64,000 nucleotides of DNA from Pelomyxa schiedti (lineage: Eukaryota > Protista > Evosea). Below are positions 1 to 64,000 of the stretch, in pieces; positions within the stretch are counted from its first letter, which is position 1; each line of letters begins with the position of its first letter. The stretch is from contig JAHLWZ010000714.1 in the NCBI GenBank assembly GCA_020536535.1, positions 42,167 through 106,166 of the forward strand. Direction: 5' to 3'. The notes below the pieces were generated by a model. It saw only the letters and a list, made by a program, of their open reading frames with translations. It was not told the DNA's origin and did no database searches. The translations under genes and the position numbers were made by a program.

Positions 1-1467
1 CCAGCATCCCAGATATTCTGTGATTGTTCACTAATCTTTTCATTCGCCTCACATGTTGCACGAAGGAGTTTTCTTCCAATTTCCTTCATATTTTATCAAT
101 GGAGATGGGCAATTTAATTGGAGAACCTGTAAATCGTTGACACGTTCTGTTCTATCGGGAATATACTGCATGACACCGTCAATGGCATTTCTTGCTGCTT
201 TAAATGCACGCTCCCCCCAATTGCACCCATCTGCTATTGCTATGAGTGCTCTATTTTCGTATAAAATCGCACAAAAACTATCTTTTGGTGCATGGCATAG
301 AGTAAGTTTAGAGAAAGTGCCCATTGAGACGGCCTACCCGCATTAGGTTCACCATCACGAATTTGTACACCAGGGCGTGTTGTAACAAGTGGATATGTTG
401 ATACACTGCGGGCACATAGCATAGGTAAATTCACATATTCTGACCGATACTCTACCCGACTGCATAGGCACATATTATCGAGAGAGTATGTTAGTTTGTT
501 ATTTTACCTCCAATTACCACAAAAGAAGATTTCCCACAATATGGTATTAGAAAACTACACTGCCACGCCATAAAACCAACCTTGGTCCTTTGACAGCCTC
601 GACCCTAGCACGAGGCAGCCCCATATAGAACTTGGCAGCCACGTGCATAATAACACCCCGGTCGTCCCTGACCGTGGAGCTTGTCTCGGCAGCCGCGGCG
701 GTAGCCATCTCGGCCCAGGGGCCCCACGCCCCCACCGCCCCCGTCCACGCCCCGTCGTGGCCGTGCGGGCACGAGAAGGACACGGAGGTGCACCGCGAGG
801 ACGTGGACATCGACGAGCCCGGCGAGTCTGAGCGAGGGCAGGCGGCGGTGGCCGAGGCCGAGGACGGGGGCGCAGCCGCAGCGAGGGTGACGTGGACGTG
901 CGAGGGGGGCGGCGGGTACGACACGCAGAAGCAGCCGCACACGGGGCACCGAGGGGCCGCGGCCGTCGTGGCCGTGGACGAGGAAGACCACGAGAGCCTC
1001 CGCTGGAGCTGCTGCTGCTGCTGCTGCTGCTCCACGGGGGCCAGCGGCGGCGTCGTGGTGCGGGCCGAGGACGAGGGCGGGGAGCGAGGCGACGGCGGGC
1101 CGTTGTAGTCCGCGGGCGGCGAGGGCGACGCCGCCGACGAGGTCGATGTGGTGCAGGTCGTGGTCGTGGTGGCGAGCGAGATGTAGGGGCTCGACGTCGT
1201 GAGCCCGCTGCAGTTTGCGTCCGCGATGCTGTTGTGGGCGTACGCGGCTGCCTGGTGCGCCGTGCTTGGCACCGAGGACATGGACATTGCCGGCCTGTGG
1301 CCGTGCGGCCTGGCCGCCGTGGTGTTGGTCCTCTGGTACTGGTACTGCCTCTGGTTTTGCTGCAGTTGCTGCTGTATTTGTTGTGGCACTGTTGGGGTTG
1401 CTGACGGGGATATCGAGGGTGTTGGTACTACTACCTGGGGTGGCGGTGGTGCTGCTGTACCACTCAT
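1..1467 (-). CDS. PP2C-like (PPM/SpoIIE-type) domain protein, CG9801-like; 3' end runs off the window
   Basis: Low-complexity GC-rich first exon (ATG 1467), then spliced exons containing RSVSTYP, RDGEPNAD-like and IAIADGCNWGERAFKAARNA motifs typical of this PP2C-like family. Confidence 0.7.
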
Positions 1468-1799
1468 TTTTTTTCCCTCTTTGATGGTGGGTGATGGGTG
1501 TCGTTGGTGTGTTGTAGTGAAATTGGTCTTGTTTTTTGTTTTTTTTTTTTTTTTTCGTTTTCTCTTTCAGGGTTTTTTCTTCACGTTGTGCCGCCGGCCT
1601 CGGGTGCCGAAAAAAGGTGTTTTTGGCCGAAAATTACCAATTTAATACGTTAGGCGAAGGGGACGTGCTTTGAATTGTGGTGAAGTTCTCCTTTGTTTGT
1701 CTTAGTGTGCCTTTCTGTGTGTTGTTGGGTTTTGGAATTTCTTGTCTGTTGGCAACTGGGGAGGTGCTTGGGGTTGCAAGTTTTGGATACAAGCCACTT

Positions 1800-4455
1800 T
1801 TACAATGTTCTGGTCTCTTGGGTGAGGTCTGCTAGGGGAACTAATTGCTCTTTTCCTTCCCTAGTATCACGGTGATAAACATGTTTTGGAAGTCCGCGGT
1901 GTCTGCCTGAACAAAGCATTAGTATCACCACTAGAACCCTTGTGGGGGAATCAGAACTCACCCATCATCATTACTGTCATGAGAATGAATTTGGAACATA
2001 TTCCTAGAACCCCGGAGTATGAGTACGGAACCCCAGGATAGCCAACAGATAGCCCTACTGTGCCATAGGCAGAGGTAACTTCAAAGATAATTTTAAATAT
2101 GCTGGCAATCTCCGGGTCAGTGCTTGAACATTCAAAAGCGGCAATGATGAAGATCGCCAGGTACAACCACCTTTAGAATGTTATCCAAAATAAGCAGGGA
2201 AATTTTAAAAGTACAAGAACGGATGAAAGGCAACATCAGTAAGGTATCTGCAAAGGGTCTTCAATTTAGAGTAGGGTGCTGTAGACTGTCGGGCTTCGTT
2301 TTTTATTTCTTCCTCACGGTACTTGCGAACATCTTTGGAAAGTAAATCATTCGATAAAGTGATTAGACAGCACATGCTATAGGGTATGCACTGATAAACA
2401 TTGACTTAATATATCTTTTTTGTGGTGTTAAAAGGCAGAAAAAGTTGTAAAGTACCTACATCCACAATAGAGGATCCTGCAAGGCGTCCATATCTGTAAT
2501 TTTTTGTTGGATTGGAAAAGTAATCAAAAGGACATACTAAGAAGTGAAAAGCCTGCTGTTCTCGAACACACTGTATTTCCGAATTTCAGAATACAAAATG
2601 ACAAGGCGGTACATGCCACTGAGAAAAAATCCATCCAACCACCGGCATGAATATTGAGAGTTCCACTGAAACCCAATAAAAGCCACTGTATCAGTGACAT
2701 TAAGAACACCAAATACAATCATCAAGATTTTGGTATGAATGCCAGGGAATATATGCAAAGAACAACGAGTGGGTTCTGTAAGAACATCTGACAAAATTAG
2801 GTAATTAAAGGGGTTTTAAGAGGCAACATCTTAGTGGCTGTTCATATTTGGGGAGTTTCCTTTCGTATGTAAAATTTCTCGTTAACCAGACAGCAAAACG
2901 AATTCCGAGTGGGAGCATTGTATTTCCAGCACAAATAAGAAAACTGAGAGTCAGCAATATTGTGTAGTCCGTTTGAAATGGTGCCATTCCATCTTGAAAG
3001 ATGGCAAATCCAGCCTATTAGAACACTTAGTATTTATTGGATATCGACAAGAATACATTATTGAATGCAGAAAAGCAGTGAAACGCACTCCACCACCAGC
3101 AATTTACGTTTCTCTGTTGCATCAACTCATATTTTGAAGAAAACCGAAGATAAAATCCCATTATGAGGAAGCATATAGTTTGCAGTCCCCATTGATATCC
3201 AATCTGCCAAGTTGTGAGGCAAATAAACACTTGAGCCCTCTTACAATTACAAAAATCAATCGCTTCAGAGCTTGCCGCTCCATATTGTAATCATGCAAAA
3301 AAAGATTTGTTTCAGATTTTCTAGATCTTGGCACATTGATAAGAGTTTCACTTTCGTCACTCTCATCATCGCAAGCCGTTACAGCAATTTCGCTTGCACG
3401 CCTTCATTACTGATTTAGAGATTGTCAAAAATATGGGGTGAATAAAGAAAAAAACTGGGAAGGAAAAAGGGTAAGAACCAACTGTGTGTGTTTTTGCCAG
3501 ATTGATCTCACTCGAAAATAACGTAACACAGTGACAGTAAGGCAGGTGCACGTACATACACCGCATATTTGCGTTAAACAAACTAATATGGCCTGCAGTT
3601 AAGTGCCTCAGTTTCCAGACTCAAGTGTGAAGGTGTGTTAAAGAGAAGAAGAGCACCAGGGAGGGTATTGTCCAGGCAGAAATATCCACAGATGTCAACC
3701 CTGTACAAGTAACAGCTGACATAGTTTGATAAATAGCATCAATTACAGAGAGATCTATTGGAATTAAGGGTGGTGTGGGTATAAAATGAGACAAGTACCG
3801 TCATGTCCCATTGTTTTCTCTAAAATAAATATAGCAGTTGCGCCAATGATGGCACAGGACAGGATAAACGTTACATGCAAAGGTAAGAAGTTTGTCACCC
3901 ACGAGAGGAACCTTTTTCCCAACTTCCCACAACAATTTCGGAGCTTCGCCTTGCACCCCCGATTTTTCTTCCTCACCATCATTAGAATGTCCTCTCCATC
4001 TTCCTCATCATACTTCCTACTGCATCTTCGGCTATCTGCCACCCTACTACCCACTTCTTTTTTCCTCTTCTTGGGTTTCTTCCCGTCAGAGTGACTATCT
4101 CCCCCAATCTCGTCTCCCTCAGTATCACTCTTGAACAATTCATCCTCAAACTCGCTGCTCTTCCAGCCTGGTTGAAATGGGGCACTTGGTGAAAATGCAG
4201 GAACTGACATTGGGGGTACTGAAGTGCCCGAACTACTAAATAGCCTCGATGTCACAGGTGACTGTGGTGGAAACATCTTGTTTGTGATGCTGCTTTTCTT
4301 CTTTGGTTCCTTATTTGCACCAACAGAGTCTCCTTCAACAGGGACTGGTGCAAAATCCTCATCCAAACTGTTTGAAGTCATAAAAAAAACGTGAAAAACA
4401 AAGAAATGACAAAACAAATTTGATTAAAAAAACACCTCTGGATGTCGTTACGCAT
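1800..4455 (-). CDS. Trk/HKT-type (TrkH family) K+/cation transporter, multi-exon
   Basis: After splicing, four pore-loop motifs (SAVTCTGL, SAFNNAGF, SRTAGF, EVTSAYGTVGLS), all with Gly, plus C-terminal GRHRGLP; ATG 4455, TAA 1800-1802. Confidence 0.9.
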
Positions 4456-4572
4456 TTTTTTCCCCCTTCTCGTGCCCCCAAACAAACGAAAAGGGAGAAA
4501 AAAAGATCAGATATTTCGAAACCTCAAAAAAATGAAGAGCTTCGGGTTATTGTGATTAGATGAAAATGACAA

Positions 4573-6278
4573 TCAGAGTGCTTTGTTGATGATGCCGACA
4601 AGGGTCTCAGCTGGAAGAACAATGGTATTGCCTTTCATACTACTGGAATTAGAGGCCTTGGGTATCAGTGCCGGAATGGCTGAAGCTTGTAGACCCAATT
4701 GTGAGAGTGTTGGTACCTGAGAGAGGGATTTTTCATGTGAGCGCATGGTGGGGTTAGAAAAAGATATAATAGGTGGATTGGGTAGTGAGTAGCTTACTGC
4801 AAGGTTGCGGCACAAGTCCTTGAGCCATTGGATGGAGTCTCTGATGGAAGCGGATGGATTCCCCGTTAGCATGACTGCCAATTCAGTGTACCTGAAGTGT
4901 GTGAGAAGTGATGAATTACGCATCACTTACAAACCTGGATATGTAGGTGGTGGCAATTTTATCTGTGGGTGGAAGAGCTGCGAGAGCATCGATGTTGGCT
5001 TCTATGACATGTGGCAACAACGAGCCGCACAGAGCCCCGTGCGGTGCGTGTTCCAGCATCCCACCAAGAGGTCCCGCAAAGCCATGAACAGCACCCAGTT
5101 TTGCGTTCGCGAGTGCCATTCCTCCCATTACACTTGTCACACACATATCCTCTCTGGCAGCGAGATTTGTTGGGTTCTGGTATGCAATTAAAAGTGATCG
5201 AGCAGCTCGCTTGATTCCTGGTAAAAGATGGTTGACTCCCCAAATCATAATTTTAAATCATACCTTCTCGGCACAAGGCATCTACAATTGGATTTGGTTT
5301 GTTGCAAACAAATGGTTCGATAACTTGTGTCAACGCATCCATTCCTTTGAAGAGGTCAAAGGGATTGCGGAGGTGACTGTTCTACCAGTAGAGGCTGTCA
5401 CGAAAGGGGGAAGCGAAACCGTCAGTTCTGGGTCGATAATGGCAACTTGTGGGAGCAAGAAATTGTGCCTTAAGCTGACCTGTGAGTGGAAAATAAGTTA
5501 GTAATTTAAAATGAGGCACAATTTCGTCTCCACTTTCCGTGGAACAGGATTAAACCTTGACAGAGTGGGCTGGACTGCACAAGACAGCATTTTTTGTTAC
5601 CTGGTAACCAGCGTTAGCTCATTTACTTAGCACTATAAGGCCTTTGTCTTCAAAAACTCACTTCAGCACCAGTGCCAGCTGTTGTTGGAATTGCAATGCA
5701 AGGAAGAGCAGGCTTTGTGAGGGGTTTCCCAAGGCCAATAACTTCAAGGTAATTCATTATGTCACCACCTGTAATTCAACTCAGAGGTGTGGTTGCCTAT
5801 TGAACACTACCATTTGTAACAAGGGCAGAAACAGCCTTGGCAGTATCCATTACACTTCCACCACCAAAACCAATGACAAGTTGTGCATCCAGAGTTCTGG
5901 CCATCTTAAAATTATAAGATTGATCAACTACTATCAGACGATATACCTGCACACCTTGTGCCACAACGTCAACAGTGGGTTCTGCTTGCACAATAAACTC
6001 CTCAATAGTCATGGACTGTGCCTTGAGCCGTTCAATCAACAATCCAGCTGAACAAACCAAAATCAATAAAAAAAAGAATAAGATATAATGGAAATGCACG
6101 AGGGGAGGTCGAATTCACAAGTGGCAAATAAAAAGTAAGGGGTTTCGGTACCAGCAGGTGTCCCACAATGCACAACAAGAGCTCGGTCGCCAAAGGACTT
6201 GGCGGTTGTTGGCACAGTGCGTACTACTCCACACCCGAACACAACACGCCCACACCCGAACTCAAACCCCTCAATCAT
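4573..6278 (-). CDS. Iron-containing alcohol dehydrogenase (Fe-ADH family), multi-exon
   Basis: Motifs GFGGGSVMDTAKA, IPTTAGTGAEVT, IIDPELT, GMDALTQ, GAVHGFAGPLGG, APHG. Confidence 0.93.
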
Positions 6279-6972
6279 CAAGAGCTAGTAATCACAACTA
6301 TTCTGATTGTTGTACCAACGGGGCCTACAGCATGGCAATTATCAAAAAGCAACCGTCCATTGCTCTCCCAGTCCCTCCGCCCTGTGTCTCCGATGAACAA
6401 GAATTTCTCTTCTTTTTTCAGTGTACAGTGCTATCGACAGGGGCCTTTTGTGGGGGCAGGGGCGAGGGTGAGGGCGTGGGTAGAACCCTGTGGTGGTGTG
6501 TTTTTTGTTGACTGTGGGGGAGTCGGTCATGGTGCAGCATGATCTGTCGTGGTCAACCTCAAGCTCGATTCTTGGCCAGGGGGGAATGTGATTTGGTTGT
6601 CCTCCTGACTATGGAAGCCCCACCTTTTGGTTTCATCGGTTTTTTTCCATTTGGGTGACCATTATGCATGGAATTGAACAACACCAGTTCTTGGTAATAT
6701 GTGTCTTTTTCCACAAGAATATATGTATAAATAATGTATTCAATCCTCATTGAAATAAAACCATGCTTTTCTTTCCCAGATACTCCCATCCCCTTTCCTC
6801 CCTAAGTAGCAAGAGAAAAGAAGAGATAGTGGTGTTTGTTTGTCTAAGGTGCACCAACACATTCCTCCACCAATGCACCACAGTCACTGCCACACCCACA
6901 CTCAGTGATCCCCACTCAGCAACACCCAGACCTTCGCCGAAAATTCGACAGTCAAAACACCAGAATGGCGCA

Positions 6973-7052
6973 ATAAAATAATCAACGCACCGGAACGCTG
7001 TCATTTTCGGCATCATCGCTCAGGATCGGTGTTTTTTTTTATTCAGCCAAAT
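6973..7052 (-). repeat. Solo copy of the transposon-end / MITE repeat family, immediately upstream of ATG 7058
   Basis: ataaaataatcaacgcaccggaacgctgtcattttc...gctcaggatcggtgttttttttttattcagccaaat matches 36850-36910 and 41980-42066. Confidence 0.85.
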
Positions 7053-7057
7053 AAAAC

Positions 7058-8229
7058 ATGGCATTGTCGATTGGTGTGCGGTGTTGCGCCCATTTGCTGT
7101 CTGTGGCAGTGCACCCGCTCGCCGCGTTCGAGTCCCTCATGTCCGACCCATCTCGCACGCGGTCCTCCGCCCTCGCCGTAGTCTCCAACGCCTGCGCCTA
7201 CGCCGTCACCCTGGCCCTCATGGCCATCGCCCACACCCTCGCGGCCCCCGCCGCCCCCTCCTCCCCCTTCCCCCCGCCCGACCCGGGCATCGACGTCGAC
7301 GTCGACTTTGCCGACGCGGCCTCGCTGCTCGCCCCGGCCGCGGCGGCCCCGCGCTCCAGCGCCTACTGGCGCAGCGCCTGCGCCGTCGTGCCCGTGTTCG
7401 CCGCGGCGTGGATCGTCGCCAGCGTCGCCGCGCGCACCGGCGCCCTGCTGTTCCTCCCGCGCGACGGCGCGGCGATCCTCAGGCGGGCCTCCCCCGCCGC
7501 CGGCGGCTCCGTGCTGCCCGTGGGCGACGCCATGGCCTGCGTGGGCTACGCCCTGGTCGTGCCCACCGCCCTCGTGCTCATGGCGCCGGACTTTGTGGCT
7601 TCGCTGGCGTGTGCCCTTGGGCTTGCGTCTGTGGACGACTGGGACTTCCGCCAGATGGCGGCGTCGCCCTCGGCCGGGGACGCGGACGGGCTCGATGTGG
7701 AGCCCGACGTGCCGGTGCTGTCGCTGCCTGTGGTGCTCGTGATCGTGCACACTGTGTGGTGTGTGGCGCTGCTTGGTTGTGCGATCAGTGCATTCAGTAG
7801 GAAGATGGTGAGGGCATTCCCTCAGGGGGCCATGATTGGGCTCGTGACGTTGGTCTTGTTTGAGGCCACTTTGTACCCCTTCATCACCCTGTAGCTACAA
7901 AAAATGCTTTTTTTTTCCCGCGCATGTGGTTTATGGAAACATAGAGCAAGGGGATGCAGGGTACGGCTCTTGTTCTTGAACAAACGAGTTTCTGTGACCC
8001 TGATACTATGCTTGAAATAACAACATATTTGGTTGGGTATTATGAAGGTCAGGAGGACTGAGGAGACAGTGTAACATTTGTTGTAGATGATGGCGTGAGC
8101 AGCCACCATGTTTACAATCAAGTTTTTTTCTAAGTCGATTTTTTATAAAAGTCCCAATATTAAAAATAGTGAAAATTTCTTTCTTTTGTTTGGTTATCGT
8201 GGCAATTGCTGGCGTGGATGTTGGGTAGG
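7058..8229 (+). CDS. Hypothetical multi-pass membrane protein (3' exons uncertain)
   Basis: 278-aa GC-rich ORF with several hydrophobic segments, followed by probable short GT-AG introns; exact stop not resolved. Confidence 0.5.
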
Positions 8230-8511
8230 AAGGTGGTTCAAGCCAGAGTGAGCAGCAGGAAGATGGCAATAAGCCGGACTCGGCTGCACAAAACCACGTG
8301 AGTAAAAGAAAGAACACAAAAACAAACCTGAATGAGGTTAAGGATTGCTCTGGGAAAGTGAGAAGAAACGGGAAAGTCAGCAACACGAAGCCTCAACATA
8401 GTAACTGTCAGAAACACGTTAGTAATGAAAAATGAAACAGGGAACTACCTGCTGGGTCGATGCTACGGCATGGAATTGCAATTGGCGGAAAGAAAAAAAA
8501 AAAAAAGGAAA

Positions 8512-8665
8512 AGTGGGGCGCGGGAGCGACACGGCCAACCCAGGCCTTTTGGTCATAGCGGAAGACAGGACCAAGCCAAAGGGAGCCTAGTTCCCGTAGG
8601 TCTCCCTTGTGCGAGCTCGGTCCCAGCAGCCAGGCAGTTAACCAAATGTCGCTAGGCCCGACACT
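8512..8665 (-). ncRNA. Candidate structured ~155-nt rod-like noncoding RNA ending in a T-run
   Basis: Nested helices on the minus strand (AGUG/CACU, CGGG/CCCG, AGCGACA/UGUCGCU, GGUUAAC/GUUGGCC, GCCU/AGGC, GGGACCGAGC/GCUUGGUCCU, AAGGGAG/CUCCCUU, CCUA/UAGG) with several G-U pairs; followed by UUUUCC and a long U-run. Confidence 0.55.
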
Positions 8666-9116
8666 GGTACAAAAAAAAGGAAAAAAACGATAAAAATCGG
8701 TTTGTTCGCTGCATCGTCTTGTGGCGCACCTGTGGTGTTGTGAAAGTAAACATAATTATCACCCCCAGAAAAAAAAAAAGAAGGAAAAAAGCCGCAGTGT
8801 GCTGCAACGAAGACAGCTTGTGTTGTTCCCCCAACCACATCCTTCGCATTGTCGCAAAACCTCTTCGTAGTTCCGCATCGTAGTCTTCGTTGTGTTTTGT
8901 TTATTTTTTTTTATTTTGTAACCGGTCCTTTCCCCTGCTTATAAGTTGAGGGATTGCAACTGCTTTTGTCATTTTGAAGAATGTGGATACAAACACCGAA
9001 GCTCCGAAGGAGGACTGCGGTTCGCAAAAGGACAAGGAAATGGGTTCAAAGAATGGTATTATGTATGGTGACAAAAAATTCTTCTTCTTCGGCCAACACA
9101 ACACAAAACAACGACG

Positions 9117-11130
9117 ATGCGAGGCACAGAGGAGGAGGGAGCTTTGACAGCCGACGTGACCTCGTGGCAATGCTGCCCAATCGACAACGAGCCGTTCTTC
9201 TGCAGGGTGACTGGAACCGGGTCCTGGAACGAGCTCTTGCACAGTAACCACGTTGCCACGCTCATCGTTAAGAAGAGGTGCCCAAAGGAGGCAACAGAAG
9301 CGCAGGCTCGCTTTTGGCAACAGCAGAGCCTCAGCACCGAGTATCGGAAGAGGCACAGGTACCACAAGGTGGGTGAGGAGGCATTCACGGCCTTGCAGAG
9401 GAACGGGGAGGTGCCTGAGGGCATCCCCCGTGACAGAGTGTGGGTGGCATGGTGCAGGTCGCATGAGCTGAACAAGAGGTATTCCTTCAAAGCCATTTGC
9501 AAACGACTCGGCCGGGACCCAGTCACAGGAAAAATGGCTGTGGTGTGTAGAGTGGTGGAAGTGGGGTGTTGTGGTTTCCTCCTGATTGCAGAGCAGTCTT
9601 CTCTCATCTCATCTCCTCTCTCGCGTACTCCCCCTTGTCTGTTTGTAACTTCATTGACAGAAGAGAAACGCCCAAGTACCAACAGAAGAAGAAGATGGTG
9701 ATGGTGAAGAGCAAGAATGTTACAGTAGTGACCAGGAGGAGGAGGACGATGATTACAACCTTGCGCCAGAGGAAGATTCCTCCAGCCGTCCGCACCAAGA
9801 CCCGTCCTTGAAGTGGGAACTGAGCAGCAGAATACCAGTCATTCTCGAGGGTGACCTCATTCCACCACCAAAGGTACTTCTTTGCTTGTTACTTTCTCCA
9901 TTCCGCATCCATCCATCATCAGCCCCCAATCTTGTCTGATGCTGAGAACTGGGGATTGGCTCTCGATTTGTCACAGATCAAGGACACGGTTCGTTTCGTT
10001 CACACCCGCACTTCAATTCCCTTTCTCTCTCTCCCTTCCCCCACTTGCATCACTCTCACAGGAGGATGATTCTGAGGGAGAAGGCAACACTTCCACAGAG
10101 GAGACCCGGCAGCAAAATCCTGATGCAAAACCACACCACGATGTCGTACGCTTCCTCTCAGCCTGGAAAACGGTGTGTGTGTGCCCCGTGTGTCTCTTTC
10201 TGGATATCTCATAATTTTCAACAGATTTTGATGCTGTTGTCTCCTGTTGTGTTTGAGAGAATGAGGGGTGTGTGCAAGGGCCTCCTGGGGCTTGTGAAGT
10301 CTCTTGAGAGAATGTACTGGAGTTGGTTGCAATATGATTTCTGCAACTCCAGAGAACGCCAACGCTATGTGAGGGAGCAAAAGTATCCACCTGCCATGCG
10401 GGCCATAGAAATGGCAATCAACTGTTCCCCAATCTGCCTTGAGACAGTGCACGAACTCGAGGTATATGGAGGATTCATTGCCAAGCGGTTTGATATACAT
10501 TGCACCACCGGCCAAAAACCCACACCCGCGACACTTTGGCCAGCCATCATCAGCACAGTGGAAGGGGTCATGAGAGCCAACACCCGCCCAGACACCCAAC
10601 TCGTCGTGCACCACTGCCCCCAGGAAATGGTTGGCACCATCATCCACGCCGTGATGTCGATCCGGGAGCCCAGCAACATCAGCCTGCTCACCATCACCGG
10701 GGATGGCGAAATCACATTCCCCCCTGGGTTCCGCCATCTCCCGCCCGACTCCAAGAGGTGCCTGCCAAGAATAGAGCTCGAAGTAGACCACGACAGGTCA
10801 TGTTGCCCTAATTGCGACTCCCCCACAGTCCACAACAACAGCACACCAGCCGTGCCACCGTCGCAGGTCCACGACAAGCCCAAGACCCAGCCCGCCCCCG
10901 CTCGCACTTGCGCTCTGCCCTCCCGCACCAGTGCCCGCGCCCTCGCCGTCGCCCCTGCTCCTGCCCCAGCACTCGCCGTCAGCAACAGCAACAACGGCAC
11001 CAAGAGTGTCACAGTCACGGGGAAGAGATGGGCGCCGGGTACTCCCCCTCTTGTGCTCTTGCCCCCACCAACCACACCCACAAACGCTGTCCCTGTTGAA
11101 AACAATCGCCGACGTAGACTGGGGTGGTGA
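9117..11130 (+). CDS. Hypothetical protein, 5 exons, with an acidic linker
   Basis: ORFs 9117, 9661, 9922, 10062 and 10225 join in frame through GT-AG introns; no family recognised. Confidence 0.65.
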
Positions 11131-11339
11131 TGACTCCGCTCACAAATCCTTGTAAAAAAAAAAAAAGTAGAAAAGACTGGCGGCCGTTGACTTCCTTTCT
11201 CAACCAATAACAGTATTACAAAGAGAAAGGTAGGGCAACAAAAACAGGAAGACTTTAAAATTCACAGTGGTGATAGTTGTGGGACTGTTATCTCTATCTG
11301 TTGTAGAGACTATACAAAATGGTACACATGGGCGGTGTC

Positions 11340-14300
11340 CTACCAAAACGGGCACCTGTTGGTTTTTGTTACGTGATATCGAATTGCAGAAGGTGGTGAA
11401 GGAAACGCACCATCCAACATAACACTGGCAGAGATTCTCGTGAGATGTGGCTTGTTTAATAAGTTTGTCCACCTAGCAAATGTTGTGAGTGGTTGTATTT
11501 CTGGTGTAGTTGCGTGGGTACCTGGTCATGTACATTCAACACATCACTTGAAAAATCTCTTCCAGTTAATTTCCGATTTACTCGTTTTAAAACGGAAATG
11601 GCTCGATCATTTAGCACTTCTGATCTATGGTCGTACTCGTTTACTGCAACTGGTATAGAACAACGGTGAGTGGAGATAGACAGAGACCTACACACCAGAT
11701 TCTTTGTGGGACAGATAAACACGACGGCCTGGTGTGTCGCTTTGAGCTCCATCTAGAATGTTGGTTTCAAGAGGGGCAGAAAGGAATAATCTTACCGGCA
11801 AGGGTTGGTGGTCCCCATTCATCTGGAGGTTGTGCATTCATTTTATCTATCATCTATTTAGGACGAACTACATTTTATTGGGGATTTACTTGGCGATTTT
11901 GAAGTAAGAAGTCGCCAGTTGATAAGTGGGTCGTACACAAAAGCCTCAAGTACAGCCATTAAGCTCTCCTTGTTTGCCCGTAGAACATTCATCACTTTCT
12001 CACAGGTGAAACGGAAGTTGCCCTCAATGCCACTCACTTCCATGGCGTTAATAAGCATGCGTGTAAGGCGGAAAGGAATTCGTTCAGGAAACTTGTCTCT
12101 GTGCATTGCTACCTCAAAGCAATCTCCAAAATCGATATGAATCACTTGGCACGTGTTGCGTTCAAGCATAAGGTTGCTTGGGTGTCGATCTCCAAGGCCC
12201 AGTATGTATCCAACCATTGACATTACAGCCATGGACCGTGTGTAAGTTGTTCGCCTCTCAAGCCACACCTAAACGAATTGAGAAATGAGTTATGCTTCTC
12301 GTGCTCTCGTTTCAACCTCAGAGTTGGCACTCTTTAGCCATAACACACGTTCCAAATCAAGTCCCTCTTGAATGGTAAGAGGGTATTCAAAAACTTCTAC
12401 TTTTTGTATCACGGTGAGGTTGTCGTAAGTTGGTGCTATTTGAAGCATTAAACGATGTTCAACGTTCAACCAGATTTCGTGCGTGTCACTAGGAAGGGGT
12501 GAGAAAGGCACACTCAGGCAGAGAACTACCGATATTCCCGAATAAGCTGGTGAAGGGTGTCTGAGTGCTGCACCCAGCCAATGAGGCCCGAGTTGTGGGA
12601 CAATGGAACAACTGCAAAAGTACGAATGGAAAGATGAGATTTGGAAGTTTCACTGTTGCTGGAGAGAAGGTTATTGACAAGACTGAAGAGTTGCATGACA
12701 CGTTCATCTTGACGAAGGTCCTCATGGCCTGTTTTACCTATAAATCTGGCCAACAGTAAGGGAGTATTTATAAACCTTTTAGCAGAAATTTATATTCGAC
12801 ATCATTGGAGCCAATAATTGTGAGTTTACGAGGTCGTTGTTTTGATGTAATCACGGACAGAACAGGTGCAACTTGCTTGATTTCGATGACAGGTTCCCCG
12901 GGTCTATAGGTACCTGGTACAGCAAGTTTGAGGTCCTTTGCCTGTTCCAGTTTGTCAGACACATATTGAAGTTCCAGAGTGGTCATTTGATGAAGCTGTT
13001 TTCCAATGCGGCGGAAAACCTTAGTTTGTTGTAATTTCCAGAGGATATATGCGCATATTTAACGGCACTTACATGGTAATAGAGGTCCCATGCCTGATGA
13101 ATATCAGAGGCCGAATTGGTGCGTTGATACTTCTGTACAAAGTTTACGGAAACTCAAATTGAAAATGAAGATGCCTTGCACCACTCCAAGGCCTCTTGAA
13201 GATCATGACCATATTGATTTTTAAAGGAGCGTTCTCGCTGAGTTTCTGGTCCCTAGGAAGAGGAAGTTTCTACACAACAGGGGAGGGAGAATATTCAACT
13301 TACCCGTTCAAGCATCTGGTGCAGAGGAGCAAGAGCTGCTAGCATTCCCCCCAAATTGTGTTCCACGTAGAATGCCCGGGAAGCTTCCTCCAAGCCATCA
13401 TGCCACATCTCGTGCCATAATATTGCAACCCTTTCAAAGTTACTCAAACTACATGGAGGGATAGCCCTGCCTAATAAGCTCTTGAGAGACAATTAGAGCT
13501 TGATCAATAAGAATAGCTGACTGTTTTCTCATTTTCCCAATGATGTTGTTTGCAGCCTCTAACCGCGCAGCATTTTGTGACTAGATAGATTGGAGCTTCA
13601 GTTTTCATTAGTACTTGGTCTATTGTGAACCTTGGAGGCAACAGTGAGTGGAAACACGACAGCCTGTGGATGTTGCTTCCCAACGCCCGTAAGTAGTTCA
13701 TGGGTGAGATGACGAATGGAGGGTATGTTGGAGTGAATGCGAGCAATGATCTATTAAAAACATTACAAAAGAAAACTGGACATTGAATAGGTAAGGAACC
13801 TGCGGAATCACTTGAATCCATGTGTTGATATTTACAGTACTAAAGCCTTCAATTAAAGCATTTTCAACTTCTTTATTTTGACCATGTTTAAACAGCAACG
13901 ATAAAAGTCTTTCCAAGATTTTGAGAGGGAAAAAAAAGTGAGGGTTTAGTTAACCGTAAAGCATCTTGGATAGTTTGAGTTGGGCCAAGTGAAATTGACT
14001 TAAAGAAGCCTTGTATTGCTGTAACAATAAAGCTGACAATACGGTCTGTAGGGACACTTTGCCTCTCATAGTGGGAAATTACCTGAAGTACCATTAGAGC
14101 AAGAATATGTGAGTAATGTACTTCAAAGTTTGTTAAAGCCCATGCATGCCAGGCTTTGTACCAATTGCTATTGCACTCAATGGCATTTTTTAGAGAAGAA
14201 AGAATTTCACTCACGGCGTCCTTAGCAAGGAGATGAGAAATGAGAATATGGTTTGTGAGATACATCAGTAAGGGGAAATCGATTTTTTAAGTGGACATCT

Positions 14301-17300
14301 GTTGTTGCATATCTGTTTCTTTGATGTATTTCATTGGCATCTTCCTGTATTTGCGAGAGGTATAATTGCCACTCACCAAGTTTTAGATAGGCATGCCCTA
14401 TAATTTCCATTTTACTGCTGGGTTATGAGTCTAATAGAAACATTACCTTTTGTGTGTAGGTCACTGGAATTCTCTATGCACTGGGAGAAAGCTTGAAGCA
14501 ACTCAAAGGCCCTTACACTGTTTTGAGTTGTAACAGTACTTGAACCCCACAATGTTTTGATAAAAGCGAACGCTACCTAGGTGGGAGTTGTAAATGGACC
14601 AAATGGATTAATTCAAGAACCTTTGGATACTGCATTGGAAGTTTGGAACAATCTGGTTGTAGTTCATATCCAATGAGGTTGTTTAAAGTTTTGATAGCAA
14701 GTCTCTGTTGCCCACTTTTACGACACAGACCAACAAACTTCAGCCAAATGTCCATGTTTTCCTTTGTTATGAGTTTCTTTCCCGTGGACCAAAGGACTGT
14801 AAGAAGTACCTGTGGGGAAACGACGAGACTATGAATGCTGAGAAGCTGTTGCCAAGTATCTAAGTCATACTTGCACCCTTTTAATCTTCTCTCCCAAGTG
14901 CTTCTTATCATGTTTTTCCGTTCAGCCGAGTTTGTTTTCTTGTACTCAATGACCTCCTATTTTAAGAAATGAGTGCTAAATGCCAATCTCACATTTGGAA
15001 CAAATACTTCAAGTTCAGATAACTGTTGCACCAGCACTACAGTGCTATAGGCCCGGTCATAGCTCTCCCTTGAGAAAAAGGTGAGTCATTTATCTTCTAA
15101 ACGTTCTCAGACTTACCCGAGAAGGGCAGTCAACTTGGTGTCCAATAAAGTGCGTGTTCTGGTTATGTAATCTTGGGCAATATCAAAGTGATTGTTATGG
15201 ATTTCAAGAATAGCACAGTAAAAGCTTCCGCTGACAGAATCTGTGCCCATGGTCTCTACGTACTCATTCATTTTCTAACTCGGGTGAACGATTTACATGA
15301 AACCACAAGAGCAACACACGTTCCAGAAAGCCAAATTGAGTGATGAAGCAGCTGCCAGAGGAGCCATCTCCTTCTTGATATCTGGGGTCGCAGTGTTCCA
15401 GTGTGCTTGAGAGAGTTCAGCCAGTTGGTCCCATTCACCAATTGCATGCAGGCAACGCATTTGACCAAGAAGAGTGTTAAAGTTTGTAGGACCTTCCCTG
15501 GATTTGGCTTCATAGACAGCCAAAGCCTCTATTAAGGGGGAGAAAGGAGCAATTGAATTAACGCCAACATGGTAGCACCCATACGTTCCCACTTTCCCAG
15601 CTTTTCGTATAAACTCTCTTGCAATTCAACTGTTTGGTGTTGCTTTGCATAGGCAACTATTCCTTCTGCCGCTTCCGGCTGTTGCAGTTGATGGTTTATA
15701 CTTATCAGTTCTTCGATAATACCTGGGGAGTTTGGCTTTTGTTGAAACTCCATTTCCTAGGGTATGGGGATAAGCAATAGTAGACCTTTATTATATTGCA
15801 CCTTGTAGTGTAAAGCTTTTGCATAAGCATGGCAACGCTGGGCAATGGAACCCAATTTCTCTATTGGTAAGGCTTTTTCTTCATGCTCCATGTCTTAAAA
15901 GGGTGAGGAAATGTGACTATCTGGTAAGAAGTGTTACATTCAGTGAGATTCAACAAAGTCTGTAAAATTTCATGTGGCATGCTCTCGATGTTCAAAACGC
16001 TTTCCAGATTCGTGACAAGTTGAACTTGAAGAGATTCGTGAAGTTCATTCCATACTGACAGGAAGACTGCATTGAAGAGTTCTTTTACCAGTGGGGGATA
16101 ATCCAAAGCCTGGCCAGGAAAATCATTATTTTGTTTCCGTGTAGAGGTCGTGGTACCAAAGCAAGACAAGCATTTAAGGAAGGGTCAGGCGATTCTGCTA
16201 TTAAGGCACCACTGAACTTCCGCATCCACTCAAGCCAGTCATCCTTGGACACACGTTGGGCAGAGGACTCCCACGCTGTGAGAAATGAGTGGACACAGAA
16301 AATAAAAGAAAAGACCTTGTTGTATGACACGCACAGTAGTTGCCTTTTTTTTACCCTTCAATGATAACTCATCTTTCACGGGGTCTTTTTCAGAGTCTTT
16401 GCTACTGCTAATCCTTAATTGCAATGATATATGGTAACGGGTCAACCTCTCTACACTTTCTTTCTCATCTATAAGAGGCTGCCCCGCCAGAAGGGCCCCA
16501 ACCAATGCCTCATATTCGGGGTAGACAATTCTGTATTTAACAAGATTCTTTCGTACCTGAGAAAGTTAAAAAAAACCAGTTTTAAAATGGGTTGGCTACC
16601 ATTGGAATGAAAATGGAGTAGTCACTACCAAGTCTCCGAATGAGAGTGCATAATGTCTAGTTGAATTACAAAAAAACATAGGGTAGAAAATGGGGAACCT
16701 TCATGATTTCTTCACGTAAAGGGGAGGGTGGGTTTTTCTCCAATAGGCGGTTCAAAGGGTGGATAATTTTTAAAACGTGATCGGAAAAGTTTAATTTTGT
16801 GCACAGCCTAGCTAAAGTGTAAATGAATATTGTCAGAGTAGTGTCATACATTTTAAGAGTTTCAATGGCAGATTTTACAATTGGGGCATCATTTTGCTCA
16901 AACAACCCAACCTTCATGAAGTAAGGACATTAAAAAAACCGGACTTAAAATGTACAATAGCAGGAATAATGAGGTGCAAATACTCCTCAATATTAGTCCC
17001 GAAGGTTTCCAAAGCCTTCAGAATCTTTGTGACATTAACTGGCTTGATTCGACTTGGTTGTAGTTCTTGTAGAATAAGAGGAATCAATCTAGGAAGAGAA
17101 GCCTAGTTTTGGGTTAAAAAGAAGAGAAAAAGTAAAAAAGCTAGTTGCCTTGAATTCTTCATTCAAAGCACAGGAAATTTGCTCTGCTAGTGCCAGGATA
17201 GGTGTTAGCAGTACAGGGTCCCAGAATTCCAGCATAAGCTGGTCACGAATTTACAAGGGTGCAAATGAATGACAGGAACCAACATTAAAAAGATTTTCCG

Positions 17301-20300
17301 CATAATCTCGTATGTGTTGCTTGACAATTGCAACAAGATCAGCCAATGCTTTAAAAATCTGTTCTCGAAAACCTTCGCAGAGTTATTATAAACAAAAACA
17401 AAGAGAGGCTCCACCAGCTTCACATTTGTGCATAACATGTATCAACTCAGGAACAACAATGGGAAGAAATTTTCTACATCCCATTCCTAAGTTATGAAGA
17501 CTTAACATAAGATCGGTCAAAACGACTTCACGGTTCTAAGTGAGTCAAGGTATACAAACAGTGTGAAAGTGTAAAAGTACAAAAGGATACAACAGAGAGG
17601 TTAGGGTCACGCATAATTTTCATTAGGGCAGTGATAACAACAGTAGGGTTGTATTCTTCACTACTAGAGGAAACTGTTGGAAGAGCAAGTTCACTACTTG
17701 CTGTCGATCCTGTGGAATGTGAGAAAAGATAATACATGATAGGAATACTACCTGGGGTAGTACTAGCAGAGGAAAGATTGGCTTGAACGACCATCTAAAA
17801 CGTCATGACTAAGCAGAAAAGAAGGGAAAAAAAAAAAAAAAAAGGGAGACTTGGGAGGTGGAAGAAAGACTGAAAGAAAAGAAATTTACCTTGTGTCTAT
17901 AGGGGTCCACAGCTCCCAAAATGCCAAGAACTTTCAGAAGTTCGGATCTAATTGTTGAACTTCTCTCTGAAGATATTCCCTGCATTATAATCTCTAGTAG
18001 GTCCTTGTAATCAAGGAACGGGTCTATGACATATCCTGTGTGTCTGACGAGCTCACCTAGTGTGTGCAGAGCAACCTCTCGTTTTGCAACTCGCTTAGCT
18101 ATATCGGATAAACTTCACAAGGGTCATAAAACACATGGGATTACTTGTAGCACTCTGGTCTTTCAGAATGGTAATGATGAGAGGAACTAATTCTTTTACA
18201 TGAGGAACCATTGACTCTGCACCCACAACAGCAAGATCACCCAAAGTTCCTAGTACACTTTGTTCCACTCTAGTACTAGAGTCTAAACAATCAAATAAGA
18301 ACCCACTACTCCAGCTGTAGTTAAACACACCAGGCCCCAATTTCGGTAACAATGCTTTTAAGATAGAGTCTACATAAGGCCTGATTAACTTCTCTGATGA
18401 TACAATGAGACGGCCTAGGAGAATTGCACTCTCTTCCTTGCTCTTGTTATCACCAGAGTACTCTTTTTTTAAAAAATGGATTTGACTTGAGATGAGAATT
18501 AATTGGAAAGTGAGATACCAAGTTCAGTCAACAGTTGCAATAAAGTTTTACGTAGAGAAGGCATGACATAGGCTGGATTGCGTAAAGTTAGACGACCAAT
18601 GATCACAATTGCCAGCTCTCTGATCTGAGGAAGAAAATTAGCCTAGATTTGAAATATTTTAGTCAACTTCAAAACACTCGTCATTCAAAGCTGTGAAAAG
18701 AGATCTCAAGTTTTCTGCTTGGGATAGGTGCTGGTCAAATCTGGGTTCAAGTTTTTCAAAAACTGTCTTTCTGATTTCTGGTTCTGTTTGATGAAAACAT
18801 AATTAGAATCACGTTTCTGGAAGAAGAAAAATGACCTGAATCAGTAATACCGACCATCAATAACTTTTGTAGAACCTCAGAAATTACCTCCCCAGAGTGA
18901 CCTCGAACTGGCAGTGGATCACCACCACCCAACATGACATTCGAACATGTAATGGCAGCTTCTTGGCGTATGACCCTAAAATTGTATGAATCGAAAGCAG
19001 TACAAACAACCAATTTACGGAGAATCGGAATCAAGAAAATGAACCCAATCACGTAAGTGCCGGACATCAAGAGCCCCAAAACCAAAGGATCCCAGGGTAT
19101 GCAAAGCAAGGATAAGCTGTGGGTCAGGTTCAACAGTCTAGTAATAGAATAAGTGATAAACAGATGTGGGTTGGTAGTCACCCCACGAGATCCAGGGACT
19201 CCTGTATGGGAGATAGAATTTTTCAATACCTAGGTTGCTTGTGGGAAAATGAAGGAAAAAACGCAATACCTACAGAGTTAATCAAGGCAAAAAGGTTTTT
19301 GTCAATTTCTTTTTCCAGTAATGGCATAAATGCATAGTTTCTATGATTAGAACTTGTGTACTGTTTTAGTTCATGCAGGGAATCAACTAATGAGCTGCTT
19401 AAACCTAATTGAACAGCAGCTTCTGAAATAGGAGGTAATTAAAAAATGAAAATGAAAAAGGAAGAACTTACTAATAATTTGAATGAGATGCGGCTCAATT
19501 TTGTCAGGCTGTATTGTCCCTGATTCGTATCCAGTTTTAAACTGTTTGGTCAGTTTTGCCATGCAAGTTAGAGCAGCAAGGCAAGGCTTTTTTGGCTGCA
19601 GAGCTGTGCTTATTTCCTGAAGTATTGTCTGTGCACAGAAGAGTATATGTGAACCAACAATCTTTTCATAGATTTGAGTATGTGGCTGAAAGAGAGATAG
19701 CTATAATATAACTTGAGATAGGGAGCCCAAGGACTCAAAAGCAAGAGATTTGTCATGCTGTCCTGGTTTGGTTGCACCCAGCAAGAAGGTAACCCATCCT
19801 GATAAAGAAGATTCCACGAATTCCTTTGTGTAAGGCTCTTGAGCTAAATCCGGAATACTTGAAATGACTGAAGTTTGTTGTGGTTTGTTTTAATAAGAAT
19901 TCAAGAGAAAATGAAGAGTGACAAGACACACCAGATCGTCTAACAAGTCTGTCCTTGTCCCTTGAGTTTTTCTCTTTTGCTAACCTCTGGAATACCCTGT
20001 GGACCTGGTCATATCGGGTCTTGATGTCAGGCTTTATTTTGACATCAAGTTTATGATCCATCCAGTCCGCAGCATGTCTAAGCAAAGAGACTATGCCATT
20101 ATCAAAATACCAATAAGGTGAAGGTAATATGATATACCGTAAGTCAGAAGGGCTCCATGAATGGTTTCAGGTGTAGGTGAGGCACTTCCAGTTATTTGCT
20201 CAGCAGCACTGTAGATTGTATTATACCAGCCTTGCTTTTGAGTATTATCACGATTTTTTGCGCATATATCAAGGCAGGCATTCAGTGCCTCATGAGACTC

Positions 20301-21270
20301 GAGCCGTACGCCTATCTGGTTTGTTGTAAGTTAATGGATTCAGCACGGGGTAACCACATTTTGGTGATGGAGTGCTGATGTAATGTCCTTCATGAAGGCG
20401 GGTAAATGTGAAGAAAATAGGACAGGAACGTTTATTGCCAATTCTTTCAGAACCATCACCGCACATAACCTTCTTTCTGTCTATTTGAGGATTTTCCAAG
20501 TTAGGAAGCAAAATGCCAACAGATAAAAGCTACTTGTGGTGAGGGTAGCAACTGTATGGCAGCATCAAGTTGAGTTTCCACACACTCAGCAGATGAATTG
20601 CCACCAATTCTGGCCAAGTGACCTGTGTGTGTTAGGAAATAAAAAGAAGAAAGGGGCAAATCACCAAGGGCACGAGATGAGGTGAAAATAACAGTGGAGT
20701 CATTTACTGTTAGTGCCTTCTGTAATAAAGTGCAAAAATGGGCAATGTTTTCCTCGAATTCAGGATCAATTAACTGATCTTAAGTGAGTCAGTGACTGAG
20801 AATTTAGGTTTGCAGCATTACCTATTGCATACACAACATTGATTTTTTCAATAAGCATAGCAGAGGGTTCCAAGAGGCAACCCAGTAAGGAGTTAAGAGT
20901 TCCTATGAACCTTTGGACATTGAGTGCATTGCAAGCAAAAAAGAAAGAAAGAAGAACAAGAACTGATGCCTACTTGGTGAGACCTTCACCAAACAGGTCA
21001 CGAAGGCACGAGAATACAAAGGCCCGTAGGTTTCTCACTGTTCGTTCGCGTGTCTCGTCATTTCTAGCCCACAATAGTAACACCAGTGAGACCACAATTT
21101 TTAAAATAAATGAATAAGAAAAAAAAAAAAAATAAAATAAAATAAAAGAAAAGAAAATAAAATGTGCAGCGCTGTGTACTACACCACCTTGATAATCTAA
21201 GGTCACCAATATGCTTGCACAGTGGATCGTACCACGGCTCTGTTGGCGTCGCCGGTGTCTGTTGCGACAT
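11340..21270 (-). CDS. TOR: Target of rapamycin (TOR) PIKK kinase: HEAT repeats, FAT, FRB, kinase, FATC; roughly 50 introns (estimate)
   Basis: [16 protein letters not shown] (FRB), [48 protein letters not shown]-terminal [14 protein letters not shown]-stop (TAG 11340-11342); ATG 21270. Confidence 0.97.
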
Positions 21271-21514
21271 TCTAGATCTTGCAGCAGATGCGTCGGTTTA
21301 ATACTCAAAGACTGTGCGTTGGTGTCTCCCGAAAAAACCACCAAACAGACTCGTGTCCTCTGGGCGACAGACCGCCTCAGCAAATATTTTAGGTTTTTGT
21401 GGCTTTTACGGCAATTTGGGGTTTGATAGGTTCGGGCACTGAGAATTCGGCGAGAAATTCGATCACCAAACGCAACAATGTGACGTTCCTTGGTGTTGTG
21501 TGCTTGTTGTTGCA

Positions 21515-22953
21515 TCAGACGAAATACTGGTCCAGCCACTGTGAATAACGAGAGGCCAGCCTGCGTTGCATTTCGAAGTGGCAAACGGTTTTGTCATTAA
21601 GGACTGTGGTGACGAAGTCCCTTTCACTTTTGGGAGTGAAGCTAAATCACAGTTAGGGCAATGGGGAAACGTGAATGGGTACCATTGTGTATCTGTCTTG
21701 CTTGTTGTCTGGTCCGCATCGGTGAGCTGAAGCCCGTTAGTATCGGGAGGAAACCCCAAGGGGTGCTTACTGTATTATCAGTGGAGTGGTTCAGGGTTTG
21801 GTGGGACCAAACGGTTTCGTAGCAACTCCTGCATTTCCAAGTGTTCAACAATGCTCTCCGGTGAGCCCACAATGCTTCATGTCCAGGATAGAAGCAAATC
21901 ATGTCTCGATTCTGTTGAAGTGCGGCGAGGATCCGCGTGCAAACAGTGCATGGTAGTGCCACCGAGCTTCTCATGTTATTGGTGGGTACTATTTGGAAGG
22001 CTAACCAGTTGCAGGGTTGGCTTAGTGAAGCAAAATGTGCTAATAAGACTATCTTGTAGTGCATTCCCGAGTGGTCGGAGATGTTGGAGTTTATCCAGCG
22101 GTCAGCCCACTCCAGCTCTTTGCTCACCTAGTTTGTCTGTCATGTACTTGGTGCATGGGCAAAATACTTTAAGAAAATCAGCACATCGAGAAATGCACCA
22201 CGAGCGGTGGCACCAACAATAGTAGTTCTTTGGATACTGCTGAGCAACCTTAGCACATATACTGAATTCTGAATCCCATTGCATGAGATCAATGCCTGAG
22301 GTGTGAAAAAGATGCTCCAAAATCCATCGCCTTAGAAGATGAGTGCACAGAGCTTTCATCTTGCACACACCTATGTGCCCAGGCTTCATTTGACTTGGAA
22401 AATTTGGTGAATATCAAGTTCAAGAGGTGGAGTTCTTGTACAGGAGAAACCTCCCCTGAGAGAATCAAAGACTTTCTTTTTTCATAACTATTAAACCAAG
22501 AAGGCTGAAGTGAAGTGGAAACCTCATGTTAAAGGCAGAATAACACATTGGAGATAGCACAATCATTATCCGTGTAACAGACTTTTTCAGACTGAGATCT
22601 GTGATATCTCTTTGATATGGCTTGTAAAAATCTTCATAAACTTTTTCACGAGGTTTAAGAGGAGGGTGATACCTGGGGTTGGAGAGGCCATAATGTCATG
22701 AAAGAGATTTCTTGCTCGCAAGAAAAGTGGCTTTAGCCACACGGCACTGACAGACAACTTCTTATGCCTCACAACTGTACCTTGCCTGCCAGCGCCGGAC
22801 TTTGGGAGCGTTCTGTCCGGTACCTCTTCATCGCTTTGGAGAATACTCAATGCGGGAACCGACGCTAGTACATTCAAAGTCTCCTTGGCCGGAACACTCT
22901 CAGAATCAAGGTGCACCGTAACTCCCAACTCCGTTCTGCAAATCAGTACATTC

Positions 22954-22985
<32 letters not shown>

Positions 22986-23177
22986 ACACAAAGAATCATC
23001 ATCTAGGGCAGCGTCCAGGTCGCGCCATGCACGGTCGATCAGGATCTCCAGATCCGCGTCGCAGGGGGATCCGATGTTGGCATCTACACGGTCATACGTC
23101 ACGGTGCCCACTGACGATCCAACGACAACCCCGCGACCGCCAACCTTCCCATCACAATTCGATGCGCCACGCTTCAT
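21515..23177 (-). CDS. PTAR1: Protein prenyltransferase alpha subunit repeat-containing protein (PTAR1-like)
   Basis: YPKNYYCWCHRSW, ISDHSGMHY, YPGHEALWAHRR, C-terminal QRRLASRYSQWL. Confidence 0.8.
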
Positions 23178-23523
23178 ACGCAACGCCAAAAAGATTTTTT
23201 CCCTTCCTGTGGTTGTCCTGGAAAAAGCTAAACCCTCAACAGGTGTCAGTGCCTTGAAAGTAGTTGTGAGGAACCTAGAACCGCCCTTGGAACGGCAAGG
23301 GGAGCTTGGTCACTGAGGATGGCATTCAAGGAAATGTGAGAATTGGCAAGCTAAACCTCACCCGCCCAGTCGCAAAAACACTCCGCAATAGTATCGACTC
23401 AAAGACCAACACCAAGAACTTGGCTTCATGGGAGGCTGAAGAGGATCATCGGGGGTGTACGATTCGCAGTTGCAAAGCGGCTGTAAATTAGCCGGGCTTA
23501 TTAACAAGTGGTAGCCTGTGACA

Positions 23524-25905
23524 ATGTCGTCGTCGTGCTTGACGAGTTTCGTTACGTGGGTGGGGCGGGGCAAGTTCGCCCACTTCCCGTCGTTCTCCAA
23601 AGGAGGAGCCCCCGACGACGATGAAAACGAAACTATGGGACCAGCCTCCGCCTCCGCCACCTCAGCCGCCGCTGCCGCCTCCCCCCACGTGCATAAAACA
23701 ACTGCCTCCAAATCCAAGCCCACGAAAAGGAGCGCCGAGGGCGACGACGATGACGAGGATTTGGACGGCGACGTGGACCCAGAGGTCATCAAGGAATTCA
23801 ATCTGGAAACATATGACGACGAGGAGTGTATGTCTTTACTTGTCACTGTACTTTTTTTTTCCCTCTTTGTTTGACAATAAAAGTCCATGGTGTATGTAAT
23901 TTTTCATTTTGGATTTTAGCTGTTCCATTGGAGATGGCCCCTGTGTATGAAAATCCAGAGGACGATCCATACTTGGATAACCCACAGGTGCCAATATGTG
24001 CGATTCACTGTATAGATATAAATAGATTACATTACAACAACAACAAAAAAAACACACTCCTGTGTACTATTACGTTGCAGACCACCTTTTTTAGGAAGAA
24101 GAAGATGAAGAAATCGAGGAGCTAACAATTACTGATAACGATCTATTTGTCTTGTCTGCAACGACTGACCTTGATGACAACTTTCACCACCTCGATGTCA
24201 ACTTGTTAGTTGCCGAAATCCATTCCATTTCTAGCACGCAACTGAAGGTTCACACAGATACGAGGAGGATGAAGACAACTTATATTGTCATCATGACATC
24301 TTATTACCAGACTTCCCTCTTTCTCTAGCTTGGATGGAACTTAAGCCCGGACTCAATGGTTTTCTTCCCGTGCTGTTCACTCCCCGTTACACTGTTTTGT
24401 TCCAGGAAACTGTGTTGCTGTTGCAGGGTTCCAGCCAGGTATCGAGCTGTGGGCATTAGATGTAATTGATCCTCTACAACCTCTTGCAACGCTTGGTGGG
24501 CCAGTTGGAGGCACTGAAGGGAAAAAAAGTGTCAAGAAAAAAATCAAGGGTAAAAAGAAGGTTAGAAAACTTCCTGATACAGTAAATACTGAGTTGTCTT
24601 TCAGAAAACTTCCAAAGTCGAACTGGTGCCAGGCAGCCACAGTGATGCAGTTCTTTCTCTTTCGTGGAATGCACACCAGAAGTTTGTTCTTACAATTGCA
24701 TCACATAAAACATCAAACAAATGTTAAACGATTCAAACAGAAACCTCCTGCTAAGTGGGTCTGCTGATAAAACGGTAAAACTTTGGGATTTAGACAAACT
24801 TACCTCTGTTCATACATTCGAATTCCATAGTGATAAAGTACAAACCAGCAATGCCCAAGCTTAAACTCATTTCCTCTCTTCAAGGTTCAATGTGTGCAAT
24901 GGAATCCAGCTGAACCCTCAGTAATTTCAACCACATCCTTCGACCGCACTGTCCGGGTGTTGGATGTCCGAACTGACAAGTGCTCTTTAACATGGTCCCT
25001 TACTGATTCAGATCCAGAGCATACCACATGGAATTCCCTTTATCCCACTCAATTACTGGTATTATACCAGATAGCCCTTATTTGTTTCTCACGTACTACT
25101 TCAGGCCTCCCAGGAAAATGGTAATGTTCTGTGCTTTGATGCACTGAAAGGCGCCTCCACTACATCGACCCCAGCTCCTCCCCTGTGGACACTGGCAGCT
25201 CACTCAAAAGCTACAACAGGAGTCACTGTTTGCTCAGCAGCACGAATGTTCGCCACATCTTCATTGGACAAATATGTGAAACTGTGGTCCTACAGTGAAG
25301 GTTTTCCCCACCTTCTTACATCCAAGAGATCAGAGGTCATCATCCCACTCTCGCAAATAATTAATTGGTCTCATTTCTTGTGAATCACAGGGCAAGGTGT
25401 GCACTGTGTCATTCTGTCCAAGTGATTCGCCTTTCCTTTTGGCCTACAGTGGTAATTCTCCACAAACCAGTGTCTGGAACACCACTGACTCTGCTGTGGT
25501 ACGAAGCACTTTCATCGATAACACTACAACCAGGCCAAATACAACAGCACTTCCACACACACCCACAACAGCCGATTCGCTAGCTCCACTTCCAACCAAT
25601 CCAACAACACCAGAGCCATCTCAAATCCCACCCCCAACAACTGCTGCAACAACTACACCTACACACATCCAAGTCTCTCCCAATTCCCCCGCGCCTGCAC
25701 CAGAAAGTGCAGCGTTGACATCTGCAGCTACCACTCACACAACTGCCATCAAGCCACTGAAAAAGGGCTCTAAAACTAAGCCAAGTCCGGCCGAAACTAA
25801 GGTAATTCTGCCGTATGCATTTGATTTATTGTAACCCTTTTGCAGAAACCCAAGCTGAAGAAGAAAAAAGATAGAAAGTTCAAGAAAGTGGTCTCCTTCT
25901 CCTGA
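23524..25905 (+). CDS. PWP1: Periodic tryptophan protein 1 (WD40, ribosome biogenesis)
   Basis: N-terminal FVTWVGRG, acidic EFNLETYDDEE, NLYCHHDILLPDFPLSLAW, LLSGSADKTVKLWDL WD repeats. Confidence 0.88.
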
Positions 25906-26060
25906 TTCTACCCAAGGTGGCAAAAAAATAAAAAAACAAATTCCTTCAGCATTCCTTACTTTTAGACAGTTTAGTTTTAAAGCTCTCAGCTCTCACTCAC
26001 TTTTTCTTCCCCTTCATTTGCTTGCTGCCTCAAACTCGATTCCTCACTTAAGATTCTCCC

Positions 26061-27443
26061 TCACGGTTTAGAATGTGGTGGTGTTGTGGTATTAGTGGTG
26101 GTATTAGTACCACCCAATGCCGATGAGGCTGCAGCATTTGTTGGTGGGTGAACCCGGCTTAGAAGGAATTGTTGCACAATAGTAAATTGCTCTATCTGGT
26201 CCTTGCATTGCTCAAATGTCTTTGCAGGGGCTTCAGCAACAGCACCTCTACACAATTTAGTTAGAAGTCAGACTTTAGAGTATTATGAAATTATATAATT
26301 ACAAGATATCACATCGTAATTTAAAAAAATGTGGGGAGATGAAGAACTTTTGTTGCTGGAACCATGCAGCCCAAGTCAGAGAGCTAGGATCAGGAGGGTT
26401 GACACCTGGTGGTGCACCAGTACCACTGGAACTAGGGCTCGTGGGAGGTGTGGTACCAACCTTAGATGGTGTTGCCGGATTCTTGGAACTAGTAGTGGAC
26501 GGGAGAGAAGGAGGTGTGTTTGTTGCCAGTGATGGTGGTGTATTTACAGGAATAGGAATTGGGTTCGCGGTGGCGAAAGGGTTCAGAAGAACAGTATTAG
26601 GAATAGGGGCTGGAGTTGCAGTTGCAGTTGGAGGAGGATGAGGAATTGAGGGAGTAGCTGGAGGGAGAGGAAAATCGGGAAGCGGAGTGGGAGTGTAGGC
26701 TGGAGTGGATGGTAGATGCGGAGTTGGAGTGGCAGTTGTATGTGGAGGGGTTGGCTGCTGCCCTTGCAGGAGTGTTCTGAGCATCTCTATTTCTTGCCGC
26801 TGCTTCTCGACTTGAAGGAGAAGAGTCGATGTGTCTGCCTTACCAGTACTTGGGTAAGGAGGAGGGGGAGGCAAGGATTCGATTGGTTGCTGTGGTGGAG
26901 GTGGTGGAGGCGGTGGATTTGATGCACGAACAACACCAGGTTGCGAAGGCTTAGTGCTTACCTACTTCAATATTAGTACACCCCCCTATAATAAAATAGT
27001 ATTGACTTTTTTTTTTGCGTTTTGTTTTCTACTTCATACATCCTTCCATTGTAATTTATGGTAACAAGAAGAATTCACAAAAGATTGGACATAAGCAGGG
27101 CAGGGATAGGTACCTGAGGTAAGGTCGGCTTTTGTTCTTGCAGTTGCTGGGGCGGAGGCTGAGGCTGCTGCTGCTGGACAGGGCCGGAGCCGGGAGGCCC
27201 GGCGAGGGAGAGGAGCAGCTGCACGGCGGTCTCGAGGTTGCCGCGGGCGGCGGACACCACCGCCTCGATGAGGAACACGGGGGCGTTGGGGAACAGGGCC
27301 TGCAGGGTCTGCACCTGCTGCTGCATGTGGGCCTGCTGCGCCCCGGGGTCGACCGCGGCGGCGCCCCCGGAGGCGGGGGGAGGCGGCGGGGGCGGGGGCG
27401 GCGGAGGGTGCAGGGCTGGGGCGCGAGCCGGGGGAGACGACAT
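26061..27443 (-). CDS. CUE (ubiquitin-binding) domain protein, Pro-rich
   Basis: VQTLQALFPNAPVFLIEAVVSAARGNLETAVQLLLSL fits the CUE consensus (FP motif, C-terminal LL). Confidence 0.75.
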
Positions 27444-27792
27444 TGTTGTTTGTGGCGGAGCGTACGCTGCTGTTGGCTCGCAAGGTGCTGTTGTTGATGT
27501 TGGAGTTGTTTTTAGGGCGAGGGGGGAGTTGTTGTTTTGGGTGGGTTGTTGCAGTGACGCCCCTCCAAACCCCAAAACGATTGTTTTGCTTTTCGACTGG
27601 TTTTCGCAGTACCCTTCACCCAATCATCCTGAGGGAGCCTAGCTTCTGCTGGACTGCACACAAGCAATAGAATCGCCCTCTTCGGGGGATGGGGATACAG
27701 GAACCACCTAGATCCAGCAAGCTTAACCAACTACCAAATAACAAAAAAAAAAACAAAGACAAAGAAACAACCAGTGAGAGTAGTATCCAGTG

Positions 27793-29736
27793 ATGTCGTA
27801 CCCGCCCATGGCGCGACCGTACTTGGTGAGCAGCGGGGGGCCGTACCCGCCCCAGCCGCTGCCCCCCGCCGCGGCCCCCCCCTCAGGGTACGGCGGCACC
27901 CCCCGCGGGCCGCCGTCGCAGGCCAGCATGGCGCTGCAGAACCTCGACGTGCAGTTGTCGCAGCTGCGGATCTACAGGGACCCCACGAGGGTGAAGGCCG
28001 ACTGCGCCCAGTTCCTGGGCGTGTACTCCACTTTCGCCGTCACTGTCTCGCCTTTGCGTGCGTGCCCCAATGTCCACTGCGCCTCCCTTTCGTTTGCCTA
28101 TTGGTTTTTGTCGTCTGTTTTCACTGGATTTTTTTTTTTTTTTTTTGTGTTAGTTTTAGTTCTTTGGGGGTTGTGAGTGTGTGTTTTTTGGGTGGATATT
28201 GTATTTATTTATGATTAGCGGCCAATGCACCTGGTGCGTCGAGCCATGTTATTTCCTTAACTGGGGGGACTATTCCTGTGTCATACAAAGGTTGCTTCGT
28301 TTCAATTCCTTTTTGTCATGTTGGAACTAAAGATGCATGAAAATAGACAGTAAATACAATATCCCAATAGCGATTTATATAATTGATGCGTATCCCTCTC
28401 GGCCACCAATTGTATTTGTGACTCCGACTGCAAGTGATTTCCCACCCACTTTCTAAGAAAAATACCCACCAATCCTTAAGATATGGCACTTCAGCCTCAG
28501 CACCGAAATGTTGGAACCTCAGGGTTATGCAATACTCCTTACCTTGCGAATTGGAATATGAGTTGCAATTTATTAGGAATGGCACAAGAATTGTGTTCAA
28601 TATTCAGTAGAGATCCTCCTGTACGCACCGTATCTAGGCCTGCTCAACCCCCGACTCAATCATACAATGGAGGTGCTGTTTATACTTCCTACACAAATGC
28701 AGCTACACCCGGCTATGCACAAGGAAGTTACGCTCAGTATCCTCCCTCAACAAATATAACATATCCATCGTCTACACCCTCTTACCTTACAAATTCTGCA
28801 ACGTATCCTGTTTCTAATCCCACAACTCCACAACAAAATTATCCTCCATCAAATTACCCTATGAATGCAGCTACTAATTACCAGGCATCACAGCAGTCCA
28901 CACCATATGGCACTTCATCATACACACAACCACAATACCCTGGAGCCACCACCGCATATCCAACAGAAGGATGGTCATCTTACCCCGCCAATTACTCCCA
29001 AGGTGCATATCAGCAGCCACAGCAGTATTATGGACAACCACAACAACCGCCACAGCAAACACCACAGCAGCCGGCATACGCACAACCACCCCCACAAGAA
29101 GACCCACAGGTAATATTACGTAAGGTATCAGTGCAGAGACTGGAAGAAAGACTGCAACAAAAAATCCAAGAATATGTAAAGGTAACTTTGTCTTTGACAT
29201 GTGTATACCTAAGCTTGGCAGGCCAGTCAACAGGAGCTTGAAACTCTTCAAAAGTCAGGAGCGGCGCTCCAAGAGGAAGTCAACAGACAGCAACAACAGC
29301 TGGCCCAAATGAAAGCAGCAAACCTTGCAGCTGAAACGCAGGTCCCGGAACTGAATTCCCAGCTTACAGCTGTTACTAACTGGGTGGAACAAAACAAAAA
29401 TATCGACGTGGACATAGACACACAAACCGAGCTCAAGGATGTTTTGTTGAATCAGTGTGTCTTCTTCCATTTCTTTTTCTGCCTCTAATACAATCTAGGC
29501 TTGTCCGCGAAATAGCAAAAGAGCACGCAATAGAAGACCTTTTATTCTGCCTGGAACGGCAAGCCGGAAAAATTCCTGTTGATGAGTACCTCAAGGTAAT
29601 AGTCCTATCATCTTCAACAACAAATACTAATATATATAAAAACACACAGACCGTGCGTGCACTTTCCCATGAGTTGTTTGAGTACAAAGCACTCATACTC
29701 AAAATCCAAACAACAAGAGGGATGAAGGGGTCATAA
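27793..29736 (+). CDS. TSG101: ESCRT-I subunit TSG101/Vps23 (UEV, Pro-rich region, coiled coil, steadiness box)
   Basis: GTIPVSYK..YNIPIAIYI, HRNVGTSG..TPYLANW, IFSRDPPV, C-terminal AIEDLLFCL..IPVDEYLKTVRALSHELF. Confidence 0.9.
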
Positions 29737-29878
29737 TTAAAATGTAGTTTCAACGAAACGACAAGTTCGTTGTTGTCAACCGGGAACTTAATTACGTTTT
29801 TGTGTCTTGGCATTTATCTAATTTGCTCAGTAGTGGCAAAAAAAAAGAAAAAACCACAGGAGAGGCGCCGAGATCCAC

Positions 29879-32079
29879 ATGGCCGCAGCCCGTAACGACA
29901 GGTGGTGGGAATCGGCTGTCGTTTATCAGGTCTACCCTCGTTCGTATCAAGACAGGTATTACCGGTTGTTTTTCTTGTTTTCTCGAGTTGAAGCACCGTA
30001 GTAATGACGATGGTGTCGGAGACATCCCTGGGATCACCTCGCGATTGCAATATATACGCGACTTGGGTGCCACTGCCATTTGGATAAGTACGTAGTAGAG
30101 AAGAGAAACCGTTTACTAACACTTCTGAAGGTCCTATTTACCCCTCTCCTATGGTCGACTTTGGGTACTGCTTTTTAGATTCCTCGTGTACTCATTTTTA
30201 AAAGATATGATGTCAGCTGTTACACGGACGTGGAACCACTCTTTGGAAATCTCGCTCAGTTCGATCAGTTACTTGCAGTTGCTCACTCCCTCGGCCTACG
30301 TGTTATTTTGGATTTTGTACCTAACCACACATCTAACTTGCATCCATGGTAGAATACAAGTCGTTGGCTTTATCTCATCGAAGATTGCAGGTTTCTTGAC
30401 TCGAGGTCTTCTCGAAGTTCACCAAAGCGCGATTGGTATATCTGGAAGGACCCGAACCCCGTCACTGGCGGACCCCCAAATAACTGGGTCCCGCATTTTG
30501 GAGGTCTGCCAAACGCGGTGGCTGGCGTAGTATTTAAACTACCCACAGGAACGACTGCGTGGGAATTTGATGACCTGACGGGCCAATATTACTTGCATCT
30601 CTTCACTAAAGAGCAACCAGATCTCAACTGGGACAACCCAGAAGGTCCATACTAGAAAATAGCCTGAAAAACTAAGTACGTTGCAGTGGAAAGTGCAATG
30701 CTGAATTCAATGGAGTTTTGGCTAAGGAGGGGTGTTGATGGCTTTAGGGTTGATGTCATATGTCTTCTCGCTAAAGATAAGATGTTTCGAGACGATCCAC
30801 CAAACCCAGAATGGAACTCGAGCATGCCATGGGGCTCCTCTATCTTGAGGTAAAGTTCCTCTCCGTCGGTTTATTTCCTGCACCTGGATGACTGTGTAAA
30901 AAGAGTATTCAGTGAGGACCAACCACGCGTGCACGATATCATTTCGAGGATGCGAACACTAGTTGACAGGTATCTTTACCCTGTCAGTTCTTTTCTAAAA
31001 GACACCGAGGTATCATTCTGTGCTTATCGGAGAGGTCTGGTATGAGTATCCTAGACTTGTGAAGTACTATGGTGATGATAACGAGTGCCACCTTCCGTTC
31101 AATTTTGGTCTCATTCGTACTGAATTTTCTGCTGCTGCAATAGCCGAAGTAGTATTTCCCATTGCGGATTTTCTCTAATTTCGATGAAGAAAGTATGCTC
31201 CTATGAGAAGGAATTAAGAAGCACTCTTAATGGCTGGCCGAATTGGGTACTGGGAAATCACGATGTTTCTAGGGTTGCCACACGCATAGGTGCAGAAAAG
31301 GTGGCGATTGCCCAAATGCTATTGCTCACCCTAAGAGGAACACCCACTCTCTACTATGGTGATGAGATAGGGATGCACGATGTAGGGATGATTACTCATT
31401 ATCTTCTTTTTACCCTAGTAGGTTTGTATTCCTCCAGAAAAAACTCAAGATCCAATGGCGAAGGCAAAAACTCTTGGATCCGAGGTATCACGAGACCCTG
31501 AACGCACGCCCATGCAACACAACGCAAGTGCATTTGCCGGATTTTCCAGTATTTTCCACATCTGAAGTCCTGTCCGTAACCCAATCCATAGATGTTGAAC
31601 CGTGGTTGCCGGTCGCCACTGATTATACAAAGAACAATGTAGAAGCCGAACTAAGGGACCCACAGTCAATACTCACCCTCGTAAAGCATCTGCTTTCACT
31701 TCGCGCAGGAAAAGACTCGGCTGCCAAGCTACTGTGCAGTGGAGATTACCAACACCTTCTGCCTGACACCCCTACTACCCCAAGCACGGCACCACACCCC
31801 TGCCTAGACCCAGGCTCCATTCTGGCATTCAAGAGGGCTCTACCCCCCTCCATGGCAAGTGGGACTCCTCCAAGTGGCACTCCCACCGAGCACGGCTCTC
31901 TTCCCGCCATCATTTCAGTGCTTAACTTTGGTGCTATCTCACAGACAGTGGACACGGGACTTGACGGCACAGCCGTTGCAATTGCCTCCACGCTCATGGA
32001 CCACAGCTCCCTCAAGCCTGTCGACTTGCATTCTGTCACTCTGAGGCCATTTGAAGGGCTAGTCCTCCACCTGGCCTGA
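29879..32079 (+). CDS. GH13 alpha-glucosidase / oligo-1,6-glucosidase-like, ~11 introns
   Basis: [88 protein letters not shown]. Confidence 0.95.
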
Positions 32080-32324
32080 ACTTCAGTCTTTTGGAAGTTT
32101 TGTTCAAAAAAGTTTTCTTGTGGCTATTTTTTGTGGATCAGATTGGCCTGCACGTAGTGTTCGAACATGACACTGGAAATTAGGGATCTTCAGAGTCCCA
32201 CGGTCAGTACTTTGTCATGGTCCTCACCCTGTGTACTACCATGTGTCACAAACCATACCATACACCCGTGACCCACAAAAAAATCAACAGTAACACCCTT
32301 TCGACTTGCCTTTGAGTTGGGGGA

Positions 32325-32437
32325 AAAAAAAAAAAAGAATTCGACTCTTGAACCATCCGGGCCAGTGCGCAGTGGGAATCGAACCCGGTACCTACTGGTT
32401 TTGGGACACCACCCATAAACGCCTACACCAGTGGACC
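32325..32437 (-). ncRNA. tRNA-derived Pol III-type element (SINE head or tRNA pseudogene)
   Basis: Minus strand: GGTCCACTGGTGTAG (tRNA-like start with A-box), GGTTCGATTCC B-box at tRNA-like spacing, then a long T-run; acceptor and T stems are imperfect. Confidence 0.65.
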
Positions 32438-33032
32438 TTATAAAGGTTATCGTAGCCATAGAACCGCCGCCTTTCCCCCGCCACCACAACATCGATTGAC
32501 GCTGGACTGTGTGTGGTTGTATTTTGGTAAATTAAAAAAAAAAAAAAACGGTAGAAATTAATTAACAGATACAGATACGAGCCAGCAGCAACCCCCAATG
32601 AAGATGATTGATTTGTTGATGGTAAATAAATATAAGACTGGATGTATCCCTAAGGTCCCCCAAATCCAACCACGTCTCACACAGGTAGTGGTGCCAAAAA
32701 GATTGTCCATTCCAAAAATATTCATTTCATACCCAAAAAAGAATGGTGGAACAATTACGTCCAAGCGTCCCACCGAAGCGTGATTTTTGACTGAAAACAG
32801 TTTGTGAAACAAGTCAATTTTTAATGGTTTTCAACAAGAACACCGATAGGAGAGGTAATATCCATTCCCCACTTTAGGCAAAATTGGGCTCCGGACTCAA
32901 CAGTGGACGCTGGGGGCAAACATTTTTTGGCGGTTGTCCTCCGAGGACTTCCCAGAAAAACATACAAAACGGGAAGGTCGGTGTGTGTTTTTTTTTCTTC
33001 TTTGCCGGATAGGTACCTCTTTCACCACCTTC

Positions 33033-33724
33033 CTGCGGGTAGTGACGTGGGCCGTTGTGGCGACAAGAGAATGTACAGTCGTGTGCCCCCTAGACCGGTG
33101 TTCCCGGATATGCGACACTAGAAGAAGAAAAAAAAATGTTTTTTTTTCCCTTAAACACCCATCAAAGCTTCCCCTACACTCACACTTCAGTCCAACCCAG
33201 GCCTGGGAAACAACACTCGTGCAGGTAATCGTCGCCTGCACACAAGGGGAAGGCTCACCGCTTCAAGAGACACTGTCCCCCTGATGGCCACTTTCCAGAA
33301 AACCTGGATTATTTTTTTCCTCTTTGACTGTCGCAAATCCGGCACCACCGGCTTTGGGGGCAAACTACTCCTCTTGTACCCGCAATCACAACGAGCCACG
33401 TCACAGTTCACAGTTTGCAGCCCAAGGAGTCTCGGTCAGGGAAAAGGAAAGAAAAAAGCATTTTTTCGCGAACATCAGATCACCCACTCACCTAGTAGCC
33501 GGAGGAAGGGAAGCGCTCAAGCCCTCTGCGTTCAGATGCACGTGCACTCTCATGCCATTCCTTGCGCCTCCCAGCTCCTCCAAGTCTCAAGCTGGACTGT
33601 GATTGTAGCGGAAGCAGACCTTTTTTTTTCCTCTTCAGGTGTCGCAAATCCAGCATCACCGGTCATGGGGGCAAACAGCTCCGCTTTGGGATGCGAATAC
33701 AATGCCCCACGTCACGACCCACAG
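33033..33724. repeat. Three 85-bp modules with conserved blocks at invariant spacing (33033-33117 inverted; 33329-33413 and 33640-33724 direct)
   Basis: Consensus TGTCGCAWATCCRG-N3-CACCGG-N4-GGGGGCAMAC-N22-ACAA-N4-CCACGTCAC-N4-CRCAG, each preceded by a T-run; no indels. Confidence 0.85.
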
Positions 33725-33945
33725 TTTGGTGTCCGCTGCCAGACCCGAGAACCTTTCACCGAACAGATCTAGCCAGAGGCTCAGATCCGGACTTAGACTT
33801 TTAGGTTAAGAGCTTTCTATTGGTAAGTCTATTGGATAGATGTCTTTTCCGGACACTTCTAAGAGTTTTTTTGCCCCCTGTGGGCAATGGATATGGCGAA
33901 ATAAAAAAAACACCAGACCGCCGATCCTGAGAGACAACAAGGAAA

Positions 33946-35322
33946 ATGACAGCGTTCCGGTCTGTTGTTTCTACAGTGGTTTGCAAAAGTAGGGTAAATA
34001 GTGACTGCGTGATCGCAAACAGGGACTTGAATGGACTGGGCATCACACTACCACCACCACCACCTCTTACACAGCAACAAGCATCACGGCCAGCACAACA
34101 GTGGCAAATGCCGGCACAACACTCGCAACAGCTACAACCACAACCGCAACAACTGTTCCACCAGAACTGGGTCATTGCGTGCTATTGCTGTGGCCATCCT
34201 ACAGAGTTGCGGGTAAAGAAAGAATACTCCAGAGGAAAAGGAAAAGAGAAAGACCGGACTCAGGTGAGAATATATTGAATATTCTTTACTTGTTCTTGCT
34301 AATAATTAGCAGAACCAGCAAACTGGAAGCGTCTATGATAGGTTGATGTGCAAGTGTAGGTGCCAAGGACACTTTCCAGATCCTTGTGGAGGTAAGTAGG
34401 CACTGTATTCAATTATGTTGTTCGGCTGCTTACTTTCAGCTTGCGATGACTGCCGTCGATTAATCAATGCTGGGGACTTGTGTGGCTGTGGGTGTGGTGG
34501 CTGTGATCCTGCTGATGATGGAACATGCCAAGGGTGCTTCTGACGACACTGTAGTGGCACAGTGTGCCAGTACGCAATACCTGTTGCCCTTATATTTTTG
34601 TCACATTGTACAGGTTCTGTTCATGTAAATGCGCAGGCTACCCTGACGCTACGGAAAAAGAGTGGCCTGCCTCCAAGGCAGCCGAATTTAATAGAACTCT
34701 TCAGTTCAACCTCTCAAAGCAAGGGGCCAAGCAGGATCTAGCCGGCCTCAGTGAAAACCCAGAACTGCATAATGCTTTGGCTGAGTGTGTGGCAAGCAAC
34801 CCTTTGGCCATGTCTGCACTTACCGAGAGTGTACAGATGAATCTAAGTAAATCTTTTTTAATAATTCCTTTTCACTCAACCACTACAGGAGGAAGATCAA
34901 GTCAATGTGGGCAATCAACTGCTGATTTCATCAGTTCTCTTCCAAAACGAGTGCCACCACCTGCTTTACCTGTTACAGACAAAAACCTGGCTAAACGATT
35001 GTGTACTGACCAGGCACCTCCTGACCCTATAAAAACAACCAAAGGTACCTTCTCATTTACTCTACCCACGCCTCACACTATTGTAGTTCTAATCCAAAAA
35101 CTGAGAAAAATTGCTGGTGCCGAAAATGCTGTGCTATTTCAAGCCATGTTTTCTGTGGTTCATGATTACCAGAGGTTTATTGACCAGTACGACGATGCTG
35201 AAGTTGAAGAAGCCACTCAAGCGGGACTACCCAAAGGCTGTAAAATTAATACGGGAACAACTGAGACAGGAACTACTTCTCGATTGCGGTACAACACCCT
35301 CACCACAAAGTCCATAAACTAA
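33946..35322 (+). CDS. Cys-rich (putative Zn-binding) transposon cargo gene with an in-frame TGA at 34541-34543; start uncertain
   Basis: Spliced frame: ..IACYCCGHP..MCKCRCQGHFPDPCGACDDCRR..LCGCGCGGCDPADDGTCQGCF*RHCSGTVCQFCSCKCAGY.., continuing into ORF 34564-35322. Confidence 0.6.
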
Positions 35323-35362
35323 AAAAAAAATTAAAAAAAAAATTTTTTTTAATTTTTTTTTA
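35320..35362. terminator. A/T palindrome between two convergent stop codons (putative bidirectional 3' end signal)
   Basis: T-A10-TT-A10-T8-AA-T9-A spans the cargo TAA (35320-35322) to the transposase TAA (35360-35362). Confidence 0.45.
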
Positions 35363-36624
35363 ATCTGGGTTTGTGTATGGCGTGTATGGGAGACCAGGAA
35401 CATAGTAGTGGCATGCAGACGCAAATTTCTGTACCAGTGGGCCATCAATTGCAAAAGCGGCCTTGTAAATATGTTGTGCAAGATTCTGTTCTGTTATTTG
35501 ACCAGGTGACTCGCGGAGGCACCTCTTGACTTCAGCAAAGCAAAGCTCAATCCAGGCTAGATCAGGTGAGGCTACTGGCCTAAAAAGGGTTGAGGCCTAA
35601 TAAGAAAAGAAAAGACAGACCGCGGTACCAGAAGGTGACCTTCCTGTGCAACTAACGCAAAGATGGAAGGGTGAAGGTGTGCCTTGTGATTGTCCATCAG
35701 TAAAATGCGTTTTTGGCCACGTATTTGCGGGAGTAATACTACAGCAAGCCAAACATAGAATAGTGATGTGTTGAGTGTTCCTGGAAACACAAAACAACCC
35801 AAAGACCCAACATTAACATCAGCCCCCATTATTAAAGTGAGGTGTTTTGATTGTGGTGGCTAAGTTATTATTAGTGCAAGTTTAAGAGAATTGCAAAGAG
35901 GGATGGTGAAACATACATGATGGGTGCGACCAGGTTGACCAGGCAAGGAGTGCCCTTTGCGTCTTGCTGTATCCAACAGGGTGCACCCCATTTCATCTAA
36001 ATCGAGCAATACCTCAACTGGTACACAAAAAATACTAGGGTAATATTAGAATACAGAGTTAGGAAATGAACACAAACCCATGAGGAGTCTCAGTAAGGGT
36101 ATTGGTAAACCAGGCCCGTCGTTGTGCCTATCAGGCATTAGAGGGCAAATGTATCCAGCAGCGACGAACCTCGTTTCTCTCTCCAATAATTTTTCGGGTA
36201 GTAAAACGAAGGTGGAAGCCAAGTTTCTTTATAGCACGGCTGATTTGCCAAAGCCTGACAAACCCCAATATTTAAGAAATACAATACTGAAGAAGGAGAG
36301 ATACTTGCAGAATTCATGTGTTGCCGCGAGCACAACTGTCTGGAGCTCTTTTAATGTTGCTACTGGGTACAAGAGTAAGGTCCAGGCAATCATATAACAC
36401 GCCAAAAAACTCACAGAAAAAGGCCTCCCAGTTCGTTTTCGTACTTCTAATTGAGGTCCTAGCAGGTGGTTTTTGCATGTGCCGTGGTTGAAGTGATCCA
36501 CACCTTGCTGCCGGTACCGGCGTACCATGCTTTCACTCACTCCCTCAATGCGGGCTACGACGCCAACTGATTCGTTCTGATGGCTCAATACCCGTCGGCG
36601 TTTGGCAAGGGGGTAGCAGCTCAT
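35360..36624 (-). CDS. DD34E transposase (IS630/Tc1, DDE_3-like), 5 introns, open after splicing
   Basis: N-terminal HTH (VARIEGVSESMVRRY, TGRP, TLKEL..QISRAIKKLGF); catalytic LLDLDEMG, ILLMDNHKAH, SPDLAWIE with 34 residues between the second D and E. Confidence 0.92.
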
Positions 36625-36947
36625 CTCCTCCCACGATTTTTTTGTTTTTTTTGATTTTTGTTGTATTTTTTTTTGGGTGGTGCGTTGGAAAGGGGGGATG
36701 CAAAAAATAGTGGAAGGCATCGAAGCTTTCCTTGTTTGGCCAGTTGCCTACGACTTCCACATGACCAACATGCCACATCCACCACACAAAATTTTCCAGA
36801 TGCAAAAATTTCTTCAAAAGTTTTTCACGACTTTTGCAAACCACTGCAGAAACAACAGACCGGAACGCTGTCATTTTCCTTGTTGTCTCTCAGGATCGGC
36901 GGTCTGGTGTAAGAGAAACTGTAAGGGGAAAAACGCATAACACTGTT

Positions 36948-39900
36948 ATGGGAAAGCCTGGTGCCACAACGCCGGCACCAAACAAATCGGCGGCAGCTGC
37001 CGAACCACCGAAGCCTAAACCGAGGAAAAGTGTCGTCAAACCAAAGTCGAAGGAGAAACCCACAAACTCGAAAAAGCCGACGAAAATCCCCACCAAACGC
37101 GATGACGCCGTCGTCCCGAAACCGGGCGGGGTCAACCTCGACTCCAGCCTTGTCAGGTGGATTACTGAAATCGGAGCGAACCACGGTGTTGCGCCCCTCA
37201 AATCTGATAGGGAATGGGAACTGTGGCGTGACATTGTCTCCGTGACAAAGAAGATACTGGTCGTGGGGCCCTCTTACCGTATCCAGCTTCCAAACCCCAA
37301 GTTCCACGACCTTCTTGGCCCCCAAAAGAATCAGAACCTCTTCCGTGATAGCAAAAAAGAATGGGACATGGCGCTGAAGAACCAAACCCACGACTACAAG
37401 GCTGAAATCAACGCGTTTATAAAAGAAATTCCTGATGATAAAAAAACTTGGTGGGGAAGCCTCAGGTCCAGAAATTCGAAGTCGAAGATTGCGCGTATCA
37501 TGATTATTCTGCTTCAGTTGAAAAAGTTTCCCCCTTCACAATACCCATACGGTTACATACAACCGAACGCACCACTCAGCAATAATGACAACCCCTCCAT
37601 TTGGAAAGAAGAGCCAAGGAATGTATGGGGTTATCCAACACAAGTGTATGAACAGGTACTGCAATATATAGACCTAAAAAAGGGTTCCAGTTCTCCAATT
37701 GCTTTGATATTTGGACCTCCTGGTTGGTTGTTTTTTTGTGTGATTGATTCTAACATGTTGCTAGGCTCAGGGAAGAAGCATGTAATTCACAAAATACATG
37801 TTGAACTCCAAAGACACTACTTCGTCTTGTCTCATCCTTTTTTTAAAAAGGCAAGCACTGCAGTACAAGGTTCCTTTCCTTTTAGCTCCTCTTTAATTGA
37901 CCAAATTATCAGATAGAAACTTCAAACAATTTATTTTTGTTGTTTTGGTAAAGATTTTAGGTGCATCAATAAACCCTGGGTGAGTGTTTTTCCCTGTGTG
38001 AATATAAAAAGCTAATCCTCTCCAGTGGGTCTCTCATTACAGAAATAACATTTGATGAGATGCAAAATGAAGCAGAAAGCCTGGAACGAGATCAGTCCAA
38101 AGCTTCAATATCTTTTGACGAGCTGGGAGTAGTATTAAAGAAATGCACCAATCCGTTTTCTCTTGTTCTCAATTGTGACATCTTGTTTGAGGTGAGCCTG
38201 CAAAACTCATTTTTACTTTGCCTTATGCATTCTTTCACAAGACAATTTCCTACCATGAGAAAGCCGCAATCATATTGGATGTCCTACATAATGTTCACCA
38301 GTGCTTCAACGACTATGGAATATCCATCATATTAACTGGTTCTGACAAAATTCATTTGTGGAATATAAAGAACGCGTTATCTACATATGATGGCTCGCAA
38401 CTGGTGTGTAATAACTCTGAGTGCAGAAAAGGAACCTCACCTCCTAGAATTCAGGTGTCCTCTCTTACCTTCAGTGAAGTCAAAGTTTGTCTACATAGGT
38501 TTATATCAAGCAGCAGCCCTCTTCTACGTGGCAAGGGCCAACCAAAACTTGTAGAGGCAAGACTTCTTATCACTTTGATATCATAGTTACAACATGTAGA
38601 TTGCAAGAGTCTTGCCTGGTCCGATAGGGATTCTAGCAGCATTCTTTTCATGGTATCATACCGGGAGAAAATTTCTCCATTCCACCATTTTTAGTTATTT
38701 ATTATTTTGTGCAGTATCCAGCGTACCTGCACGGAGGGAACGTATCACTCCCTATCATATTGTGTCAGAGCAGTGTTTGAGGACATGCATCTCCAGTAAT
38801 GGGATTTCTTTTTTTTTTTTTCCCCAACTGAATGAAAGAAAGGTATGATCAACAGGTGCGTGGACCAGAGAGGATTCCTTTTCTGTATGATTACATATTC
38901 ACCGCAATACTGCACCGTGGTTCTAGCTTGATCCAATTGGCTGGGGAAGAGCTACACATAACAATATCAGAAGCTATTGATCCAGAAGGTTATTCGTCCA
39001 ATCTACGAAACAAACACCTCAAGAAAACCAAATCATTAGGCTATTCTACTGCACTTCGCCTGGGTTGTGTACTGAACAAAAGTGGGCTCCTAGATGTAGC
39101 CATTTCCCCCGATCAGGATACATCCAAATCTTTGTTACAAATAAAGTGCATATGCCCTTTTGCTTATGCCGTCATAGCACCATGTGACCCAATGAAAGCT
39201 GTAAGCTACATATTTACACTTTCCACTCGATTTGCCGTTCTACGAAAGCCAATCATGCCTTAATCTAAAATACTAGGATTGCCCATCAGCAGCCATATTA
39301 TTTGGGGTGCCAGAAACTTTAAGTAAACCAAGCTGGCTGGAGAGTACCTCTATCCTTTTAACAAGGTACGATAGTGAATTGAACAAAAAAATATTTTTGG
39401 GAACCGGCTTTGGGTGCCCTGAAGGTTAATTTTTTGTTCCTCTATTTGTCTTAACTTGCACAAGCTCGTCGGCCCCTCATCGTACCTATGAACAAGGAGG
39501 ATCTCACAGAAGTGTTTCTGAAGGACAGTTCAGTGGTGGTCTTAATTAAAGGTTCAACACCACCCATCCTTGTATTTTGTGGAATAAGTAAAGAGGGAAC
39601 GGCTTCCATTATGGGTATCTCACAACCCACTTCGACTTTGTATTTGCTCTTACCCCCCACCCCCCCCAAACAGTGACCTGCTGCCTATTACAGTCGGCAC
39701 GGAACAACCGGGAGATAATAGAAGCAACTCAGTGCTTTCTAACAAGCAACATTAATACGCATGGTACACTAGGCTTTATTCAATGTGAGTGTAACCCTTT
39801 TTTTGAAGGCCTATTGGTTGTTATATGCGAGGATCAACTAGAGATCACACCCGGAGTCACAAGTGAGACTTACGCAACCACTTCGGCACCTTTCAAGTTC

Positions 39901-40513
39901 ATCTGTTCAGAAGAGTTTGGGCATGTGATTATGCGGCACGGTGTAAAGACTCGGCCATTGGCCACATGTCCTTTGCCCCACGATATTGTCATCCCAAAGC
40001 TCTCCAGGTGTATTAACAGCCTGCAGTGCACACAGTCCCACGATCTCGGTGCTACACCAGAAGAGGTTCAAGAAACCAACTTGGATCAAATCCTTCTTGC
40101 ACTCCCAATAGCCAAGAGAGCTCCTTATACTCGGATCAAACATGAACTGCTGAGTTCTTCTACGTTTACCGATCTGCTCTGGAAACAAACAGCTTCTATA
40201 AGTGACAATAGTTTTACAGAGGAGCAGGCTCGCCGTCTAATTCATATTGGCGTGTCAAATTACATAAAGATGCAGGTATTTTCCTTTCCTCACTACGTCT
40301 GTACCACTAATGTCGATCTAGAAAATGACAATTTTAAATCTGCCTTTGGCTTCAAAGCTTTCTGGAATTGCTACTCTATCACAGCTCCCAAATGACGATC
40401 CAGTTCTAGCCCTGAAGCTGTCAAGAATAAGGAGCGAGTCGAGCCTTGAGGAAAAGCTGAAAGATGTGCAGGCCTACCTCTCCACACGTCGAAATACCAC
40501 AAGCTCATCTTGA
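36948..40513 (+). CDS. Orphan ~1000-aa P-loop NTPase (STAND/AAA-like, degenerate) protein
   Basis: Exons join without stops; Lys-rich N-terminus; IALIFGPPG|SGKK Walker A across an intron; weak Walker B (FSLVLNCD); ISIILTGS sensor-like strand. Confidence 0.65.
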
Positions 40514-40559
40514 TTTTACTCCATTTCGCCGAACCGGCCATGTACAAAACAAAAAAAAG

Positions 40560-41790
40560 AAACTTGTGACAGGTGACCTACAATTAGGCACCTTTTTTCC
40601 CTCCCCAATTTCTGCCAGATGCGAAGCCTCAGTACATATTCAACTACTCTGGGGACATATGATGCCCCTACCGGGGGATTCCAACAAGGTTTGTGGCTCT
40701 ACACTTCTTTGCTCTGACACCATCAATATTGATCAAGTTTTCACTTATGAAAGCATCAGAACAAGCATACACTTTACCAGGTTTTTTTATTTTTGAACGC
40801 TGTGAATAACTGTGCAATTTAGGCCTGTTTCCAAAAGCAGAGGATGTTATCACATACCTGGCCCAGAGATTGACGGTATCGTGCCTCATTGTGGATAATT
40901 CAAAAGAGATATGTGAAATATCTCATATCAGTTCCGTGTGGAGGCATGTCACTGCTAATAACTCGGTTGAAATTAAGGGAGTTGACCATTGTGTGCATGC
41001 CACAGGTTGTTAAACAGCTAACCGTTACGCCCGTGATTTCCATCTTTGCAGTACGGAGAAAAGGTCCAACTGTGTCCTTCGCTCACAACAATAAGCTTGC
41101 ATCCATTTCAATGATTACAACATACAATTAGATTCTTTGAACATGTGTGAAATTCCATAACATTTCCAATAGGCCGTGTAGTTTTGGGTGACGTGTGCTC
41201 ACAATTGGGCATGCATCCATTCTAGGCATGTTGTTTCAAGACAGCAAAGAACTCAACTCCTTTGAAAACTTGTAGGCTCAATCTACACACAGGCCTTTTT
41301 GACTTCTAAGATTGTTTGCCTGAAGAAACCCGATACAGATGCTTGGAGAGACAAACGAACGGTTCTTCAGATTATCTGCGTTTGACTTCTTATGTTTAAA
41401 TAGTATCCCGTTTATCAAACTCTGATTTGGATGTACTTCTCTGTTTTATACTGGTATCTACAATTGCCGTGATTCTTGTGAGTTTATATTTCAGGGCTCT
41501 TATCGCCAACCTAACAAACACCTGGATGATAAGTGGTGATTTTCTACACAGTGATATTCAGGTTCAGATACTTTCAACCACGCCACACATGGGACTTTGA
41601 AAGTGATGTTGCACTTCGAGACGGCATTCTGCTTTAGCACCATGTAACCAAGGTGAGTGAAAACTTGTTGCACTGGCTATTTTGAGCACTACTCTTAGCT
41701 CATTACCGGCCACTTGTGTGGTACCACAACACCACCGTCATCAAAACAATTTTTGGTTTTTTTCCATCACAAGGTATTTTTTTTTGGCAG
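40560..41790 (+). pseudogene. Degenerate intron-containing gene fragment(s)
   Basis: Plus-strand GT..AG intron-like segments, but I could not build a continuous frame. Confidence 0.3.
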
Positions 41791-41825
41791 GCCATTTGAT
41801 CACATTCCTGTAAAACCCCTGAATA

Positions 41826-42123
41826 CAAATGGCTGAATAAAAAAAACACCAGACCGCAATCCTGAGCGATGATAAGGAAAATGACAACGTTCCGGTCTGT
41901 TGATTATTTTATTCAGCCAAATTTTCGTTATCGAAATTTGGCTGAATAAAAAAAACACCAGACCACCGAAATTTGGCTGAATAAAATAATCGACAGACCG
42001 GAACGCTGTACTTTTCGTTATCGTCGCTCAGGATCGGTGGTCTGGTGTTTTTTTTATTCAGCCAAATTTCGATAACGAAAATTTCAGCGTTCCGGTCCGT
42101 TGATTATTTTATTCAGCCATCTG
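41826..42123. mobile_element. ~300-bp MITE-like palindromic element built from copies of the transposon-end repeat
   Basis: Termini TA|CAAATGGCTGAATAAAA ... TTTTATTCAGCCATCTG; inside are forward, partial and reverse copies of the caccagaccg..cgttccggtctgttg unit shared with 33910-33970. Confidence 0.8.
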
Positions 42124-42399
42124 AAAAACCACAGGCAAAACAACCGTCCCAGGGGCTTCAGGCTGTCTGAAGTACTTCAGGAAGTGGTGGACGAAAGGAA
42201 AAGGTGTCCGCTTGTGGCGGACAAAACAACACAGGAAGGTGATTAAACGAAGGGTGATTGTTGTGGCTGAGTCCCGGTTCCAAACAGCAGTGCAGTACAA
42301 TAGGGGAAGTACAAGGCACACCAAGAACTGGTAATATGCAGCTTCAATTTTTTTTGATCCTGTGGAGACGGTTCTCAGCTTCCCTAGATAACAGTTTTC

Positions 42400-43574
42400 T
42401 TGAAGACTCTGCTAAGAGAGGGGAGTGACGCTATGCCCGTTCCTATCTTCAAGGGTAGTGACTAAGGCTGTCCGAAAGCAAATTAACAGAGTTGTGGCCA
42501 AGACAACAATAACATAATTAATTCCCAACTCCTACTTGTTATTCTATTGGTCAGTGCCTGACAAGATTCACAGCTATGTACCAATATGCCCTGGAAGTAC
42601 CAGTGGCCATGCCAGCCCCATTGTGATTTACGAAGTAAAACCCATAGTGCTAGTAGCTGATAGGTAGCAACCTCCGTTGACAGACTGAAAGGGCTCCCTT
42701 AAGGGACAATTGTCTGTGTTGGTTGTGGTATTGAGGCAAAGCTTTCTTTCTGTTAGTCAAGGAAATCAGTGTCAGTTTCAATGTCAAAGAAGATTGATAG
42801 TAAAAAGGTCCACTTTTTCACCTGCTTTCTTGACAATTCTTAACATGCCTATTATTTTAGCTATTGGGTTCCTAGGCTCCTACTTGTTACTATCGTAACG
42901 AGAGGCTGGATCTATCTGGTACATGTCTGCCACCTTGACCGTTTTCTCATTAAATCAGGACCTCTACTTGGTGGTCTTTCCCATAGGCTCTTTCCATGCA
43001 CGGGCCTATCTCCAGCAAGTCATCGAAAAAGAGCAACCGGGGATATATATATGAACACTGTATAAAGCACAGGTATTGAAATGACCTCCTATTCATTATT
43101 GTTCTGCCAGATCACTTACCAAGGGACCGCAGTACCGCTTAGCAACATTATCCCATCTCAGACATTTGAATGCCCCAATTGGAATCGGGTAGATACCTGA
43201 AACAACTAAGTATTTTAGGTAATCTTCCCAAACCAACACTCACTGGGGAATGAGGAAAAATACAGGCATCCGAGAGATTATATTCACAGAACGTTCAGCG
43301 TTTTTGCGTGCCTCACTCTAAGGTGACCCTAAAATACCTTCAGTACACCAAATCTACACCAGTGCGTCACCCAAACTACTGTCAGCCTTTCTCACTGGAA
43401 TTCGGCAACTTAGTAACATGTAAACCACTCAGCAGCAATTTTTTGCACAAGGGATGATTTATACTCTGTGAGGCCACATAGTAAGAGAGTACAGGGAGGG
43501 AATAACAAGGGAAAAGGGGTCCCATCCCAGTGTTACACCACCAAAATCTACCAATAAAATCAGCCGGAATTTTG
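42400..43574 (-). pseudogene. Possible degenerate multi-exon gene fragment abutting a gap
   Basis: Minus-strand intron-like segments and short exon frames (e.g. GIYPIPIGAFKCLRWDNVAKRYCGPL); no full frame recovered. Confidence 0.25.
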
Positions 43575-43674
43575 NNNNNNNNNNNNNNNNNNNNNNNNNN
43601 NNNNNNNNNNNNNNNNNNNNNNNNNNNNNNNNNNNNNNNNNNNNNNNNNNNNNNNNNNNNNNNNNNNNNNNNNN

Positions 43675-45564
43675 GTTTGTAGCCTTGCTGGTCACGTGTG
43701 CCCTTGCTTCTGAGGTGACTGACTGCACGTACGACGAGTACGGCTCCTGGTCCGTCGGCAACAACAACAGGCAAATGACGCTCTACCTCCATGACGGCAT
43801 GGTAACGGTGACCGTCGTAGAGTACGGGCTGGGCACGTTGGACTTCCCAGAGGGGTTTGACAACACAGTGTGTCAGTATGACACAAACAACCACAACGGC
43901 TGGGTGGTAACATCCTCTGGCACGAATGGCTGCGTCCAGACAGTGACCAAGGATTTCCCTGCCGATGTATACAATACACACTGCGCCAAAATGGTGGAGA
44001 CCGCCTCGGGGTATGAAATTGACACCAGCGTCACAGAGTGGACTGTTCCTCTGTACAATGGAGAACTACTAGACGGCACTCCTCTCACTGTACAGGTGCA
44101 GGGTCACTTCTATTCTGTGAGTCTCTTCTTCCTCATCAGATAAAACAAATCTCACTTTGCCTCGTACAGGAAGTTCTGCTTCCCTCCAGTGCCACGGTTT
44201 CCGTTGAAGCCACTGTTTATGGACCTCCCCAGTATCGGGCAGCAGTGAATGGAACTGCAGGAGTTTTTGGCACCACAGTTTACGCCGATATCATCGCGCA
44301 AGTCAATGCACCTTACTACATAACGGGCATCAACCCACTTGCACTGGTGACTCCGGATGACATCTNNNNNNNNNNNNNNNNNNNNNNNNNNNNNNNNNNN
44401 NNNNNNNNNNNNNNNNNNNNNNNNNNNNNNNNNNNNNNNNNNNNNNNNNNNNNNNNNNNNNNNNNGTGAATGGAACTGCAGGAGTTTTTGGCACCACAGT
44501 TTACGCCGATATCATCGCGCAAGTCAATGCACCTTACTACATAACGGGCATCAACCCACTTGCACTGGTGACTCCGGATGACATCTCCGCTGTCGTCCTC
44601 TCATTGGGCAAGGTTATAAACAAACACTCTTGGTCGTCAATCAAGGGCCTGGTGACAATCTATCCAGATGCAGACTGCAAAGTGGATGGGATATTCGACT
44701 TGGAATTTTATGTTTCCTGTCTTGATGAGGACCCCACCTGTGATGACCAGGTTCTGCGTGACTCCCCCTCCTTCACAGCCTCTGTACCGATTTTCGTACC
44801 GGACTGCTCCCTTCAAACTCAAGAGGTAGAGGCATTCCTCACCATCCGCACTTATGACAAAACTGGCAACTTTGATACAGCCTTTCAAAAAACTGCCAGT
44901 GTGTTTCAAGTTGTGTAACGGTTTTTACTTACAAAAAACGAAGCTGTGCTCATTGACGAAGTGATCACCACAGTTGGAGGCACTCCCGGCTCTAATTGTG
45001 ACTGCACCACCGACATGGATGTGTACAACTGGTATGGCGACCTGCTTGGCCACTACAACTTTGAAACGGACAAGGAATTGTTCAAGACAACCAGTCTAGT
45101 AATCACTCCCTTGCAAAACAAATTCAGGTACAAGCACTCTTTTTTCCCTTCTTCTTTACTTACAAAAACCAAGTGCTGTCATGGACCCAAGTGTCTTCCT
45201 GAATCCCAATGGAGAAGTTGTACAAATCACTGCCACCTGTAACATAAACTGGGGGATTGGCAAGAAGACAACTGTGTCCAGCACACGGAGATACACTCTC
45301 CGCGACCAGCCCACATCAGCTGAAGGCAATGCTGCCTTTACCGTTGGGGTGGTAGAGGATGTGAGCAGTGGAGGAGGTGGAGGTGGAGGTGGTGACAAGG
45401 ACAACACTGGCGTCATTGTGATTGGCGTTGTGGGTGGTGCTGGCATCTGCTGCGGTGTTGGATGTGTTGTAGTGGTGGCGGGATTCGTGTGGCGCAAAAG
45501 GAGAGGGAAAAACCCACCTACCAAGCTCCCCGACACCGACACCCACACCGAGATAGAGCTCTAA
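43675..45564 (+). CDS. Type I membrane/surface protein (start lost in the gap)
   Basis: Signal-peptide tail (LLVTCALA), Cys/Thr-rich ectodomain, Gly linker, TM helix VIVIGVVGGAGICCGVGCVVVVAGFVW then RKRR; interrupted by the gap at 44366-44465. Confidence 0.75.
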
Positions 45565-45737
45565 ATTAGGAAAACGAACAACGTACTTTGTTTTGGCTTT
45601 TCTCGTTCTTTGTTGTTTGTGTGTTGAAGTCGAGTTCGTCTAACTTTTTAACGAAGCTTCGTAAACACACACAAGTGTCAACCGCCACTGACAGTACTCT
45701 GTCCTAATACAGCCGCACCGACAGTCATACATATAGT

Positions 45738-48619
45738 ATGGGAAACAGCAAGTCACGATACGCCGAAGACAACGCCATCTACGACAACCCGTGCTTCAAC
45801 GACAACCCCACGTTCAGCGGGGGCGACGCGGACCCCTACGACAACACCCCCACGCCGTACCAGAGCTACGTAGCCGCGACCGCCGCGGCCGGCCCCGCCC
45901 CCACCTGGGCCAGCTCCGCAGACTCCCTCGACATCCCCGCCGACGACCCCATCCCCGACCCCGCAGCCGCAGCCGCCGCCACCACGCCCGCAGCCACCCA
46001 CGACGCCGACACGGCCGCCAAGAGCGAGGGGAGCGGCGGAGGGAAGAAACCCAAGGGCAAGGGAGGGAAGAAGGGGAAGGAGGGAGGAGCCAAGGAGCCC
46101 GAGGCCGAGGCCGAGGCCCAGGAGGAGGCGGAGCGGCCGGCCGATGCGAAGGAGAAGACCGCGGCGGCGGCCGAGGGCGAGGCTGCTGGCCCAGCCGACA
46201 GCGGTGATGCGAAGGCAGAAGCAGCGGGGGAGGTCGAGGCAGCCAAGCCAACCAAGCACAGGCACAAGCACAAGCACCGCCACGAGGAGGGAGACGAGGC
46301 CGAGGCGGCCGAGGAAGCTGCGGCTGCGTCTGCCGAGACGAGTGCCAGTGCCAGTGCTAGTACTGTTGTGGATAAACCTGTTGATGCCAAGGAACCGAGC
46401 GCCGAGGAGGATTCTGCGGTTGCGGAGAAGCCCAAAGCGAAGAAGCATCATCATCACCGCGATGCGGAGCCGGCTGAAGCGGAGGAGGAAGCTTCAACAC
46501 CCAAGAAAGATGTTCCTTCCGCAGCTTCCAAAGCTGCGGCCGTGGAAGAGACGGTACCCAGCGAGGCAGCTTCTACACAAGAAGTGCCAGAGGCAGCGGC
46601 TCTATCGGCGCATGTTGAATTAGAATTTGAAGAAGCTGCAGCAGGGAAGGGGCATGACTTGTTTACAATGGTATCCTGCTAATCCCTTTTCAATTTAAAC
46701 TGACAAGACGCAGTTAACAGTGACAGGAGACAAGCGCACTTCCAAGAGGTTAGTTTCTTGCCACAATACTATTATATCAAAATTTTATTTAGCAGGGTTC
46801 CTGTAGATATTGTTTGCCTTGTGGATCACTCTGGTAAGAGTTTGATAATTTCTACGCCATAACATTTACCAAAGGGAGTATGGAGGGAGCCAAAATACAG
46901 CTGCTAAAGGTGGGCATAGTTCCTTTTTTTTTTGCTTTCAAGCACTCACTTTCTCCAGAAAACTTTGCACTTCATGGTGACTCAGTTGTCAGGGAGCGAT
47001 CGGCTCAGTATTGTTGCTTTCGAAAATTCAGTCTCTGTGTTGTGTGGGCTCCTCTGTGTAAATGGGACAAACAAGTCAATAATCGAGGCCTCAATTGAGA
47101 AACTGCGTGTATCTATCTATCTCACAAAGTGGCCTTTATGAACGAGGCGTAGGCGACAGGGGGGACTGATATTACCCTGGGCTTGCAGGGGGGTACCGCC
47201 GTACTGGCTAGAAGAAAACATAGAAATCCTGTTTCCTCTATCCTTCTCCTCACCGACGGCCAGGACAGGTACCTTCCCACTCAAGGAAATACCGCTCTTA
47301 TATCTCAACACGATACAGTGCAGCACTAACTGCGTCACAAAGAGTTACCATACCAGAGGGCTGTGTAATTCATACTTTCGGGTACCTTCCCTCTCTAGGC
47401 GGTGAGGCCAACGTTTATTTGCAGTTTTGGAGCTGACCATGATGCCAAAGTATGTGCAAGCATTGCAGAGATGGGATCGGGTTCCTTCACGTATGTCTGC
47501 ACTTCAAATAGGAGTGTTCTGATAGAGTTCAGTTTTGTCGAATCTGATTCATCAATTGGGCCAGCATTCGCCACGGTACTGGGTGGCCTACTCTCTGTTG
47601 TTGCGAAGGTCTTTCTTGTGTAAACTCTCATGAAGACTTATATTTTTTTTTAGTCCATTGAAATTGCGGTTAGGCCCAAACCAAAGAATGAGATTGTGAA
47701 AGTTCTGACTCATTTCAAAGTACTCCCTCCGTTCTCCAAAGTTTTAGTTGATATTTGGCCAGGTTGAAACTAAAAAGAAAACAACCATTATCACAGTACC
47801 TGATTTGTGTGAGGGTGAGAAGCGAGACTTAATTCTTCACTTTCATATACCTGCTTCTACTGAACCTGTGTGGCTCTTACTTTTTCCCCACTATACAAAC
47901 CCAAAAAAGGTATTTGCGGAGGGCCAAGTGACATATACTTCACCTGTAAGCAATACAATGGAGATTGTTGGTCCAATTGCATTCCAAGTCCAACGCCCAA
48001 AAGCCACGAAAAACGCAGCACCAAATATGAAGCTGGTTATTCAAAGGCTGAGGTAAGGAGTTTCCCGCTTTTTCATCCTCTTACTCAAATCCAGAATTCA
48101 GACTGCCGATGCAATAACGTCAGCAACTGAACTGGCTGACAAAAGACAGTTTAAGGATGCCAATGGAATTCTTCAGGGCGCCATAGATAACATTAAGGCA
48201 GCAGGTTAGTCCGTTTTCACCTCTCCCCGAATCCAACACAATCACATAGGCAAACCTGTGACCAAGGACTCGCTTTGTGTTGTTTTACTCAAAGACTTAG
48301 AGGAATGTAAAAAGAGATTCAATGAGTCACAGTATGATAGAGGTAATCCCGCGGCTCTTTGCATATATTTCACTCCGCCTATATAATATCTTATTGCGTA
48401 ACACAGGAGGCGTTGCGTATGCCAAGAGTGCTGCCATTTCACACAAACAACAAAGAGCTGCTGCAAATCCCCTTTATTGTTCTGCAGAGTCCGCAGCGGT
48501 ATTTTTCCTCTGCCCTCACAAAAATAATATCTCACATTTTATTTGCACAGTGCAATCCTTACTTTACTGATAGCCAGCTGAACCAACAAGAAAATTTTGC
48601 CTTCTTTTCTAAGGACTAA
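45738..48619 (+). CDS. von Willebrand factor A domain protein (Vwaint-like C-terminus) with a predicted N-myristoylated low-complexity N-terminus
   Basis: MGNSKS start; DIVCLVDHSGSM MIDAS motif, DRLSIVAF, GGTDI, FLLTDGQD, FGFGADHD, PAFATVLGGLLSVVA. Confidence 0.88.
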
Positions 48620-48686
48620 AGGCACAGAGGATGTGGATACAACAGTGTCATTATTTAATAAATCCTTTGTAAGCTACATAGGCATC

Positions 48687-49764
48687 TTAATCACTACACA
48701 GCTTTTGTTGTTTGTAGGCAACGAATTGTGGTGATGCCATCAGCCTTGCCCTAGATTCTCCAAACTCTTGCTCGGATATAAGCCCAAGGCTGTGCATCTT
48801 CTTCAGCTCGCGAAGTTTTGTTACAGGGTGGTCCTCGGGAAGTGTGTTGGTAGTCATTACAGCTTGAACTGGGGGTCCATCATATGATACACCGGCAATT
48901 GCTCCACCTGTTGCAGCAGAGGAAGCGAACCCCTGGCTATGAACAGGTGAGTGTGGGACACTGGACTACACAACGCATACCACTTGGAACCTAGAGTCTT
49001 TCTTGCCTGCATGACTGTTTTCCTGAATGCCTCAGGGTCACGAAGGTAATCAATCTTTGCGGTAGGAATTTTTTTCACTTGGCCGGTGTTCTGATCTTTA
49101 ATAGTCAGCCCCCCGGCTGTGTGTACTTCCACTTGGCAATTTTAGTTTACGATATCAAAAAGAAAATAACTAACCAGATTTAAGCCCGAAGCAATCATAG
49201 CCACAGTTTGTGTTTACATTTACATTTGTGATACTTTCTAGAGGAATCACCACCTCCTTTCTGTAAAGGTGACAGCAACAATCTGGAATTGCCTGCTATC
49301 ACGTTAATTTGATGCCGATCTCCCAGTCAGATACATACGGAGCTGTAGACTAGAGTGTCAGCTGTTAGAGAGGCTTTAGTGCCCTCAACGATATCGTTTG
49401 CCCTACGTGGCAACTAAGTGAAAGAAAACAAAAAAAGAAAGAAAGAAAAGAAATGGGCAAACAAGAGCCCACCAACCTGAAAGCAACTCCAGGGTAAAGC
49501 CCAAAGGTGGCCAGGCATGTAGATATTCCCCAGCAATACAGAGCCGTCTTGTACTAGTAGTGTTGCAGAGTAAATTCAATTCAATTCAATTTAATACTAT
49601 TCTATATCTCTTTATTTTACGAAAAAAAAAAAACCATGTCGCTGTACCTTTGGAGAGGTTGGGAAAACCGAAACGCCAGAATCGCCGACAACGGCGTCGT
49701 CGATGTGCTTGGCGTCGGTGCCACTAGCAGCACCAGTGCCGCCGTACGCTTGTTCGGACATCAT
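48687..49764 (-). CDS. Membrane-anchored bacterial-type PH-like domain + SHOCT protein
   Basis: TM segment, IPLESITNVNV..CFGLKSVEVHTAG (bPH_2-like), C-terminal KLRELKKMHSLGLISEQEF (SHOCT). Confidence 0.7.
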
Positions 49765-50291
49765 TATCAGCGGCGCCCGCTCCATCTCTCATCAACCACT
49801 CAAACTCTAACTGACTTGTCGCCTCGCTGCGAGCAGCTTTCTTTCTCTTCCTATGTTTCCAGATCTGATCGGTGGCGCCCCAAAGATCGTGAAAATGACA
49901 AGTGAATCGTTGTGTTCTGTTTTTCTATTTTAGAACCGGGCCANNNNNNNNNNNNNNNNNNNNNNNNNNNNNNNNNNNNNNNNNNNNNNNNNNNNNNNNN
50001 NNNNNNNNNNNNNNNNNNNNNNNNNNNNNNNNNNNNNNNNNNNCTCGCTGCGAGCAGCTTTCTTTCTCTTCCTATGTTTCCAGATCTGATCGGTGGCGCC
50101 CCAAAGATCGTGAAAATGACAAGTGAATCGTTGTGTTCTGTTTTTCTATTTTAGAACCGGGCCAGACAGTCTTGTTACTCCCATTTGACAGTGCGACACC
50201 ATTCTTAGTCACAAGTTGTACCTTCGGGGTTCGGCCAGGAGGTAGCCCAGTTGTACTTCTTTCCAGATATTCCTTCGTAATCAAAAAAAGC

Positions 50292-52332
50292 ATGGGGGTT
50301 GTACCGTTGAGGTGGCTCGTTGGAGTGTTTGTTGTTGTGACGGCGATGACGTCATCGGCAGCACCTAGTGCACCGCCGAAAAGTGCGCCTTCTTGTAGCT
50401 ACCTCAGCCATAAGTTTCAAATGCAAAAGTTGTTGTATAGTTATTAAGAATAACTCTTTGCCTCACGTTAGGTAAAAGCAACTCTATACCTACTTACAGT
50501 TTCACGAGTGATAGAGGGAGGGAGACTGCTAACATGGCCAGTGATGGTGTGGATTATGATTGGCTTTTTCGATACACTGGATACATTGAAGTGGATGCGC
50601 CTCACAACGCTTCACTGTTCTACTGGTTCCTGGAATCAACAAACGGAAATGCATCGGCTCCAGTGATCATGTGTGGATGTTTGGTTCTTTTCTTCCGGTT
50701 CACCTCTTACTTTGTTGCATAGGTGGCTTCAAGGTGGACCAGGTTGCAGCTGCACAATGGGCATGTTCAGTGAGGTTCGATTTACCGTCACCTCAAGTTT
50801 TTCTTATTTTACTGCCTCCAGAACGGTCCCTACTATGTAACTGAAGACTTACAACTTTACGCTAACGAGGCTTCTTGGGTAAAGCTACGGTTTTTCGTTT
50901 CCGTGTAACAATTCTCTTCTTTACTCAGACTGACCGTTTCCACATGCTCTTTGTGGATCAGCCTGTTGGAACTGGATACTCTTATACAGATGATCCCGCA
51001 GGTTCGTTCACATCGTAACTGAAATTTATAACACTCCGAAGGTTACTCTTCCTCTGAGCAAGACATTGCCCACAATTTATACACATTCCTGGTCAACTTC
51101 TTTACAAAATTCCCACAGTACGCAAAGAATGAACTATACATTTTTGGCGAGAGCTATGCTGTTGTTGAAAAAAATGCCTTTAATTTGCTTACAGAACTTA
51201 GGGCAAATACATCCCCAGCACAGCATATTACATCTATGAAGCAAACCTGAACCCCATAAAGACAATGACCATAAACCTGAAAGGAATTGGGATAGGCGAT
51301 GGCTGGGTGGATCCCCAGCTACAAGTTTCAGGTTACTTTAATGTAATATCAATCCGGTGACACCAATAGTGCTCTCGAAATTTAGTTTGGTCTGATTTTG
51401 CATACCATTCGGGGCTTGTAAATTATCAACAAAAGATGAATTTATTGAAGAACCAAGACGAAATTGTGATTGCTATACGGGTTTATCAACTGTTTTTAAA
51501 TTTATTTCTGAAATGCCATCACACAGGATACTCGCTGGATTGATGCTTACTACCTTTGGGACAACCTCACCTTGAATACAATGGAGTGGAGTGGAATGGT
51601 CAATCCTTCAGGTTTAAATTTTTCCTTTTCTTCCCGATTGAGTAGTATGCAGATTATAGAATTTATGGTTTTTCTAGCTTCGAGGTTTTCGACTGGATAG
51701 AAGCCTGGGTAACCCAGCAGTGGGTTAGGGAAGAACTTGGAGTGGGCAATAGATCTTTTGAGGTTTCTTCCCGCTTCATAGTTCTGTAGCGTGAGTTTGG
51801 TGAAAAGTAGATGACAACAGATTTGGTTGCATCATACCTAATGGAAGATGAAATGCAGAGCGTTTCTTACCTGTTTCCAACCCTGTTAGATAATTTCAAG
51901 GTGAGCAAATAACAACTCACTGATGTCCAACAAATCTACCGCAAATAGGTCCTCATTTATCAGGGTAACTTTGACTTTACTGTTCCGGTTTCATCCACAG
52001 AGACCTGGATTCGTGATATTAATTGGAGCGGAAGGGAAGGCTTCAAGAATGCACGCAGAACAGTGTGGTATGGCCCGGATTTGACCCGCGGTTATGTACA
52101 GGTACCTACCTATATTTCGTTTTAAAGTTGGTAGCCACCCATTAATCTCGAATCAGAGTTATGACACCCTCACATTCTTGACGGCAGTGCAAGCAGGGCA
52201 CATGGTACCAATGGAGTATGTACCCTCCCTCCCACAACAAACAAATGATTACGAATTTATATCTTCCACAGCCAACCGGATAGAGCACATGATATGGTCT
52301 ATCGTTGGATATATGATAAAGGGTGGGTGTAA
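50292..52332 (+). CDS. Serine carboxypeptidase (peptidase S10), secreted
   Basis: Signal peptide; LFYWFLES, WLQGGPGCS, FVDQPVGTGYSY, GESYAGKYIP, GIGIGDGWVDP, YQGNFD, AGHMVPMDQP. Confidence 0.96.
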
Positions 52333-52714
52333 GAGTCATACTGCGATGCTACGTGCAGGACACTGATGTGTGTGTTTTCAGGGAGATTTAAGTTGATTGG
52401 TTCAAGGAAATGAACTTTTGACTTTCACGGATCGTGAAGATTTGGTGCACGGGGGGCCGAAGGGGCAGGGAAGTGACGCCAATTTTTTTTCTTCTAAACT
52501 CACTGCAAATAAGTGGACTTTGATGATCCCCCAGAGTTACATCATTCGGCGGGCCCATTTTTAAGGCCGACGATTGGCATAATTGGGAAGGAAACAACTT
52601 GCAAAAAAGTGCAAACTTAAACAAAACAAAAAAATCGTCAAAGCAGAGGTTGGACGTTGAACGTCATTCATCACCGGCAGGGTCACATACACAAGATCTG
52701 TGTGAGAGGAGAAG

Positions 52715-54215
52715 ATGTTTGGTGTCGTTGTTGGCATTATCGCAATTGCTGGACCGGTGTTTTGGTTGATGTCTGGGTCTTGCAACGGTGCATGCTTCGC
52801 GGCTCTGTTGTCTTTGGCTATGATCGCCGTGCAGTTCTCTATTTTCAACCTCAAGAGGCGAAACTCGAGGGACACTGTTTTCATTTTATCCGTGCTGCGC
52901 GTTTTACTTGTGGCTCTCGCTCTACCCGCTTTTTTCGCCGCTACTTCCAAGGTAATTCTGGGGTGTAACACTGCGCGCCTCCCTGGCGATACCATGCCTG
53001 TGCCACAGCGACGACAGTTCTGGGACTCCCACCTTCTGTCGGCAGATACAACTCTTTTGGGGTGGATATATCCATACGGGCAATTCTCCTTGTTCCTGGA
53101 CTCCTGTGCCAGTACTGGAAAGTTTTGGTATGTTTCTTTCAAATGTCCCTGCCTTGCCGGTTAACCTTTTCCAGGTGTGCTTGGCTTGCACCCGATGCTT
53201 TTGTTGGACAAGCCATTGTAGAGATATTGAACCTTGTTTACATTAGTTTTTATGTATGGAGCTATGCGTGTACATTTTTACTGGCACTTCGGTGCTGCAT
53301 GTGCTGGCACGTGTGGAGGCGTTGTACCAAATCTTGCCTGAGAGTGCAATACTCCAGCGAAGACCTGGAGGTTGGCCTAAATATCAAAAAGTTAAAGACT
53401 CAGATGTGTGGCTGTGCTTGGCCTATGGTTGGTGCCGGAGTATCAGAAGAAGAAGCTGCAGCACTAGCGCAAGAAACTCTGGAGAAATTAGAAGCATTTG
53501 TCTTTGTTTGGGCAGCTAGTTTTATTTCCACTTTTGCAATCAATCTGATTTTGCCCGCCAAGAGCCCCAGAGTCTTTATAAGTGAGTTACCTTTTTATTA
53601 TTCTTGCCCATAACCTAACTTGTCCTTTCAGAACATGCCTACCGTACTGAATTGAATGGCTTCGGCTTGACAAAATTTACCCGAAGTCTACTTGAAATTA
53701 ACGAGTCTGCCGGTGCATTTCCTAGCGGACATGTTGGAGAAAGTCTTGCCGTGGGATTCGCCGCTCTTAGAATTTTGCCGACTCATCATCTGAGTGCCGG
53801 TGCTGCGGTCAAGTTACGATTACAAAAATCCAACCAAGGCACACCCGGTGAAGATATAGAAGGCAAGGCTGGCTGGGGAATATGGGGAGCCCATGAAGCC
53901 ATACGAGAGTGGAGACTGGCAGTTCTCTCTATGGTCTTCGGCGTTGGTATTACAGTAGCAACACAGTGGATGAGGTATCACTACTTTGTTGACCTCCTTG
54001 CCGGAACCGCGATATCTCTCTTTGCCTGGGGCATTGGATCATTAGCCTATCCGCTTGCCGGCAGAAAAGGGCGGCACCAAAGGGAACAGGAGTGGGAACT
54101 CAAACTCCAGGAAGGACCCAGTACAGTAGTAGTAGAAGTAACAAAATCACCCACGGCTATAGCAATGCCCATATGTATATCCACCTCCACACCACCTCCC
54201 CTCCACAGCCGCTGA
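52715..54215 (+). CDS. PAP2-superfamily membrane enzyme (IPC synthase/AUR1-like)
   Basis: Multiple TM segments; ILPAKSPR, GAFPSGHVG, MRYHYFVDLLAG motifs. Confidence 0.8.
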
Positions 54216-54487
54216 TGCACTCAACAACTTCAACTCCACCTCGATTATCATTCAGCAAGCAACCCGTTTCCACCACAATAGGGGCCAACCCTTGTACAGA
54301 GGACAATATAGATACAAATTAGTGTTTAATTTCTCCTTTCTTTCTCCACCGCACTCCTGTTCAATACTTCGTGTTACGTTTGGTCAATGGATCTGATCAT
54401 TGCACAGTTCGTGGATTGTGGTGTGGTTTCAGTTTTGATCGAAGTCAAAACGAACAAAAATTTCAAAAAACAAAAAAAAATAAAAGA

Positions 54488-57400
54488 ATGTCGACGTTGG
54501 GGGTTCGTCTTGGGATGTTGCAGGTCAAAAAAAAAACAAATTATTTGTCGTTTCCTCGCGTTTTGCTTGCTTTCTTTCTGTCTTGTCGTCCCACAATTGC
54601 GTGTCAGGCTGCGAGATGGTGGTCGGACCCAGTTGTTGATTTGAGTTACTGTTTCACGGCCGACGATGCTAGTTCACTCAAGGTACTAAACAAACAAACA
54701 TCATAAATTAAAACATAGTTATTTTACCAACTATTATAATATATGTTGTATTAAGGCAATAAATAGAAATCTAAAGTTTGTAATTGATGAATTGAATTGA
54801 ATTTAACAGGTTGTTGCTGATGCTTTGGTGACTCGTGCCAAAGGATCCACTGGAGGGGGTTGTGCCCTCTTTCTTGGTGTTGGAACAATGTCACGTGTGG
54901 CCCCTGTCACAGCACTCCATCTTGCTGATAATAGGATGGGCCCGAATTCATGTGCACAGCTCACTACCTTGCTGAAGACCTCCCCGCCACTCAACACGCT
55001 CTCTGTGTTGGATTTAGAACACAACAGGTCATTCTTTGATCACTCCTCTTTGGGATTAACATCTTTCTCTCAAGATATGGGCAAAGGTTGCCAAATTCAC
55101 TTCTGTGCAATGCAATTGGAGACAAGGGAGCCGAAAGCATCGCCATAGTGTTAAAAGATCCGACTATAGTTCTCAGGGAACTGTACCTTGGATACAACTC
55201 GATAGGGTATAGTAACTTCTACATAACGGCATTCTGATTTATGCACAGAGATGCTGGTGCGCAGCAATTAGCTGAAGCCTTGAAAATGAACAAAACTCTT
55301 AAAGTATTATCTCTTCAGGCAAATAAAATTACTGACACTGGTGCCGCCTTCCTCCTGCAAGCTGTGAAGGTAAGGTTCATAACATTTTATTTCCATCATC
55401 TAATTCTTGTAGACTAACTCCACCCTTACACATCTGGATCTTGGCAACAACAAACTCACTACTCGCACGGCTGAAATAGTTGCTGCAACGCTCTCAGTCA
55501 ACCAGTCCTTAACCAGTATAAATATGGGATTAAACAACCTCGCCGGGTATTACCTCGCAACCTCACTTGCTTCTCTAACCTTTTTCTTAGAGGAGCGGTA
55601 GCAATTGGAACAGCCATCAGTGGGAATAGCAATATTAGTAATCTGTCCCTTGCTCACACATCTATTGGAAACGAAGGTGTATCTGCACTCGCAAAGGCTC
55701 TGACGTCTAACACTCATCTTCGTTGGTATTTTAACTTTCTTCTCCCACTTATTCCTGTCTCTCACCTTAAAACATATATTTTCTTAGCATTTCTCTGTGA
55801 GTAGATTTTCCATCCTACATTTGTCCCTCATATTTCCTTTTTCCCAGAGCTTCAAATAATTTGACTGATGATAGTGCAACCAGCCTTGCCGAGCTTCTAA
55901 AGCACAATCACACTATCACGGATCTCAAAGTACGGTCACTCTTTTTTTTATTAATTCTTACAAAGTTGCAGTTGGAATTCAACTTGATTGGAGATGGAGG
56001 GGCCATCAAGCTGCGAAAAGCAGTTTCCGATAACCCGGCAATTCGGAAACTCAATCTCAGCAATGTTTTCATATCCACTCCCACTCCGTTTCCACTGACA
56101 CTCCTTCCCAGAACCCGATGATTGGAGACAAGAGTATTGTTCAAGGTAATTCTTTTTTTTTTTTTTTTGTTTTTCATTTCATATTTCGCAAAACTGATTG
56201 AGGCCAGGGATTTTGGAGGAACTTGAAACAAATCAAATTCGAGAGCGAGAGAAGTTAAGGAACAGTGCAGCAGGTTACCGCCTCCAAAACACACATATAT
56301 CCTAAAAATACTTCCTCAGGGACTGGAACGGTGACAGACCAAACTCCCACAGATCCAGCCAAGAAGAGTACGGCAGTCATTTTCTATCTCCCTTACTTAC
56401 TTCTCTTCAGCACACCATCATCACAAGAAGAGGCACTCTGGAGGTGTAAAAATATCTTGATCTTTCTTTTTCTCATGTTGCACAGATCGCAGTCACAGAT
56501 CTCCGTCCCCCTCGACAGCGTCATCGCACAGCTCCACACCGTCTCCTTCGTCAACTCCGGCTGTGACGACAACAACCGCGGCACCTTCAGATACTGCCTT
56601 GTGGGAGCTTCTCTCCAAACAAAGTGTTGTTGGTGAAATGGTGACAAATGTACCAACTTTTTCTGGACCAAACAGGACAGCTTCTATGGTGCTGTCTGTT
56701 GTTGCCCCACCACCAACACCCCATTCCAAATCCAGCCAGGAACCGGCTGACTCACACACTTCAAAAACCCGTACGCAACTTTAACTTTTCTTTTCTTACT
56801 TACCGCAATCCTAGATCAGCACAGTCACAGATCCCCTTCTCCAGCCACATCGCTATCGTCCTCGCCCCGCTCGTCTACTGACAGTGCCCCTGAAACCAGT
56901 ATCTCTATACTGTTCTATTTAGAGAATCCCCATCTTACTTACATACAGAGCCGGTTTCCCTCTGGTCGAACATGAGTGTCCAAAGCTCTCCTCCACAGAC
57001 AAGTAACACAACCGCTCCCCAATCCGATTTGTGGTCCCCTCTCACAGTCACCCACAGCAAATTCGAACTCAGCCGTATCTTCTGATAAGCCTATCACGGA
57101 GGGGTCAGACAACCTGTGGGCTTCAATGACAGCTGCCCCTGTTAATCCAACACCCTTGAAGACCGCCGTGGAACCAGAGACTCCATCCGATGACCTTTGG
57201 TCCAGCCTGTCCTTTGGGGCCACTACCGGGAAGCCAGAAAACGTGGAACCACCATCACCGGTGGTTGATTCTAGCCTTTGGGGCTCTATGACAACAACTT
57301 CTCCTGCTCCCGAACAGTCTTCTACGGTTGAAATCCCACACTCGCTACCAATTTCTTTTTAACAACTGAACAGGAAAAGGATGTATATGAAGAGGACAAT

Positions 57401-57797
57401 CTCTTTGCGCTTCTGGCCAAAAGTAAATCCCTAACACTGTCAAAGAAGGCGGGTCTAAAGGCCGGCTTAGCATCTGCTCCTGCTGATAGTCCCCGAACCT
57501 CAATTGTACGAAATCCCCTTCCCCCACATATTATTTCTATACAAATAGTATCCACCGCGGCGCTCCCCTTATTCTCTGCAACCGCAAATTCCCCTTGACT
57601 TTTTGCATTTGTTTCATCCACCATCTCACCAACTTGCTTTTGCACAGAATGACATTGCGTGGACACCAACAGCCACAACCACAACCACTGCCCCTGTTCC
57701 CCCGGCTCTCCCCGAAGCCCCAAAACACCCTGCTCCCACCTTGGATTCCAAGTCCAAAAAACCACACAATGGCAGCAGCTCCAACCACAGGCACTGA
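54488..57797 (+). CDS. RNI-like leucine-rich repeat protein with a long S/T/P-rich C-terminus
   Basis: LHLADNRMG, LYLGYNSIGDAGAQQLAEAL, LSLQANKITDTGA, LDLGNNKL, LEFNLIGDGGA repeats. Confidence 0.85.
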
Positions 57798-57919
57798 CAC
57801 CCACCCCACACCATTGCCCATGTTTATGATAAGCCAAGTTGTTGCCTCTTCTTGACTTCTTCGTCCATCAACTTCTCGGAAATATCAACACGTTTTGATT
57901 GGGTTTCGTTTACCTCGAA

Positions 57920-59101
57920 ATGCAGTGGCCAAGAACAGAGGTGATGTCGACCCACAATGCGCGTGACCAACTTCTCGCGTTGGCCATGGCATCGCACCCA
58001 CGGTGCGGGGCGCACAGCCCAGCGCGGTCCTTCATGTCCCTCCAGCCCCTGGCCACATCCCCATTGTGGGAGTGGTGCCTCCGCGGCTCCGCCGTATCGT
58101 TCGGCGTCTCGGCGGCAAATGTCGGCCAGGGCCTCATCTACTTCCGGTTCGCGGTGTCGTCGGCCCTCAACAGCCCGGTCAGCGGAGCCCTCAAGACCAC
58201 GACGTGCGGCAACACCGACCTCAAGATCCAATTCCACGGTGCGTTGACCGTTGACCGCCTTGTACTGAGTGATACCGATTGCTTGGTGAATGGGCGGCCT
58301 GGCAGCGCGGTCTTTGTTCTGGACTCTGAGAGTCCCTGTGAGAGGAGGAGACTGCTGTGGGCGCAGGGCATCGACACATTCGTTAACGAGAAGTGGGCTG
58401 TTGTCTGCAAAGCCTACGGGAGCAAGCTGGCGGTTATAAACATGGCTGAGAATTCCGGGAGTGAGCAAGATGTGCAAGTGAACTGGTTGTCGGCTGCTGA
58501 GCAATTTGATTACCACACAGTGGAGTGTACTGGGGTGTTGCTCAACAAGAGCAGCGTTGATGAGGCTGTGGTGGAGTATGGGACTCAGCAACACCTCTTT
58601 CTCATGGTGATAGATTTGGGGAAATCACACGCCACGAATCAACTGGTTGTCAGCCACTTTTTCAAGTGGAATAATCTGGATTGTGTGAGCTCATTTAGGT
58701 CAGGGATTGTGATGACGAAGTCAGCAACTGGCCAGCGCGTTGTGTTTGTTGAAATGCGTTCTCTTGAATCAGTATCTGTGTTTGAGTTCCTGGTGGAGGA
58801 TGGAAATGACACACTCAGGCCCATATCCAGTCTCGCATCCAGGGTGTCTCAGTTGAGTTCATCACTGTTTTGCATCTCCAAGTCAGACGCCTCAGTTGAA
58901 GTCTGGGACTGCAACAACACATCAGCCCCACTGCGGGTACTGAAATCAAGGTACCCCTCTGTGATTGCTGATTCAGGGTTCCTGTTCCACCTCGTCGACG
59001 ATGTAATTGAGGTCACTGATTCACACGGCAACCTTGTTTGCACGATCGCATTGCCCGGCTCGCGAACGTTTTGGTTCCAAGCTGTGGGTTTTGTGTTGTG
59101 A
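57920..59101 (+). CDS. Intronless 'RCGAxSPAR' family protein (paralogue A)
   Basis: Single ~390-aa ORF; ARDQLLALAMASHPRCGAHSPAR..LWEW and C-terminal SSSLF..VEVWDCNNT. Confidence 0.8.
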   Translation: MQWPRTEVMSTHNARDQLLALAMASHPRCGAHSPARSFMSLQPLATSPLWEWCLRGSAVSFGVSAANVGQGLIYFRFAVSSALNSPVSGALKTTTCGNTDLKIQFHGALTVDRLVLSDTDCLVNGRPGSAVFVLDSESPCERRRLLWAQGIDTFVNEKWAVVCKAYGSKLAVINMAENSGSEQDVQVNWLSAAEQFDYHTVECTGVLLNKSSVDEAVVEYGTQQHLFLMVIDLGKSHATNQLVVSHFFKWNNLDCVSSFRSGIVMTKSATGQRVVFVEMRSLESVSVFEFLVEDGNDTLRPISSLASRVSQLSSSLFCISKSDASVEVWDCNNTSAPLRVLKSRYPSVIADSGFLFHLVDDVIEVTDSHGNLVCTIALPGSRTFWFQAVGFVL

Positions 59102-59281
59102 AAAACGCAACACAAAAAAACTCCACTTTTTCCGTGAACCTACTTCCCCTCAGAATCACGAGAACCCTCCTTTCATCATCCTCCTTTCCCAAAAGGAGTT
59201 AACCACCTGGTTATGTCCAGAAGAATGGAGGGTTTTGTATACAAAAAAAATCAATTTCTAATCATGGTTGCTGAATGACCC

Positions 59282-60610
59282 TCACCACAAGAAAGAGGAG
59301 GAGTAAGGCAACATGTCACCTACGCACCATCCATCAATTCCAAAGGACACAACAACCTGGGTTGATGATGCTTCAATCACCAGAAATTTCTCATGTCTTT
59401 TCTCAGTGAATACGATGAACCCACCACCGGCTATCTTGTTGTCTATGTAATCTGGGAAGCATTTTACTGCAGGGTACTCCTTGGAGGTGTCATTGCAGTC
59501 CCAGATATCCAGCCTATTTGTGTGGTACACTGAGAACAGTGAGCTACTCACTTGCTCCAATTCTTGGCTCCGTGCAGAATAATAGTTTTTGAGGGTGTAG
59601 AGCTTTCTTGAAGCCCCATTTGATTGCACAGACATCACAACCCGGGATCGCCTATCTCGGGCAGAGAGAATGAATACATTCTCACCAACCTTGTTTTGCA
59701 TCACAACAATGATTTCTATCTGGCAATCCAGAAACTTGACATCTGGAAATGGTGTCACTCCCACAACATTCAGGATTCCGGAGGAGTATGTCTTGGCAAC
59801 ATCCACCACCAAGAACTGGCTTCCTGTTGTTCCCTCAGAGTGCTCAACAACGATCACCGCCTGCGATGGAATCACTTTATTCAGCGTAAGGAACGTGGCT
59901 CTGTAAGAAGGATACGGAAGTGCAACAGAAACACCCGAATCCACCCCCGCCGTTGCCGTAGGTGCCACAACAAACAGCTTTCCACCACTCTTGAGGTTCA
60001 CCAGCCAACTCCTGTTTGCACACAAGTGCGAGATTCTCCCCTCCTCCCGCCTCAGTACCGTTAGGGCACCACTCGACGCATCGACCATCTTGACCTCAGG
60101 CCTCTCGGTTGTGAGGCCATGCACCCCAATGAACCTGTTCTCATCTACCCACTGTTGCTTCTCGAAGAAGTAGGGCAGGTTCGCCGATGTCACTTGCACG
60201 CCGCCACCCATAATCCCGAGAAGCAGCGGCGACACGGAAAACCTGAAACTGCACACGTCCTCCACAGCATCTGGTGATTCTTCTCGCACTGCAACACAGA
60301 TGGCAACGGCCCTCTGGCAGCCCACGACCCAGTCGTCCCACAATTGCCTCAGCATGTGGGCTCCCAGCGCGCGGGCGGGCGACCGCGCCCCGCACCTCGC
60401 CGAGAAAACCGCGAGCGCCAGCGACGAGAACTGCGCGGGGGCGCTCAGTCCCCCGTCGTGGATGGTGACGTCGCCCAGCCAGTCTGGCTTCGTCACTTTG
60501 ATCGGCGCAGTAACGTCCGCTTCCTTTTTTACTTGTGTTGTTGGTGGTGGTGCTCGTGGTTGATCGATCCTTGGTCTCTTGTGCGTCGGTGACGTAGGTT
60601 CGTCTGACAT
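59282..60610 (-). CDS. Intronless 'RCGAxSPAR' family protein (paralogue B)
   Basis: 442-aa ORF; KRPRID NLS-like motif, SARCGARSPARAL..LWDDWV, VSSSLF..LDIWDCNDT. Confidence 0.82.
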   Translation of the reverse strand: MSDEPTSPTHKRPRIDQPRAPPPTTQVKKEADVTAPIKVTKPDWLGDVTIHDGGLSAPAQFSSLALAVFSARCGARSPARALGAHMLRQLWDDWVVGCQRAVAICVAVREESPDAVEDVCSFRFSVSPLLLGIMGGGVQVTSANLPYFFEKQQWVDENRFIGVHGLTTERPEVKMVDASSGALTVLRREEGRISHLCANRSWLVNLKSGGKLFVVAPTATAGVDSGVSVALPYPSYRATFLTLNKVIPSQAVIVVEHSEGTTGSQFLVVDVAKTYSSGILNVVGVTPFPDVKFLDCQIEIIVVMQNKVGENVFILSARDRRSRVVMSVQSNGASRKLYTLKNYYSARSQELEQVSSSLFSVYHTNRLDIWDCNDTSKEYPAVKCFPDYIDNKIAGGGFIVFTEKRHEKFLVIEASSTQVVVSFGIDGWCVGDMLPYSSSFLW

Positions 60611-60703
60611 GGGTGATGACTTCTTTTTTTTTTTCCTAAGGGAATGATGGAAGCGATATCAGATTCACTTACAATGTTCAATAAGTACGTGTCCTTTGTA
60701 GTG

Positions 60704-61954
60704 TCACCACAAGAAAGATGTTTTGGGGGACAGACCAACAAACCACCAACCGGTGATACTAAATATCACCGGAATCAGTGTTGACGAAGCATCAATCACC
60801 TGAAGTGTTCTGCAGCAACTTTCAATGGCAATAACGAGGCCACTACCAACGAGGTATTGGGTCTCACTCTCAACTTGTGGGATGCACTTCACCACTGGCT
60901 TGTTTGTTGTGTCGTTGCAGTCCCAAATGTCCAGCCTCTTTTCCTCTTTGTGGAGGACTGAGAACATCGATCCACTCACTTGATCCAAAATGCAACCATT
61001 TCGATGCACATACAGGGCAGTCACCTCTCCGTTTGATTGCACCGACCACACAAATGTGTCCCTTATGATGTTGGAAGCACTCACAAGGAATACGTTTTGG
61101 CCACACTTGTTCTGCAACGCCACAATGGTGCCCAACAGATACCCCTCATCCAGATGCTGTTGAAATGGGGTTGCGCTCAAAACATGCAGTATTTTTGTGG
61201 CATAGCTCTTCCCAACATCAATCACCCAGAAATACCTGCGCATTCCACTTGCTATTAGAGCCACTGCAAGTGATGGGTTCACCTTACTCAGTGCAAGGAG
61301 GGAAGCGCAGCACCGATCAGGAATCACAATTGTTATTGGACCGCACTTCCATTCTCTCATGTCTGTGATAAATAGCTTGGATCCACTGTGCCCAATCAGC
61401 CACTTTGCATTTTCAGTGCATGACTTGGTTGAAATGGACTCAAATTCGCCATCCCTGGCGGCTCTCTGCCTCCTTCTGAGTCTTTTCCAAGAAATGGACT
61501 CGACCACACGCACGGGGCCCATAATCCCAAGCAGCAGTGGCGACACGGCAAACTTAAAGGTGCACGACCGATCGGTGGCGGACCCGCAGGGCCGCACGGA
61601 CACGTCGAGGGTGATGTGCTTCTGGCAGGCAACGACCTCGTCCCACAATTGCTTCAGCATGTAATTTCCCAGCGCGCGGGCGGGCGACCGCGCCCCGCAC
61701 CTCGCCGAGACGACCGCGAGCGCCAAAGACGAGATCTGGGAACGCACACTCACGCCAACGTGTATCTCGATGTCGCCCAGCCAATCTGGCTTCGTCACTT
61801 TGATAGCGTATCCACTCCCCACACAACTTTCTTTTGTTGCTGTTTCCGTTGTCGTTGTGCCCTCGCTTTGTTGTTTGTTGGTGGCGTTTGGAGGTTCGTC
61901 GATTCTCGGTCTCTTGTTTGTTGGTGGTTCCGCTGCCGCTTCGTGCCCCCACAT
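60704..61954 (-). CDS. Intronless 'RCGAxSPAR' family protein (paralogue C)
   Basis: 416-aa ORF; shares KVTKPDWLGD, RCGARSPARAL, QNKxGxNVF and LDIWDCNDT with B. Confidence 0.82.
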   Translation of the reverse strand: MWGHEAAAEPPTNKRPRIDEPPNATNKQQSEGTTTTETATKESCVGSGYAIKVTKPDWLGDIEIHVGVSVRSQISSLALAVVSARCGARSPARALGNYMLKQLWDEVVACQKHITLDVSVRPCGSATDRSCTFKFAVSPLLLGIMGPVRVVESISWKRLRRRQRAARDGEFESISTKSCTENAKWLIGHSGSKLFITDMREWKCGPITIVIPDRCCASLLALSKVNPSLAVALIASGMRRYFWVIDVGKSYATKILHVLSATPFQQHLDEGYLLGTIVALQNKCGQNVFLVSASNIIRDTFVWSVQSNGEVTALYVHRNGCILDQVSGSMFSVLHKEEKRLDIWDCNDTTNKPVVKCIPQVESETQYLVGSGLVIAIESCCRTLQVIDASSTLIPVIFSITGWWFVGLSPKTSFLW

Positions 61955-62429
61955 TTTTAGCTGAAATCAGAGCAAGGACTTCTAAAAAGTCCTCGCGGAA
62001 TAAAAAAACCAGGGTTCCAGTTTTTCAGGAGAGTCCAAAGAGATGCGATTGAGGTCCCTGATTCGCATTGCCGCCAGTTTGCCGTGTCGATGCGCAGATG
62101 GTTTGCAGCTGTGATACTTTGAAGGGAAAACCTAAACGGGGTTTCTTAACTAACGAAATTGTCATTCCCAGCTTTTGGGATGCACTTGATGACTGGGTGC
62201 CTCTTTGTTGTATCATTGCTGTTGTTATATCCCTCAAGAGCTGTGAGAGGGATCCTGGGGAGGATATCTACCAAGCCACAGTAGATGTTACATCACCATC
62301 ACCCAGGCTCAGGAACCAAGGAATAATGTAAAGTTAGGAGAATAACAGAACCCCCTTAAGGACACTATCATACGTTCTTTAGCGAGTTAACACATGGTGG
62401 AGGTAAGCGATTATGGTCCCCATGCCAAA

Positions 62430-63100
62430 ACTGTCCCAGATGTCCAGCCTCTCTTCCTTCCTGTTATAAACTGCAAACATGGAGCCACTCACCTGAACCA
62501 AGATGCAATCAATAGAGCTCGTTCATTTCACCATTTTCAAGTATGGAAATCAACAGACTTGGATTCCCACCTCTGAGTAATATCAATTATGACGTTTTGG
62601 CCAGCCTTATTTTGCATCACAAGAACACTCTCCATAGCCCATTCCTCTATGCCACAGAAATCACACGGAGTTTCACTCACCACACACATTCTGGATTTGT
62701 ACGTCTTGGCCACATCAATCACCAAAATGTAGAATCTCTTGGAATACAGGCACACAACAGCCATCACTGCCATAATGAATGAGGCTATCACTCTGCTCAA
62801 GCCAAAAGGTAATTTCTCAGGAGTATACACGTCCGGGAGTGCAACAGTAACCACGGGATCCTCCAGCTCCCCTGTTTTCATCCTTCCAACAGATACTACT
62901 GGTGGTATTCACCAATGACGGCGCTCCTCTTGTGCCTTCCTCCCTCATGAGTCTGTTCTCGTCCACCCACCAGGTCCTCTCGATACCAAGCAGATCCCCT
63001 TCTGTCCCATTCTCTGAAGGAACATTCAGTGAAAACAACAGTTTGATCGATGGTTTGACCAACTGGGGTGATGTTCACCCAACAAGTTGGCCAGCGCCAC
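62430..63100 (-). pseudogene. Frameshifted, truncated paralogue of B/C
   Basis: WVDENR, VIDVAKTY, VMQNKAGQNV and QVSGSMF..RLDIWD lie in different frames. Confidence 0.75.
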
Positions 63101-63263
63101 CAACATGGTCCGTCCACGTTTTTTACAAGCTGCAAGCTGGCAACTTACAAAACATACTATGTCNNNNNNNNNNNNNNNNNNNNNNNNNNNNNNNNNNNNN
63201 NNNNNNNNNNNNNNNNNNNNNNNNNNNNNNNNNNNNNNNNNNNNNNNNNNNNNNNNNNNNNNN

Positions 63264-64000
63264 CCGTTGACCGCCTTGTACTGAGTGATACCGATTGCTT
63301 GGTGAATGGGCGGCCTGGCAGCGCGGTCTTTGTTCTGGACTCTGAGAGTCCCTGTGAGAGGAGGAGACTGCTGTGGGCGCAGGGTATCGACACATTCGTT
63401 AACGAGAAGTGGGCTGTTGTCTGCAAAGCCTACGGGAGCAATCTGGCGGTTATAAACCTGGCTGAGAATTCCGGGAGTGAGCAAGATGTGCAAGTGAACT
63501 GGTTGTCGGCTGATGAGCAACTTGATTACCACCTAGTGGAGTGTACTGGGGTGTTGCTCAACAAGAGCAGAGTTGATGAGGCTGTGGTGGAGTATGGGAC
63601 TCAGCAACACCTCTTTCTCATGGTGATAGATTTGGGTAAATCACACGCCCTGAATCAACTGGTTGTCCGCCACTTTTTTATTGTGTGAGCTCATTTAGGT
63701 CAGGGATTGTGATGACGAAGTCTGCAACTGGCCAGCGCGTTGTGTTTGTTGAAATGCGTTCTCTTGAATCAGTATCTGTGTTTGAGTTCCTGGTGAAGGA
63801 TGGAAATGACACACTCAGGCCCATATCCAGTCTCGCATCCAGGGTGTCTCAGTTGAGTTCATCACTGTTTTGCATCTCAAAGTCAGACGCCTCAGTTGAA
63901 GTCTGGGACTGCAACAACACATCAGCCCCACTGCGGGTACTGAAATCAAGGTACCCCTCTGTGATTGCTGATTCAGGGTTCCTGTTCCACCTCGTCGACG
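63264..64000 (+). pseudogene. Near-identical duplicate of paralogue A with a frameshift
   Basis: Colinear with 58247-59000 apart from scattered SNPs and a net 16-nt deletion near 63679 that gives a premature TGA at 63686-63688. Confidence 0.75.

Follow-up and report, generated by a model that had tools for sequence, protein, structure and literature searches.

Why would a Tc1/mariner transposon carry a second gene? Tc1/mariner elements are the textbook transposons that need only a transposase, hence their use as gene-transfer tools. In the window studied here, a stretch of 64,000 nucleotides of Pelomyxa schiedti DNA, a transposase gene and a gene for a cysteine-rich protein face each other between inverted repeats, and an earlier note had taken the whole of 33910-36910 for a compact, recently active mobile unit. 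We consider it quite probable that 33975-36845 is a copy, now decayed, of a Tc1/mariner-superfamily DNA transposon with a convergent intron-bearing transposase gene and an orphan Cys-rich gene (the cargo), and that the cargo product would be a metal-binding accessory protein serving the element and not the host. Single-gene content is the usual, not a defining, property of the superfamily, and the element is filed as a Tc1/mariner variant.

Termini of the element and its MITE flanks

The inverted repeat itself is real: its arms, 33910-33998 and 36822-36910, are 89 nt long and 96% complementary, and their first 81 nt match at 80 of 81 positions. It does not, however, supply the TIRs. The termini read TA|CAGTGG, and homology with three other copies (C633, C511 and C1607) ends there, at window positions 33975 and 36845. 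TA is found on both sides of C633, C511 and a diverged element, C968, and at the one end of C1607 that was seen. Directly inside the TA lies a CAGTG-type TIR start, which reads CAGTGGTTTGC... in the window family and CAGGGGAATGCG... in the C968 element, whose TIRs are 206 nt long and 95% identical. The ends and flanks of the window copy are composed as follows.

33895-33970, plus strand: left flank, an incomplete ~91-nt MITE (from GGCGAAAT... to ...GGTCTGTTG); dozens of loci match the 61 nt that begin at 33910, at 90-100%
33973-33974, no strand: target-site copy TA; the right counterpart, 36846-36847, is now CA
33975-33991, plus strand: left TIR remnant (CAGTGGTTTGCAAAAGT); in C633, C511 and C1607 a 240-nt TIR spans from the terminus to the equivalent of 33991
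36610-36845, minus strand: right TIR, ~236 nt (240 nt in sister copies); C633 and C511 carry this stretch at either end, in inverted orientation
36848-36910, minus strand: right flank, the inner ~63 nt of the MITE once more, in inverted orientation and without its outer 15 nt

The outer 64 nt on each side are, by their matches elsewhere, flanking DNA of an unrelated ~91-nt MITE family lying outside the element. This family has at least 44 scored matches (233 first-look candidates); at the matching loci a further 15 nt are homologous on the left and the right arm is a different one, and no MITE sequence adjoins the ends of C633, C511 or C1607. The inverted repeat of 81-89 nt is apparent because both flanks are inverted copies of one unrelated MITE sequence. 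An assembly or MDA chimera was considered as the origin of the inverted flanks and rejected, since the contig runs into unique DNA on both sides. The outer 64-nt repeat begins ACACCAGACC..., the junction word GGTCTGTTGTTTCT has four further matches in the genome, and an empty inverted MITE pair predating the insertion would read ...GTTGTTTC TA GAAACAAC....

That the 3001-bp stretch 33910-36910 is itself mobile, with 81-89-nt TIRs of its own, is in our view most improbable, despite its near-perfect inverted repeat. The remaining copies end 64 nt inward, the outer 61 nt belong to a dispersed MITE and are followed by more of its homology to the left of 33910, and neither TA nor any other duplication lies around 33910 and 36910. 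Nor does the description as compact and recently active fit the window copy, which has lost ~215 nt from the inner part of its left TIR and with them the cargo ATG; its target duplication reads TA/CA and its cargo is a pseudogene. Young copies lie on other contigs. C633 and C511 have unrelated flanks, TA duplications and 240-nt TIRs, and each is 94% identical to the window copy; their mutual identity of 99.9% is limited to 3089 nt, which suggests recent mobility as a unit.

Two convergent genes with mirrored starts

Between the termini lie the following features.

35360-36624, minus strand: transposase, open, 343 codons; exons 36624-36305, 36254-36170, 36127-36078, 36034-35917, 35859-35621 and 35579-35360
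33992-35322, plus strand: cargo, a pseudogene; with the exon limits of the sister copies, exons to 34263, 34313-34391, 34440-34569, 34614-34846, 34889-35044 and 35087 to the end
34541-34543, plus strand: in-frame TGA in cargo exon 3, a sense codon in sister copies
35213, plus strand: one extra base relative to C633/C511, a +1 frameshift of the last ~35 cargo codons
35320-35362, no strand: A/T-rich palindrome between the convergent genes; arms 35320-35339 and 35343-35362, 90% complementary

The spliced five-intron DD34E transposase that had been proposed is borne out: its frame is open over all 343 codons after removal of five GT-AG introns (50, 42, 43, 57 and 41 nt), and the same frame is open in C633 and C511. 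It contains the motifs LDLDEMG, LLMDNHKAH and SPDLAWIE, with 34 residues from the second D to the E in the spliced model; this spacing, which hinges on the RNA-confirmed 41-nt intron, is identical in the aligned sister lineages. Databases were searched exon by exon, and the joined model was used for frame checks, dN/dS, locus comparison and the tree. Exon 5 alone matched Pfam DDE_3 at 27.8 bits (E 2.5e-6), just below the cut-off of 28.6, while in the sister lineages C1578 and C968 uninterrupted ORFs reached 44.5 and 36.4 bits. Exon 1 gave only a MerR HTH (E 0.05); its C968 counterpart matched HTH_7 at 24.3 bits against a cut-off of 23.8, together with many weaker HTH families. The catalytic domain of Sleeping Beauty is a weak sequence match, and a word search with a 154-aa transposase ORF, which returned no match inside the length window of that search, is uninformative. 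By these sequence criteria the transposase is classed as Tc1-like, DD34E and a member of the DDE_3 family; the DDE_3 match, the D-E spacing and the TA duplication agree with the IS630/Tc1 type first assigned to it.

For the cargo, more than 62,000 GT-AG combinations yield an open frame, so that being open after splicing is, taken alone, weak evidence. Gene models therefore rest on the sister copies, RNA contigs and deposited proteins. The intact product, deposited protein P0002, has 369 aa and 25 Cys, with its Cys-rich region at residues 105-185, and is encoded with five introns. A second spliced Cys-rich gene, as described in the earlier note, is indeed genuine and convergent to the transposase in the family, but it is not open in the window copy. 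There, exon 3 carries the in-frame TGA, the extra base at 35213 shifts the frame (all other exonic indels between copies are multiples of three), the true-frame stop lies at 35315-35317 and the only ATG sits in the flanking MITE. RNA contigs show the sister-copy letters at 34539-34541, and the deposited model P0001 leaves out the stretch around the TGA. Reassignment of TGA was rejected, since sister copies have a sense codon at this position and the genes end in TAA.

How are the two genes launched? In the window, the transposase has its upstream region, transcript 5′ end, ATG (36624-36622) and first five codons within the right TIR. C633 and C511 are built in this way on both sides: within each TIR the inward-reading gene has its 5′ end, its ATG and its first five codons (MSCYP), so that the transposase and cargo proteins begin identically; P0002 does begin with MSCYP. 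Transcripts of intact copies start ~4 nt before the ATG, and the two genes end ~40 nt apart at the A/T palindrome. In agreement with this, a template-switch oligo tag is joined to position 36628, which precedes the window ATG by 4 nt, and a cargo RNA contig opens with such a tag, followed by 19 nt of TIR. At the other end, the stops TAA 35320-35322 and, on the reverse strand, TAA 35360-35362 are separated by 37 nt across the palindrome, exactly as first noted. RNA contigs from these genes reach no further than 35298-35309 on one side of it and 35373 on the other, and the palindrome is likely the 3′-end region shared by the genes.

For each gene, GT-AG joints in two single-cell RNA-seq runs confirmed four of its five introns as modelled. 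The remaining events depart from the models: cargo contigs retain intron 2, which leads to an in-frame stop, and in transposase contigs an alternative acceptor enlarges the 57-nt intron to 136 nt, which shifts the frame, and an extra 52-nt intron (36414-36363) is removed, which brings a stop after 70 codons. No fully productive mRNA of either gene was found among the RNA contigs.

A cargo gene kept across diverged lineages

Is the second gene a regular part of these elements? It is present in all full-length copies found, and the co-occurrence of the two genes, which had been suggested as a check, holds in every one of them. The cargo is under purifying selection: between the window copy and C633, dN/dS is 0.32 for the cargo (Fisher p 2e-4) and 0.20 for the transposase (Fisher p 6e-7), and all but one of the frame-breaking indels fall in introns. 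Cargo homologues also lie convergent to ~45-55% identical transposases in C968, C1578, C449 and C572, C1695 is a cargo-only derivative, and in the P. schiedti genome as a whole homologues stand convergent to a transposase in at least five diverged lineages. In a transposase tree (midpoint root, no outgroup), cargo-bearing lineages fall on both sides. No significant cargo match was obtained in C753 and a second C572 copy, where ~1.2 kb of the cargo side was examined.

A profile search recovered the deposited proteins P0004 and P0005 as cargo homologues, which share ten invariant Cys and one invariant Trp with P0002. Because a C-x-C-x-C motif recurs three times in the cargo, MAFFT placed exon fragments out of register; the comparison was made with per-exon alignments and the deposited full-length proteins. 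Outside P. schiedti, no relatives were found among 1.84 billion representative proteins. Pfam searches with the whole protein, cut-out domains and two diverged homologues gave no family at E values up to 10, a feature search of the ESM Atlas with the whole cargo and with residues 100-190 gave no usable match, and PDB sequence and profile searches gave marginal matches only. AlphaFold2 reached a pLDDT of 36.8 on P0002 alone and 38.8 with a 10-row alignment, too low in either case to assign a fold, and the predicted secondary structure would consist of the Cys cluster followed by helices. Given that the cargo has no known relatives, the suggestion that the family is undescribed is plausible.

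Known two-gene transposons and possible roles of the cargo

Like Tc1, Tc3 and Sleeping Beauty (DD34E), the Pelomyxa element has a TA duplication, CAGTG-type termini and a DDE_3 domain with a 34-residue D-E spacing, and the HTH matches of exon 1 (HTH_7 in the C968 lineage, weak MerR in the window) recall the N-terminal helix-turn-helix of the superfamily. Its long TIRs (~200-240 nt) resemble those of Tc3 and of IR/DR elements, but internal repeats of the IR/DR type, sought in the TIRs, gave nothing convincing, and the two-site pattern of those elements is not evident. It differs from Tc1/mariner elements in its second conserved gene, convergent with the transposase, in gene starts that lie in or at the TIRs, in having five introns per gene, and in reading SPD[LFM]AWIE in place of the usual SPDLNPIE.

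The layout, and only the layout, resembles that of MuDR (Mutator) of maize, in which two convergent genes, for a transposase and for a helper of unclear function, are each driven from a ~200-nt TIR. MuDR has a MURA-type transposase and a 9-bp duplication instead of DDE_3 and TA, mudrB is unrelated to the cargo, and in C633-type copies the TIR extends over the start codon as well as the first five codons. PIF/Harbinger is likewise a DDE transposon in which a second protein, Myb-like and DNA-binding, is needed together with the transposase; that the cargo is comparable is a proposed model. PIF/Harbinger has 3-bp TAA duplications, a transposase of another clade and a SANT/Myb partner, whereas the cargo has a Cys cluster and no Myb signature. 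Within the Tc1/mariner superfamily, the ciliate TBE/Tec elements are also multi-gene; one study describes their extra genes, including one for a zinc-finger protein, as being under purifying selection (PMC4724952). These elements, however, are telomere-bearing, tied to ciliate genome rearrangement and built of three genes in another layout without mirrored starts, and the protein search of 1.84 billion proteins detected no sequence relation between them and the cargo.

What could the cargo do? The most likely model, though less likely than not, is that it is a cofactor of transposition: by analogy with mudrB and the Myb-like partner of PIF/Harbinger, it would act with the transposase at the long TIRs. 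A regulatory role as a copy-number brake, or an adaptor role linking the element to host machinery (for instance chaperones, chromatin remodellers or factors against silencing), seems rather unlikely. It would fit a transposase that already has its own HTH, judging by the HTH_7 match of the C968 lineage, and a weak profile match of the cargo to the zinc-finger HIT chain of ZNHIT2 (1x4s_A, E 0.069), HIT fingers being protein-protein modules; the HIT consensus can be aligned with CPRC..PYC, a motif of the C968 homologue, and 90 residues weakly match the N-terminal helical region of tuberin (E 8e-4). Both matches, however, come from a profile built from three sequences, and Pfam reports neither a zf-HIT nor a tuberin domain at E 10 with cut-out regions.

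Explanations that give the cargo no such role fare worse. Chance capture of a host gene or gene fragment (transduplication) would account for a protein with no recognisable transposon-related domain, and other superfamilies of DNA transposons often capture cargo. We nevertheless judge it very unlikely, since the cargo starts in or adjoining a TIR, is under purifying selection and keeps the same convergent position in the five or more lineages whose transposases are only 45-55% identical; moreover, the genome search found no copy outside elements. Fanzor genes are known inside Tc1/mariner elements, yet there is practically no chance that the cargo belongs to the eukaryotic TnpB/Fanzor type or is some other nuclease partner: at 369 aa it has no RuvC-like motif, as had been remarked before, no Pfam match and no relative among the proteins searched, and its predicted secondary structure is a Cys cluster followed by helices.

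Returning to an accessory protein that serves the element, a further reading, which we think somewhat less likely than not, would be an undescribed Archamoebae clade of Tc1/mariner elements, in which an obligatory Cys-cluster gene would be needed for, or control, transposition, the starts of both genes would be mirrored and embedded in the TIRs, and both outputs would be gated by inefficient or alternative splicing. For annotation, two points matter: Pelo_9105, as deposited, is a pseudogene patched into a gene model, and the 89-nt TIR is only apparent, being produced by the MITE flanks. For the biology of the family, TIR-embedded start codons are a way for a transposon to express two genes from one repeated promoter, and a cargo family without detectable relatives offers a clean target for biochemistry. 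Above all, a second gene kept under selection while the transposases diverged to ~50% identity suggests that there is an unrecognised requirement or control step in the Tc1/mariner superfamily.

Copies of the element and its true termini

Searching the genome, which has 52 Mb in 5337 contigs, we recovered the following copies of the element, in which the transposase is accompanied by a convergent Cys-rich gene (hereafter the cargo).

Copies of the element
C714 (the window copy): both halves present
C633 (sister copy): both halves present
C511 (sister copy): both halves present
C601 (partial copy): internal transposase fragment, dead
C1607 (partial copy): one element end and the cargo start

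Because C633 and C511 are 99.9% identical across exactly 3089 nt and lie in unrelated flanks, they record two recent events in which the complete two-gene unit inserted; the window copy is 94% identical to each of them. The recent activity proposed in the earlier note therefore holds for these sister copies, whereas the window copy has lost part of its left terminal inverted repeat (TIR) and carries a cargo pseudogene. Co-occurrence of both genes between TIRs with TA is likewise seen in C633 and C511, which have both halves and TA at both sides, but C601 is a fragment and C1607 offers a single end.

The near-perfect 81-nt inverted repeat noticed earlier is real (80 of 81 positions match), and its full arms, 33910-33998 and 36822-36910, are 89 nt long and 96% complementary. 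They are not, however, the element's own ends, since homology to the other copies stops at 33991 and 36846, short of 33910 and 36910. Both sides of C633 and C511, and the single end seen in C1607, show TA followed by CAGTGGTTTGC. The matching termini in the window are 33975, with TA before it, and 36845, with CA after it, this CA being the sole mismatch in the 80/81 match.

The outer 61-64 nt per side match another repeat, a hairpin-like MITE of ~91 nt, and therefore both flanks are inverted copies of one MITE sequence. This MITE starts with GGCTGAAT or GGCGAAAT and ends with ATTCAGCC, ends that are unlike Tc1-like TIRs. The genome search gave at least 44 scored matches and 233 first-look candidates; the family includes window stretches 33895-33970 and 36848-36910 as well as loci L003-L030, and at L016, L022 and L028 copies are paired, either in tandem or head to head. 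An autonomous partner of the ~91-nt MITE was not identified. To the left of the element, MITE homology runs 15 nt past 33910, to 33895, without such an extension on the right, and the same short linker, TTTC, joins both flanks to the element. This arrangement could have arisen if the element inserted between two inverted MITE copies already present, or through a later rearrangement.

Just upstream, nested inverted repeats (33026-33058 with 33699-33731; 33081-33139 with 33618-33676) delimit a stretch, 33026-33731, that may be another small mobile element. An open frame of ~320 codons (36951-37916, starting MGKPGATT) is a probable host gene; as the right-hand MITE flank ends 40 nt before it, the element together with both flanks occupies the upstream region of this gene.

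Gene structure, selection and transcripts

The TIRs of C633 and C511 are 240 nt long, and the inner end of each contains the ATG and first five codons (MSCYP) of the inward-reading gene. MSCYP begins both the transposase model and P0002, the intact deposited cargo protein (369 aa, 25 Cys). The left TIR of the window copy has lost ~215 nt of its inner part, so the cargo has no ATG of its own; the ATG formerly assigned to it at 33946 sits in the flanking MITE. There is also an in-frame TGA (34541-34543) and one extra base at 35213, with the last ~35 codons shifted, and the deposited window model P0001 (313 aa) skips the TGA region. For these reasons the window cargo is a pseudogene: the second spliced, Cys-rich gene described earlier exists intact as P0002 and is spliced in RNA, but its window copy is broken. 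The window copy, C633 and C511 all retain an open transposase frame. The two stops do lie 37 nt apart across an A/T palindrome, at 35320-35322 and, on the reverse strand, 35360-35362.

Removal of five GT-AG introns (50, 42, 43, 57 and 41 nt) leaves the minus-strand transposase open, as first read, in a frame of 343 codons. That a frame is open once spliced says little on its own, given that more than 62,000 GT-AG combinations leave the cargo frame open, and independent support was therefore sought. Exonic indels that distinguish the window from C633 measure 3, 6 and 3 nt, apart from the single frameshift at 35213, and all remaining indels, of 1, 2 and 4 nt, fall within proposed introns.

Substitutions between the window copy and C633
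Transposase: dN/dS 0.20; synonymous 24/245 sites; non-synonymous 16/784 sites; Fisher p 6e-7
Cargo: dN/dS 0.32; synonymous 22/215 sites; non-synonymous 26/754 sites; Fisher p 2e-4

Contigs from two single-cell RNA-seq runs of one study, which can attest presence but not absence, contain the joints listed here. Their letters are mostly of C633/C511 type, a few pieces being identical to the window.

Joints present in RNA
34264-34312, plus strand, cargo, GT-AG
34570-34613, plus strand, cargo, GT-AG
34847-34888, plus strand, cargo, GT-AG
35045-35086, plus strand, cargo, GT-AG
36304-36255, minus strand, transposase, CT-AC on the plus strand
36169-36128, minus strand, transposase, CT-AC on the plus strand
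36077-36035, minus strand, transposase, CT-AC on the plus strand
35620-35580, minus strand, transposase, CT-AC on the plus strand

The cargo contig from run X4 opens with a 22-nt tag that reads as a SMART template-switch oligo in reverse complement, and 19 nt of TIR follow. In the RNA contigs such a tag directly adjoins position 36628 and the mirrored left-TIR site of C633/C511. This order of tag and TIR puts the 5′ end of a transcript 4 nt before the ATG carried by the TIR and implies a 5′ untranslated region of ~4 nt.

Splicing was thus confirmed for four of five introns per gene, whereas cargo intron 2 is retained and the 57-nt transposase intron is replaced by one of 136 nt. Cargo intron 2 (34392-34439) is kept in contigs of both runs, introducing an in-frame TAG, while the other four introns are removed in the same contigs; its position and phase, read from sequence, are conserved in the C968 homologue. 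The intron also contains an ATG, at 34415, that shares the reading frame of exon 3. Transposase contigs use an acceptor at 35781, and the resulting intron (35781-35916) takes out 79 nt of coding sequence, with a frameshift. As these 79 nt are conserved at the protein level across lineages, align to the DDE_3 profile and differ between the window and C633 by three synonymous changes only, the 343-codon model is the selected one. One transposase contig has an additional 52-nt intron (36414-36363) that brings a stop after 70 codons and would yield a 70-aa N-terminal HTH peptide. These transposase variants could reflect splicing-level control or mere mis-splicing; productive isoforms may be rare, or expression may be limited by splicing.

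Transposase family and age of the partnership

The DD34E assignment is borne out by the spliced model, which contains LDLDEMG, LLMDNHKAH and SPDLAWIE with 34 residues between the second Asp and the Glu. The window transposase was searched exon by exon, and exon 5 alone matches DDE_3 with E 2.5e-6 and 27.8 bits (cut-off 28.6); for uninterrupted ORFs from diverged relatives the scores are 44.5 and 36.4 bits. Exon 1 of the C968 relative matches HTH_7 above the cut-off, and the sole PDB sequence match of the transposase, a weak one, is the Sleeping Beauty catalytic domain.

Related transposases in the genome form a clade with 45-67% identity in the catalytic part. The C968 element is complete, with TA followed by CAGGGGAATGCG at its ends, 206-nt TIRs at 95%, and a Cys-rich gene on the strand opposite to the transposase and convergent to it, both ATGs lying just inside the TIRs. 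C1578, C449 and C572 carry collinear cargo matches that are placed in the same way with respect to the transposase; on the cargo side of C753 and of one C572 copy, the ~1.2 kb compared gave no significant match. In a transposase tree without outgroup, cargo-bearing lineages fall on either side of the midpoint root. Locus L061 (C1695:299-799) is 94-100% identical to the C968-type cargo L063 (C968:1680-2485), relative to which it has an internal deletion of ~236 nt, and no transposase was found within 1.3 kb downstream; it looks like a non-autonomous derivative keeping the cargo part only.

The cargo protein and known two-gene transposons

Among 5.8 billion proteins, a profile search gave four cargo matches only, all from P. 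schiedti (P0002, P0001, and the homologues P0004 from C968 and P0005 from C1578), and exhaustive HMMER comparison of P0002 with 1.84 billion representative proteins returned P0001 and a fragment only. Ten Cys and one Trp are invariant across P0002, P0004 and P0005, within the recurring motifs C-x-C-x-C...P-C-x-G, C-x2-C-x9-10-(L)C-x-C, C-x2-C-x4-C and C-x-C-x-C-x8-10-H-x2-W. The C-terminal half, after the Cys region, is predicted to be helical and has a conserved V..Y(Q/E) motif. Family, PDB and structure searches assigned no family, fold or relative. In PDB, the profile of these three sequences (alignment A6) had two marginal matches: 90 residues aligned with human tuberin, in its N-terminal helical region (E 8e-4), and a HIT zinc finger matched at E 0.069. 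Pfam supported neither, and we regard these sequence-based matches as leads only.

The Cys cluster would probably bind metal, and the protein would act for the element. By analogy with MuDR and Harbinger, the cargo may be a transposition cofactor or, somewhat less probably, a regulator or host adaptor. Multi-gene Tc1/mariner relatives are described from ciliates (PMC4724952). Elements of the window family insert at TA and have a DD34E transposase; transcription of both genes runs from the TIRs inward, and the genes meet at a common A/T palindrome, where they end. MuDR is a two-gene DNA transposon with TIR promoters, and the present family resembles it in having two genes driven inward from the TIRs; the layout is a variation on a known two-gene DNA transposon design. 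A limited literature search gave no earlier description of a Tc1-like DD34E lineage that combines a conserved, convergent partner gene with starts embedded in the TIRs. The whole two-gene unit has moved recently in P. schiedti, and purifying selection acts on both genes.
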